64,000 nucleotides of DNA from Laetmonice hystrix (lineage: Eukaryota): positions 6,386,001 through 6,450,000 of the forward strand of contig OZ249441.1 in NCBI GenBank assembly GCA_965235115.1, read 5' to 3'. Made by a program: the position numbers and the translations under genes. Positions 1 to 64,000 of this stretch are shown piece after piece. The notes under the pieces are model-generated. The model did no database searches and had not been told where the DNA came from. It worked only from the letters and a program-made list of their open reading frames with translations. The stretch's first letter is position 1, and each line of letters opens with the position of its first letter.

Positions 1-470
1 ATACCACTGAGGGTGATCTCAATGACTTTGTGTGAGATCAGAATCCTTGAAGTATCAAAGTGTGCTGAGACTGAACTGTATTCTCCGTGTACACACACTG
101 AAAGCTCAGGAAACTATACCACTGAGGGTGATCTCAATGACTTTGTGTGAGATCAGAATCCTTGAAGTATCAAAGTGTGCTGGGACTGAACTGTATTCTC
201 CGTGTACACACACTGAAAGCTCAGGAAACTATACCACTGAGGGTGATCTCAATGACTTTGTGTGAGATCAGAATCCTTGAAGTATCAAAGTGTGGTGAGA
301 CTGAACTGTATTCTCCGTATACACCCACTGAAAGCTCAGGAAACTATACCACTGAGGGTGATCTCAATGACTTTGTGTGAGATCAGAATCCTTGAAGTCT
401 CAATGACTTTGTGTGAGATCAGAATCCTTGAAGTATCAAAGTGTGCTGAGACTGAACTGTATTCTCCTGT
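1..470 (-). repeat. 115-bp tandem repeat, at least 4 copies, truncated by the window start
   Basis: ATACCACTGAGGG recurs at 1, 116, 231 and 346. Confidence 0.97.
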
Positions 471-481
471 GGTGAGACTGC
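350..481 (-). CDS. Putative internal exon (GSLTTGEYSSVSAHFDTSRILISHKVIE-TSRILISHKVIE-ITLS) of an unidentified gene
   Basis: Acceptor TTTTACTGTCCTATTACAG|, donor G|GTATAG, 132 nt with one open frame (phase 1-1), including a 36-nt in-frame internal duplication. Confidence 0.4.
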
Positions 482-1636
482 CTGTAATAGGACAGTAAAA
501 TGTCAGTGTGTGCCCACAGTAAATGTCAGACCAGTGTGAGCTGTCAGGGTGGTCAGCGATGACGAGTTGAGTGCTGACATATACCGATATATACCGACTC
601 TAACGGCGCCGACTGAGGCCTAGTCCCGGCTCTGTGTCCCACCGCTGACCGTGACAGCTGACAGTGGTGGCCATTCACATGGTACAGTGACGGTGGCGGG
701 GACCCCCGGAGTGGAGTGTGGGGGGAGGCTGTCCACCATGACCATTGTTACCCGTCCCGGCACCGTGTTTTCTAACGGTCACTCCGTCGTTTTGTGACGG
801 TCACTCCGTCAGTCCGCCGACCGGGCCGGATCAACGCTCCGCCGACACACAATAGTACCAGGATCAGCCGAGTGTGGCGCTGGGTGCTCAATTATAGCAC
901 GCAGTCTTCACCACCGACAATAAACTCCACCTATTCATTCATTGCCTACCTGACTGCCGTGATGAGCTGTCAAAACCCACCATGCTGTGGTCGTGCAGTG
1001 GACACGGAACCTTTACCAACTTCAAAAGCCTTCAACCAGAGAGGTTTCCTCTGTCTCTGCCCCAACGCCTCCCCTAACAGCACTCCTCAATTAGCCTCTG
1101 AGTCATGACCATTATTATTTTCAACTCAAATAACTTTAAACTCTGCACACCCATCGGGGTAGAGTGTTCCAGTGGTGCTACATTAACTAGCAATCACTAA
1201 AATGATGATATTTTTGCGAACATGTCTCACAGTAAAAGACGTTAGTGATCACCACCCAAACATCCCCCAAGGGCTGGGTAATTAAAGTTGGGTTAACATG
1301 ACATCACCAAGAAGGCATGCAGACCTTTGAATCCTTTCCAAGGTATCCCAACTTTTCCCGATACCGTTCATTGTTCCGTGCTTAGATGCAATTCCCCTCA
1401 GATTGCTGTCCAAATGACAACGCGGCCATTTTAAATTCCAATTAAATAAAACATGTGTAACAATTTCATATAATGACCACGGCCATGCTATAGGGATGTA
1501 AAGTTTGATACTGTATGTCATGGCATTTCATATAAACAGAGCGCCTGGAGCGTGTTTGTGTATATTGCAGCATAATGAGAAAGTCACAACTCTAAATTAC
1601 ACCAACTGTTCTCAATGAGGACACCGTATGAACCTG

Positions 1637-1720
1637 GGCCCAGTTTCTGATTGGCTGATCGAAGGAAGCGTTAAGTTTATGCTTAAGCAAGATCCTAAGT
1701 TTTTTTTTACAAACTGGACC
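1637..1720. mobile_element. PIF/Harbinger-like MITE, 84 bp
   Basis: TIR GGCCCAGTTT / AAACTGGACC; CTG duplicated on both sides. Confidence 0.65.
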
Positions 1721-4700
1721 CTGAACTTGTTCATCAGTTATTACGGTACACTCAATCCACGTGTGTGAGTACGGAAGGGGAGGAGTTATCAGGAGTTACA
1801 AGTCACCATAAACAAATATTTAACGAGTGATAAAACTTAATGTTTCCTATATGATTACAGAATGGTTCATACGATCTCAGCGACCAGACTCTCCGAACTA
1901 CGAACAGCACTCCGATCTGTACGTACAGAGAGTTATTATCCTAGGATTTACTCAGCAGTTAATCCCAGCCTTAGGGGCAGGTCTCTCCATGTAGTCGGGA
2001 TATCCCTTGAAACCCCACCTCCATAAACCTGCGTAAAGCCTTTAATCAATGTTAATCTCAGTGATCGAAATCTACCAAATCATTCTCCGATAGATATTCC
2101 ATCAATGTATAGAAACATGTCGTTGCGGTAAAATCCCGTCTTAATTCCCGTCAAGGCAAGTATTTCCAGCCGCATTGATTGTGTTGGTGGAGGTCGAACT
2201 AACCGAGTGAACGGAGTCAGCACAAGTCAGTCACGACGGACTCCCGCAGACAATAACACACGCCCCCTGGCGTGAGCTAGGGTCGAAACGCCACCTTGTC
2301 CTGCTATTTCCGGGGGAGGGGAGAGTCAAGTCTCTCCCAGCGTGGAACAGGATCATGATTGAATGGTGCAGGACTATGACGAATGGTATAACTTTCTTAT
2401 ATTTCTTTCTTTACTCCTTTCAACTCCTGATAATGTCCTGTCGTCTGACCTTTGATGTAAGCCTATATTCTAGATATAACTTCAGGACGTGTCAAGGTCA
2501 CTGGATAGATAATAATAATTTTACAAATCCACGATTTCTGCCAGCCTTTAGTCAGACATACCAATGAATGGCCACACAGAACACACCAATGACCCTCCCG
2601 TGACAGTACATGCAAGAAACCAGAACGACTTTAACACCAGACACAAAAAGGCTGTAAGTATGCATAGCCCACTGTTTGTTGAGAATGTGCTGGTTAAAAG
2701 CGATCGCTGGCCTGCAGGATATGACAAGGTCTCATTGATGAAATAACTCAGACTTCAAAGGAGTCACAACTTCTAGCTGTCTTACTCAATGACTTCATCC
2801 TAATCCTTGTAAAAAAACATCTGTTCTGTGTCATACCAAGATATCCAATCATATAAGAGAATATTCGGATGTAGAGGAAGATATATGAGTAGGTTACAAA
2901 GGAGTTGATTAAAAGTAAATATATCAGTTAATAAGGGGATCTCTTATCTTACAGGATGAACTAATTATCTTTCCTTACAGTAATTTCATATCTCTATACT
3001 ACATGCCAGAGGAGGACAAGGAATGCCAACTGATAAATACACCCCTCCACCAAACAATAAACACTGAGAGTTGGTATTCAGTGGTCATGGATTCCGCCAC
3101 CAGGTGGCCTCCAGGTCAGTGTATTACTCACACACAATCTCCACTAACCGTGGTGAAGGTTTCTCTTGGTCAAGCCATTATCTGCTACAGGCGCAGAGAT
3201 CTTCACCAAGGTCAGCCTTGTGAAAGCAACAGAGCTGGCAAAAACAACCTCTCTAGTTTCACAAACAAAAGCGAAAGTCAGGCTTATTAGGCTGCCCTTT
3301 ATCGTATGGGTGACGAGTAAATAGTCTTCACTTTCGGAGGACATAACGTGTACATTTGACCTTAGATTTAACAATGGGAAAGTGATTTTTCTTGCTAATA
3401 GAAGAACCCCCCTCAGGCTTCATCTCATCATAATGTTCTTGACAACTGTTTCCTAGGACCCTGTGATCAAGGACAAGGGGCAGAGAGTAACCAGGCCAGT
3501 GTCACAGATCGAACTGACCTCAGGAGAACGACCTCTCTGACCACCTCTCGTTACCATGGTCCCCCAGCGGCCGCCCGGTGTCCGCAGTGGACTGCTCACC
3601 CAAACATTCTACCGCCTTCTCCACGACCTTACATCCTAAGGACGGCAAGCATTCACTGGCCCTGCTGCCTCTAAGGTGCTACTCTCCACTGGGCGCATAG
3701 CTGGAATGACTTCGGCTGAGGACAAGGACATGAAGCCATAATGTAACATAGAAATACATGAATAATTCCGGGCCTATCCCCTTTCGACCCTCCTGGAAAA
3801 GGTTCGGTTTACACGGAAGACCCATGGAATTCCTAAACTGGACGGTTGATAAAATAACAGAGTTATAGACCGGAACGTCTTTCTTTCCCGATACACCTTA
3901 GAAGAGATTACAACTACGAAGTATCCAGATATATTTCGTTTCAATGTTGTGGTCTACGTTCTACTTCCCTGAGAATGTGCAGAAAATACACTTTTAATTT
4001 GGCGAAAAATCATACGTGATTCCAAGTATGTCGTACTGGATGTACAACTTGTCAACACTGAAGTTTCCGGAGACTCCCCTAGATTTTTCAGACTTTTCTC
4101 ACAAAAATAAATACCTTTAGTTTAATAGGCGGTCATAAATAAGAAAACCTTCTGGACCTCATGAAATATGAAAGAAAACTATACGCCTTTGTTTCACTTT
4201 ATGGAAGCGTCTGAGTCGATAAAGTGGTGGCATTATAGTTCTCCATACTCAAGGTGTCAGAAAAGGACAGACATCAAAGGTTACGTTACCATAGAAACAA
4301 TCTTTTATTATATGCCGATAGGGAGAATGCTTGAAGACATTTCAGATTAACTGCTTCATTACCCGACCGGAGGGGACAAATCAACGTCCAAGGTCATAGG
4401 TGAACGTAAACTATGGTTGTAGTTCTTGTCACCATCCCATGATGGCAAACCTTTTATCTTATACCTCCTGAGGCATGGGCACGTCTTCATCGATATGCTG
4501 GGAACGCGAGGTCTGGGTACCGCCAGTCTAAGTTCTCCTTCATTCACACCATGTTTCGGACAATATAAAGATAGGTATGCTGAAGTCGGCTGGAAAAGAG
4601 CTATAGAGGGAGTCTGTGGGGGAGGGGGGGGCACCGTTACGGCTGCAACAATTAGTGTGCAATAATAGTGTAAAGAACAACCCATTTGACCGTGAGAACC

Positions 4701-4789
4701 TTCTCGGAACAATACCTGATTGTAGTTGCCTAAGTATGGAGGGTTGGTGGGGGGCTCGGATGGTTTAAGGTGTTTGCTCATGACACCTA

Positions 4790-4905
4790 GGACCATTGCC
4801 TCACACCACTGCGGTCCAGAGTTCGATCCCCGGCCAGGGTTGCATGTGTGAAAGGTTTTTCAGTCAGTTGCTTCCCGAAGGCAAGGCGTAAAACCCCAAA
4901 TCTGG
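4790..4905 (+). mobile_element. tRNA-derived SINE fragment
   Basis: B-box GTTCGATCCC followed by CATGTGTGAAAGGTTTTTCAGTCA core-like and GGCGTAAAACCCC tail-like segments typical of mollusc-type SINEs (from recall, not aligned). Confidence 0.5.
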
Positions 4906-5654
4906 CGAAGATATTATGCACTGGTATATCCCACAAACGGTTTATGTGTGAAAGGTTTTGCCTCTTTTTCCTAAGGAATTGGAGCTGGCTAGAAGATGGC
5001 ATAGCAGAATATAGAGTAGAGATCAGAGACGATCTTCAAGCATAGATTGTGGCATTCAGAATGTTAAACCTAACTGCTATTAATCTTAAACAAAATGGGT
5101 AACAAAAATCATTATTCTCTTGGACAAGAATGATTTCACGGGGAAAGATGACAAACCAAGAGGAGTTTAGCACTGTTCGGCAACATTGTCTTCTTTCCTT
5201 TCCATGGTGTCATCTGACTAAAATATACAAATACACAACTGCGATACATAGAGATCTAATCTTTCGCGAACCAACCTGTTTTGAATGTCACGTATCTTAC
5301 GTCTACGAGAAGGACTTGGAGAAGGAACAGGTGGGGCGGATGGACAGGATCAAAGTGTACCTGCGTGATGCCATTGTTATACCTTGACCCGTATACCAGG
5401 TGACCTGAGGCCCGGCTATCTGTGATTTAATTAGCTCATCACTGATCCTAACCGACTATGTATCTACCTCAGCCGGAGTGGGCAGTACGGTTTGGCCGGG
5501 CCTAGAGGCCATGGTCTCCAATCGACATCCAGCCTGACTGACTGGACACTGGCACGTCCGACTGGCCACAGATGGGTCGTCTCCATGCTAACACCTCCGT
5601 GAAATTTGGTGACAAGAACTAAAGATCTATCACATCACTATTCTTAGCAACAAA

Positions 5655-6050
5655 CCTGACCCTAACCACAAGTGTCAGTCCCAAAATCTCCCACAAAATG
5701 AATCCCTACCCCACACCTTGCCCCTAACCTTAACCACAAGTCCTGGTCTCAGACCTCCCACAAAATAAATCCCTACCCCAGACCTTGCCCCTAACCTTAA
5801 CCACAAGTCTCAGTCCCAAGACCTCCCACAAAATAAATCCCTACCCCAGACCTTGCCCCTAACCTTAACCACAAGTCCCGGTCTCAGACCTCCCACAAAA
5901 TAAATCCCTACCCCCCCCCCCCCGGCCCTGCCCCTAACCTTAACCACAAGTCTCAGTCCCAAGACCTCCCACAAAATATATCCATACCCCACACCCTGCC
6001 CCTAACCCTAACCACAAGTCCCGGTCTCAGACCTCCCACAAAATAAATCC
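5655..6050. repeat. About 68-bp minisatellite with telomere-like CCCTAACC, about 6 copies
   Basis: Recurrent AACCACAAG..GACCTCCCACAAAATAAATCCCTACCCC..GCCCCTAACC. Confidence 0.9.
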
Positions 6051-6420
6051 TCTCAGCATCCTATAGTTGTATCTGGCGGGTGGAATACGCTGTTCTACAC
6101 TCGCTCCGCTGCAGTCACGCCCTCTGAACACAATTATACGAACTAATCGCAACCCCATGTACGCTCACAGACCACGCACAACTCTGGGAAGGTAATATTC
6201 TTTCCCTGAACAATTAGTCACTACAGGTATAACGAATTAGGTAAAGCTCCCAGTCCTACATTCAATTTCTAAGCCATCGGACACCTATAACAGGACGAAA
6301 ACTGAATCCAGCTGATTGTAAACGGTTATTTTGGTGACCAGTCGCAGTATATGGGCACCGTAAAGACGAGAACCCGTACTAAAGTCCTTCTAACTCTCGT
6401 GACCAAAGTCCCACACTTAC

Positions 6421-6474
6421 CGTGCCAGGCGTACCACTCTCTTCCATCAGTAGGGGCAGTATAACCAGTAGTTC
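6421..6474 (-). CDS. Putative 54-nt internal exon, frame unresolved
   Basis: CTAAC upstream, GTTTCAG| acceptor and ACG|GTAAGT donor; two open frames (GTTGYTAPTDGREWYAWH or ELLVILPLLMEESGTPGT). Confidence 0.4.
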
Positions 6475-9400
6475 CTGAAACCTCTCCAGACGTTAGCCAA
6501 CTGTTGGCTGTCTCTATAATCACTTATCCTCTCCAAGGATCTGACAGCCCGACTAGTTCCAACAGTATCGCTGCTGGTCAGTCAGTGCGGGCTCTGCCCT
6601 CACTGACTGACCAGTATCAGATAAAAACGTTACAACTGTCAATACACGGAGGTCATTTAACAAAATCTCAAGGTTATCTTATAACCACAGTCTAATTCTG
6701 GGTTGTGAGAGGACTATATACCCATCTGTAGACTCTATAGGAGCACGCACCCAGACCAGCATACACAAGTAATAGATCTCAGCCAGTTCTTGAGATCCAA
6801 AACAATCATTTATTATATCTATCTATCCTTTTACCCTGTCTCAGTATGCGCTTGAAAATTAAAAATGTTTTGTTTCTTTCGAAATGGCAGGACATTTTCC
6901 TGGCATTTGAAGTGGGTACAATTTGGGGCATGAAGAGTGAGAAACTACAACAATGGGTGCAGCCAGAAAATCTACAGAAGGTTAGGATTTCTCTACGTTT
7001 GTAACCGTTAGAAAGCAGCAAAAACACTGACTGACAGAGCCGAGCTGGGATTAACAGAAAGCACGGGCCAGGTGTCACTTCAAAACACATAACGGATGGA
7101 GGCATTTTCTATTGTCACCTACCACTCCTTGATCACAATACAGAAATTTGTTTGATCACCAAAAAATGTCCACCTGGGTCCGCCACTGGCAGGCTGGAGT
7201 TGTGGGGTGGCCAAAGCTAACAAACCCGGACAAACAGGGCCACATTCTGACCAGTGCTCAGGACTTTAGACATCAGTGGTCTGTTGGGTGCAGAAAGGAT
7301 AACCATTCCATCTCTGGTGGCTTGAATGAAGTACTAGTACATGTATAGCAGAATGGTCAAACCACTGGTCAGCGCTAGTACTACCTCCACTGACTGCCTG
7401 AACTGGTGCTGGGTGAGGCCGACCGATGGGGCTTGGACAGGACAACACGGGGCAAAGGTTTTGGGTAAGTCGTGCCTCTTCTATTCATTATTGGATAAGA
7501 TTTTCTCTTAGAAAGGTGGATACCCCATAGGGACATCTCTCCGAAAGTTTGGTGGTAAAGACATTAACACTATTCCTAGACACAAATCTAACCCTAACCC
7601 ATAACCTCGGTCCTCAGAACTTCCGAAGAAACTTTTCCCTGATTCTCATCCTGCCTTTATCCCCTAGGCCCTACCACTAATTAATTCACTGTGAATTTTA
7701 CCATTTGGCGATAACCTTAATTTATATAGGAGAGTATAAACCAGGTCCGCCTGCATAACGTCACCCTCCAGGTTTGCCGTGTCTCCCAGCCCGGGTCAAA
7801 CGTCCACGGTCCCAGTCAGGCACAGCTACGCCACCTGGTGATTCAGTTCTCGTCCCTAGTGAATGCATTTGCCACCAGGGGTCCTATAGGCCTATGCACA
7901 CACTGCCATCAGCCGGAGCTTTGAGTTAACCGGCGTCGTTCTGAAAATACCTTTATTTAATATGGCTGAGGGATAAACTTTAGGGTCGATTTTCTCAATT
8001 TCCCAATTTTGCAGATAGGAGGGCCTACTGCAGTCTCTCTTGGGACGGCAGCATAGGGCTAATTATTGATAACTCACTTGATCTAGCCTAAACTAAATTC
8101 ACGTTGGCACCCCCAGAGTAAACAAAGAAAATAGACCTTCCTTCTCCTTGCCAGAGCTTTATAGGTGTGTTTATAACAATAAAATGTTATTATATCAGAA
8201 GTTGGGGGTCTGTTTGTGAAGCAGTTATCTCTCTTTAATCTAACATATCGGTAATCCTTCAGAGAGCTGACGGCGGTCTCTCAGTCATCATAAAATATCA
8301 TGTCACACCTCATGTGACTAGCCTGACATTAGTTTTTATGGAGGTCAGGGACATGGTTGTCAAACGTAACATGTGTCTTCACCACCGAGCACCGGGCAGC
8401 AGCCGCCGATGGGTACGGTCACCTTCTAACACACATCTGCTAAATCCGTCATAACATCACTAGTTGTCCACGTAAATTAAACCCGGCTCATCGCCGCTCC
8501 ACAGCGACACCTGGTGGACGATTAGCGGGAGTCTCCTGTCAGCCGACAGAGGGCGTCGTGGTAGAGGACGCCCGTACAGCTGACTGGAAACCGTGTTCTG
8601 AACACTCCTGAATGAACTGTGTGCCCAGTTCGTCGATAGAGGGCGCCAGGAGGGCTGACCAACGTCGGGCCTCTGAAATCCCTATACTACAACACGTTAT
8701 TTCTATCAGACAGGACAACGCACCATATCAAAGAATCGTAAACTGTGTTTCAGGTGAACATAAGACTTTACAAGTCCTAAATAAAGTTTGCTGTGGAATG
8801 AACGCGGAATTATAAAACGTTAACACCAGCCTCTGAGAACCTTTTAGTGTGTCATTGACTGCCGCTTTATTGCCTCCCGAGTGAAAGCTCCTGGTCATAA
8901 ACATGTTCAACTTCAAGTTGTCAGGAAAGACAAGCGAGACAGGCGAGAAGATGAATTTGAAACAAATGAAGGCACATACATGTACATATTCCAAATTATC
9001 ATCATTTCATCAAATATAATACGTCAAAATTGGATTTTGTTACAGTGGCTCTGTCATATATGTGCAAATCTCAGTGCGCTCACAGACTCATGCAAGTCTA
9101 ACCCTAAACATGTGCCTTCAATAGTTTACGTTACGTTAATGGGCTATCCTTTGGAATTTCCAACGAAGGACTTTGATTGATGCGGGCCATAGAAACATCA
9201 CTGAACACAAGATGCCGACAAAAGTAAGAACCCTGAACCAATATCTCAACTTCAGAAACAGTTCTGAATATTTATTTCAACTTCAGAAACAGTACTGAAC
9301 ACATCTACACCACAGAAACAACACTCAACACGTCATGTTTAGCACAGAAACAATGCTGAGCCCATCTCCACCACAGTAACAGCAGTAGGTCTATCTTCAG

Positions 9401-10614
9401 TCCCATCCGTGGATCAATGGACCATAAATACCACCACAACTGAAGAATTTTACGATCACAGTCAGCAGTTCAAGTGACTTCCAGGGACCGGGGCACTCAA
9501 TAACCTAACGGCCTCTGTCAATACTCTGGCAGCCAGGCTACCGTATTTATACACCTCTTCCCATACCTATGCCATACCCTTGTCACAGTGACTCAGGATT
9601 TTACGGCTGGTAGGGCCTAGTGGTAATACCGGGGGGTACCTAACTGTATTTTCCCATGATCCAATTCCCTTGCAATGTCTCAGCGTACAAACTGTACCAA
9701 GGCAGCTTTTTAACAAAAATAAACCACCCAAAAAACAAAAATGATAAGAAATCGCGACTTCAACTTTCAATGCTTCATGTTGTGAGACCTCGAGCTGATG
9801 ACTTGCTCATGTCCCATATTGTAGTAACCGGCAACCGTGGGGGTGTCCCATTCCTTTAACTATCGACTTGGTGGGATGTCACATCCCCTAACCAGCACCT
9901 GGGTGGGATGTCCTATCTCCTAACCAAATGGGACCGATAACTGCGACAGTCTTAAAGGAAAATTAACAAATATCTTACTAAAAGTAAACAGGACCATACT
10001 GGACCACGGGCACACCCTCCCTATAATCACAGGGGGAGGGGTAAGGGTAGGGCATGGGTTGGGGTATAGTAGGGTTGATTTAAAGCAGACCTTGAAGCTG
10101 TACGGAAGGGTTTCTAGGTGGGGTGGCTTGTTGCGTGGGATCCGTTCACGAGCGGAGCACAAAGATGCTCTGGGCCCCATTATTTTTTACTTCACATCCA
10201 CAATAGGCCGATTCTTTCCCACACCAGGCGCTACCCTAACATGAGGTTTTGATTTAGTGAGGAACTTTTAGTTACTGATACAATGGTTACACCTTAGCGA
10301 ACTCCATACCAGTCCACTGGTACTGATTAGGGGTTTACAACATCCTGGATCAATATGGTCCCTAACAATACTTCAGCAGACATTCTCGCTGTCCCACGTG
10401 TCACATCTAAACCGATTTTCATTGAACACGTGGAGTAAAGTTAAGGAGATACTTCCTCTTTTGTGACGTGGTAAGGTGCACACTCCTTCCCATGAGCCTC
10501 TTCGGACCGAGAGGATCATGGGAAGGAGTTTGGGTAAGGTGAAGGGTTCCGACACTCCATGAGTGATCGAAGCTCGCTATTCTAGCTGATTCTAGGCCTG
10601 CCGGGGTGCGCCTG

Positions 10615-10860
10615 CTGACCGGCTGACCAAGCTTTCAGTGGACCGACTGGCCCAGCTGCCTCCAGTAGACCGCTGTGGACAAGTTGACCATCCCTCCAGT
10701 GGACCGACTGACCCGTCCCTCCAGTGGACCGCTGTGGACCAGTAGATCCAGAATTCTAATGAACCAACTGATCCAGGCCTTTAGTGAACCAACTGACCCA
10801 GGCTTCCAGTGGACCATTGTGGACCGGCTGACCCAGGCCTCGACTGGGCCGACCAGCCAT
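10615..10860. repeat. Degenerate tandem repeat of (CA)GTGGACCG..TGACCC
   Basis: Repeated GTGGACC motifs with variable spacing. Confidence 0.7.
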
Positions 10861-12144
10861 GTTTCCCCGTGGCCGGTCAAGCTGAAACCTCCAGTACCTC
10901 GGCCCCATCTGCTGTGACAGCACCTCTCCTGGCATCGCCCTTGGTTAGGTCCTCCTGCCGGTAACAAGGAGAACACTCTGCCCAGAGGACACGTCCTCCC
11001 CAGACACACAGCTCCTCCTCCTCTCAACCGTACATTGAGGGGCCATGTTTTATCCTATAACTCCTGACAGGCTCACATTGTTTGTGTTTTTACTCATGAA
11101 AAAACAGCTTGTTGTTGGTGTGAGCACCATGCGTGGGTTAATGTGATCTCCTGGACGGGCCGAGGGCTTTAAGTGCAAGATGTTGTCCGCCCACTGGTCT
11201 GTCTGAGGACGGCAGGGGTAGCTTCGGCTGAGGCGGAATGTCTACTGTTGGTTGATGAAGGGACAGGTGGGTGTATAGGACAGGTAGGTACAGGGGACAG
11301 TGTACATGTAGTTGCAGGTGGGTGTAGGACAGAGTGTTTCCTAAGACAGATATATCAGTGGACATGTGGTTGTATCCGGCAGGTATACTTTATGCCTGTA
11401 TACATGTAGTTTAGTAGTTATGTGTAGGCCTATGTCATACAACAGATTATGTGACTATGTGTTGGTTGCCTTTAAGAAAACCAAGCCCCATGATTTATGC
11501 TTCCAAACACGGCCATGAGTGAGACCATAGGACCGAGAGTAGTGACTTCCCGGGTGGCTAACCATCTGCTCCTTGTCAGGAAATCAACAACAGATGTAAG
11601 TTTTCAACTGTCCTCCACCAACTCCCAGTGCTGACATCTGACTGCCTGATAAACAATTCAATCAGGTCTCTCGACATATGGCCGCCGAACTCCAACACCC
11701 TTTCCTATTTGTTTAGATTAACACGATTGTGTAAATGTTATTTTACGGAAATTGCATTTTCATTAGTTTTACAGCGATTGTTATGTTTTCGCACTTAGTC
11801 TCTTTCGTAAGAAAACACAAGATCCTGAATGAAAACACTCTGTGGGCCTTATCACCTTGAGCTGAAGGTGCGCAACATTCAGTTCACACGTAGGTTTAGG
11901 TCCTACACGATGAAGGGGCTTGATTAGATATTTCCCCTGGTGTCAGCTTGACACACCAGACAGTTTATAGACGGCTCCTCTCGCTCTGAGTCAATCCGCC
12001 TTGTTTGTGCTGACTTATTACTAGTATTAACAGACAAGTAAAGGGCCATCTGACAATTTCAACAGGTTCTTCTATCCTCAACTTTACCTTTGGTACTATT
12101 TCTATCGCTTTAATTTCTCGTTTAAAAGACAAGAAAGATATTCT

Positions 12145-12264
12145 CAGGCGCCTGTCCGGGGGGAGGGCGTTCGGGGGTCGAACCCCCTTGCAGTTGCCCC
12201 TGTGGGGCTTTGACCGCCACATCGTCGACCCCACCCCCTGCGACAAATCCTGCATACGCGCCTG
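12145..12264. mobile_element. 120-bp non-autonomous DNA element with CAGGCGC..GCGCCTG ends
   Basis: Short TIRs, G/C-tract subtermini, ATTCT on both flanks. Confidence 0.6.
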
Positions 12265-12795
12265 ATTCTAGCGGGTAGAGACAGGAAAGACCGCGCATAG
12301 TCGGCAGTGAACTCACACAACATAAAACACACATAAAACTTACTAACATCTGATACCAATTTCATTGCTACCTTAAGGTCACAAGTAAAAAATACAAAGT
12401 TGATTATACAAACAGAAGAAATCGTTCAAGTGGTTGTCTGACAGGTTCGTACGCATCTATACGAACTGCATGTCAGCGATAAACCGCACATCTGACGGAC
12501 ATGTAGAATCTTGCCCACTCGGCGGGGGCCCTGGATTGTTAGGACTCAGGACCTCAGACATCCTGATTGCAATGATTCATTGCTTTTCATATTCCTTTAC
12601 TGGTGTTATGTTTTTATTTCCTCTGTTGATATCGATATCAATGACTTAAAACAAAACTTGACACACACACTGTCAGAATCCAGTAATTCTACATTCTGGG
12701 GACCTCTACGTCCTTAACAACCGGACATTTTTTTCTACGGTCTCTCGTATTCCGGTATCTCGATACCGAGCAATCACTTGAGACTGTTGGCTTAC

Positions 12796-12848
12796 CAAAG
12801 TTGGAGAGCACAAAGTAGGGCTGGGATGTTTGATAATCCAACAACGAA
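12796..12848 (-). CDS. Putative 53-nt internal exon, frame unresolved
   Basis: GTGTTTTACAG| acceptor and TTG|GTAAGC donor; all frames open (e.g. SLLDYQTSQPYFVLSNF). Confidence 0.45.
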
Positions 12849-12975
12849 CTGTAAAACACCGTAACGGTAAACTTGTTCAAACGGTACTGTCCTTACTGAT
12901 CCAAGCTATTGTGTAGCATAAACACAGTGGTTTTTGTCCAAAAAAACTACTCCAGTTTCTATCTGTCTCTTTCCC

Positions 12976-13115
12976 TGTCTCTGATCCTCTTTCTCCGTTC
13001 CCTGGCTTTCTCTGTCTCTGATCCTCTTTCTCCGTTCCCTGGCTTTCTCTGTCTCTGATCCTCTTTCTCCGTTCCTTGGCTTTCTCTGTCTCTGATCCTC
13101 TTTCTCCATCCCCCT
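12976..13115. repeat. 37-bp pyrimidine-rich minisatellite, about 3.5 copies
   Basis: CTGTCTCTGATCCTCTTTCTCCGTTCCCTGGCTTTCT repeated. Confidence 0.92.
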
Positions 13116-14303
13116 GGCTCTACCGTCGCTATAAACACCTTCAACTCTTTAACTTCAACTGTCTCTCAATTGTCATTCAATGATACACGACCTGGAGGTT
13201 TGAGAGAAAGGGCATTGAGATCACTACCAACTGTGTTAGTTCTGGGAGGAAATGACAGAGAATGGTCTGCGGATGGTACAAGGCAATACGCCATCACTGG
13301 CAGAGAGAAAGGATGAAATAATAGTGACAGACGAAGCAACTGAGAAAACGGAACTATATCTTGGGTTGGAAGGATACGGAACGGTTTGCTACTAGTTCTG
13401 TACATAACATGAATCAGTGCTGTAGGCCTGTATTCATACACCGGGATGCCTTTGGTATAGAGGTCCTTTCTCGGCGTTGGAAATATCGTCTTGGCCGAGT
13501 GATTCCGGGTGGTCCTCTTGTCGTTTTCCTGCCTTACCATGGCTGATGTTATGGACATCACAATGACAAGGTCACCACAGTGGTGTCTTTCTGCATGGTC
13601 TAAATGGTTCAGATTCCTGTGGTCAAGGTTTCCTTGGTTTTATCGATGTTTTACCCTGATTTGACACACCCACTAAACCAGGGTAACTTTGGGTACTTTC
13701 CCTCACCACTTTATCTTTGACAAGGTACCAGTGAGAGATCAACCGACATCGTCTCTGTCCTAGAAAGTGACAACCGTACCAAAGGTTCAGTAAACAGGAT
13801 CTCTTCCCTCCGCCACCTATTTATCGTTTTCAGTTTATAAATTGCCAATAAATCTGGGTGATAATGAGCGCCGCCTGACCAGCGCCATTACCGGCAGTAG
13901 ATCCTGGCCCTCCACCCGACCCCTGGGGGCGATTGTTGACCACAGACCCGGGCCAAGCGTTCAGAATGTTGAGCACTCCGTGTACCTGTCGTACCTGTCT
14001 TGGGTTCCTACTTCTGTCCGCTCCACGTCCATGTAGGTGTCATGTTTCCCTGAGAACGCTGGAGGCTGTCAGATGTTGCTAAGAAACCTTTAATCTATAG
14101 AGGCGTATATCACTAACTTATTACTACAGTTCTGACACAAACTGACCAAAGTGTTTCTCCCAGGAGATTTAGGGCAGAACCAATGGTCACATTTTTCTTC
14201 ACACCTGCACACCTTGAAACCACATCATATTGAGTTGTAGATTATATTACCATACATTGACTAGAGATACCCATATCGTAATTACTAATTAGATCCTACA
14301 TAC

Positions 14304-14355
14304 CTGGTTGATAAGCTACATCTATTATATCTTAGAACTCCGTGCCGTAACTTAC
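14304..14355 (-). other. 52-nt exon candidate that begins with GTAAGT (recursive-splice-site architecture)
   Basis: TTTTGTATTTCCAG|GTAAGT at 14356/14355 and CAG|GTATGT at 14304/14303. Confidence 0.4.
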
Positions 14356-16004
14356 CTGGAAATACAAAATACATATATATATTAAGACTCGGACGTAAGG
14401 CAGTTTCGTGAACAGGAAAAGATATAAGTAAATTATATACCTCCTTACTTTGAAATGTTACCTGAGCCTTTAGCTAAGGGTAGGGTGGGGAGGGGTGGGT
14501 TGGAACACCTGTGGAGCCGTATCTGTAGCAGAGGTCATCCCAGGTCAGTATCTTCATTACAAACGCCCATTTTAACCCCCTACTCTAACTTGCTAATTAG
14601 CTCCAATCTGTAGATCATTAACCCTGTTAGTGTCAACAAGTTTACGCCCCCCTCCCAACCCACACACGCACTAACGGATCACATGTAGTGTAGTCACTTC
14701 ACTACCCCACCGTATACTGGTATTGTCTCAGACTATTCATCATAAGGAAAACTTTCAAAACGTATCTCATCCTTACCGATGCTTTTAATGGGCAGACACT
14801 GAGGAGTTTTTGCCGAAACTAAAGTCCTAAAGGTTACATAAGTAGTATGTGTGAATTCAGATGCGAAGTCTTCGGATCAGATTTAACTTTGCTGTGACAT
14901 GTTTCCGGTGTAATTATTTGTCACACTGTGTTTTTAACCGTTTCTAAAACCAGCCTTTTTTTAAAAACCGTTTCTAAAACCAGCCTTTTTTTGGTTTCGT
15001 GCAGTAAACTCAAGTCATCTGTTAATTCCCATACACCAGAGTACTCATTTGACCAAAGCCTCACAATAAGCCCTAAATTATATTAACTGGTATAACAGAA
15101 CAAAACTGCACCTTGCGTAAATAATCAAATGACCACTAGGTGGGCGTCCTGAACGGATTCTGGAAACTACAGTGTCCAAGGTATTTTTTAAAATCATTTA
15201 TTTATCCTGTTACATCTTCTAAGCTTGTAGTTTTTCAAAATGAGCAGCAACATTGATTTCCATAGATACAAACTTATGCCTAACAACATACATGTATACA
15301 TACCTAAGGAAGATTAAAGTACCGGCAAAACGTGTACATCCGTGGTCTTTACCTGCTGACAGGTACTACACTATTAAGTGTGTTTCCCCCTGATTAAAGA
15401 TACTGCCGGGTCCACTATCTCACATCTGAGGGTCCGATATCCTCAGTGTGGATAAGTCCCCAAGTAATTGAATCACCATGTTAAATCATTATAATGTAGG
15501 TTTAAGGCAGCAAGCCCAGTAATCTCACTCTGTCTGCCAAACTATTCGGGATCTGTATTTCCTGAAGGGCCCACATACCCTTCAAACTCGTAGGCCTACA
15601 GCAAATTCCTTTTGATTTGCGCTGGTCCAAATCATTAAGATTCTTTTTTTTTTCAAAAAGTTCTGAACTCAACTTAGCATCGAAAAACATATGAAAATAC
15701 TTTGTTGAAGTTTGATTGTTTCAAGCAAGATTACGTTTCCTTTCCGCCGGCCCTAGCAGAACATCCTAGCAACATGGCTTGACAAAAGGACGGTCCCTGG
15801 TGAAATGTACTTGGGTTATTTCCTCGTTAAAAACAGGTCCTGACCGACCGAAAGAATGCATCTACAATGAGGCTGGTCACTTCAAAGGTTCCGAGTCGGG
15901 TACCGTTGGAAGTCGACCCTGGAACCGGTCCGGGAGTCTCTTCGATTGGGAACCCGCTGGGTCAACCCGGGGGATTGTCGGCCCCAGCATCTCTTAGAAC
16001 CTGT

Positions 16005-16315
16005 CCCTAACCCTAACCCTGGTTCTCAGACCCTGCCCATAACCCTAACCCTGGTTCTCAGACACTGCCCCTAGCCCTGGTTCCTAGACCCTGCCCCTAA
16101 CCCTAACCCTGGTTCTCAGACCTTGCCCTAACCTTAACTTTGGTTCCTAGACCCTGCCCCTAACCCTGGTTCCTAGACCCTGCCCCTAACCCTAACTTTG
16201 GTTCCTAGACCCTTCCCCTAACCCTGGTTCCTAGACCCTGCCCCTAACCCTGGTTCTCAGACCCTGCCTTAACCCTAACTTTGGTTCCTAGACCCTGCCC
16301 CTGCCCCTAACCCAT
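16005..16315. repeat. 26-32-bp minisatellite with (CCCTAA) telomere-like core
   Basis: GACCCTGCCCCTAACCCT(AACCCT)GGTTC repeated about 10 times. Confidence 0.9.
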
Positions 16316-16583
16316 GTTACAACCGTTTAAACCTGCACCAGGCGGTGCGCAACCAACCACACCTTCTACATAATAAATCTTGGCGAGGATACAAGGATTA
16401 TATCTCCCATCTGCTCAACCTGGAACAACGTGAACGGAACATTAGTGTGATTGCCTTCAGTTATCTCTGTGAGCCCTGTCACTTTCAAGGCTTTCCTCTT
16501 AGCTTAAAGGTTTGTGTCAATTATCCCAGGCAAGCATTAGAACAAATGGCGTCTACATAATTATGACTGTCGGTGGAGAAAGC

Positions 16584-17592
16584 GGTAGCCTGAAAAAAGG
16601 GCACCGGAAAAAAAGGCACAGGAAAAAATGGCACCGGAAAAAATGGCACCTGGAAAAATTGGCACAGGAAAAAAGGGCACAAAGTGCAGACTAGGAAAAA
16701 ATGGCACACATAAATAAAAATAAACTATATTTCAAATAAAATCTCTAAATCTGTCGGTATAATTTATAAAGTTCGAAAGGTACTTAATAAAAAGCCCTTC
16801 TTGGATTATATTATTCATTTGTTTATCCCTATCTTATGTATTGTAATATAGTATGTCTTGCTGGTCTGCCCTTCCACACAGTGTGAATACCACACCAGCA
16901 AGACATTTTGACTTTGTATTTGTATTGTCGTTGTATTGTCGTTGTATTGTAGTAGTTTTGCTCTGGTGTGGAACCACCATTAGTCTATTGTAATATAGGT
17001 ATAACTGTTAACTTGGGCTGCAGGGGTGGGTGATCACACTCTCTGATGGAAGTCCTATCACAGCCATGGCCAGCCATATTCTTGAGGGCAAGAAGGACAT
17101 CACTTTCTGATGGAAGTCCCATCACAGCCATGGCCAGCCATATTCTTGAGGGCAAGAAGGACATCACTTTCTGATGGAAGTCCCATCACAGCCATGGCCA
17201 GCCATATTCTTGAGGGCAAGAAGGACATCACACTCACATTTTTTGTTATATACCTAGGTTTACAGTAAATGGCTGTGCAAAACCTGCCCCCCTCACCCCA
17301 GATTGGCGTTGAAGGCACTCAAATGAACTGCATCTTCGTAAGACCTCCAACACCAAAGTTATCAAAGTAACATGGACATGTATACCTTTATTAAAAAAAA
17401 CGAATGTTCTTTCTATTAAGATACAAAATATTGATACCTGGCGCTGCATATGACCTTAAATTTAACTTGTGCCATTTTTTCCTATCATGTACTTTGTGCC
17501 TTTTTTTCCGGTGCCATTTTTTCCTTGTGCCATTTTACCCGGTGCCATTTTTTCCTGTGCCTTTTTTTCCTGTGCCTTTTTTTCCTACACCC
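16584..17592. mobile_element. Mutator-like (MULE)/foldback non-autonomous element, 1009 bp
   Basis: 9-bp TSD GGAGAAAGC at 16575-16583 and 17593-17601; inverted terminal arrays of GGAAAAAA(A/T)GGCAC subrepeats. Confidence 0.8.
17037..17232. repeat. 64-bp unit x3 inside the MULE-like element
   Basis: CACTTTCTGATGGAAGTCCCATCACAGCCATGG..AAGGACAT at 17037, 17101 and 17165. Confidence 0.93.
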
Positions 17593-18714
17593 GGAGAAAG
17601 CATGCTTTGTTTTTCAGCAGTGATACGTATTCAAAGATTGAATACCATAACAATACCTCTGGGGGCATTTAAATATTTATTATCTTAATTCCATTGCAGC
17701 GATAAAAACCGGTAAGGTCAATTCTGTTTCAACTCTGTTTCCTGTTTATTTAACTTGTCGGTTCATTTTCCATACCTTTTCATGATCTGTGAGAGGTTAA
17801 GATACATTGAATAACCGTTGGTCACAGCCTGGGGCATTTAATATATTGGTATCTGAATAAACTTCCTGTCAATAAATTCTCAAAATTACAGTGAAGTCTT
17901 ACAAATAGCGTTTAACTCTCAGTCACTGACCAGCAGCTTCGGATTGGTTAATTATGCGTCATAAAACACGGCTGTCTAAAAGGGCCGACATTTTATCCAC
18001 ACAACCTTTGTCACCTTGTCCTTCCACCTTGTATACTACGGCGGCGATCTGTGACCTCCAAACAACCAACCAGCCTGCGCCACCAAACCCACATTTCCTG
18101 CACTAAACCCAAGGATTTTAATGGGTACCCACAATGATTTCAATGGGTGAGCGGGCCTTATATTTAAGGGACAACCGGTTCTGTCTTCACATGCAGAGCA
18201 CGGATGGCCCCCCAGCAAGGCATGCACAAGACTGTGTCAGGTGGTAAGGCTGGCTCCTTGGGTTGACCTTGGATTGACCTTGGGCGGGCTGGACACTGGT
18301 CAGCTGCCACGGGTGGATGATAGCTGGGGACCGGGTGGTCCGCCGGTATATGTGAAATTGAAGGTTATGGGCACTCAGGTGATCAGACGTCCATTGGACG
18401 AATTGACAACTGAAATCACTGCTTGTATGCTTTGTTAGCTTCCATCTTTATCATATCCTGAATACAAACAGAAAGTATTAATACACTTCTCCTGATGGCA
18501 ACACTGAGTTAACCAAGGTTCTGTTAGAAATCACAACTGAACGTAGAGAACCCCTTATCGCATTTATGATCTGACCCCCATCCCTCCGGTGGGCTGCCAG
18601 TGATCAGACGGGGGACCGTTACCATAACCTCCATAACAATACTTAGGGGCCGCTTAACTGGAACCCTATTGGTCGCCAATGGCTTCGCGGTTTTATGGTT
18701 GCTTTTTTCCATGA

Positions 18715-19084
18715 GGCCTGCTCATGGTGAGCAAGCTGGCGAAAAAAAACCCAAAAACAAAACGGTGAGCAAAACGGTGAGCATGAGCTTCTGGGGCCGG
18801 TTTTTTGGTTTACTTTTCCACCGTGAGCAAGGCTGAGCTGAGCTAAGCAAGGGTGAGCAGAAGCTCATGCTCACCGTTTTGCTCACTGTTTTCGCTTTTT
18901 GGGGTGTTTTTCCGTGAGCTTGCTCACCATGAGCACGCCTTATGGAAAAAAAACCCCCAAAAAACCCAAAACGGTGAGAATGAGCTCATGCTCACCCTTG
19001 CTCACGGTGGAAAAGTAAATAAAAAAACCGGGCCCTGCCCACCCTTGCTCACGGTGGAAAAGTAAACCAAAAAACCGGGCCCAG
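18715..19084. mobile_element. Foldback Harbinger-like MITE with duplicated terminus and internal inverted repeats
   Basis: TIR GG(G/C)CCGGTTTTTTGGTTTACTTTTCCACCGTGAGCAAGG near 18794; matching right ends at about 19034 (CTG flank matches the left) and 19081 (CAG flank). Confidence 0.65.
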
Positions 19085-19170
19085 GTGTCACCTCACACCA
19101 TTACCAGCCTGGATGTAGGATGTAGGATCCTTTATGGCTACATTGTGATTAATTGAATGAAGGCAGACAT

Positions 19171-19289
19171 GGGCAGTTTTTCACAAATTCTCAACTTGAG
19201 TAAAGCTTGCTTTAGTTAACTAATCGGTTTCTGATTGGCTGGTCTGCTTATGCCAGCCAATGAGAAGCTGCAAGCTGCAAAACTGGGCC
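19171..19289. mobile_element. Degenerate MITE related to 37209-37348
   Basis: Shares AATTCTCAACTTGAGTAAAGCT and TTCTGATTGG; right end AAACTGGGCC. Confidence 0.55.
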
Positions 19290-19400
19290 GCAATGATTCT
19301 TTCCTTATGAATATATAGTCAACAATGCATGAAACAACTCTAAATCCTTCACGACTTCTTTTGCCCAGAAGCGAGAGAACTTTTTCTGTCATAAATGAAG

Positions 19401-19560
19401 ACACCTCAAGGAGGAGATTTTGGTTCACATTTCACCTGCTTGGAGGTCCGTAACTAACACAAGCTCGTGCTGGGTGTGTCAAACCTTGGGGAACAATAGA
19501 TCTATCATTCCTCCAAGATCTAACTCTCTATCTAAACCCTGTGATGACCTTGGGTGGACC
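19401..19560 (+). CDS. Putative exon of a plus-strand membrane-protein gene (HLKEEILVHISPAW...PCDDLGWT)
   Basis: Open frame ending at ACC|GTGAGT, phase 0, compatible with the exon at 20402; acceptor position uncertain. Confidence 0.3.
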
Positions 19561-19967
19561 GTGAGTGGAGCTAATCCCAGCTACCCGCTGGGCGACCATG
19601 GACACCGTCTGTTTGTAGTCCGATGATGTCAGGTAGTTAGACCGTCCGGAATCCCCGACCTCGTGATTTAAAAACTATGTACCACCAGTCCCAGCAATAA
19701 AGTCCTGCATTACAGCCATCAGGTGGTCTATAATTGTTGAAATGGGGCGGTTTTTGTTTTTACAGAACCAGACTGAAATAGTCTGGGACCGAGCCGAGAG
19801 AAACTCTGTGACCGGAGGCAATATAACACCTGGTGGATGGAGACAGAACCTGCAGGCAATTAAAATATTAAGCACTCGCTGACCTTCCGAAAACTACAGT
19901 GGTGGGGAAAAGGGTAGAAACAGGGTGTATGAGGGATAGGGCAGGTTGTATGATGGTGCAAAGGGTA

Positions 19968-20166
19968 TGATCCATTAATGCGATTTCCCTTGCGACGGCC
20001 GTGTGGTTTTTGATTTAATGGTGGAATTTCACTCTGAAATTTTTCCTGGCTGGCCTTCCCTGTTTAAGGAAATGGGTCTCATCCTTTAATCTCAAAATCA
20101 CAGTAAAATAAAAGGGGGGTGTCAAAATAGCATGGACGTCGCACGGAAAATCGCCTTAGTGGATCA
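19968..20166. mobile_element. MITE with about 33-bp imperfect TIRs
   Basis: TGATCCATTAATGCGATTTCCCTTGCGACGGCC pairs with GGACGTCGCACGGAAAATCGCCTTAGTGGATCA; no clear TSD. Confidence 0.55.
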
Positions 20167-20401
20167 GGCTAGGTGCTAAAAGAAATAGCAGTTATATGAG
20201 CCATAGCTGGGGATGGTGCATGATGTACACCTGAGGTGTGAGACGTATGGAATGGTCCCCAAACTGAACTCATTCTTCCTCAGAAAGGTCCCCAACATGT
20301 CCGCTCCAGTTCCTGGGGTCAGGGTTCAGCAGTGACCTCTAGGTTGGAGGTGAAGGTCATGTGTCAGTACGGAGGTCAGGCCAGATGCTTGTCCCGTGCA
20401 G

Positions 20402-20494
20402 CAGGTGATGGTAATCTTCATCCTGGCCACCGTTACCTACGGGATCACCATGGCGACAATCTTCTACCGTGAACATCATGTAATGTCCCTGTGA
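20402..20494 (+). CDS. Putative terminal exon encoding a hydrophobic helix and short tail (QVMVIFILATVTYGITMATIFYREHHVMSL*)
   Basis: TTGTCCCGTGCAG| acceptor, GC3-rich codons, TM-like peptide. The antisense frame is also open, so the strand is not certain. Confidence 0.35.
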   Translation, partial: QVMVIFILATVTYGITMATIFYREHHVMSL

Positions 20495-22844
20495 TGACCT
20501 CCAGGCGTGCCCCGGTCGGGTTCATCGCTACATGCTGCCATGTAACAGGCATGCCGATTGGTCCATGCCGGTGCCAGGTGTTGTACCATGTGTTACCATT
20601 GGTGGGCCGCCGGAGAATGGTCTACACGATTTCCTGCCGTGTTATCGGGTGATAATTGCCGGGCCCGCCCGCCTACAACTCCTCATCATGCTAGTTTTAC
20701 CAGTAGATTATTGAACTAATCAACCATTTGACATGAAGACGTCGGCTGTCACTGACACAATAGTTAACCTTCACATGAACATCGTACAGATCGCCAAGGT
20801 CACCTCAGGGTGAGCGGACAAAATGTCGGAGATTAGCATTGCGTTTTTACGACTTCAGCCATTACGATCCTGTATGGACCCGATCCTGTATGGACCCTAA
20901 GAAATACAAGGCAATGACGATTAACAATTCGGCCTTATTAATTGCAGTTTGCAATTTTTACTCATTGTTCCCTTTCAGTCCTATAGAGCCTAAATCATGG
21001 GTTTCGTATCCTACATGACATGTGTTTGGTAGACTTGTACGTCTGCATCCACATGTCTTCATACACCCAACCTGACACAACCATCACCCAGAGCACCGCC
21101 ATCTCCCCTCCCCTCTCTCCATATCTCACCTTACTGACTGATCTGTCTCCAGGCGATGTTATTATTGACGTCCTCTGATTATTGTTACCTTGACAACACG
21201 ATTGTGCTCTCAGCGTTCTGATCCACGTCTCTTGTCTTTGTCTGCGAGCCGTGGATTGTTCCACAGATCCCGGACGTGAGACACCTTTTTCTCTGCTGTG
21301 AATCTAACGACCAATTCCACCCTCGGGCTCTCATTGTTAGTAACAGGCAGAACATCTTGGATGAAAGCCCGAATCGGGGAGATTTCTCCTCCAGCCTGGA
21401 GTAATGTGAGGTTTGTTTTGTCACAGGGCGGGCACCATCTAACTGGTGAATCTGTTAGATCTAATCTCTGCTGGTACACCAGAATGAGGGCTTGAAGCTA
21501 TCACAAACTCGATGCCAAGTGTTGTTTTTTTGTTTTCTGCTTGCACTGCGAGCCTATATCGAAACATCAAAAACACAATGTCATTCCTGATTCGTGCAAG
21601 TCTGCGTTCTGCGACTTAAATCGTCAGTCCTCTACTTCACATCGAAGAAAACGTTCTGTATGATCATGTCTTGTTAGAGACACCTGGGGTAATTACTTCC
21701 AATGTCTACTGCTGAAATTGAACGACAGACCTAAAATGATTTTAACCCGCCTTTTTACGGCTTGTCGGCATTTGCAGCCGTCTTCAGTATCTTCGTTCTC
21801 CAAACCCCGACCTAACACAAAGTCTTTGCTATCATTTTAAAATGAAAACCTTTGAAAGCAACCTTTACTTGCTGTATGGGTGTTACCCTGTACTAAAGGT
21901 AACGAACTGAGAGGTTATAGAAACACAGAGCATGGAGAGGGCACTTCCAAATGTTCTGAAATTACGGATAAGATTGGTGCGTTCAATGAAAAAGGACAAT
22001 ACAAATACAGACAATTGGGCGCAACAGACCTGGCTCATCTTTGCCAGTGACAGGACAGATCCCCTGCCCTCTATCATCACACAAACTGAATTAACGAATG
22101 ATCAAATGAGCGAGCGTTATTTCCTTGGTCCAGGGAACATGGTCCAGGGAACATGGTCCAGGGGACATGGTCCAGCTATAACTAATGCCCGAGACATCGG
22201 TCTACTTGTATTATATAGTCCTGCTTTTATTATACAAGTTTGCCCCTGTTCCAATACGCTGTAACTAAACCATCGAGTCATCTTAGTATATTTATGTGTG
22301 TGTAGTTAAAATGATGACACGTACAGAACAGTATAGGCAGTCTATAACCCTGAGGACACGCGTAGGCCTATATCTAGAATAGTAGTACCAACTCGTTGAA
22401 CACAATCTTTTTTCCTGATTGTCTGTTTGTCAGTCTGTTTTTGTTTGTTCGTTTGACTGCCATTCAGTTGTTATTTTTGGTTCGTGCACAAGGCGAATCA
22501 ACTATAAGAATGATGTGGGTTATTTTCCAGTGACCTGTTTGCCTGGTAACTAGCGCCCTCCTGTCCCTAACAACCGCCTCGTACCCTGCTCGGCCGTGGG
22601 ACCACCAGACAGCCTCTAATCACACTAATTACATACCCCCACTCCCGTGTTTGGGGGACTGGCGCTCTATATAAATATCCTCAGCAGGGGGTAGCCTACT
22701 TGATTGTTTCAATGTGATTTATGACCCTAATACTCCTCGTATATTCATATTCATTATTGAGAAAATAACTGATGATGTAAAGCTTGGACAGCTTTTGGTC
22801 TGTTCCAATTCATGAACTGATTTCTCTAAAGGCACTCACGCCGT

Positions 22845-24020
22845 CACTCCGTCACCAGTTCATCATGATCATACAGTGCTACGACTCGATGTCACATTAC
22901 GTGATCAGCGTCCCACTCCGTCACCAGTCAGTGCTACGTCACAATGTCACCAACTCGATGTCACTTTACGTGATCAGCGTCCCACGTCTCACTCCGTCAC
23001 TCCGTCACCAGTCAGTGCTACGTCACAATGTCACCAACTCGATGTCACATTACGTGATCAGCGTCTCACCCCGTCACTCCGTCACCAGTCAGTGCTACGT
23101 CACAATGTCACCAACTCGATGTAACTTTACGTGATCAGCGTCTCACCCCGTCACTCCGTCACCAATCAGTGCTACGTCAAAATTTCACCAACTCGATGTC
23201 ACTTTACGTGATTATAGCGTCTCACTCCGTCACCAGTCAGTGCTACGTCACAATGTCACCAACTCGATGTCACTTTACGTGATCAGCGTCCCACGTCTCA
23301 CTCCGTCAGCAGTCAGTGTTACGTCACAATGTCACCAACTCGATGTCACTTTACGTGATCAGCGTCCCACGTCTCACTCCGTCACCAGTCAATGCTAGGT
23401 CACAATGTCACAAACTCGATGTCACTTTACGTGATCAGCGTCTCACTCCGTCACCAGTCAGTGCTACGTCACAATGTCACCAACTCGATGTCACATTACG
23501 TGATCAGCGTCTCACTCCGTCACCAGTCAGGCGACGTCGCAATGTGCTACGTCACAATGTCACAAACTCGATGTCACTTTACGTGATCAGCGTCTCACTC
23601 CGTTACCAGTCAGTGCTACGTCACAATGTCACCAACTCGATGTCACATTACGTGATCAGCGTCTCACTCCGTCACCAGTCAGGCGACGTCACAATGTGCT
23701 ACGTCACAATGTCACAAACTCGATGTCACTTTACGTGATCAGCGTCTCACTCCGTTACCAGTCAGTGCTACGTCACAATGTCACCAACTCGATGTCACAT
23801 TACGTGATCAGCGTCTCACTCCGTCACCAATCAGTGCTACGTCACAATGTCACAAACTCGGTGTCACTTTACGTGACCAACGTCTCTCTCCGCCACTCCG
23901 CCACCAGTCAGGCGACGTCACAATGTCACCAACTCAATGTCACTTTACGTGACCAACGTGTCACTCCGCCACCGGTCAGTGCTACGTCACAATGTCACCA
24001 ACTCAATGTCACTTTACGTC
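22845..24020. repeat. About 69-bp CpG-rich minisatellite, about 16 copies with length variants
   Basis: CAGTCAGTGCTACGTCACAATGTCACCAACTCGATGTCAC(A/T)TTACGTGATCAGCGTCTCACTCCGTCAC. Confidence 0.96.
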
Positions 24021-25664
24021 ATCCTCCCCCTCCCCCTCTCTGTCAGAAAAGCAGTACCTTCTGGGACCATACCAGACATTATAGGTGACTTCAAATAGAG
24101 CAGTGGTGGGTCAGTGTATGGGCGGGCGTCGATCAGACCCATCGGACGGAGCGGTCACATCAGTCGACCTGAAACCTCCAGGGTTCAAACGTCATGGGTC
24201 AACTCATGTCCAGTCCAAACTGCCTACGGTTTCTCCGTGAAAACCTACACACAGCAGCAATATTTCATGGACAGTTAGTCATCACTTAGACGAGTTACAG
24301 GGCGCAGAGAGCCCATGTGGACAGGACGACAACAGTCTGACATACATTATTACCTGGACATTCCTGGGGGTAACTGACCCAGTCTATTGTAATTGTTGTC
24401 TGTTAGGTTCACTGACCGGGCTCATATGTTACAATAGTTGATAACAATGGATGTAATGTGTGACGAATCATTCCACAAATTTTACCTTGGTGATGTTCAG
24501 GAGTGTGCCCGGCGCGTGGCCATGTTAGTCCCATATTTATAAATTCTATTTCTCCATGTCTAAACCAATATTAGACTGAATTAAAGCCACGATAAAGCTG
24601 TGATACGAACTGAGTGGAGTCAGGAAAGCTGGTGGGTGAGCCCCTGACTCTGAATCTGTGTGAGATTGACCTCCAAAAGGTCCATTAGTCCAAGGTCACT
24701 TCTGGACGTCTATCTCACACTGTAGGATCCAATACCCGCTGACAAGGAGCTCTTGAATTACCATTTCATAACAAAGTTTTCTCGTTGATGAGAGCATTAA
24801 TCTCTATATAAATATTACTTTTCAGTGATCAAAGTTTCGAATGCACAAACACCGAATTACCCTTTGCCTTGCTCCAGACCCATCCACAACCACTACTTGT
24901 GTACAAATGACGAACTGTCCGTGAAAGACATTCACAATAAGGTCCCATGATCACAAAAAATGGCTTTACCAGAGATGGTGTACCTAGGAAGGAAGATAGA
25001 TCTCTAGCTTTACTCAGTTTTACTATATATATATTGTCCTCTCATCTCCACCAGGTGGCGCGGAGAGGTGAGACGTGACTGCCCACAGTACTCTGACCTC
25101 TCACTGTGAGTGACCGACACAGTGGAGGGGGGGGGGGACTGCTGTCACCGGTCCCCACCCATCTTACTGCCACATTCCCCTCCCATTCATCACTCTGACC
25201 TAATTATGATGATGACGACTCGCCACTAAATACTGGGCAATGATCTCTGACATGTAGCGGTATTTTAGTGTCTCATGCTCTCACACACGGTACTCCAGCA
25301 TCATAGCCAGGACTACAGCCAGACTTCTCAGTGTGAACCTGGCCTCGATGGCTGGAAGTGCAGTCTGATCCCAGTCCTTTGATCTAAGGCATGTCCCTTG
25401 TCTTCAACTGGCATACTTTGCTAACCCTAAACATGAAATATTTCCATAAACCATTGGAAATGACGGTCAAATGGCAATACTCTGAGGCTATCGCAGACTT
25501 GACATGAGGTGTCGTGACAACACCTCGTGCTAAAGACAATTACACATTGGATGTGCATGGAGGGGGGGGGGGGGGTGTTACGTTACAACACACTCGCCCG
25601 ACTCAAGCGGACTATTCAGCTATTTGCTAACATGCAAACTGCTCACGACCACCAAGGGGGTCAC

Positions 25665-26095
25665 CAGGGCTAGATTGTGGCCTTCCGTGCCCCCAAGGTC
25701 ACCACCAGGGGTAAATTGTGTCCTTACAGCCGTGCCCCCAAGGTCACCACCAGGGGTAGATTGTGGCCTTACAGCCGTGCCCCCAAGGTCACCACCAGGG
25801 GTAGATTGTGTCCTTACAGCCGTGCCGCCAAGGTCACCACCAGGGGTAGATTGTGTCCTTACAGCCGCGCTGCCAAGGTCACCACCAGGGGTAGATTGTA
25901 TCCTTACAGCCGCGTCTCCAAGGTCACCACCAGGGGTAGATTGTGTCCTTATAGCCGCGCCGCCAAGGTCACCACCAGGGGTAGATTGTGGCCTTACGGC
26001 CGTGCCCCCAAGGTCACCACCAGGGGTAGATTGTGGCCTTACAGCCGTGCCCCCAAGGTCACCACCAGGGGTAGATTGTGTCCTTACAGCCCACT
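25665..26095. repeat. 45-bp minisatellite, about 10 copies
   Basis: GTA(G/A)ATTGTG recurs every 45 bp from 25711 to 26071. Confidence 0.96.
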
Positions 26096-26209
26096 CTCCG
26101 GACAGAGATCGTTCACTTCAAGCCCCTCTGCATTATGGGAGATTGCTTACAGCCGTGCCCCAAGGTCACAACCTGGGCTAGATTGTGTCAGGCCACCAGG
26201 GGAATTGGA

Positions 26210-26345
26210 TTTTTGGATATCAAGGTGGTCAGTTACTGTTGGAGGAAACAGGAGAATCCCTGGGAAAACTACCGAGCTCACAGCAGGTAACTGACACATC
26301 TTCTCACGTCTGGCTTGAGGGGGATTCAACCCCAGAGGTGAACTG
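26210..26345 (-). mobile_element. tRNA-derived SINE fragment with CORE-like central domain
   Basis: Minus strand reads GGGTTGAATCCC..GTGAGAAGATGTGTCAGTTACCTGC..GGTAGTTTTCCCAGGG..TTTCCTCCAAC..AACTGACCACC..GATAT, resembling the abundant molluscan SINE body (recall). Confidence 0.55.
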
Positions 26346-27174
26346 AATCCCCCCCCCCCCACCCCCACCAGGCGTAAAGTGTGTTACCATCCTGCAAGCG
26401 TACCTGCCTCCCCCCATCCAGGTCATGGTTTGTGAATCACTGCTACTCAGTACCATCCTCAGGCCAAGGTCTGAGGTCAAGTATTGACCTGTAAGCTGGA
26501 TCAAACTACGTAAGCTCTCTTAACGTTTTCTTTGATCTTTCTTTCAATGTCGCATTGAACCTTAATAAGAAACCAAAAGGCAATGTAAGTGTTGTCTTTT
26601 CGGAGAGGAAAAACAAACTTTAAAACTAAACCGCCACATTTTACCAAAAAGACACGTTAGACAGAAAAAAAGAATCAAAGGTGCTATAAACTACTTAACC
26701 ACGGACAACTAAGTACACTGATAGGGACGGGTAAGAAAAACGACTCAATTTACTTCAATTATTGTCAGTTGATGGGTGGAAAACTGGCACGCCAAGGCAA
26801 GAGATGGTAAAGTTACGCCTCATGGAACACTGAGTGAGGACGAGGGGAACGCCTCCTAAATAAATCCAAAGTTTTCTCGCGATTTCCCTGAAATATTTCC
26901 ATGCTAACCACGTCGGATTGACTGTAATCGAAAGTAAATTCCATCGTTTAACTCTAAAAGATAAGGAATTCCTATGTGAACGAAGGACTTGGCGGTGAAT
27001 GAGAGCGTGGAAGGTACTGCCGGTTGACAATGACAGTGTCTCCCCATCGTCACCCCCATACCCCCCCCCCCCCACCACCACCACCACCACCACCAACACC
27101 CTCCGCCCCGCCCCTAAAGACGAGACCCAAGGCTGTCACGATCCACCCTAAGTATCGGGTGATTATAAGGTACC

Positions 27175-27372
27175 ACTAGTCTGGTCAGTCACGTGGAGAC
27201 AGCTACCTTCACCTTACTATGAGACGTTAATCATTTAAACACATTACACATTAAAGTTCTACACTACACAACATGTAAACAGATACTAGTCTGGTCAGTC
27301 ACGTGGATACAGCTACCTTCACCTTACTATGAGACGTTAATCATTGAAATACATTACACATTATGTAAATAG
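27175..27372. repeat. 110-bp direct duplication
   Basis: ACTAGTCTGGTCAGTCACGTGGA..TACACATT at 27175 and 27285. Confidence 0.9.
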
Positions 27373-30300
27373 ATACGACTTCTCAATTATGTGTCAAACT
27401 GTAAGAGATATTTTAGGCTGTTAAATAATATAGGACAGGATTATGTGTATTCAACCTTTGGGTCTGGTTGTCAGAGTGAACCTATTATTACATGATCATC
27501 GGAAGGAGAACTCAGGACCTGGCAATCAAAGAGCCAACCAACCCTTCCATGTGAACATCATCTAATTTCCCATCGTGAAGGGGGTTAGAGGGGTCCATGG
27601 TTGGGTAACTTCCAACCACAATAACCCGCGACAGATAGAGAAATGCGAGTATAAATAATGGCAAACAAAGAGGAAAGAAAGGTAAAGAAACAAGTCGGGT
27701 GGTGACACCGGAGGGTGCTGATGGCATAGCTTTGGAATGTCTATATTTTAAGTTCATCCGTGGACAAAAGTAGTGATAAAACTATGGAAATAGTGATAAA
27801 ACTATTGGAAATAGTGATAAAACTGTCCATAGATGTAGAAACAGAAGGCGACTTATAATAAAGTTTCATATTTGAAACTCAATATCCGAAACAGGTACCT
27901 ATTCGCCGACTACGGTATTTGCTTCTGGTGCAGGACGAGCAGGCAGGCTACTGTAGTCGTTGCCTGTAGTGTGGCCTTTAAGGCCATGCCTCAGCGACCA
28001 ACGATCAACACAAGTATCCATCAGGCCCCTGTGGAAACAGTGCCCCTCGGAATCTGTGAGGACCCCAACTGGACGTCAGAGGACACCATGACCTTGGACC
28101 AAGTGATGATTACTTACACAGAGGTTGGGTCACGGGCTGTGATTACCCTGTCACTCAGCAATAACTCACTCTAACATACCGCTCAGTGGGAGAACGACAG
28201 GCAGATAGAGCTCACCAGACACCACTGACATCACCGTGAAACACGCCGGAGGTGTCCACTTGGAATGACGAACTTCAGTCTCTTCACAATTATGTAGGCG
28301 GTAAGAACAAAACAATACCTGAAATGCAGTGTATAAGAGCCGCTGCAACACTTTTCTTTCATAAACTGCAAATTTTGATATGAATTTTGTATTCGCCCGA
28401 ACGAAATGACATAACTGAAGGAACTAATAAAATGTCCCCCCCTTCAATGACAAGTGTCTTCTTTCCATGCTTCATCCATATCGAAAGCGTCACCAATTGT
28501 AGGTTGGTCTTTTTTCTTTAATCATTCACCGAAACTAGATCCCTATCGCCCATGTCATCTAAATGATGTACTAAAACATACCCGTGACAGGTTAGATAAT
28601 ATACGGTCGTCAACATAATACTGTAGCCTTCAACTGTTTCAATCTCCCGACCTTTAATAGCTTTTATTGCGCTTTGACGCCTTTTTGAATGGGTATCTAC
28701 GCAAACAATAACTCAGACGGCATCGTGTTTACAATATGTTTAAGGGCATCAACCTGTCGACCAGGACCCGACCTACTAACACAAAGGTAATACAAAATAC
28801 AATCCAAACTAAATCATGGATTATATCCCAACTAAAGTCATTTGATCTTAATCTCCCACACCTCTGGCCTCCACGCAGAATTTAGCTCATTAAGTTTAGT
28901 ACGTATTTACCGCCCCTGCCCCCTCCATCCGTGCCCAGGCAGGGATCAGGTTGACACCGCCGTGTATTTATCGGATGAGTTCGATTCCCTCTGCCCTGTA
29001 GGTGGCGCTAGTCCTGTCACTTTAATGAACCACTTTAAATCATCAACAAGACATTGGATACTCGGCTGGCCAGCTCGGCGGGGGGTCCCTGGGGCGTGCC
29101 CAGGTCAATGCTGCAGGCACCACGCTCGCAATGGGATCCACAGGGGATCCAGAGGGGCATCTGAGGCCACCCCTTACAATACCCTACCTATCAGGGGTAA
29201 CAACCCGCTCACCTGGCCTCTACAAGAACGGGCGGCTGTGTTTTCCCCGCAATACCTGTCAGTGATCAAAGGGACCCGGAAAATCTGACAAATTGGTGGA
29301 ATGTCCTCTCTATGGACATTAGCTGACAAACATGTTGACAAAATCCGTGTCCTCGACACGCGCCACTGACTCCCACTGCCAGGAATACTTTGATTGATAC
29401 CTTCAGCCGCCACACACCAAGGAAACTCGGGAACTACTTGGGTTGGTAAAGAACGTGTTTTTATAAACTTCCTACTCTGGCTGGCAACCGTAGTAAACTC
29501 GCCAGAATCAATAAGGGGAACTACGACAGTATGAAAAAGGACCCATTTCTAGGAATTCTGAATGCAGCTAAAATGGCAGTACAATGTGAGACTCGAAGGA
29601 TAAATAGATACCTAAATGTATGCCCAAATCTAGAAGCAAAATCTAAATCCTATAAAAAAATACTTTAATATACAGCACAAACATGTCTTTCCTTGATATT
29701 ACCAGGTCCGACTGCCCATCAGAGTGGACCAACTCGAGCTGGCCATCAACACTAAGATGATCTACTTGGCATTCATACACTATGTCAGACACGTCAAGTA
29801 TAAAAACCCGAACGTCTAACAAGAAAAGAACATCCTTTGATTTCACACAATAGTTCCATCGTCACCTTACTCGGAATCCTTGTGTAACATCCTTAGATTT
29901 CACACAATAGTTCCACCGAGACCGGAAGATGTTTGTCACCTTACCCGGCATCCTCCTGGCCACCCGCTGCACCCCTTCCGCTCTCCCCAACATACAGACA
30001 GATCTACGTATCCCCACAAACAATTCCATACAAACCCCGTCTGTGAGGGTGTCTCTACACCCCCATGGGATATCTCACGTGCCCTGACCATGTCTCAGTG
30101 GTCACACTGATTTCATTTAAAGAAACCAGCGCAAAAATATGAATAATACTCCTTTTCGTTGGAGTGAATTATGACATAGACGTTCCGTCCAACAATGACA
30201 CCTCGTCCACTCAGATTTTATACCACAATGAACGTAACAAAGTAACACTACACCAATGTGACTGTAAGCAAGTGAATGCTACAACATCTTAGGGAAGCAA

Positions 30301-30433
30301 ATTTCTCCATAGCTTCCGGTAACCAATCATTAGAAAGCGACCATTTCTTGAAGATGAAATTATTTTTTGATCAGGCGATAGATTTGAATGTTTACTTTCC
30401 GTCTATACCTAATCAAAGCGCATCCTGACACAG

Positions 30434-30507
30434 TCCACCAACGTCGCCTATGGCTACCGGAGCGCCCCCTACTGGGCACGCCTCTGGTCGGCGATGATTG
30501 ACGTTCG
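30434..30507 (+). CDS. Putative internal exon (STNVAYGYRSAPYWARLWSAMIDV-R)
   Basis: CATCCTGACACAG| acceptor and CG|GTAAGA donor; only one frame open; GC3-rich. Confidence 0.4.
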
Positions 30508-31823
30508 GTAAGATGTCGGCGCGTGACTCGGGAGACGCCGACCACTGCTGTGACCTCAGTTAGGTCAACTATTCTACTACTGGACCACGTGCTGGTGTTG
30601 TCAGGTAGAGGGCGGTGTGATAACACCTGATTGTACCCAGGAGGTGTTAGGTGGGGTGGGGGACTTCAGGCCACAGCTTGTCCTCCTCAGGTTCCTATGA
30701 CAGAGTACCCTCTGCTACACCTCAGACCCATGTCCTACCATCAAAACAACACTCATAACTTTCTCAGACACTAGTATTGGACGTTTTTCTCATAGTTCAT
30801 GTACATCTTCTTCCGATAATAAACTATGCCCTTCCAGTCATGGCATTTACTTATTTATTTGTTCGTTTATTCATTTCTGGTGAAATGGACCGAAATAAAA
30901 TGGTTCAAGATTATCAACACTGCATCCATGAAACGGAGTCATTGCATGCATTTACGAACTTCAAGAAAGCTAACAATTAAAGTTTGAAACTGTATCTGGT
31001 GTGGGCATCATTGGTATCAAATTATAACGATCGTCACATTGTTCAATTGACAACATAAGTTTATTCACGGACCTTTCGTCCTGTACATTGATTTATCTAC
31101 ATTCTCTACATTGATCTCTCTGTGGAAATAAACAAACAAACAAATAACCAGACAAACAAAACAAAATGGTTGTACGCTAACAAGTTCACTGTCTACTCTA
31201 AGATCTGCAATACCGCTAGAGAGTGATTGATGTTGGTGTTTGAGAGTCCCTTAGCACCTCCTGAGTGCAAGGTACACGCCAGCTAGAGTATCATACATCA
31301 AAACAATCTGAACTACATTGCCTCCGAATATACGATGACGAAACCTGCCCATTGATATAATTATTGGCCGTGAATGCGTGCCTTGTCTACCCTACCTGGT
31401 CAGGTAACCTCTGACCTAGATCGGCGACACCTCCTGATAATATACTCCCAGGTACCTCCAGATTAGTTCATCTTTGAACTACTCGTGGAAACTTATGACT
31501 ACCTTCGACTTATGTATAAAAAGATTCAGTAGGCTTTCAATCGTGTGACCAGGAAAACTGGGTGAAGTGGCCCTCTACTACAAGTATAATATTGAAGTTT
31601 CTGCGTCCTATCTTTTGTAGGCAATCACCATCCCATCTGTTGATGGTCCTATCTGGCCACCAGACAGGTGGCCAGCTTGGGGTTATTCCCCGTGGTAAAA
31701 TTCCCCGAACCTATAGGGGTTAGGAGCAGGGGTTAGGGGCAGGGGTACGGGCAGGGGCACGGGTAGGGGTTAGGGGTAGGAATACGTTTTGATTAGGAGG
31801 TAGACCTGTGGACCGGATGTTCA

Positions 31824-32152
31824 TTTTGTAGGTGTTAGGAATAGGTCTGGGACAAGGAATAGAGTTTTGTAGGTGTTAGGATTAGGTCTGGGACAAGGAA
31901 TAGAGTTTTGTAGGTGTTAGGATTAGGTCTGGGACAAGGAATAGAGTTTTGTAGGTGTTAGGAATAGGTCTGGGACAAGGAATAGAGTTTTGTAGGTGTT
32001 AGGATTAGGTCTGGGACAAGGAATAGAGTTTTGTAGGTGTTAGGATTAGGTCTGGGACAAGGAATAGAGTTTTGTAGGTGTTAGGATTAGGTCTGGGACA
32101 AGGAATAGAGTTTTGTAGGTGTTAGGATTAGGTCTGGGTCAAGGAATAGAGT
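31824..32152. repeat. 41-bp minisatellite, about 8 copies, next to a telomere-like GGGTTA tract
   Basis: TTTTGTAGGTGTTAGGA(T/A)TAGGTCTGGGACAAGGAATAGAG. Confidence 0.95.
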
Positions 32153-32176
32153 TCTATATTTAGTATGTACCATCAG

Positions 32177-32217
32177 ATTTCGTGAAGATGTTACCTTGGG
32201 CGATCTACCACCAACAG
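32177..32217 (+). CDS. Putative 41-nt internal exon (FREDVTLGDLPPT if joined to 30434-30507)
   Basis: CCATCAG| acceptor and CAG|GTAAGT donor; phase-compatible with the 30.4-kb exon. Confidence 0.4.
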
Positions 32218-35200
32218 GTAAGTTAAGATCGACGGTATAAAGGTTTCAATCATGATATTTTCTATACATCCAACGTGAGGCCAGGTCAGTTACACAGGTG
32301 CTTTCTCGTTCCCCAAGTAAATAATTCTAATTAAAATATTTAATTTGACAAAATTACTTTTCTCTTTAAAAGGGCATGTTTACTTTTAAGATAATAAAGT
32401 GATCCATTAGTTGGTAAAGCAGTCACCGTACGCCACCAATTACCAGCTTTTCCCACCAGTTCAACCCCAGGAACTGCCACCATGTTCAACCCCAGGACCT
32501 GCCACCATATACCCCTCTAGAAACCCTGTAATACCCAGCCCTCAACCCCTACTCCCACAATTATCACTTCATCTCACTTAGAATAAATCACTTGCCAGCA
32601 CATCTCTCACAGGCTTACTTACAAGTGTTATTCATGGGGTGACACTACATAACCGTACAAACAGGACCAAAGTTTCTCCCCGAGCACTAGATACCTCAGA
32701 ATTAAGGCACACCTCAACTGGAAATGTCCACCAGTTACATCCAAACCACCCCGCCACACATGTAACATTGTGTGGGACCTCTTCAACCGGCGGTGACATG
32801 AGTACATATACACTGGTGGTAAATACCCAGGGTGGATCCCATTCACCAGGGGTTGAATGGGGGACTTCAAGGACAGGTAATGCCTTGAGGATCCTCCTTC
32901 TCATCATTAAAGGATACCCCCCTCCATGCAACACCTCCCATGAACAGGGTACCTGCCAGGTTGGGGTACCTTTATCTCATATTTACATGACACCTATATG
33001 TAATATATAAAACCAAAAAAAAGGATACCGTACTTTTATCGCCCCCCCCCCCCTCCCTTGAAAGAGTTACAACGATGTCATCCTTGGCCAGGTTGACTTG
33101 CTGGGACTCCGGACAGAAATAGACCGTTTTTAGGGGTCACGCACGTAGTATGCCCCCAGGTCCTACAAGAGTTCCTAATTGAAAGGAGCCCATATACCAT
33201 GTGTTCAACCAAGGCACCACTATCTGTCCGTGGCCTTTAAGTGAAGGTAACGTTTAGGGACTAGTGAATCTGTGAGCTTGCCAGGGACTGGGTTATGTAA
33301 GGAGAGAGAGCAACAAGTATAGAGGTATGGCCCTGGATACCTGTGTGACGGGGTGTGGGGGGAGGGGTTGAGGTGGAGGGTGGTGGTACGACCAGCCCGC
33401 CAGTGTGTGCCTACCGGCCCGGTCAGCCGTAGGGCCGGTCATTACTGTACGTAAAGGTTGATGACAGCCGGACTGTCTTGAGTCCTCAGGGCCATCTCAA
33501 CACTCACTTATCTACGTCTGTCGCTCTCTACAACTGCACCTCTCAAATATGTAGACGCTCTCGATGTAAGCTGTAATATATATGGTCGCAATGGCATAGA
33601 GGTGAGCCTCTTGAGAGTAAACTCTGTCGCAATCTTGAAATATTGCCCTATATGTTGATCTCAATGATCAATGTCGTACCATGAAGCTAACGGTATTCAT
33701 CTAATACATGTATTATATACATTTTATTTTATATGATATTTAACGGGCATCTCTGGCCCGGCAGATGTTTGCAGAAGGCGGGTTCCCAACTTGGTAAAAT
33801 CCAATGTGTGGGATTCTCTGTCCATATCGGTGTGTGATACCAAGGGTTCAGGATGCGCAGGGTCGACCTGTGCAACCTTTGAGGTAGGAGTCGGTGCCTC
33901 AGGTATGGTACACCGCCTGACACCTGTCCACCCTGTGGCTTGTTCATTACAGGTATCCAGGGACCGCTGCCTTACAACCTCTGTGTCGCCTAGCCTTATC
34001 ACACCTTCTGTAGACACCTACAACTTCACTATGTGCACACAGCCCTAGGCTTCGTACTATTCCCGCAGATACTACAACTTCAGACAGTCTACTCTTCACT
34101 TTACTCGTCTATGTGCGGAGATACCAAGCCGACCCTTGTTCCCTTAAGTGGAAAGGGCCACAGCGTTGAACTCATAAATCCTGGCCTGGAAATCTGCCAG
34201 CAAGTTAAAGATGGCCCGGGTTCATTTATATCATTTCTATACCTTCATCCTCAGGTTTTTTTTTAAAACACCCGTCAAGATTTCCAGGATGTCGCCTTTT
34301 CGGGAGGAGGGGAGTTAAACACTTTGGGAGTAACTGATTTTTGAGGAGGAATCTGTCATCAAAAACGAGACCTAGGCTACAGGAAACCCAGCTCATAGTT
34401 AAAATACATTGACAGATCTCCAAATCGTTGGTGATATTGTAAATAAATGTTGCATACGACGCCCCAGATATTTGAGTTCCGTGCCACACTTTAGTTTGTC
34501 GTGATTCCAGAGGCCAGCGATTCGTGCACGATACCGTGAACCCCCAAATACCCCTCCAGCTCTTCCTCTTTCACACCTACAACGTTCTTTTAGTCTGACA
34601 ATTACCCCATTACAGTAAGCAGGATCACCGTCTCCTATTACCCCAGGTGTCAACCCCCCACCCGTCCCCCGCCCCACTTGGCTGTGACCCCAGCGGGCAC
34701 GTTATCCCCATCCTCTTTGATCACACATACCTGTATCAGGGTAAGTTCTGACCCAGATATAGGGCCATACACCACCACCCGGACAATGTACCCCACAACC
34801 TGATCTACCGCAAAGATTGCACGTACAGCTTATTCTGCGCTGCTTGGCTGCTACAATATAATAGGCTTCCACTTCACATTATCTGTTAAAACCAATCACA
34901 ATTTCCAGAATGACACAGTGACACCATTTTGTGACCTTCAATGTGACCTTCAATGTGATCTCATAGTTCCGAGTAGTCGTCAGTCCACAGGGACAAGGTG
35001 ATCACGTGACTGGTGACGGACAGGGTACAGCGCCACCTAGTGATGCGCTGTGTATTGTCCGAAGTTACTTTGATCCTGGCTGAAGGTGTCATGATGTTCA
35101 ATGGAATCAGACAACACTGTGACTTCTATCACCGTAACGTCCATACCGCTACTACGGTAGATTTGGGAGTGGGTTGGTTGGATTCATATATCATACCTGG

Positions 35201-37208
35201 ATGTTTATGTATACAAATTAAAATGCCATTTTAACAATTTTACTCCAACTTCCAAGACAGGCGCCCGATCCGCGGCGAGATCTAACGGATCCCTTTCAAT
35301 CACCTGTCCCCGCCGACTCCTAACCAACCCTGGTTGTCCTCTGAGGGACGCTAACAACGAACCTGTGGCGGTGGGGAGACCACCTCTCCAGGTGTTCCTG
35401 ACGTATAAAACAACCAATTATAGTGGGACATCTGGACTTGGATCGGGTCACAGAGGCGCAAACTTCGGACAGATGTTACACGTGAAAACGTTTTCCTGAA
35501 GGGAAGTATGGGTACAGATGGGTGCCGTATTTTTTCCCTGGACTCTAACTTGCATGTCTAAGGTCTTTATTTGGGTTCCATTAGTCTTTCAGTTGATTCC
35601 TAAGGTAGTTAACCTAACGTAACGTAGACCAACATGTATTAGAGCCATCTTTCATCAACTTTACACGTAAGGAGTGCAAAGAGTCAGAACTTTAAGAATA
35701 TTTTACCACCCTGTATCATACAGCAATAGGTCCGCCAAGATTTTCTACGTCGTTTGAAATCTCACCAGTTGACAGTTCTGAGATTACGACCATTCGAAAA
35801 GACGTAACATTTCTTCACAAAGCACCAATCAGCATCAATCGGTACTCATGTGCTGTCGGTGACACCAGCTGGGGTTATTAACGTCACCAGCACGTCTCAA
35901 CTGTCGTATTACACCAGCCCCGTACGATCCGTCACCGGAGGCCAGGACCCTGACAGTACCATTCAAATGGCTGACTTCACATGCCATCATTACAATGGGT
36001 CATAAAACTACGCCATATTTTGACAACCCCTGCCAGCGAACTGCAAAATAACTTTTTTTGCCGTTTTCAGCGTAATGGAAAAGCACAGAGAAATATCACA
36101 TTTCGCTAAAAATAGCTCAAGTGATTGTAAGGGCGACCTCTTTGGGCGTCCATCATCACACAATTATATATTCTATTGTCTATGATAATTAGAGAAATAA
36201 ATTTACAGATACCCCCCACAGGTTTTGTCATTGTCTCTGCCAGTGTCTGAACCCCTCCCAGCGCAGACGACACAAGAGTTAACGCTGTTTCTGATGGAAT
36301 GCCCAGGCCATACTCTGGTTGAATGGGGGTAACTTTGGAACCCTCTATTGCCAACTACCCCACTCCTTCCTGTTTTGGTGTCCGTCTTGACATTATGTTG
36401 TTTCTGTGCCAACAGCCGTCGACAACACCTCTCCGTTTAGCAGACGGTTCCGGCCGACAGACCATCAATGGAAGCCGGGGGTCCAGAACCACCACCATCA
36501 CTCACAACCGGACCGACCGTATCTTAACTCTCACCGCCAGGGGGCGCCCGAGGGCTGGGGCTCTGGATCCGCGGGGCTTCATACGGCTTTCTCATCCAAA
36601 CATAAGATTTCCAAACCTATACCCAAGCCACACCTTTCCTCTGCTCATCTGACCTAAAAACTCAAACCCATCACAAAAACCCCAGGGAAGAATGGCATCA
36701 CCTCTCTGATGGAGATCCCACACTGAATTTTAAACAGGTGCTCTTTGGACGGCATTCCTCGCGAGGTATAGGTAATAAAAACCTCACAAAGCACTGGGCT
36801 GGGACATTGAATTAAAGAGGTCGATGATGGCAATCTGTCAGATCTGGCCATACCCCCTGATGACTCTTAGTCCACCTATCACTTACCGATATATGTATGT
36901 ATCTTTGCGATGTATCGCCCGTACACTGAAGTGTGACCAGTTGGATAGAAAGGCTGGATATCCCAATAATAGAGATCATTTCATTCAAAGGTCATTAAAA
37001 AATTAGATGTGACTATTTATAGATAACTAACTGCTAACCCTCACAATACAATATATCCCAAAGACGGCCCTAAATAGTAGAGCAAGTAAATTTGCTAGCA
37101 AGTGCTAGCAGGAGACATTGATAGCGCTCAGAGTTTTTGTGAGAGATTGTCCCTGCATCTGCATGCAATAGAAGACAATCCAGCAGCACCGTTATACCTA
37201 GACACCAG

Positions 37209-37348
37209 GGCCCACTTTAAAAAATTCTCAACTTAAGTAAAGCTTACTTAAGTAAACAAACAGGCTTCTGATTGGTTGGCCTAAGCAAACAAACCAATCA
37301 GAAGCCTGTGTGTAACTTAGCTTTACTCAAGTTGAGAATTTCTGGGCC
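37209..37348. mobile_element. Palindromic PIF/Harbinger-like MITE, 140 bp
   Basis: TIR GGCCCA/TGGGCC, CAG duplicated on both flanks; nested inverted repeats AATTCTCAACTT..AAAGCT / AGCTTT..AAGTTGAGAATT and GGCTTCTGATTGGTT / AACCAATCAGAAGCC. Confidence 0.75.
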
Positions 37349-38149
37349 CAGAACTAGGCACCCATAATATGATACAGTCAATTAATACACTTGACTTGTC
37401 CCTGCGTATAGTTGGACACTAAGAGGGGTTTTTCATTTTCTGATTCATTAATCAGATCCAACCTCGTTCATATCAGTGACACCAACTTCAGAAAGCCAAA
37501 CCCTGATTCATGTTGGGACGCCATGCCCTTTGTAGTTCACCATGGACACCAGGTTAGGGGGAGGGGGAGGGTCCCTCCGTGCTAGGGGCCGTGCCCCCCC
37601 CCCCTCCACCATGCGACTTTTCTTATGATTTTGTCGAAATCCGCTCTTAAATGACAAAATCCACTTGGCAATATTTGCTTTAGAACTATCACGTTTAAAT
37701 TCTTAAACAGTGTTCCATCACTTAAACCGCGAGTCGCAGGCAAATAACAGAGCAACATGGCAGTGTGGATCCTGTATTTGCAGTGATGAGAATGAGGTGA
37801 AAGACATCAGGTCCACGGTCAAAGGCTTTCATGTCAGACCTCTTAAGGTGAGTCACTGAGTCGTGAGTTAAATGAACTCATGACTGTGAGCAGGGAGTCG
37901 GGAGTTTCTGTTGCGTGCAGGTCGAGTTGTTGGCAGGTTTTGTTGTCTGCAGGTCAGCGGCAGTCAGCTGTGTGAAAGGTCCACTGCTGAACCTTATCGA
38001 CCAGGAGAGATCACTCAGGGATACGGTGAGGCGGAAAAATGCGGTCATTCCCGGATGGTAACTTTGTCATGAAATTCACGGTAGCGGTTAGGGCAAGGGC
38101 AGGGCTAGGGCTCGGGATTTATAAGTTTCTTTGGGAGGTTTCCTCACCA

Positions 38150-38312
38150 CAAAACTTTATGGAAATGGTACCATGTCCTAACCACCAAACTTCATGAAAA
38201 TGGCACCATGTTCTAACCACCAAACTTCATGGAAACGGTACCATGTTCTAGCCACCAAACTTCATGAAAATGGTACCATGTTCTAACCACCAAATTCAAG
38301 GAAATGGTATAA
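38150..38312. repeat. 35-bp minisatellite, about 4.5 copies
   Basis: G(G/A)AAATGGTACCATGTTCTAACCACCAAACTTCAT. Confidence 0.9.
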
Positions 38313-41300
38313 TGAGGATCTAACAAAATGCACACCCAAGACCGTTCCGTCTTGAACACTGGGGCGGGCTCCGGTGTCAAAAGCTAGCGAATATAAATAG
38401 AAAGAGTCTATCCCTTGCTCTATTAAGGGGATTAGTTCGGGATGGAGTCCTAGGTGAACCAATGATAACAGAGGCTGTTAAGTGGAGAGCTGTGTCAGTG
38501 AATTCTTCAACGCCAAACGTTGTGCCCACAGCAGTGATGTACCTGCAGTAACTGGCCAGATTGGTTGAAGCAAGAAACTATGGTTTGGGACAATCCTGGG
38601 TGTTGAAACGATGGTAATATCGTCAAAATCTGGACTGAACCGCTTCATTGACTTCTTTTAAAGTCAAAAAATATAACAAGTCGAAAATATAACAAGTAGT
38701 CGTGAAAGACCGCCCTGTGTCTCACACAAATCAAGGTACGGTCGTAAGGACGCCAATCTTTCAATCAGACGGTTTCAATATTTTGGACTTGTAGTTTTAT
38801 TAGCTTAATCGACGGTCTACAATGTTTACTAACAATATGCTGTCATGTAGCATTCATATATATATCCCAGGGACTGGGGAATACTAGGAAAGCTGGTTTA
38901 ACACACAGACAGAGACAAGTCATAAATACTTTAACAAAGGAGCTGAAGTCACCAAACACGCTTTGCGGCTTTAGGGGGAAAAGAAAAACTTATCTGGTTT
39001 TTGTTAACTGATGATGTAATGTAACTATGACAGATTCAATATTTACACTTTTCCCGTGTCTAAAATCTCAGTCTAAAATCTTTAGTAGTCAATCAATTTT
39101 ACCAATGTGATAGGATGACAGGTTTATTACTACAAAGTGTAGTTTCCGACAGATATCCTGAGGCAAAAAAAAGCTTTTCAATTTCCCCAATGTCATCAAG
39201 ATGACCATCTTTGGTGCGCATTTCCATGGGGGGTTCTACACTGACTTGACTACCTAGGGATGAGATGAAGAGGTTGAATATTTCTGTGACATGCCTAAAG
39301 CACGGAACACTTCAGTTATCTTCACTAACTACAGCACACTAGCTAACCTGTAACCACGCAACCAGACACTTAACATCTTTAACCTTTCTTACCTCAAGCT
39401 ACTCCGTTATAGAAAAAAGTACTGCAGAATTCGGATGGAACTACAGAAAACGAAGATATATGGACATCACCGAAGGCAAAATACTTTCTTGACAGGGCCG
39501 GGTTATTCTGGATATTTACGAGACATAGCACTGAAATTGACTCCTTCTTTGTGTTTGGTGAACTGTTTTATGAAAACTTGGCGCATCCATGTTCATAAGG
39601 GTAAGAACAACGGTTTGTTGAGAAGTAACAAGCCCTGTTTTCACCAATTCCGTTGTTCACTACTGGCTGCGTAAAGAAATCTCATGGTTTGACAGAACAC
39701 ACTCAGTCACTTAGTGATAGTCCGGAATATTTTCTAAAAGTGGTTTGAGGTTCAGGAGCCATTCTAAACCAGCAGCTGCTCGAGTAGGCAATGTTTACGT
39801 AAACACACACAAAAAAAAGAAAGACATATTTTTCTCCACACATAGCCACAGATGTGCACACCCATTAAAACGCCTTTTATCCGTGCACAGGTGGTGTTAA
39901 ATATCTGCACACAACGGGACAAGCTGTCTTAGGCCGCCACCTCACATTTTTAACACAATGAAAAATTATTATTTCCTCCAAAGTGTATATTCTGAACCAG
40001 TTGCGAATTCAACAGTTTCTTTGCCATTCTTATTTAGATCATCGCACGTCTAACATTATGGATTTAATTATAGGTCAATAATATTTCGAATTTATTCAGA
40101 TTTTCTTTCTATACTGACTCAATCATGAACCATAGAAAAGAGTCTCCTACTGCAAACAGTGAGGAGATCCACGATATTAGTCATAATAACTAATAGACAT
40201 TTAGCAATAGAAAACATGCTAATAGCTCATCAGAAAACCTTCTTCTTGCTGTTATATATTACAGGTATGCATTGCCTGGTAAGTAAGGAGTATCCAATAA
40301 ATCGTCTGGCCTGCGATCAGAACCACGTCGAGTCTCACCAATCTCCCTGGATATCGTGCCGACACCTTTGACCACAAGGTGTCACTCAAGGTCACCCAAG
40401 GTCACCAGTTGACCAGGTGGGGTAGGGGTAGCATGGGCCAGACTGTCGGCGTGTTACATGTGGACATGTGGATTACGACTCCTGGTAGCATTGTCGGCCC
40501 ACCCCTGAAAGGGCCCTCCGAGGGTGAGCCTGTCGGCCTACCACACACGTGTGTGAGTGGGTGGCTCCTAGAAGTGTTCTCCCTGCAGAGGTTAGCCACA
40601 GCTATTAATTGTGCTGAGCAGGCACAAGAGCCAATACCTGGTGCCCTTGAGTACATTTGAGCCAAGTCGGTCTATTGTTTTAAAGATTAGATTACGAGAC
40701 TTGTTGATGGACACCTAGCCCATCTGTATAGGCCTACAATTTAACCTAAGGATTTTTTTAGGGTGGAAGGCATAGGCCTACATCAGATCATGATCAATGC
40801 CATTTTCTGGAATTAATTATTGGTGCTGGGAATTGGTAAAAGCAAAGACATAAAAGTTGTTTAAAAAATGCAAACATCGGGGAAGCAAGTTCAAATATGA
40901 GTTTGAATAGCAAACCTTTTTCGGAAAATAGCCTACCCAAGCAAGGTAGATAAAAGTTTGTTCAACTCCAAGATTGAAGCATTGCACCTTTAGGCCTAAT
41001 TCAAAGTTTTCCACAGCAAGCCCCCAGAACCTTTCCTTGGCCTTTGCACCCTTATAGAACTTACTTGCAAGCATGGAATCAAGCCCTCCAACCCCAACCC
41101 TATCATTTCCAGACCGGGTGGTGGGCATAGACTCTAGAGTCTACAGGGGGCTAATGCCGTAATGGCCTGTCTCATCGCTTTCCATTCCAATTATTAGGCC
41201 AACTTTTAAGAGGAATTCATAGGCCCATGCCTGGGCCTAGATCTATACTAGGTCCAGCTAAATTAATAGGCCTAGTAGGCTACGCCTGGCAGGCCTGCCT

Positions 41301-41441
41301 ACATCTGATTGGAGCCTAGGCTAGGCCTATGAAGTAGGGTATTTAAACTTTAAAAGCGTTCTTAGAAGTTAGAGACGCTTGAATTAGCCTAAAAGTGATA
41401 AAGAGTAAAAGACACTCAATTGTCAGGAAACATGTACGAAC

Positions 41442-41654
41442 CGTTCGCCGACTTCCATCAGGGAGGGTGGCGTAAACCTCGAAGGATTTGTTGCTTCCAG
41501 AATCTTTCCCTCCTAAGTTCATTTTGTCCACCACCGACCGTATCATTTGTTCCGTCACGGATGTTGACCGGCGCTTGAAGAATCGGCCGACCAGCTTAGG
41601 CCGGGCGCCGAGCGAGCCACGACGGGGCCGAGGGAAACCTCCCGGGCCCGACAT
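41442..41654 (-). CDS. Probable first coding exon of an unidentified gene (MSGPGGFPRPRRGSL...SFEVYATLPDGSRRT)
   Basis: CAACATG start in a CpG-rich region, 71 open codons, candidate donors ACG|GTTCGT (41442/41441) or C|GTACAT (41438/41437). A CCAAT box lies upstream near 41872. Confidence 0.55.
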
Positions 41655-42224
41655 GTTGACACGTACACACACCGCTCTTACTTGAAATACGTTATTATCT
41701 TTGTAAGGTTTGATTAATCAGACTGTGCACACGTGTAATCCAAATGTCCACGCCATGTCTGGTGGGGCAGTACTGTTATACCTAACGGCTTCTCATGACG
41801 TCCGATGTCTGTCGTACTCATCACTGAACTAGCACCATGCGCCACCCAGCGTTTGTCTGTGCTCGATACGATTGGCTGCGGAACGGGTCAAGGGGTCATA
41901 CGCTCGTCATGCCCCCTAGCGGAGAGCGTCGGAATCAACACTAACATCAGGTTGGACGGGGAATGCTGTTCTGAAAGTTATCGAGATCAGGTTCTTTTGA
42001 AATTAAAAGATAAAATAATAACAAAAAAACAACAACCTAGCATTACGTTAGACATTCCGCCTACATGTTTAACGGTTATGCTAACCTTTTTAACGACCGA
42101 AAGATGTCTGTGACTATGAGGACTGGACGAACTGTCAATGACGCTTTTGCTGTTTTGGCACGACGAATAGCTACGTAAGGGCCTTCCAAACGCTCTTTGG
42201 ATTCCTAAAAGTTAGTATATGTAC

Positions 42225-42404
42225 AAGAGAGTTGCAGATCCGGGGGGGGGGGGGGTTACGGAGGTTGCACCCCCCCCTCACCTTACTAAGTAATTTTTCA
42301 TTTTCTCTGCTTGAAAGGTTCAAACTAAACCTACCCCCCCCCCCCCAATAGCACCCCCTATTGGTATCCACCCCCTCCTTGGCGCAAACCTGGATCCGCC
42401 CCTG
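42225..42404. mobile_element. Degenerate G/C-tract MITE ending GGATCCGCCCCTG
   Basis: Right end resembles the common CAGGGGCGGATCC-type TIR; left end eroded; similar architecture to 12145-12264. Confidence 0.45.
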
Positions 42405-42566
42405 CAGTAGATCTATGGGCCGAGTGGTCTTTTCTATGGGATAACTTCTCATTATGGGGACAAAAGTTAACAACAACACCCACAGCAGTTTCTTTTAATC
42501 GATTTAATGAATCAATTGATATGTATTATTTCATACATAGCTTGTTTAGCTTAGTGTGTATTATAT

Positions 42567-42604
42567 CCAACAGGGGGCGCGCAACAGATGAGCGCCACCT
42601 AGTG
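42567..42604. promoter_or_regulatory. Pair of oppositely oriented CTCF-like motifs
   Basis: CCAACAGGGGGCGC (+, 42567-42580) and GCACTAGGTGGCGC (-, about 42592-42605). Confidence 0.4.
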
Positions 42605-44230
42605 CCTGCTCCAGACACCCTGGGTTAGCAAGCTCTACTTCCTAAGTCGGGGAGACGAAATAAATTAGTCACGAAGCACTGTACATACTTATAATACAAT
42701 GTGAACGTGTACCATATAACCCGAAATCTTATCCACCCTCTAGTACAAAATTTACCTTTAAATCTCAAAATGTAATGGGGAAATTCTCCATAGGCTAAAA
42801 TGCATGAGCAAATTTTACCAGATCAATTTTTCTGTGTAAGTGTAACGTCTGTAAACGCTATACAGTGTGAACTGGTGTTCTGTATTACATTTAACTAATT
42901 TATGATCTGCCAGAGCGGATGGCTCACATGGATCCAGTAAATTATCTGACAGGAATGATAAAACAAAAATCATAAAACCCAGCAAAGATATCGACATCAA
43001 TGCTCATCAGCTGTTAACACAACCATGTTAAAACCTGCGAACTGTCTGCCGACCATGTGACTTAACGATAGAAATCACCAGAGTTTATAGAATTCCGAGT
43101 GTAAACATTTACACCAAACTGGCCTGCAGTCAATCTTTGAATTACAAATGATACATTTGGCGCCAAAGAATAATACCTTCTGTAGCTTTGGGACACTTGG
43201 CCAAAACATCGCCCACATGGGCAAGCAATCTGTCTCAGGTACACATAAATACCAGTACAAACTTTAGGACTGTTCTGTTATCGTAATTCGATCTAAACTG
43301 TGTTGTTTTTATAATTGGCACCAATGTTTTTTTAGTACAGAGACGGAAGTAAAATATTGATATACCTTACACCAGTAAATGATAAATTCTGTATAACTCA
43401 ACACATCTTTCTCATATGACTGCGCCCTCTGGAATAATTGAGGCGAACTACAATTTATGTGAAAATTCAACAAAGCACAGACAGAATTTCAGTGCAGTAG
43501 AAATTCTGAAACACAGTGTAAGATAAAACATGTTTTCCTGATGTTGAGAAGTTCCCGTTTATTTTGAGATGATCCCCAATAAAACGTGTGGAATCACTTC
43601 CTTTGTACAGACCTGTTATCGTGCTGTGACGTCACAAGTTTACCCGCGCCCCTTCCTCGCCCAATAAAGTTTAGCCATCGATAAAATCAAAACTAAAATG
43701 ATCCATAAATTGATGCGAATCCAGCTTTCTCCTCTAGGTCCAATCGAACCCGACACATTTAGCCAAAAATTATATTTTTTTTCTAGGTTTATTTGGTAGA
43801 GAACTTTCAATACTGGCGTTATTTCTAAAAAGAAAATAACTCGAACTTTCTCAAACGAATACGCTGTAACATATGGTATTTTGCCATTAAGTATCATAAC
43901 ATATAACGATAATTCTTAAGTTACTATATAATGAAAGAAAAAGTCGAGTATTTTTCAGTTATGTTTATAAGAATTAGAACAAGTAATGATGACTTTAGTG
44001 TGGAGCAGTAATAATATAAGTAATTAACTAGGAAACTGTCGAAATATTTTCCTATACAGGTCACACTGGGCAGCATAGCGCTCATTGGAACTCTTGGAGA
44101 CCACTTCTGCTTCATTTTGATAAATTCATTTCACAATATATTCCTTTTACTTTATACACATATATGATTAAGAAAACGCAATTGTTGCGATAACATCTGT
44201 CCTGTGTAAGATCACCGTTACAGCGTACAT

Positions 44231-44236
44231 TTTATT
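44231..44236 (-). terminator. Candidate SHANK polyadenylation signal AATAAA
   Basis: TTTATT on plus, about 420 nt after the stop; other AATAAA sites lie further downstream. Confidence 0.3.
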
Positions 44237-44265
44237 TTCTTTCCCTCCTGGCACCATTCGTGGTA

Positions 44266-44365
44266 TGACGTCACGTGCCTAACTGCGAACTGAAAACGAG
44301 GCCATTCACTGCGTCTCCTAGCAACCGTCACGACGTGTAGCAGGATCACTGCCGCATTGCGCAAT
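44266..44365. promoter_or_regulatory. Cluster of transcription-factor-like motifs (CRE, E-box, RFX X-box-like, C/EBP palindrome)
   Basis: TGACGTCA 44266-44273, CACGTG 44272-44277, GTCTCCTAGCAAC 44313-44325, ATTGCGCAAT 44356-44365. Confidence 0.35.
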
Positions 44366-44657
44366 ATGTACAGAGTTGAACAATTCAACAGAATATCAAT
44401 CTACTTCACCAGACCGCACCGCCGTCTACCGGGCCTCGGCGGTCCAAGCTTTTCATCGTCAAATCGGATCACAAACCCACAATTCTATAAAACACCTTAT
44501 AAACCATTTCTGTCATTTTGGGCCACCTTCTAAACTAAAATCACTTGTTTCTGCATTGTTTTAAATAAAATGTTACGTTTGGTAGTATTCAACATTTCAC
44601 TGTCGGTAAATGCATAAAGTCTTGTAGTTAAAATCTGGGTCAGATGGACGCCGTGTT

Positions 44658-47600
44658 TCACCTGATCATCATGGCCCGTTTGATTGCACGTTCAATGTTC
44701 ATTCTGTCACTCACCTGAGTGACACCTAAAGATATCAGTTCATTCCGTCCCATCTGCACCAGGTGGCGCCCCGTCACGCTACCGCGCGCAAAGTTTGACT
44801 TCAGCCCACCCAGCTGGATACTCTCCAACCAATCACACACATCTGACGTCGACCAGCTCTCAATGGGTTTCTCCTGGAAGCCCTTGGGTTGGAGAACATG
44901 TCCGTAACTGGGGGCTGGTTCTGTGGGAGGAGTTTGGGGAGAGGCATCGAAGCCCATTGGAGGTGGAATAAAGTCATTAACGGGTGTCAACTCTTCATAA
45001 TGATGCTCTGGTTCACTGGTCATGTGAACGTACCCGATCGGAGCGCTCTCTGACGTGAAATCACCAAACCCTGGAGGGGGAGGAGGGGCAGCGTCACTCG
45101 GGTGCTGCACACTAGGTGGCGCACTAGTTAAGGAAGAAATATACGATTGTCTGGGGCTGGTATGCTGCACGTCCTGCTCGTTAGAGGACAATGTGGACAA
45201 TGTGGACAAAGAAGAAACCAAACTTGCGGTTTCTTCATGGTGCGACATGGTTGAATATTGTGAATTATCTATTCCGACTACAGCGTTCATCTCAGCCGAG
45301 TCAAAGAGCGGAGGTGGTGGAATGAAGTCAACCTCTACAATGTTTGTGGTGGATGGTTGTAGCTCCAACTCTTCGTGTCCGACCATTCCCAAGGCTGCCA
45401 CATCACCAGAGTCCACATCAATGGCTGAGTGTGAACCGTTTCTATGTGACAACTTATTGAGAATGGCGTACTCATGATGGGACACTTTGGGCGGGTCGGA
45501 GTTGATAATCCACCCGACTGTTTCATGGCCGTTTTTATTGTGGCCGTTGGTAATGATATCAAGGTCAGAACGTTTGTAATCCATGCCAAACTCCACGGGG
45601 GGCGGGGGTGGGACCATGGGAGGGGGCATGTCGTCACCGAACGCAGGCGGGGGTAACATGATAGGCAGATCAGTCTGAGGCTCACTGGCACGATACACTT
45701 TCTTATTCCCTGAAGGTTTCGGTGCTGTACTCGGAGACCTGCTCGAACCGTTTTTCATGTGGGACTCAAACATTTGGCTGCGCGCCAAAACTGACCGACC
45801 GTTGGGGTCCACTGGTTGCTGCTCAGTATTGGAAGAGTCTAATGTTGCCCCCTGGATTTCTACTGACAGCCGAGCCTCCAGTGTACCGTTTCTATTGTTA
45901 CCATTAGTGTTAACCCCCAGGTCAGCTACGTGCTGACCTGGCGCTGACCGCAACTGCTGCTGTTGTTGTGGTTGCTGTTGGTATCCATTGCCTACACTAC
46001 CATTCGCATTGCCACCCTTCCCATTTACAGGTCCGTCCTGGCTCTTCTGGCGAGCCAGAGCTTTCTGTGCTATAAAGGTGGCCAGGTCGCCCACTCCGGA
46101 CTGCTGACCTCCTGACCCCGGGGGCTGGCCGTTACCGGAATGATTTCCATGTGGACCTGCTCCCTGCACCTTTGTCACATTGTTATTGTCAGCATCATCC
46201 TCCGATTTCTTCTTCTTCTCCTCTTCATCTTTTTTAGTATCCTCCGACTTCTTTTTCCTTTCCAGGGTTTGCCCTGACTTTTTCATCAGCCATTCCTGGC
46301 GGGCCCGTTCGGCCATAGCCGTGAAGTTGGTCGGTTCCGGCGACTTAACCTCCGTGGTGGCCACACTGGACTCTTGAGACGGTCCCACACGGACCTCCGG
46401 CCCTGGAGTACCTACTGGCGACTTCACCTCCTCCGGAGGCCGCTGTGCCTTCTGCTCTCCTTCCATCTCTACCGCTTTGCTCTTAACGACTTCCGTAGTT
46501 GTTACTGCCGACTCAACCGTAGTTTTCGTTTTGGCTGGTGCTGTGACTGGCGAAGTTTTGGGTAACGGTTTGGGAGGATGGTTCCCCTGGTTAGCAAGTA
46601 GTGGCATGGCCTTGGCTGCGGAGCTCGGCGATGTCACTTCCTTGCCTTTGTTACTCGTATAGACAGTGGTCTGTAGTTTCTTGGCTCTCTGGACTCGGTT
46701 CTCGATACTGTCAGCCACTTCAGCCATGTTGGCTGTATCCACCATGTTCCTGCGGCGGGCCACTGCCGCCAAGATGGCGGCGTGTGTGTCCTCTCTCTGT
46801 CGGCTCTCCTCCAGAGACTTCTGTACCTGTGGCGGCACGTGGGACTTTTTCAGTGCTACTGGAGGCGTACTGTAGGACACAGGAGGTGGTGGTCCTGCAG
46901 GAGGAGGTGGAGGTGTCCTCCGGGCGGCGGGAGGTGGAGGAGGTGGGGGCGGTGTCGATGTCTTCACCTTCAGATCGTCCTCCTCTCGCCGTTTCTCGCG
47001 CGCCTCGGCTGCCATCTTGATTGCGTTGCCGAACTCTGAAATGGGTTTCTCTTCCTGTCTTGGACTTGTTAACTGTGGTGATGATGGGACTTTGTTGGAA
47101 TCCGAACTTGTATCTTTGGACCTCCAGTTCTCTCTGATAGAGCGCACTGAGGGCACTTCTGTCTCGACAGACGACCTGTCAGCTGCTCTCTCCTGGTGTT
47201 GACGGTTGACAACATCTGGAGTTTGGTGTCGAACTTCATACCTTGTGTTGGCCTCATACACTGTATCGTAGTCAGGCTCAGGCTCGTAGTACTGAGTTCG
47301 CGGTGGGGTCGGTTGTCTCGCTCGATCCCGTGTAGTTTCAGACGTCATCATAACTGAAGCATTGGGATGGTCACGCAAGAACCTCGCAGCATTCTCAGAC
47401 ACGTGACCGTCTGGTTGGTCTGAGTGCGGACTCCTGGCGGCCGTGGAAGATATCACATGAGGCCCTGACTGGTAGACCACATTCCGGTCATGTTGTGGTG
47501 ACGGTGTGGATACACTATACGGGGAGGAGGACCCAGAGGGAGGCAGCCGGGAGGGGCCCGCCCCTGGAGGCAGGGCGACCGGCTCCTTGTTCAGTTTGGC

Positions 47601-48478
47601 CACCACTCCCGGTCTGAAGCTGGATTCGTACGATGTCTGTCGTTTCATGGCCTGTTGTTCTTGTATTTGCTGTGATATATTGGCGTAGGTCGGAGAGGCA
47701 GTACTGATGGGTACCATTTCTCCGGCAGGGCTGTGATCTCCTGGCGGCTCCGGGGGAGGGTGACTTGGAGGGGGTGGGATCACGGAGGCGTATGGTGGAG
47801 ACGTAGGGGGCCGAGGTGGGGGTTCTCTCGGGTGTGGGGGTATAGCTGGTGGGGTACTGTAACCTCCACTGGACTCATTCCTAGCCTGGCTCGGTCCTGA
47901 CCGGCTCGGGCCTTTCATTGGGACCGCGTACAAGTTCTCGGGTGTGTCGGTGTTGGGAGTCAGGTGATATGCTCCAGTACGCTGGAAAACAGGCGAGTCA
48001 GCTGGAGAATCGTGAAGGTTGCGATCATACACAACCCTGCTGTCAGGCTGGTTACTATCATCAGATAACTCCACCCTCGTCACGTGATGAGCATAGATCC
48101 CTGGACTCTGAGGACTCACAAGGCTTGGAGTACTCCGGGCTCGGGACAGACTTGCCGAACCATTGGCCGGAACTCGTCCCTTCATTCGGGCTACCTTCTG
48201 TTCGGTAGGACTTGCGTATGTTTTTGGAGGAGGCGGGACGACGACAGGTTTGGGCTCTGGAGATGTACTGCCTGGAGGACTGCCTTGACGGGCGAAGATA
48301 TCCTCCAGCTCGAAGGCCGTCAGTCGCTTGCCGCTGTGACGGGACCTGATGGAGGCCGTCTTATTGTTAGGATCGACCCCCCTCCGGACTGCCTCGGCAT
48401 CCAGACCCGTGGTGGTCGGGGGATGTCCCACACTCCGAGTGTCATCATCGTACTGTGCTAACGTCTGGTCAAGTCGTT
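44658..48478 (-). CDS. SHANK: SHANK/ProSAP terminal exon: long Pro-rich disordered region plus C-terminal SAM domain
   Basis: Acceptor TTTCAG|AA at 48479/48478, phase 1; open for 3821 nt to the stop at 44658. Contains Shank-like TASIRSR..LTAFELEDIFARQ, several PPxxF motifs and a C-terminal SAM domain (PIESWSTSDVCDWLESIQL...RMNIERAIK). Joins the upstream exon as ...DSLAEL-E-RLDQTL. Confidence 0.93.
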
Positions 48479-49494
48479 CTGAAAGGACATCACCAAGGTC
48501 AGTTCAAGGTCACATAACGCATGTTGCAATCAGGACTTTTAACATACACCCAGCAACAAATGACATACCTAACACTGTTACATTCACAACATGAAGCCTA
48601 CAACATCGAGAAAAGTGATTTCAAAATTAACTTAATAATGACAACATCTAGGCATTGTACGTCTTACATTCATGCTTTGATCTGAACTATTGATGTTATA
48701 GACAATTGGCTGTGAGGTTCTTGTACAATGTTTCCTGACAACGAGTGAGGATGAATTCAGCGTGATATTGTGACAGTGATCTGCCTGTGTGTTATCATCG
48801 CATTGTTCCTTGTTGACTTCCTTATAATGTTTCTCTCCCAAGCCACCAGATGGCTCCACATGCTCAAACATCCACCAACTGAAGTTCCTCCCCCAAGGTT
48901 ACAAGCAAAGTGACTTATATTTGATAGATTAATTTAAATTTAAGTAATATCTTTAACCGAGACTGAATTAAGGTGACACCATAGCGCGTTGTTGAACCAT
49001 AAAGTTCTGTTGATGTTTTCCAATGCAATAAATACCTCACGGGTAAAGAGTAAAGCACTATAAATATGTCGGGGGTCTTGAGATGGTCTTGTCAGTAACC
49101 AACTACAAGCAGCTTTCCTGAAATATTCCAATTAATCTATTCACTAAGTAGCCTAGAGTCTACTAATAACCTGGTTTGTGGACATCGAAGGAGTTTAATC
49201 GTGTGGCGCCATCTTGTGGTGGAAACAAGCAACAGTACATAAACATTGCCAGCTTCTCCTTAACAACTCCGCTCATAGGGGTCGCTGCTGGAGCGACCGA
49301 CAGCGACCTCTATGAGCGGAGTAGGCAAGGAAAACCTGTCTGTACGTTGACGCTCTCCACAGGTATATTGAAGTCTGCCTTCCCCCTAAGTAGTGTGTAT
49401 CTTCTATCTGACCCCGGTTTACGTCGTATACTTATTTGTAACGTTGGCGCCGTTGTTTGGCGGCGTGACGGTGAAGTTGGAGTATTGTGCATAC

Positions 49495-49593
49495 CTAATT
49501 CAGCAAGGCTGTCTATCATAGATTTGGCTTGGCCTGTCATTGAGGCGGTGAGTGAGGTATGTGGGTGCCGCTTCGGGGGCGCTGGAGCCAGAG
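49495..49593 (-). CDS. SHANK: SHANK exon, post-PDZ linker (ALAPAPPKRHPHTSLTASMTGQAKSMIDSLAEL)
   Basis: CTAG| acceptor and |GTATGC donor; 99 nt, phase 1-1. Peptide resembles the Shank APPPPKRAPSTTL..SKSMTAELEEL segment. Confidence 0.88.
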
Positions 49594-51159
49594 CTAGGAC
49601 ATCAGACGGTACCGCCCATTAGTATATAATGTCCATCATAAACACCAGGGGGCGGGTCGAGAGGCCACTCCTCTCATGGTTGGGGCATGGAGAATGACTG
49701 AGGCAACATGCAACATGCATTGGTGAAGGTGACATATCATTCATTGGTGACGACATCTTTTGTGAGAATATCGCATTGAATGGCATGGAAGAATGATAAA
49801 ATTGACCAATATTCTCAAAACCAGGAGTGAGTTCTCAGGTACCTAATGTGAGAAAAACTTCCATGCCACGGCTAATGCGATAATCTATGGCAGAATAACC
49901 TTATGTCCACGGAACGTCATTGGTAAAGCAAGATTTTAAAACTCCATTCGGATGGGATTTCTCCAGAGAAAGGATAAAGTTATCAAATCTACTATCTTGC
50001 TTCTCCATTGACTGGTGGATGACCGTAGAGTAAAGCAAACATTCACATGCAGATACCAACAGAACCTAGTGGACAGAATAAAGATAATAGTACTTGATCT
50101 ACTCGGGACTGATTACATAATCTGCCGATAACAGATTCCTACTATATCTATTGTCCAAACAGGGTTGGCGACACAGGGGAGTCTTGCCACATTAAAATAC
50201 CAGCCCTTACTGGTCAGATTTTTAAAATAGAAGTTTATAATGATATTATGTCATGCAATTGACATGCAAACTCAATAATCTTACCAAATCACTTAAATCT
50301 TAACCACCTAGACATATACAGAGACAGCAGGTGTAGAAGGATATTCTAGCGAGTACATCTAAAGAAATGAAAACCACACCAAACATGCAATACTGTATAA
50401 TAAATAAAGCGGTGCATTTACTCAAATCAAGTTTTGCGTGTCTGTGCATGCATACATAACTCCTCTAACTCCCGTTAGTATCAAACCAAGCCATGCAAAA
50501 TCGTGCTCTCAGTCTTGTGGGTAAGGTCAGCCACAATTGGGATCGGAGGATCTGCACTTATTATTTGTCAGTCTTACTAGACCTGGGAGACTTGTATGTG
50601 GTAGGAGGAGGAGGTGGGGGCAGCGAACATTATATCTAATTCCACGCCAGGAAAATTTACGAATTAGTTTCTATCATTTTGACTATTCGTTCAGGGTGGA
50701 CATCAGGATGGCATCATCATATCACATGCTGCCACCTGGTGGGACCTTAGTGTACCAAACCATGCTTCATTCCCTAGTCGGTCGTAACCTCGCATACGTC
50801 ATAACGTTGTTCACCGATGTGATCTGTACATGTATTTTTAACCTGGATGTTGTTGCTGCTATACCGTTTTTTTTAAAGTCTAAGACTGGACACTGCAGGT
50901 CATGTCTAATAAAACACTTTATACAACATGATAAGCATCCTACAACTGAGTGCTTATTACTAAGTTCAGTGTATTCGTGAGGTCTAACGGTAATGTTGGT
51001 GTTGTCGGTCCTGGAATCCTCACCTACCAGGCCGTCAGTATTGACCTTCAATATCACGGGACAGTCACGTGCTCATAAAAACGGACCGATCATTGCTAAG
51101 TATTGTCGTCAACACTCGTAGCTTTTGGTAACAGTTAACTAGGCTGGGTGAGTAAGCCC

Positions 51160-51625
51160 AGCATTTGGTGACAGAAGCCAGCATTCAGTGACAGAAGCCA
51201 GCATTCAGTGACAGATGCCTGCATTCGGTGACAGAAGCTAGCATTCAGTGACAGAAGCCAGCATTCGGTGACAGAAGCCAGCATTCGGTGACAGAAGCCA
51301 GCATTCAGTGACAGAAGCCAGCATTCAGTGACAGATGCCTGCATTCAGTGACAGAAGCCAGCATTTAGTGACAGAAGCCAGCATTCAGTGACAGAAGCCA
51401 GCATTCGGTGACAGAAGCCAGCATTCGGTGACGAAGCCAGTATTCAGTGACACATGCTAGCATTCAGTGCCAGAAGCCAGCATTCACTGACAGAAGCCAG
51501 CATTCAGTGACAGAAGCCAGCATTCGGTGACAGAAGCCAGTATTCAGTGACAAATTCCAGCGTTGGGTGAGACAGATGCTTGCATTGAGTGACAGATGCT
51601 AGCATTGAGTGACAGATGCCAACAT
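51160..51625. repeat. 20-bp minisatellite, about 23 copies, in a SHANK intron
   Basis: GCATTC(A/G)GTGACAGAAGCCA. Confidence 0.96.
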
Positions 51626-53216
51626 TCGGTGACAGATGCTAGCCACACCTCTCTGAGTTTGTTATAATTAGTTCCTCATGATAACCACTCACTGCCGTAT
51701 CAGTTAAAGTCCTCTCAGACACTCGTCCTCAGACAACACTTACCATCCACACAGATTTATATGTACAGTAAACAGTCACAATACAGTACGCTGCTTTCTT
51801 ACGAAGTCCTGAGACCAAATTTTACTCCCTTTGTTTAAAATGTTCAAATCGTTTCCATTATTACTACATATAAACTTGTTATAAGAGCCGGAAATCCACT
51901 TTATTGAAATATAACCCTGAACCTTCTCAAACTGCGTCCACTTAAAAGACTAATTTGTTTTCAAGGCATGTCGAAAAGCAGGTACTGTGCATGACTTAGT
52001 GTAAAAAAGGGCAATTTACAGCCTGTTAACCACTCTACCAAACTATTACACTCAGAGTTGTGGCATTAAATCATAATTCACATCACATGTCATCATGAGT
52101 GATGTATGCTGTGACTTGCTACTCGTGACCGCTCTGACAAATACTCAATTATGACGACATGCCTGCGTCCCTCCACCGTACGTGGCTGGGGAAGAGTCAT
52201 TATCTAACTGTTCTCAGCCACTGAATTTCCTATTCTAGTTTTCTATTGTTTCGATTTTTTTGATATGACGGTCGGTCAGGACTTGAATCAGAGTCTCTAT
52301 GATGGCTGCCATGAACGCCACGTCACAAGTCACGTGACATACATCACAACGTTATCGTCCGGCTGCCTTGTACTGACGGTGTCACAGAGAACTAACTACC
52401 ACCCCCCCCCCCCCCCCCAAAAAAAAATTTTTAAAAAAATTAAAAACTCTTTATAACGAAACCAAACAAGTTTGTAGCCTGGATAATGCCCAAATCCTGT
52501 TCCACTGCTTTAAAAGGTTTTGATAGGCTTCATGACCAGAATTTATGGTAGATCGCCGCGACTGGCGTAGCCGTCAGATAACGTTATGTACTCATCACAT
52601 TAACGATTTCTGTTCACTTAAGATCAAGCATAAGCTTAAGCTTACTGGTTTTGCTAAGATCAGACCAGTCCATCTGAAGATTCGAGCTTAGGCTTCAGCA
52701 AGATCTTAAGTTTTAGAAAACCAGGCCCTGATTGGGCCATCTAATTACAACCAATCACAGCCGCACGCAGGGGTTAGCGGTCAGACTCTCTACCGGACAC
52801 TTAGGTCAATAACAAACCATGCACACGAGCAGCAATATCATTGTTCAATATTATCCCCCTTCACAACTGAACCTAACTCCACGCAAACAGCACAGGTTCA
52901 GATAAGGGATGCTGACATACAATTTCATACTGTTTTCCCATTTTTCTTAAAATCTATGCAATTTTTAATAATATATTTACTCAAAAAGACTCAAGTGTCA
53001 AACAAGCTAAGACGAGCTTTTTCTGACTGAATTTCCTAAACGGCATAGCTTTATTTGGCAACACGAGAAATAGTGTTTTTTGTCGTCTGGTCCTGTTACC
53101 CTAATTAAATTTCATGAAAAGCCTGATTAAATTCAGCACCTAGAACAAGTTTGCCCCCCTCCCCTCCGCTCTCCACCAGTCAGTGATGGGTTAGAGTGTT
53201 GTGAGATGTGTCTTAC

Positions 53217-53388
53217 CTTTTTTCTTGAGTGGCAGAGTACGTGTTCCATCCATGTGGATGTCGCGTTCCATGCCCTCGATGACGACAGGTTTCACGGTGA
53301 CCACTCTCATGGCGAGCGTGTCGCCAGAGTTTTTGATCAGACGAACCGTGTGTTCATGGGTGGCGTTCACAACGCTTTCGTTGTTAAT
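53217..53388 (-). CDS. SHANK: SHANK exon, C-terminal half of PDZ (INNESVVNATHEHTVRLIKNSGDTLAMRVVTVKP...RTLPLKKK)
   Basis: TTCAG| acceptor and |GTAAGA donor; 172 nt, phase 0-1; PDZ alphaB/betaF pattern. Confidence 0.92.
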
Positions 53389-54906
53389 CTGAAGGACAGA
53401 CAAGGACAACATTAAACACAACAGTTCTCTCGTTAATCTGGAGGAGGACCAAGGACAACATTAAACACAACAGTTCTCTCGTTGTTAATCTGGAGGAGGC
53501 ACAAGGACTACATTAAACACAACAGTTCTCTCGTTAATCTGGAGGAGGACCAAGGACAACATTAAACACAACAGTTCTCTCGTTAATCTGGAGGAGGTAC
53601 AAGGACAACATTAAACACAACAGTTCTCTCGTTAATCTGGAGGAGGACCAAGGACAACATTAAACACAACAGTTCTCTCGTTAATCTGGAGGAGGTACAA
53701 GGACAACATTAAACACAACAGTTCTCTCGTTAATCTGGAGGAGGTACAAGGACAACATTAAACACAACAGTTCTCTCGTTGTTAATCTGGAGGAGGTACA
53801 AGGACTACATGAAACACAACAGTTCTCTCGTTAATCTGGAGGAGGACCAAGGACAACATTAAACACAACAGTTCTCTCGTTGTTAATCTGGAGGAGGTAC
53901 AAGGACTACATTAAACACAACAGTTCTCTCGTTGTTAATCTGGAGGAGGTACAAGGACTACATTAAACACACCAGTTCTCTCGTTGTTAATCTGGAGGAC
54001 AGACAAGGACAACATTAAACACAACAGTTCTCTCGTTGTTAATCTGGAGGAGGTACAAGGACTACATTAAACACAACAGTTCTCTCGTTGTTAATCTGGA
54101 GGAGGTACAAGGACTACATTAAACACACCAGTTCTCTCGTTGTTAATCTGGAGGACAGACAAGGACAACATTAAACACAACAGTTCTCTCGTTGTTAATC
54201 TGGAGGAGGACCAATGACAACATTAAACACAACAGTTCTCTCGTTGTTAATCTGGAGGAGGTACAAGGACAACATTAAACACAACAGTTCTCTCGTTGTT
54301 AATCTGAAGGACAGACAAGGACAACAGTAAACACAACAGTTCTCTCGTTGTTAATCTGGAGGAGGTACAAGGACAACATTAAACACAACAGTTCTCTCGT
54401 TGTTAATCTGAAGGACAGACAAGGACAACAGTAAACACAACAGTTCTCTCGTTGTTAATCTGGAGGAGGTACAAGGACAACATTAAACACAACAGTTCTC
54501 TCGTTGTTAATCTGGAGGAGGTACAAGGACTACATTAAACACACCAGTTCTCTCGTTGTTAATCTGGTGGAGGAACAAGGACAACAGTAAACACAACAGT
54601 TCTCTCGTTGTTAATCTGGAGGAGGACCAAGGACAACATTAAACACAACAGTTCTCTCGTTAATCTGGAGGAGGACCAAGGACAACATTAAACACAACAG
54701 TTCTCTCGTTAATCTGGAGGAGGACCAAGGACAACATTAAACACAACAGTTCTCTCGTTAATCTGGAGGAGGTACAAGGACAACATTAAACACAACAGTT
54801 CTCTCGTTAATCTGGAGGAGGACCAAGGACAACATTAAACACAACAGTTCTCTCGTTGTTAATCTGGAGGAGGTACAAGGACAACATTAAACACAACAGT
54901 TCTCTG
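53381..54906 (-). repeat. 49/52-bp minisatellite, 30 units, each a copy of the SHANK PDZ-exon 3' splice site
   Basis: Minus-strand unit TGTTGTGTTTAATGTTGTCCTTG..CCTCCTCCAG|ATTAAC(AAC)GAGAGAAC; 30 AATCTG cores counted by eye, including the functional site. Confidence 0.95.
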
Positions 54907-55394
54907 ATTACATCAAGGTTATTGAAACATTTAGTACTTTGTTTAAGGGTTCACAGAGCCAAGGCATTACAGCAGTCAAATGATCCAGTCTATGCAAACA
55001 GTAAGCACAGTCTCAGGATGAGATGACAACAGTACTCAAATTCTTACTTAAAAAATATTTGTCTTAGTCGTTCCTATTACATGAGTGTGTAACTGCTACC
55101 ACACAGAGATGTAGAAATGTCGAGAATTCCTTCTGGCACACGTCCAAGAGTTTAGCTATCCTTTACGTTTTAGACTAAGAGTCTTTTATTTATAAACCAC
55201 AAGCGCTACATGTAGCAGCGTTCCCCTATACATGCTAGATTAGCCAAGTTCTATTGCAGAACTAATCCCCTGTTCCATACTCGACACCAACCCGCCAACC
55301 CATCACTAGATGTTTTTCAATCCGCCCTCCCCCGTACCAGCCAGTCAGTACGTCCCACCGCCCGCCGTCATACCGACCCGTCGCCCCAGACAGG

Positions 55395-55822
55395 GTGTCC
55401 TAGAGAATAACTACCTCCCCACCCCCCGCACCATCCCAACCTGTTGCCAAGTCGGTGTCCTACAGAATAACTACCTCCCCACCCGCCACACCATCCCAAC
55501 CTGTTGCCAAGTCGGTGTCACACAGAATAACTACCTCCCCACCCCCCGCACCATCCCAACCTGTTGCCAAGTCGGTGTCACACAGAATAACTACCTCCCC
55601 ACCCCACCCCACACCATCCCAACCTGTTGCCAAGTCGGTGTCACACAGAATAACTACCTCCCACCCCCACACCATCCCAACCTGTTGCCAAGTCGGTGTC
55701 ACACAGAATAACTACCTCCCCACCCCCCCGCACCATCCCAACCTGTTGCCAAGTCGGTGTCCCACAGAATAACTACCTCCCCCCCACACCATCCCAACCT
55801 GTTGCCAAGTCGGTGTCACACC
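55395..55822. repeat. About 60-63-bp minisatellite, about 7 copies, C-rich on plus
   Basis: CCATCCCAACCTGTTGCCAAGTCGGTGTCACACAGAATAACTACCTCCCC-Cn. Confidence 0.94.
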
Positions 55823-56702
55823 ACCTAATCCCCACCCAAACATTGCCTCAACCTCATTCTACACCTGCTTGCCGTTTTTTTAGGCAGCCACCAGCCAAGC
55901 TTACAACAGGTCTATTGCATCCCTCCTAACCCACCAACCCTCCACTCCCAGCAAATATCGCTCTTTCTTTTAAACTACTCATCATACAGCTGCCATTGTT
56001 ATACGCACGGGGCTCGTTTTCCCCTTCATACAATGTGTGTGGACAGGGTCCCACAAAGTACCAACTCCCGGCGGACGCTAGATTCCTCCAGACACTGCCA
56101 CCTACGCAAGGTCAGCCCAAGGTCAGGGTCTCGTACTCGAGCGAGCACCACTTACAACGGTTGCTAAATTGTAACGAGCTTTTGGCAACTGAGCGTACAC
56201 AAAATGTATCGATGGTCAGTCCACTGATTATTAACCCCCCCCCCCCCAATGGCAACAGTCCCTTAATGCTGGCAAGCAAGTATAAAACCTTTCTGAAATA
56301 CGCGGGCGTTCGTAACGTTACCAAGGCAACACCTCTTCGTGTTTACCTCTTCGGATTTGGTTTTCCTTATGTTTTTTTTTGTTCCTCTCTTGTGTCAGTT
56401 TTAATTTGAAGCAGTGTTAGCAGAATTTTCCTGTTTGTTCGCCCATTTATCATTAGTTTTTATACTCTTTCTAAACTACACCACAGGCCCCAAACCCAGG
56501 TATCATTTTTACCATACCTATTTTTACACACCATTTTCAAAAGTGGTTGGTAAGAAAGCGGGACCAGTTGTGGATTCTATACTTATTTTTATACTTTCCT
56601 GTATAATCATGGAAATTCTAAACGTCAGTGTCAGACCTGGAAAACGTATCAGTAAATTCCAAACCTTTCCTGGATTTCCCTGCGGATGTTGGTAAAACTT
56701 AC

Positions 56703-56836
56703 CTCGAGTAGGAAGTCTCCCATCTTGAGGCCGGCCCTGTCAGCCATGCTGCCCTTGTCGACCCGGTCCAGGTACTGGAGGGCCGGGAAGGAGGGCGTGG
56801 GCGTGAAGTCAAGGGCCGACGACTGCTGCATCTGGG
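56703..56836 (-). CDS. SHANK: SHANK exon, central PDZ (AQMQQSSALDFTPTPSFPALQYLDRVDKGSMADRAGLKMGDFLLE)
   Basis: TTTTCAG| acceptor and |GTAAGT donor; 134 nt, phase 1-0. FTPTPxFPALQYL is the Shank PDZ signature. The GFGFVLRGAK exon was not found in the window. Confidence 0.93.
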
Positions 56837-56944
56837 CTGAAAACACACAACAGGCGCTAAGTATTGGGAATTCACAGAAATGTAGATACTAAATGCATAG
56901 CATCCACATGTATACAACCGTTACCCGCTTCATACGGGCTGGAA

Positions 56945-57215
56945 ACACAGTATTCAACAGCAGGAAAGTACTGGTAATACACAGTATCAACAGCAGGAAA
57001 GTACTGGTAATACACAGAATGATAGCGAATGGAGATAGAGGGAGATATATGAACCTATTGTAGTACACACTGCTGCATCTGGGCTGCAGACATACACAGT
57101 ATCAACAGCAGGAAAGTACTGGTAATACACAGAATAATAGCGAATGGAGATAGAGGGAGATATTATATCAACCTCTTGTACAGACTGCTGCATCTGGGTT
57201 GCAGACACACACAGT
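56945..57215 (-). repeat. About 115-125-bp imperfect duplications carrying copies of the PDZ-exon acceptor and first 15 exon nt
   Basis: CCCAGATGCAGCAGT recurs at 57069-57083 and 57184-57198; CACAGTATCAACAGCAGGAAAGTACTGGTAATACACAG is also repeated. Confidence 0.85.
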
Positions 57216-58202
57216 ATCAACAACAGGTAGGTATGGGTTATACACAGAAACAGTACGGAGACATAGGGAAATCTATACATCAACCTTAGGCTTGGAAACA
57301 CATCAACTCCATATCGTGACTGCTACGGGGATATATGTGTGGACTTGAAATACACATCAACTAAACCTTGTTGTTATCATCTTGACGTAACCCGATTCTT
57401 AAACAGACAACCACACACCAACCTCTACAATACTTCAAGTTACACAAATCACCAGCTCGATCACATTCAAACATGAGACTGGAAACTAGAAATCTTGTTA
57501 GAAAAGTTTGGAAATTCCTGGATCCGTGAAATATGTGCTCGTTCCACCGCAGGCCCTTAGAATCACAAGGCTCCATGCCGTTTCAATGTGGCCATCCCCA
57601 GACCCAGTTTTCTCCCACACTGGGATTTATTTACCCTGTGTACTGATGCCCCCACCCCTCTGTTTCTTATTGACTGTGTGTTAGGTTCACAGAGAGAGTT
57701 TTAAACGAGGACAGACAAACACAAAGTCCTACACCCGTCTACCGTCAGTCGAGGGACTACCTCCTCATACCGATCCTTGTCATCTCAACTCATTCATACA
57801 ATGACATTTATCAACACATCGCAGGGCGAACATGAGAAAGTACATTATGAATCTGATCTAAAACATACAGCACAAAATAATATCTCAAAACGTAGCTGTA
57901 TCCAGTCATACTTTAAAAGAAAATTCGTCTTGGAGACACACAGCGAACCAAAATCCCACAAAATATAAGATCAACACTAAAGTATTACCCAAAGAATTAC
58001 TATAAAGAAAATATAACATAACACTTAACGGAGAAACAAACAATACAAAAAATAACATAATGAATCAGTTACGAGCAGTTACCGGGGACCAACAGCTGAC
58101 GAGGGTTTTTTTCTGATAGCACAGCTACTTGCTTTAACCTCACTTCACATGGGAGTAAGGTCGCATAATATTTTAATAAAAGCCAGCCACAGGATCTTCT
58201 CC

Positions 58203-61200
58203 TCAGATCAGTGAGTCAGATCCTCGTGACCTTTCAACCTCTCCGGGTTTCCCTTCCTGTACCCCACCAGCAGTTGTTTGAGAAACATCAATAAACGCCT
58301 TACGGTCGTCCACCGTCTCTCCTTCTCTAGTTTCTCTGACGTCAGTCGGTACAGCAGTCGGTACAGCAGCTCGGGTACTGTCGGAGACTTGCGAAACGGC
58401 GACACCCAACTCTGGAGGCACGATGGTACTTTCTAAACCTGGGCTCACGTCGCCAAAACTGACTCGCTTCTTTTTGCTGGTTTTGAGAGGGTCCCCTGAG
58501 GGGGCGGCGGGGCGGATGGCACTCTTGAGTGATGCCGGGGGGTTAGGGCTGAGTGGTGGCGGGTATTTCCTGGGAGGAGGAGTTGGAGGAACTTTCCGGC
58601 GGGCATTTCTCTGGGTCAGTCCAGGACTGGTGATGGATACTGGTTTCCTGGGGGTGCCTTGGCCGGTGTTGGATACTGGTTTCCCGGGACTGGAGCTGCC
58701 TTGGCCGGTGATGGATACTGGTTTCCCGGGACTGGAGCTGCCTTGGCCGGTGATGGATACTGGTTTCCCGGGACTGGGGCGGCCTTGGTTGGTCAGGGGA
58801 CCTTTGATCGGACGGTAGTGGGTCTGTGATCTCTGTATGACGTAGTTAGACTCTGGCAGTGGGGAAAATATCACGTTATACGTCCCTACCCTTGCCTCTT
58901 GTTGCATGATCTCATCTGTATCACAGACTTTTTGACAGCATTCTGAGGTAAAATCACTGGGAACCACACTGGCTGAGTTATCACGCTTTTCTGGCGAAAT
59001 GTTCTCTTCCTGACCTGGAGATCTCACAAATCTCTCTTGTCCTTTATTCTCTTTTTTCTCCGTTTCATCTTGTACCATAACACACATCCAGCGCCCCCTG
59101 GTGTCAGATTCACCATCTCCAATCAGCGAGCACGGTTCATCGGATGGCTTTGTATGAGGCTCGCTGATTGGTTGTTGAGATGATGTCATCAGCTGTCTCT
59201 CGATGGCCTTCCTCACGCCCACCAGGGCGTCCTCATAACACTGGTCAACAAAAACAGACGCCGGCCTCCTGGCGGTCACCTCAGTAACTACCCCACTCCC
59301 CTCACTACTTGAGGCGACGTCAGAGTGTGAAAAACTCCTTGCTGTTTCACCACACGGCTCCAGGGCCCCCTTCACGGGGAGGTTTTTAGTACGACCTTCA
59401 CCTGTCTCATTGGCAACACGACCGTCCACCAAACTGACATCCCCCACTCGGTCACACGCTCCAGACTTTTCTTTCACGGTCTCCTTCTCCTCTGTAGGAT
59501 CATCTATCACAAGTCCTGCCTTATTTGTACTTGCTGTGTTCATCTTCCCACTGGAGTCTTTGATAACAGGTTCTGTACCGTGTGCGCCACAGCCACCCGT
59601 GTCAGTGATCGTTCTAAGTGGCTGATCGCTGGTTCTAACATCAGCCTCTCCAGGTAACTCTCGATCAGGGGCCGATAACTCCCCGTCAGGTCCGGAGAAC
59701 TTCCCCTCAGGCTCAGAGGACTCTCCCTCAGACCTTGATAACTCCCCGTCTGATCTGTATAACTCCCCCTCAGGCCTTGATAACTCACGATCGGGTCCAG
59801 TTAACACTATCTCAGGCGTTGATAACTCCCCCTCAGGCCTTGATAACTCCCCCTCAGGTTTTGATAACTCCCCCTCAGGCGTTGATAACTCCCCCCCAGG
59901 TTTTGATAACTCCCCCTCAGGTTTTAATAACTCCCCCTCAGGTTTTGATAACTGCCCCTCAGGTTTTGATAACTGCCCCTCAGGTTTTGATAACTGCCCC
60001 TCAGGTTTTGATAACTCCCCCTCAGGCTTTGATAACTGCCCTTCAGGTTTTGATAACTCCCCCTCCTGCCTTGCTAACGTCCCCTCCAGCCTTGATATAT
60101 CTCCCTCAGATCTCGATGACTTTCCCTCAATCACCAGTATCTCCTTAGTGCCACCATTCCCACTTTCTCTCATCTCACCTGCCGTGGCTACACACTCCCC
60201 ATCCTGACCCAGCCCTGAAACATGACCTCTCTCTTCACCCTTGCCTGGAGTGGTCCCTTTCACATCCCCCAGACCTCTACATCCATTCTCAGACCTGGAG
60301 TCGTCCTGACCACCTGTGGCTACCCTCCTTCCATCCGTCCCTACCTCTGTATGATCCTGGGGGTGTCGACTGGAGACGGGGGCCTTGGCAAGGTCACCTG
60401 GGACACTGTGTACTGACTGACCTTTGTCAGGGTTCTCCACCAAGAGAACCACTCCACATTCAGCACCCTCTGGGGCCTGCCTGACGCTCATCCACTGCGC
60501 TGACCCTCCTACTGCTAAACCCACCACTCCTATCACTTCATCCCTTTTTATAAGGTCATTCAGATCTATGTTCTGACCTTTTAGATGGATTATGTCGACC
60601 TTCTGACCTTCGACCTGACCTACATAATGTTTACTCTGACCTTGGTGACCTTCAGCGTCTGTTCTGGCCCCTAGTTTCTGACGTATCTGCCCTTCTGATC
60701 TGCCTATATCCTGACATATTTCTCCAGCTCCTTCTCCGATTACTGTACCTATCTCCCCTCCTATTCCCTGACCGATCTGTCCTGTTGTGGATCTTTCCCC
60801 TTGATTTGTCCCCACTTCTGTCCCGGGCCCTATTCCTTGACCTGTCCCCACTTCTCTCCCAGCGGGCCCTATTCCCTGACCTGTCCTCACTTCTGTCCCG
60901 GCGGGCCCTATTCCCTGACCTGTCCCCACTTCTGTCCCGGCGGGCCCTATTCCCTGACCTGTCGCCACTTCTCTCCCAGCGGGCCCTATTCCCTGACCTG
61001 TCGCCACTTCTGTCCCAGCCCCTATTCCCTGACCTGTCGCCACTTCTGTCCCGGCGGGCCCTATTCCCTGACCTGTCCCCACTTCTGCCCCAGCCCCTAT
61101 TCCCTGACCTGTCGCCACTTCTGTCCCGGCGGGCCCTATTCCCTGACCTGTCGCCACTTCTCTCCCAGCGGGCCCTATTCCCTGACCTGTCGCCACTTCT

Positions 61201-62855
61201 GTCCCAGCCCCTATTCCCTGACCTGTCGCCACTTCTGTCCCAGCCCCTATTCCCTGACCTGTCCCCACTTCTGTCCCAGCCCCTATTCCCTGACCTGTCC
61301 CCACTTCTGTCCCAGCCCCTATTCCCTGACCTGTCCCCACTTCTGTCCCGGCGGGCCCTATTCCCTGACCTGTCCCCACTTCTGTCCCAGCCCCTATTCC
61401 CTGACCTGTCCCCACTTCTGCCCCAGCCCCTATTCCCTGACCTGTCCCCTGGTCTATCCCCACGCCCTCCCTAGTCTCCCCGGCTAACTCCCCACCCTCA
61501 CACGTAACAGGCTGTGTGGGCTGCCCTTGTTTTTCTACCTTCTGGACCTGATGATCAACACCAACTTTTCTTACTCCCACACAGTCTGGACCATGAAGGT
61601 CCATAGTTTCTCTTTGTGCGATCTCACCTCTCCGAACCTCATCATCTTGTTTTTTACCCTCAGGTGATGTGTTTTGGTTGTTAAACACTTTACCTTCTGG
61701 GCTTTCAGGTTTTTCTACCTCACCCTCTATGTTATATTCTTCATGCTCTAATTCAACCTCTTGTGTCACTTCACTATCAAATCGTTGACGTTTGACACGT
61801 TCTTCTAACTCCCGGATCTTCTGCTCATCAATTTCGAAATCTTTTGACACCTGATCGTCAAGTTTTGTATCTGTTGCTACCTGAAGTAAAGAATCTAGTT
61901 TGACCCGGGGTTGGAGAGTTTGTCTCTCGCTTAGTTCAGTTATATAACTCTCAAGATGATCAGTTTGCCTGGACCTCATACCTTCATTCCTGACTACCTC
62001 ACACTGTGAACCGTTTCCCGGACCAGACCCTGTCTGACCCCCTTGATCCTCCTTCACACCCTGAGGCTCTCCTCCCTGTCCTGTCAGATTACCAGTGTCC
62101 GGGTTGGTTTCCTTAACCCCGTCACTATCTACTTTACGGTTTGTCTCACATCTAATAATAGGCCGTTCTGCTCGATCGGATTTGGTAAAACTTTCCTCCC
62201 TGATTACATTTAGAACCCGTCGTTTCAGTTCTACACTCTCGCTGACCTCTGACCCCGACCTTCCCTCCTCTCCTCCGGCTATAACAGTTACGTCATTATC
62301 AGCACACCGTGTTTGATCCACGGACAACTTTTTATCTCCTGACCCACTTATGTCCTCATCCACGACAGGTGCTGCCACGTGACCACTTTCATCACAAAGT
62401 ACAATATCTGGAGGAGCACCTGCCGCCTCCTCCTGCGTCTTACAATCTCCACCGTCCTCCTGTACGGACCGGGCGTCAGTAGTGACGTCACCGTCTCCTC
62501 CAGGGTGAGAGCATGATCTCCACAGATCCTTAAGGTGTATTTTTTTTCTCTCAGTTACCACTGTAATAGTATCTGAACCCGCAGTCCTCCAGACCTGCTC
62601 TCCCGCCCGGCCTACACTGGAGTACCTCCGGGGGCTCGCTGCCTGCACGGTATCCTCAGCCGGTCCTCCAGGCCGGAGGAGGCGGCAGTCCAGGCTGTTA
62701 GACCTCCGTGGGTGATACTCCCGGCTCCCGGCTCCTCCAGTGTCCGGCGGCCGGTCGGTCCTGATCTCCCGCCACTCCTCCCGTATGTTAGGGTCGCGGA
62801 CAATGTTAGTGCCCTCCTCCGTCTGTTCGCCTAGCTTCCCCTCCTGCTGACCCAT
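58203..62855 (-). CDS. 1550-aa uninterrupted low-complexity acidic/Gly-rich ORF nested in a SHANK intron (nested gene or alternative SHANK first exon)
   Basis: 4653-nt stop-free frame; ACCATGG start context with an in-frame TAG just upstream (62868-62870). Internal coding repeats keep the frame. ATTAAA at 58172-58177 on the minus strand. No recognisable folded domain. Confidence 0.75.
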   Translation of the reverse strand: MGQQEGKLGEQTEEGTNIVRDPNIREEWREIRTDRPPDTGGAGSREYHPRRSNSLDCRLLRPGGPAEDTVQAASPRRYSSVGRAGEQVWRTAGSDTITVVTERKKIHLKDLWRSCSHPGGDGDVTTDARSVQEDGGDCKTQEEAAGAPPDIVLCDESGHVAAPVVDEDISGSGDKKLSVDQTRCADNDVTVIAGGEEGRSGSEVSESVELKRRVLNVIREESFTKSDRAERPIIRCETNRKVDSDGVKETNPDTGNLTGQGGEPQGVKEDQGGQTGSGPGNGSQCEVVRNEGMRSRQTDHLESYITELSERQTLQPRVKLDSLLQVATDTKLDDQVSKDFEIDEQKIRELEERVKRQRFDSEVTQEVELEHEEYNIEGEVEKPESPEGKVFNNQNTSPEGKKQDDEVRRGEIAQRETMDLHGPDCVGVRKVGVDHQVQKVEKQGQPTQPVTCEGGELAGETREGVGIDQGTGQGIGAGAEVGTGQGIGAGTEVGTGQGIGPAGTEVGTGQGIGAGTEVGTGQGIGAGTEVGTGQGIGAGTEVATGQGIGAGTEVATGQGIGPAGREVATGQGIGPAGTEVATGQGIGAGAEVGTGQGIGPAGTEVATGQGIGAGTEVATGQGIGPAGREVATGQGIGPAGTEVGTGQGIGPAGTEVRTGQGIGPAGREVGTGQGIGPGTEVGTNQGERSTTGQIGQGIGGEIGTVIGEGAGEICQDIGRSEGQIRQKLGARTDAEGHQGQSKHYVGQVEGQKVDIIHLKGQNIDLNDLIKRDEVIGVVGLAVGGSAQWMSVRQAPEGAECGVVLLVENPDKGQSVHSVPGDLAKAPVSSRHPQDHTEVGTDGRRVATGGQDDSRSENGCRGLGDVKGTTPGKGEERGHVSGLGQDGECVATAGEMRESGNGGTKEILVIEGKSSRSEGDISRLEGTLARQEGELSKPEGQLSKPEGELSKPEGQLSKPEGQLSKPEGQLSKPEGELLKPEGELSKPGGELSTPEGELSKPEGELSRPEGELSTPEIVLTGPDRELSRPEGELYRSDGELSRSEGESSEPEGKFSGPDGELSAPDRELPGEADVRTSDQPLRTITDTGGCGAHGTEPVIKDSSGKMNTASTNKAGLVIDDPTEEKETVKEKSGACDRVGDVSLVDGRVANETGEGRTKNLPVKGALEPCGETARSFSHSDVASSSEGSGVVTEVTARRPASVFVDQCYEDALVGVRKAIERQLMTSSQQPISEPHTKPSDEPCSLIGDGESDTRGRWMCVMVQDETEKKENKGQERFVRSPGQEENISPEKRDNSASVVPSDFTSECCQKVCDTDEIMQQEARVGTYNVIFSPLPESNYVIQRSQTHYRPIKGPLTNQGRPSPGKPVSITGQGSSSPGKPVSITGQGSSSPGKPVSNTGQGTPRKPVSITSPGLTQRNARRKVPPTPPPRKYPPPLSPNPPASLKSAIRPAAPSGDPLKTSKKKRVSFGDVSPGLESTIVPPELGVAVSQVSDSTRAAVPTAVPTDVRETREGETVDDRKAFIDVSQTTAGGVQEGKPGEVERSRGSDSLI
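59735..60100 (-). repeat. 21-bp coding repeat (KPEGELS)n
   Basis: TTGATAACT(C/G)CCCCTCAGG(T/C) period 21 within the 1550-aa ORF. Confidence 0.93.
60785..61474 (-). repeat. 33/36-bp coding repeat (GTGQGIG[P]AG[T/R]EV)n, about 20 copies
   Basis: CCCTATTCCCTGACCTGTC(C/G)CCACTTCTG repeated within the 1550-aa ORF. Confidence 0.95.
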
Positions 62856-64000
62856 GGTCAGTCCCGCCTACTGGAGGACCCCGACCTCCACTCCTCCAGT
62901 AGTTTGTCCTCCGTTGGGTGTCGCCGGTTTGTGTGGCCGTGCCTGCCCGGAGAGGGAGGGATTGCGGAGCGTACAGACAGCCCTCCCTGTGTTGGCCGCG
63001 GCCCGACCACTTGTGTCTGGGGACGGTCCGGGCCCCAGCCTCCCGCTCCACTGGCTGCGGGAGGGGGCGGGGGGGGGGGGCGGGGGCGGGGGTCGCTGAG
63101 ACTGGATCCCGTGGCTATCAACAAAAACACCCTAACTCCACTCCCAGCCAGCCCACTCAGAGAACACAGACTTTTTCCTGGCCTGATCCTTGACTGGCTG
63201 CCAGGGATGGGATGCCCCCGGGTAGACAGGAGCCTAGGGTTCTCCCTCAACCCCCTTCCCCACCCCCTTCCTATCTCAACCACCCCTCAGTGACGACCTC
63301 CCGTCCTGTGTTTATTATGCCTCATCAGGTGGCAGTGGTCATGCCACACGCTTCCCGTCACGGTTTTAAACACCCTCACTGTGATCAGCTGTCACTGTCA
63401 CCGTTAGAGTTAAAACTCAAGGGAGGGGGGTTCTCCCTTTACCCCACTTATCCACCCCTCCCCCGCCTAACCACCTGGGTGGGGCCCAATCCAATGTTTG
63501 GCTAACCTATTTGTCTATAGGGAGAATGGCCGGGGTGTTTTTATTGGGGGGAAATGGGAGAAATTGGCATCTGGTGGTGAAAACCATACGTGAGCTGGGG
63601 AAGCGATGATAAACTCTACCGACCCACGTACTTAACAAAAAGCGGGTCTCCCTAACCGCGGACCCAGTCCCATTACGCTCTCCATGCAGTGTCACTAACA
63701 GGGAAATGACATGTCATCGTGTTTAGTCTGGCGTTTCCAGGGCCACTAAGATAACTCGCCGTCAATTGTCTTCCGCGGTTCATTTTGACTGCTGGTTGAT
63801 TCAGTAACCTGATCACCTTTATTTCCCGCCATAAAGGGACGGAACTTTTTTCTGAGTTGATCGTGTTACAGCTATACAGGGTGTCCCAAAAAAATGCCAA
63901 GCTGGGCAACCTCAGAACCTATGTTCCCCCATATCCTGATAGGGAATCTTCTTCCATCAAAGATCGTCTTTAATTCATCAAAATCAGTCAAGCAAACCAA

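What the first reader, a model, noticed from the sequence alone, without database searches (positions are those of the whole stretch)
58203..62855. 1550-aa intronless ORF inside the intron that splits the SHANK PDZ, with a latent in-frame donor into SHANK
Seen: same strand as SHANK, upstream of the phase-1 PDZ exon at 56836, with the GFGF-containing exon not in the window. It has an ideal ACCATGG start, an upstream in-frame TAG and a GC-rich region at 62860-63100. Near its end, GAC C|GTAAGG (58304/58303) is a phase-1 donor. Splicing it to 56836 would fuse 1517 novel residues in frame to QMQQSSALDFTPTP..., giving a SHANK isoform with no ANK/SH3 and a PDZ lacking its carboxylate-binding loop. 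Known: vertebrate SHANKs use intragenic promoters; I know of no giant N-terminal exon like this. Inference: either a nested same-strand gene (ATTAAA at 58172) or a new SHANK isoform class.
Basis: partly seen in the sequence, partly recalled or inferred. Interest (0 to 1): 0.72.

Follow-up and report, generated by a model that had tools for sequence, protein, structure and literature searches.

The report
Orphan gene nested in SHANK intron
The 1550-codon open frame is a real, transcribed gene that sits in the same SHANK intron in one related species, encodes a repeat-rich and probably disordered protein, and shows no sign of being spliced into SHANK, so it is a nested gene rather than a new SHANK isoform.

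Summary
A 1550-codon frame lies at 58203-62855 (-), with ACCATGG, an in-frame TAG 15 nt upstream, GC-rich 5' flank and ATTAAA 25 nt after the stop. It has no stops, against 54-117 in the other frames.

It lies in the 22-kb intron that splits the SHANK PDZ. One RNA-derived contig set (X4) joins exon 56836 directly to the GFGF exon. X4 covers the ORF but not the flanking intron, and shows no joint from the ORF to SHANK.

The "latent in-frame donor" is chance: the ORF has 15 GTRAG sites, 10 in phase 1, as in codon shuffles.

Two protein libraries (5.8 and 1.84 billion sequences) hold one homolog. It is a 1519-aa ORF in a related, probably annelid, assembly. It has the same strand and the same place upstream of the PDZ exon and SHANK last exon. 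Identity is 33-43%, against 73% for SHANK.

Paralvinella has the same intron without the ORF.

The protein has no Pfam domain or paralog, is 27% tandem repeats and folds at low confidence. Conserved motifs are MGQxEGKL (myristoylation type), RRSNSLDCRLLRPGGP, a PxxPxR site and KKKRVSFGD (RVxF, PP1 docking).

Verdict: a lineage-restricted nested gene. The SHANK fusion is unsupported and the 3' end is unmapped.

The parts
58203..62855 (-). Single-exon coding frame of 1550 codons plus stop: the nested gene's CDS
   Evidence: 0 stops against 54-117 in other frames. The homolog P0001 aligns at both ends. RNA contigs of X4 lie on 58444-62659.
62852..62858 (-). Start context ACCATGG, with an in-frame TAG at 62870-62868 just upstream
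   Evidence: The relative's similarity begins exactly at its Met79, MGQREGKL.
62860..63100 (-). GC-rich 5' flank with a C-rich tract at 63059-63092: putative promoter and 5' UTR (inferred, not mapped)
   Evidence: CpG observed/expected is only 0.45-0.79, so it is not a strong CpG island.
62832..62855 (-). MGQQEGKL, a Gly2 N-terminus of N-myristoylation type that is conserved in the relative
   Evidence: The fit to the PROSITE-type pattern G-{EDRKHPFYW}-x(2)-[STAGCN]-{P} comes from memory of that pattern.
62661..62708 (-). RRSNSLDCRLLRPGGP, the longest invariant block (16 residues, 50-65); it holds a basophilic-kinase-type site
60807..61449 (-). Array of 36/39-nt units, about 17 copies, coding G-T-G-Q-G-I-G-(P)-A-G-T-E-V repeats
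   Evidence: Only this array and the next one hit other loci in the genome.
59674..60109 (-). Array of 21-nt units, about 19 copies, coding E-L-S-K-P-E-G repeats; the relative has K/E/P/L-rich decamer repeats at the same relative place
58629..58788 (-). Array of 42-nt units, 4 copies, coding GKPVSITGQGSSSP repeats
59181..59258 (-). Conserved block PASVFVDQxYEDxLVGVRxAIERQLM; it holds the only helix predicted in the C-terminal 400 residues
   Evidence: and (helix at segment residues 56-75, pLDDT 54-64).
58557..58598 (-). RRKVPPTPPPRKYPP, a conserved proline-rich site that fits SH3-ligand patterns (PxxPxR and RxxPxxP)
   Evidence: and (local pLDDT 65-71).
58449..58475 (-). KKKRVSFGD, an invariant block holding the protein's only RVxF match (a PP1 docking motif with a phosphorylatable Ser)
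   Evidence: The consensus [K/R]x(0-1)[V/I]x[F/W] is taken from PMC6406801.
58298..58304 (-).
   Evidence: one of 10 phase-1 GTRAG sites, as chance expects. No joint.
58172..58177 (-). ATTAAA, 25 nt after the stop: candidate poly(A) signal (inferred)
   Evidence: Not covered by X4 contigs.
56703..56836 (-). Host SHANK PDZ exon (phase 1), joined in RNA to the GFGF exon about 22 kb upstream
   Evidence: the loose end.

Best explanation
This is an independent, single-coding-exon, protein-coding gene nested on the sense strand in the roughly 22-kb intron that splits the PDZ domain of SHANK. The host is a lophotrochozoan, probably an annelid.

Shown: SHANK pre-mRNA is spliced across the gene, from the GFGF exon to exon 56836.

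Inferred: the gene is transcribed from its own GC-rich 5' flank and ends at the ATTAAA 25 nt after its stop.

Its product is a fast-evolving protein that is probably mostly disordered. Three tandem-repeat arrays make up about 27% of it.

Inferred from short conserved motifs only: it most likely acts as a membrane-anchored scaffold. The supporting motifs are:
- an N-terminal Gly2 myristoylation-type signal;
- basophilic-kinase sites (RRSNS, RRYSS);
- a proline-rich SH3-ligand site;
- one RVSF motif that would dock protein phosphatase 1 and be switched off when its serine is phosphorylated.

As a same-strand nested unit, its promoter and poly(A) site could also interfere with SHANK transcription. 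That is speculation.
For: Coding and real:
- 0 stops in 1550 codons, against 54-117 in other frames.
- The only indel seen inside the ORF among the sample's alleles is 3 nt. The flanks carry indels of 1, 1, 12 and +1 nt.
- Listed SNPs are 11 synonymous and 18 not, against 24% synonymous at random. This is weak and not significant.

Transcribed apart from the host:
- X4 contains a spliced GFGF-to-56836 contig, so it is RNA-derived.
- X4 has zero depth on intron 56860-58259 but lies on 58444-62659.
- Its word depth there is 10-34, against 6.7 on the SHANK exon.
- It shows no joint within the stretch.

Conserved:
- P0001 (1519 aa) matches at E 1.8e-38. Identity is 33% overall and 41-43% in the N- and C-terminal parts.
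- Similarity starts at its Met79.

Synteny in the relative: ORF, then PDZ-hitting ORFs 1.7-2.3 kb on, then the SHANK last exon 11.06 kb on, all on one strand. Here the distances are 1.37 and 9.77 kb.

Not a repeat or mobile element:
- Single copy except for its repeat arrays.
- No Pfam domain.
- No flanking direct or inverted repeats.

Disorder and motifs:
- Mean pLDDT is 39.5 and 36.7.
- The longest invariant blocks are the motifs named above.
- There is a single RVxF match and it is invariant.
Against: - RNA evidence is one contig set from one sample. Contigs cannot show strand, starts or ends.
- X4 has no contig on 58060-58443, the last 80 codons and the 3' UTR, so the 3' end is unmapped. 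The 5' end lay outside the stretch laid.
- Only two sequences exist, so conservation of motifs is thin.
- The low pLDDT comes from 2-sequence alignments, which often give poor models whatever the fold.
- An RVxF match would occur by chance in a protein of this make-up about 0.4 times (my estimate frequencies).
- No binding was tested.
Confidence: 0.75

Rival explanations
1. The ORF is an alternative first exon of SHANK. Transcripts from the intragenic promoter use the phase-1 donor at 58304 and join exon 56836. That would give a SHANK isoform with a 1517-residue N-terminus and half a PDZ.
For: The phases fit. The residues Arg-Lys at the donor (CGT AAG) are also Arg-Lys in the relative. X4 has no contig on 58060-58443, so the end of the ORF is not seen as RNA. 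Vertebrate SHANK genes are known to use intragenic promoters (general knowledge).
Against: X4 shows no joint from any ORF position to 56836. The contig across 56836 runs unbranched into the GFGF exon, although ORF word depth exceeds that of the exon. Ten phase-1 GTRAG sites are expected by chance. Similarity to the relative continues after the donor (F, I/L, V/I-S) and both frames stop 25-33 codons later. No fused protein turned up in 1.84 billion representatives.
Confidence: 0.07
2. The gene is nested and independent but not intronless. Its mRNA leaves the long frame near 58449 (GAC|GTGAGC, phase 0) for a downstream exon, so the last 81 codons are not part of the protein.
For: X4 contig 25 (depth 34, the highest on the ORF) stops at 58444 and nothing follows down to 58060. 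A GTGAG lies at 58448-58444.
Against: The contig shows no loose end there. Similarity to the relative is above average just after this point, about 43% over 30 residues. The relative has Ile there, so it has no GT at that site. X4 has other holes inside the ORF, and the tool warns that holes prove nothing. The 29-mer at this point is unique in the genome.
Confidence: 0.1
3. The frame is a transcribed but untranslated or functionless stretch: intronic RNA, an alternative SHANK 3' end, or a recently decayed retrocopy that is open by accident.
For: No domain, one homolog only, a weak polymorphism signal and no protein-level data.
Against: A 1550-codon open frame is kept at similar length in two species that differ at about two thirds of its residues, with invariant blocks of 8-16 residues. 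The flanking intron is not in the RNA. There is no parent copy in the genome.
Confidence: 0.05

Closest known systems
Host/nested gene pairs of animals (a protein-coding gene lying wholly in an intron of another gene)
   Same: The gene lies entirely in one long host intron and has its own start, stop and candidate poly(A) signal. The host is spliced across it. In mouse and human such pairs involve over a tenth of genes, and same and opposite orientations are about equally common (PMC11694760).
   Different: The host is SHANK and the intron cuts the PDZ domain. The nested gene is unusually long for a single-exon orphan and has no recognisable family. I found no report of a gene nested in a SHANK intron.
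Intragenic-promoter isoforms of vertebrate SHANK genes
   Same: There is a GC-rich putative promoter inside the gene, on the same strand and upstream of PDZ-coding exons.
   Different: Those isoforms splice into downstream SHANK exons. Here no such junction is seen, and the long exon carries its own stop.
RVxF-type PP1-interacting proteins (disordered regulatory subunits such as KNL1, Repo-Man and PNUTS)
   Same: The region is disordered and holds a basic stretch plus RVSF. The motif serine could serve as a phospho-switch, as described for RVxF motifs phosphorylated by Aurora B (PMC6406801).
   Different: There is no sequence homology to any of them, no SILK or MyPhoNE match, and binding is untested. 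The resemblance is one short motif.
Taxonomically restricted (orphan) genes rich in tandem repeats
   Same: The gene has one detectable homolog, evolves fast, is of low complexity, and its repeat arrays differ between the two species.
   Different: At 1550 aa it is far longer than typical young genes. Sampling is poor, because only one close relative is in the libraries, so its true range is unknown.

Membership tests
Nested intronic protein-coding gene (same strand as host) | Lies wholly within one intron of the host | tested here: met
   An RNA contig joins 56836 to the GFGF exon at window-equivalent 78882-78911. The ORF at 58203-62855 lies between them.
Nested intronic protein-coding gene (same strand as host) | Own open reading frame under coding constraint | tested here: met
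   0 stops in 1550 codons. A homolog of like length has invariant blocks. The only in-ORF indel is 3 nt.
Nested intronic protein-coding gene (same strand as host) | Transcribed as its own unit (own 5' and 3' ends) | tested here: inconclusive
   RNA contigs lie on the ORF and not on the flanking intron, at higher word depth than the host exon. The ends were not mapped and 58060-58443 is uncovered.
Nested intronic protein-coding gene (same strand as host) | Arrangement conserved in a relative | tested here: met
   Same contig, strand and order, and similar spacing, in ERZ26222911. Absent from the same intron of Paralvinella.
SHANK isoform with an alternative first exon | Splice junction from the exon into a downstream SHANK exon | tested here: not met
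   No X4 joint on 56660-62659. The contig across 56836 runs unbranched to the GFGF exon. This is one sample only.
SHANK isoform with an alternative first exon | A donor site that stands out from chance | tested here: not met
   15 GTRAG sites, 10 in phase 1, against 15.1 and 10.0 in codon shuffles.
SHANK isoform with an alternative first exon | Coding conservation ends at the donor | tested here: inconclusive
   RKxF..[VI]S is shared across the site, and both frames end soon after it. There are only two sequences.
RVxF-type PP1-interacting protein | Match to [K/R]x(0-1)[V/I]x[F/W] in a disordered stretch | tested here: met
   KRVSF at residues 1463-1467 is the only match. pLDDT is under 50 there. 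The consensus is from PMC6406801.
RVxF-type PP1-interacting protein | Motif conserved among orthologs | tested here: met
   KKKRVSFGD is invariant in the one ortholog available.
RVxF-type PP1-interacting protein | Physical binding to the PP1 catalytic subunit | not testable with these tools
   The PP1 genes of this genome are split into short exons, so no unaltered full-length PP1 could be handed to complex prediction.
Retrocopy or transposon-derived ORF | A parent gene or further copies; element domains; terminal repeats | tested here: not met
   Only the repeat arrays hit elsewhere in the genome. No Pfam domain. No flanking direct or inverted repeats.

The most novel reading that the evidence does not exclude
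A long gene arose or settled inside the PDZ-splitting intron of SHANK in one spiralian lineage and became functionally tied to its host. The tie would be either a myristoylated PP1/SH3-ligand scaffold that acts on the same postsynaptic complex, or occasional splicing into exon 56836 or transcriptional interference that tunes SHANK isoforms.
Probability: 0.1. Interest if true: 0.6.

Novelty: new member of a known kind. Interest (0 to 1): 0.3.

Why it matters
It removes a tempting but unsupported claim of a giant new SHANK isoform with a crippled PDZ. What replaces it is a concrete, unannotated gene: a 1550-residue protein with no known family, conserved in place in at least two species.

For genome annotation of spiralians it warns that gene callers may fuse or miss such single-exon genes inside long introns.

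For work on new genes it is a rare long case with a datable host intron. The intron is present in Paralvinella without the gene.

The motif-based idea of a PP1/SH3 scaffold is cheap to test.

Tried and rejected
- Pfam on the whole protein: nothing.
- Exact look-up of the protein in the 15-billion collection: absent.
- N-terminal piece searched alone for fragments: nothing.
- C-terminal profile against 1.84 billion representatives: only P0001 and one unrelated repeat protein, P0002.
- ESM Atlas by features, on the N- and C-terminal parts: no usable hit.
- PDB by sequence, with the N-terminal 25 residues and profile A1: nothing.
- Structure prediction of both conserved parts: mean pLDDT 37-40. 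No fold search was run, because low-confidence models give meaningless matches.
- Codon-usage correlation with the SHANK last exon: uninformative, because a shifted frame scores as high.
- The class I PDZ-ligand look of the C-terminus (-DSLI): rejected as not conserved.
- Rfam on 56000-64000: nothing.
- Search for terminal repeats: only internal arrays.
- A recollection that the N-terminus resembles the myristoylated cap of c-Abl 1b: could not be verified with the tools, so it is not used.

Full report
**The observation**

The minus strand carries an ATG-to-stop frame at 58203-62855 of 1550 codons. It has no internal stop. The two other sense frames have 91 and 117 stops, and the three antisense frames have 54-69. 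At the lowest of these densities, an open run this long has a chance of roughly 1e-24 (my arithmetic).

The start sits in ACCATGG, with an in-frame TAG five codons upstream. The 5' flank is GC-rich, at 0.61-0.63, and holds a C-rich tract at 63059-63092. ATTAAA lies 25 nt after the stop. GACC|GTAAGG at 58304|58303 is a phase-1 donor-like site.

**Where it lies**

The window is G000:C6:6386001-6450000 of a 627-Mb assembly. SHANK runs on the minus strand. Its last exon, which includes the SAM domain, is at 44658-48431. A PDZ exon is at 56703-56836.

Four runs of one sample hold the stretch. Three behave as DNA and cover everything. The fourth, X4, has a contig on exon 56703-56836 whose continuation past the acceptor reads GFGFVLRGA(K) when reverse-complemented. 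That 30-mer occurs once in the genome, at C6:6464882-6464911 (-), which is window-equivalent 78882-78911.

X4 is therefore RNA-derived, and SHANK is spliced from the GFGF exon to 56836 across an intron of about 22 kb. The ORF sits in the last quarter of that intron, 1.37 kb upstream of the acceptor. The rest of the intron is mostly minisatellites.

**Transcription, and the fusion idea**

X4 has zero depth on 56860-58259, which is intron and 3' flank. Its contigs do lie on 58444-62659, at word depths of 10-34. The SHANK exon stands at 6.7. The tool warns that depth is a poor measure, so I read this only as showing that the ORF RNA is not SHANK pre-mRNA.

Both 58304 and 56836 lay on the 6-kb stretch. 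No X4 joint was reported, and the contig across 56836 runs unbranched into the GFGF exon. The only joint in the table is a 74-nt deletion allele in the DNA runs.

The donor itself carries no weight. The ORF has 15 GTRAG sites, 10 in phase 1. Codon shuffles give 15.1 and 10.0. Phase 2 is impossible in an open frame, because it would create a stop.

**What remains open on the RNA**

X4 has no contig on 58060-58443, so the last 80 codons and the 3' UTR are not seen as RNA. Contig 25 stops at 58444, next to a GAC|GTGAGC site. Four points argue against reading this as a splice:
- the contig has no loose end there;
- protein similarity to the relative continues past that point;
- the relative has Ile there, so it has no GT at that site;
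- X4 has other holes inside the ORF.

I list this as unexplained and give a multi-exon model 0.1.

**Relatives**

The N-terminal 460 residues found one protein among 5.8 billion. This is P0001, a 1519-aa ORF from ENA assembly ERZ26222911, at E 1.8e-38. BLASTP aligns both ends: 33% identity over residues 1-461 and 31% over 1070-1539. MAFFT gives 43% and 41% for the conserved N- and C-terminal parts.

Similarity begins at Met79 of P0001 (MGQREGKL). The 78 residues before it are likely an artefact of prokaryote-style ORF calling.

A profile of the C-terminal part, run against 1.84 billion representatives with no length limit, found nothing else related. The N-terminal piece alone found no fragments. 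The exact protein is not in the collection.

**Synteny**

On the relative's 646-kb contig, the ORF is followed on the same strand by two short ORFs with weak PDZ_6 hits, 1.7-2.3 kb downstream. The SHANK last exon P0003 follows 11.06 kb downstream. This spacing comes from matching the two gene lists with an offset of 15622. In the window the corresponding distances are 1.37 kb and 9.77 kb.

P0003 is 73% identical to the window's last exon. The nested protein therefore evolves much faster than its host's own disordered tail.

The named SHANK hits are Paralvinella palmiformis and Lingula anatina. This places the window in Lophotrochozoa, probably Annelida.

Paralvinella has the same intron position, at 11588-21127 of L015, between ...GFGFVLRGAK and SSTLDF... 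That intron holds no ORF of 90 aa or more on the sense strand and gives no tblastn hit to either protein.

The gene is thus seen in two species and is absent from a more distant annelid. With such fast divergence, and only one close relative in the libraries, its true range is unknown.

**What the protein is**

- It has no Pfam domain.
- It has no paralog. Only the two larger repeat arrays hit other loci.
- It has no terminal repeats and no Rfam hit, so nothing suggests a mobile element or a retrocopy with a surviving parent.
- Three in-frame arrays (36/39 nt x 17, 21 nt x 19 and 42 nt x 4) make up about 27% of the length.
- The relative has different K/E/P/L-rich repeats at the matching place.
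- Composition is G 15.5%, E 10.5% and few aromatics.
- AlphaFold models of both conserved parts have mean pLDDT 39.5 and 36.7, with a few isolated helices. This fits disorder, but 2-row alignments also give poor models on their own.
- Polymorphism in the sample is weakly skewed to synonymous change: 11 of 29, against 24% at random. The only indel inside the ORF is 3 nt, while those in the flanks are 1, 1, 12 and +1 nt.

**Likely mechanism (inferred)**

The longest invariant blocks are:
- RRSNSLDCRLLRPGGP
- LNVIREESFTKSD
- PRRYSSVG
- PASVFVDQ
- TRGRWMCVM
- PPTPPPR
- LKSAIRP
- KKKRVSFGD

The N-terminus MGQxEGKL fits the myristoylation pattern as I recall it. KRVSF is the protein's only match to the RVxF consensus [K/R]x(0-1)[V/I]x[F/W]. 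That motif is present in about 70% of PP1-interacting proteins, and its phosphorylation by Aurora B abrogates PP1 binding (PMC6406801). RRKVPPTPPPRK fits SH3-ligand patterns.

I therefore propose a membrane-anchored, disordered scaffold that docks PP1 and an SH3 protein and is regulated by basophilic kinases. None of this is tested. By my estimate, an RVxF match would arise by chance about 0.4 times in such a protein, so the weight rests on its invariance in one ortholog. The -DSLI end looks like a PDZ ligand but is not conserved.

**Comparison and verdict**

Nested genes in long introns are common in animals, and same-strand pairs are about as frequent as opposite ones (PMC11694760). I found no report of one in a SHANK intron.

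This is a new member of a known kind. It is an unannotated, lineage-restricted, single-exon gene nested in SHANK. It is not a new class of SHANK isoform. Confidence in the nested-gene reading is 0.75, and interest is 0.3.

Noticed in passing
window 56945-57249: A 115-nt unit (2.4 copies, with a 33-nt sub-repeat) duplicates the 3' splice site and the first ~17 nt of SHANK exon 56836 (..gcag|cccagatgcagcagt..). This puts at least two decoy acceptors upstream of the real one. DNA runs X2 and X3 carry a 74-nt deletion allele at 57266-57341, beside the array.
   Followed up: partly
L010 1840-3463 and L011 1167-2380 (window-equivalent about 65840-67463 and 75167-76380): The rest of the PDZ-splitting intron holds long minisatellite arrays. 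They give spurious open frames of 160-500 aa, in several frames and in L010 on both strands. They are not genes.
   Followed up: no
window 58060-58443: The RNA contig set X4 has no contig here, on the last 80 codons and the 3' UTR of the nested gene. The adjoining contig (58444-58699) has the highest word depth on the ORF and ends beside a GTGAG.
   Followed up: partly
L015 1-33440 (Paralvinella palmiformis JAODUP010000087.1): The public annotation splits SHANK into two gene models: an ANK-repeat part, and a 1755-aa 'hypothetical protein' holding the PDZ and SAM parts.
   Followed up: no
window 62390-62413 (residues 148-155, PPDIVLCDE): A block conserved in the relative (P-x-IVLCDE) loosely resembles a calcineurin PxIxIT docking site. 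The motif is recalled from memory and was not tested.
   Followed up: no
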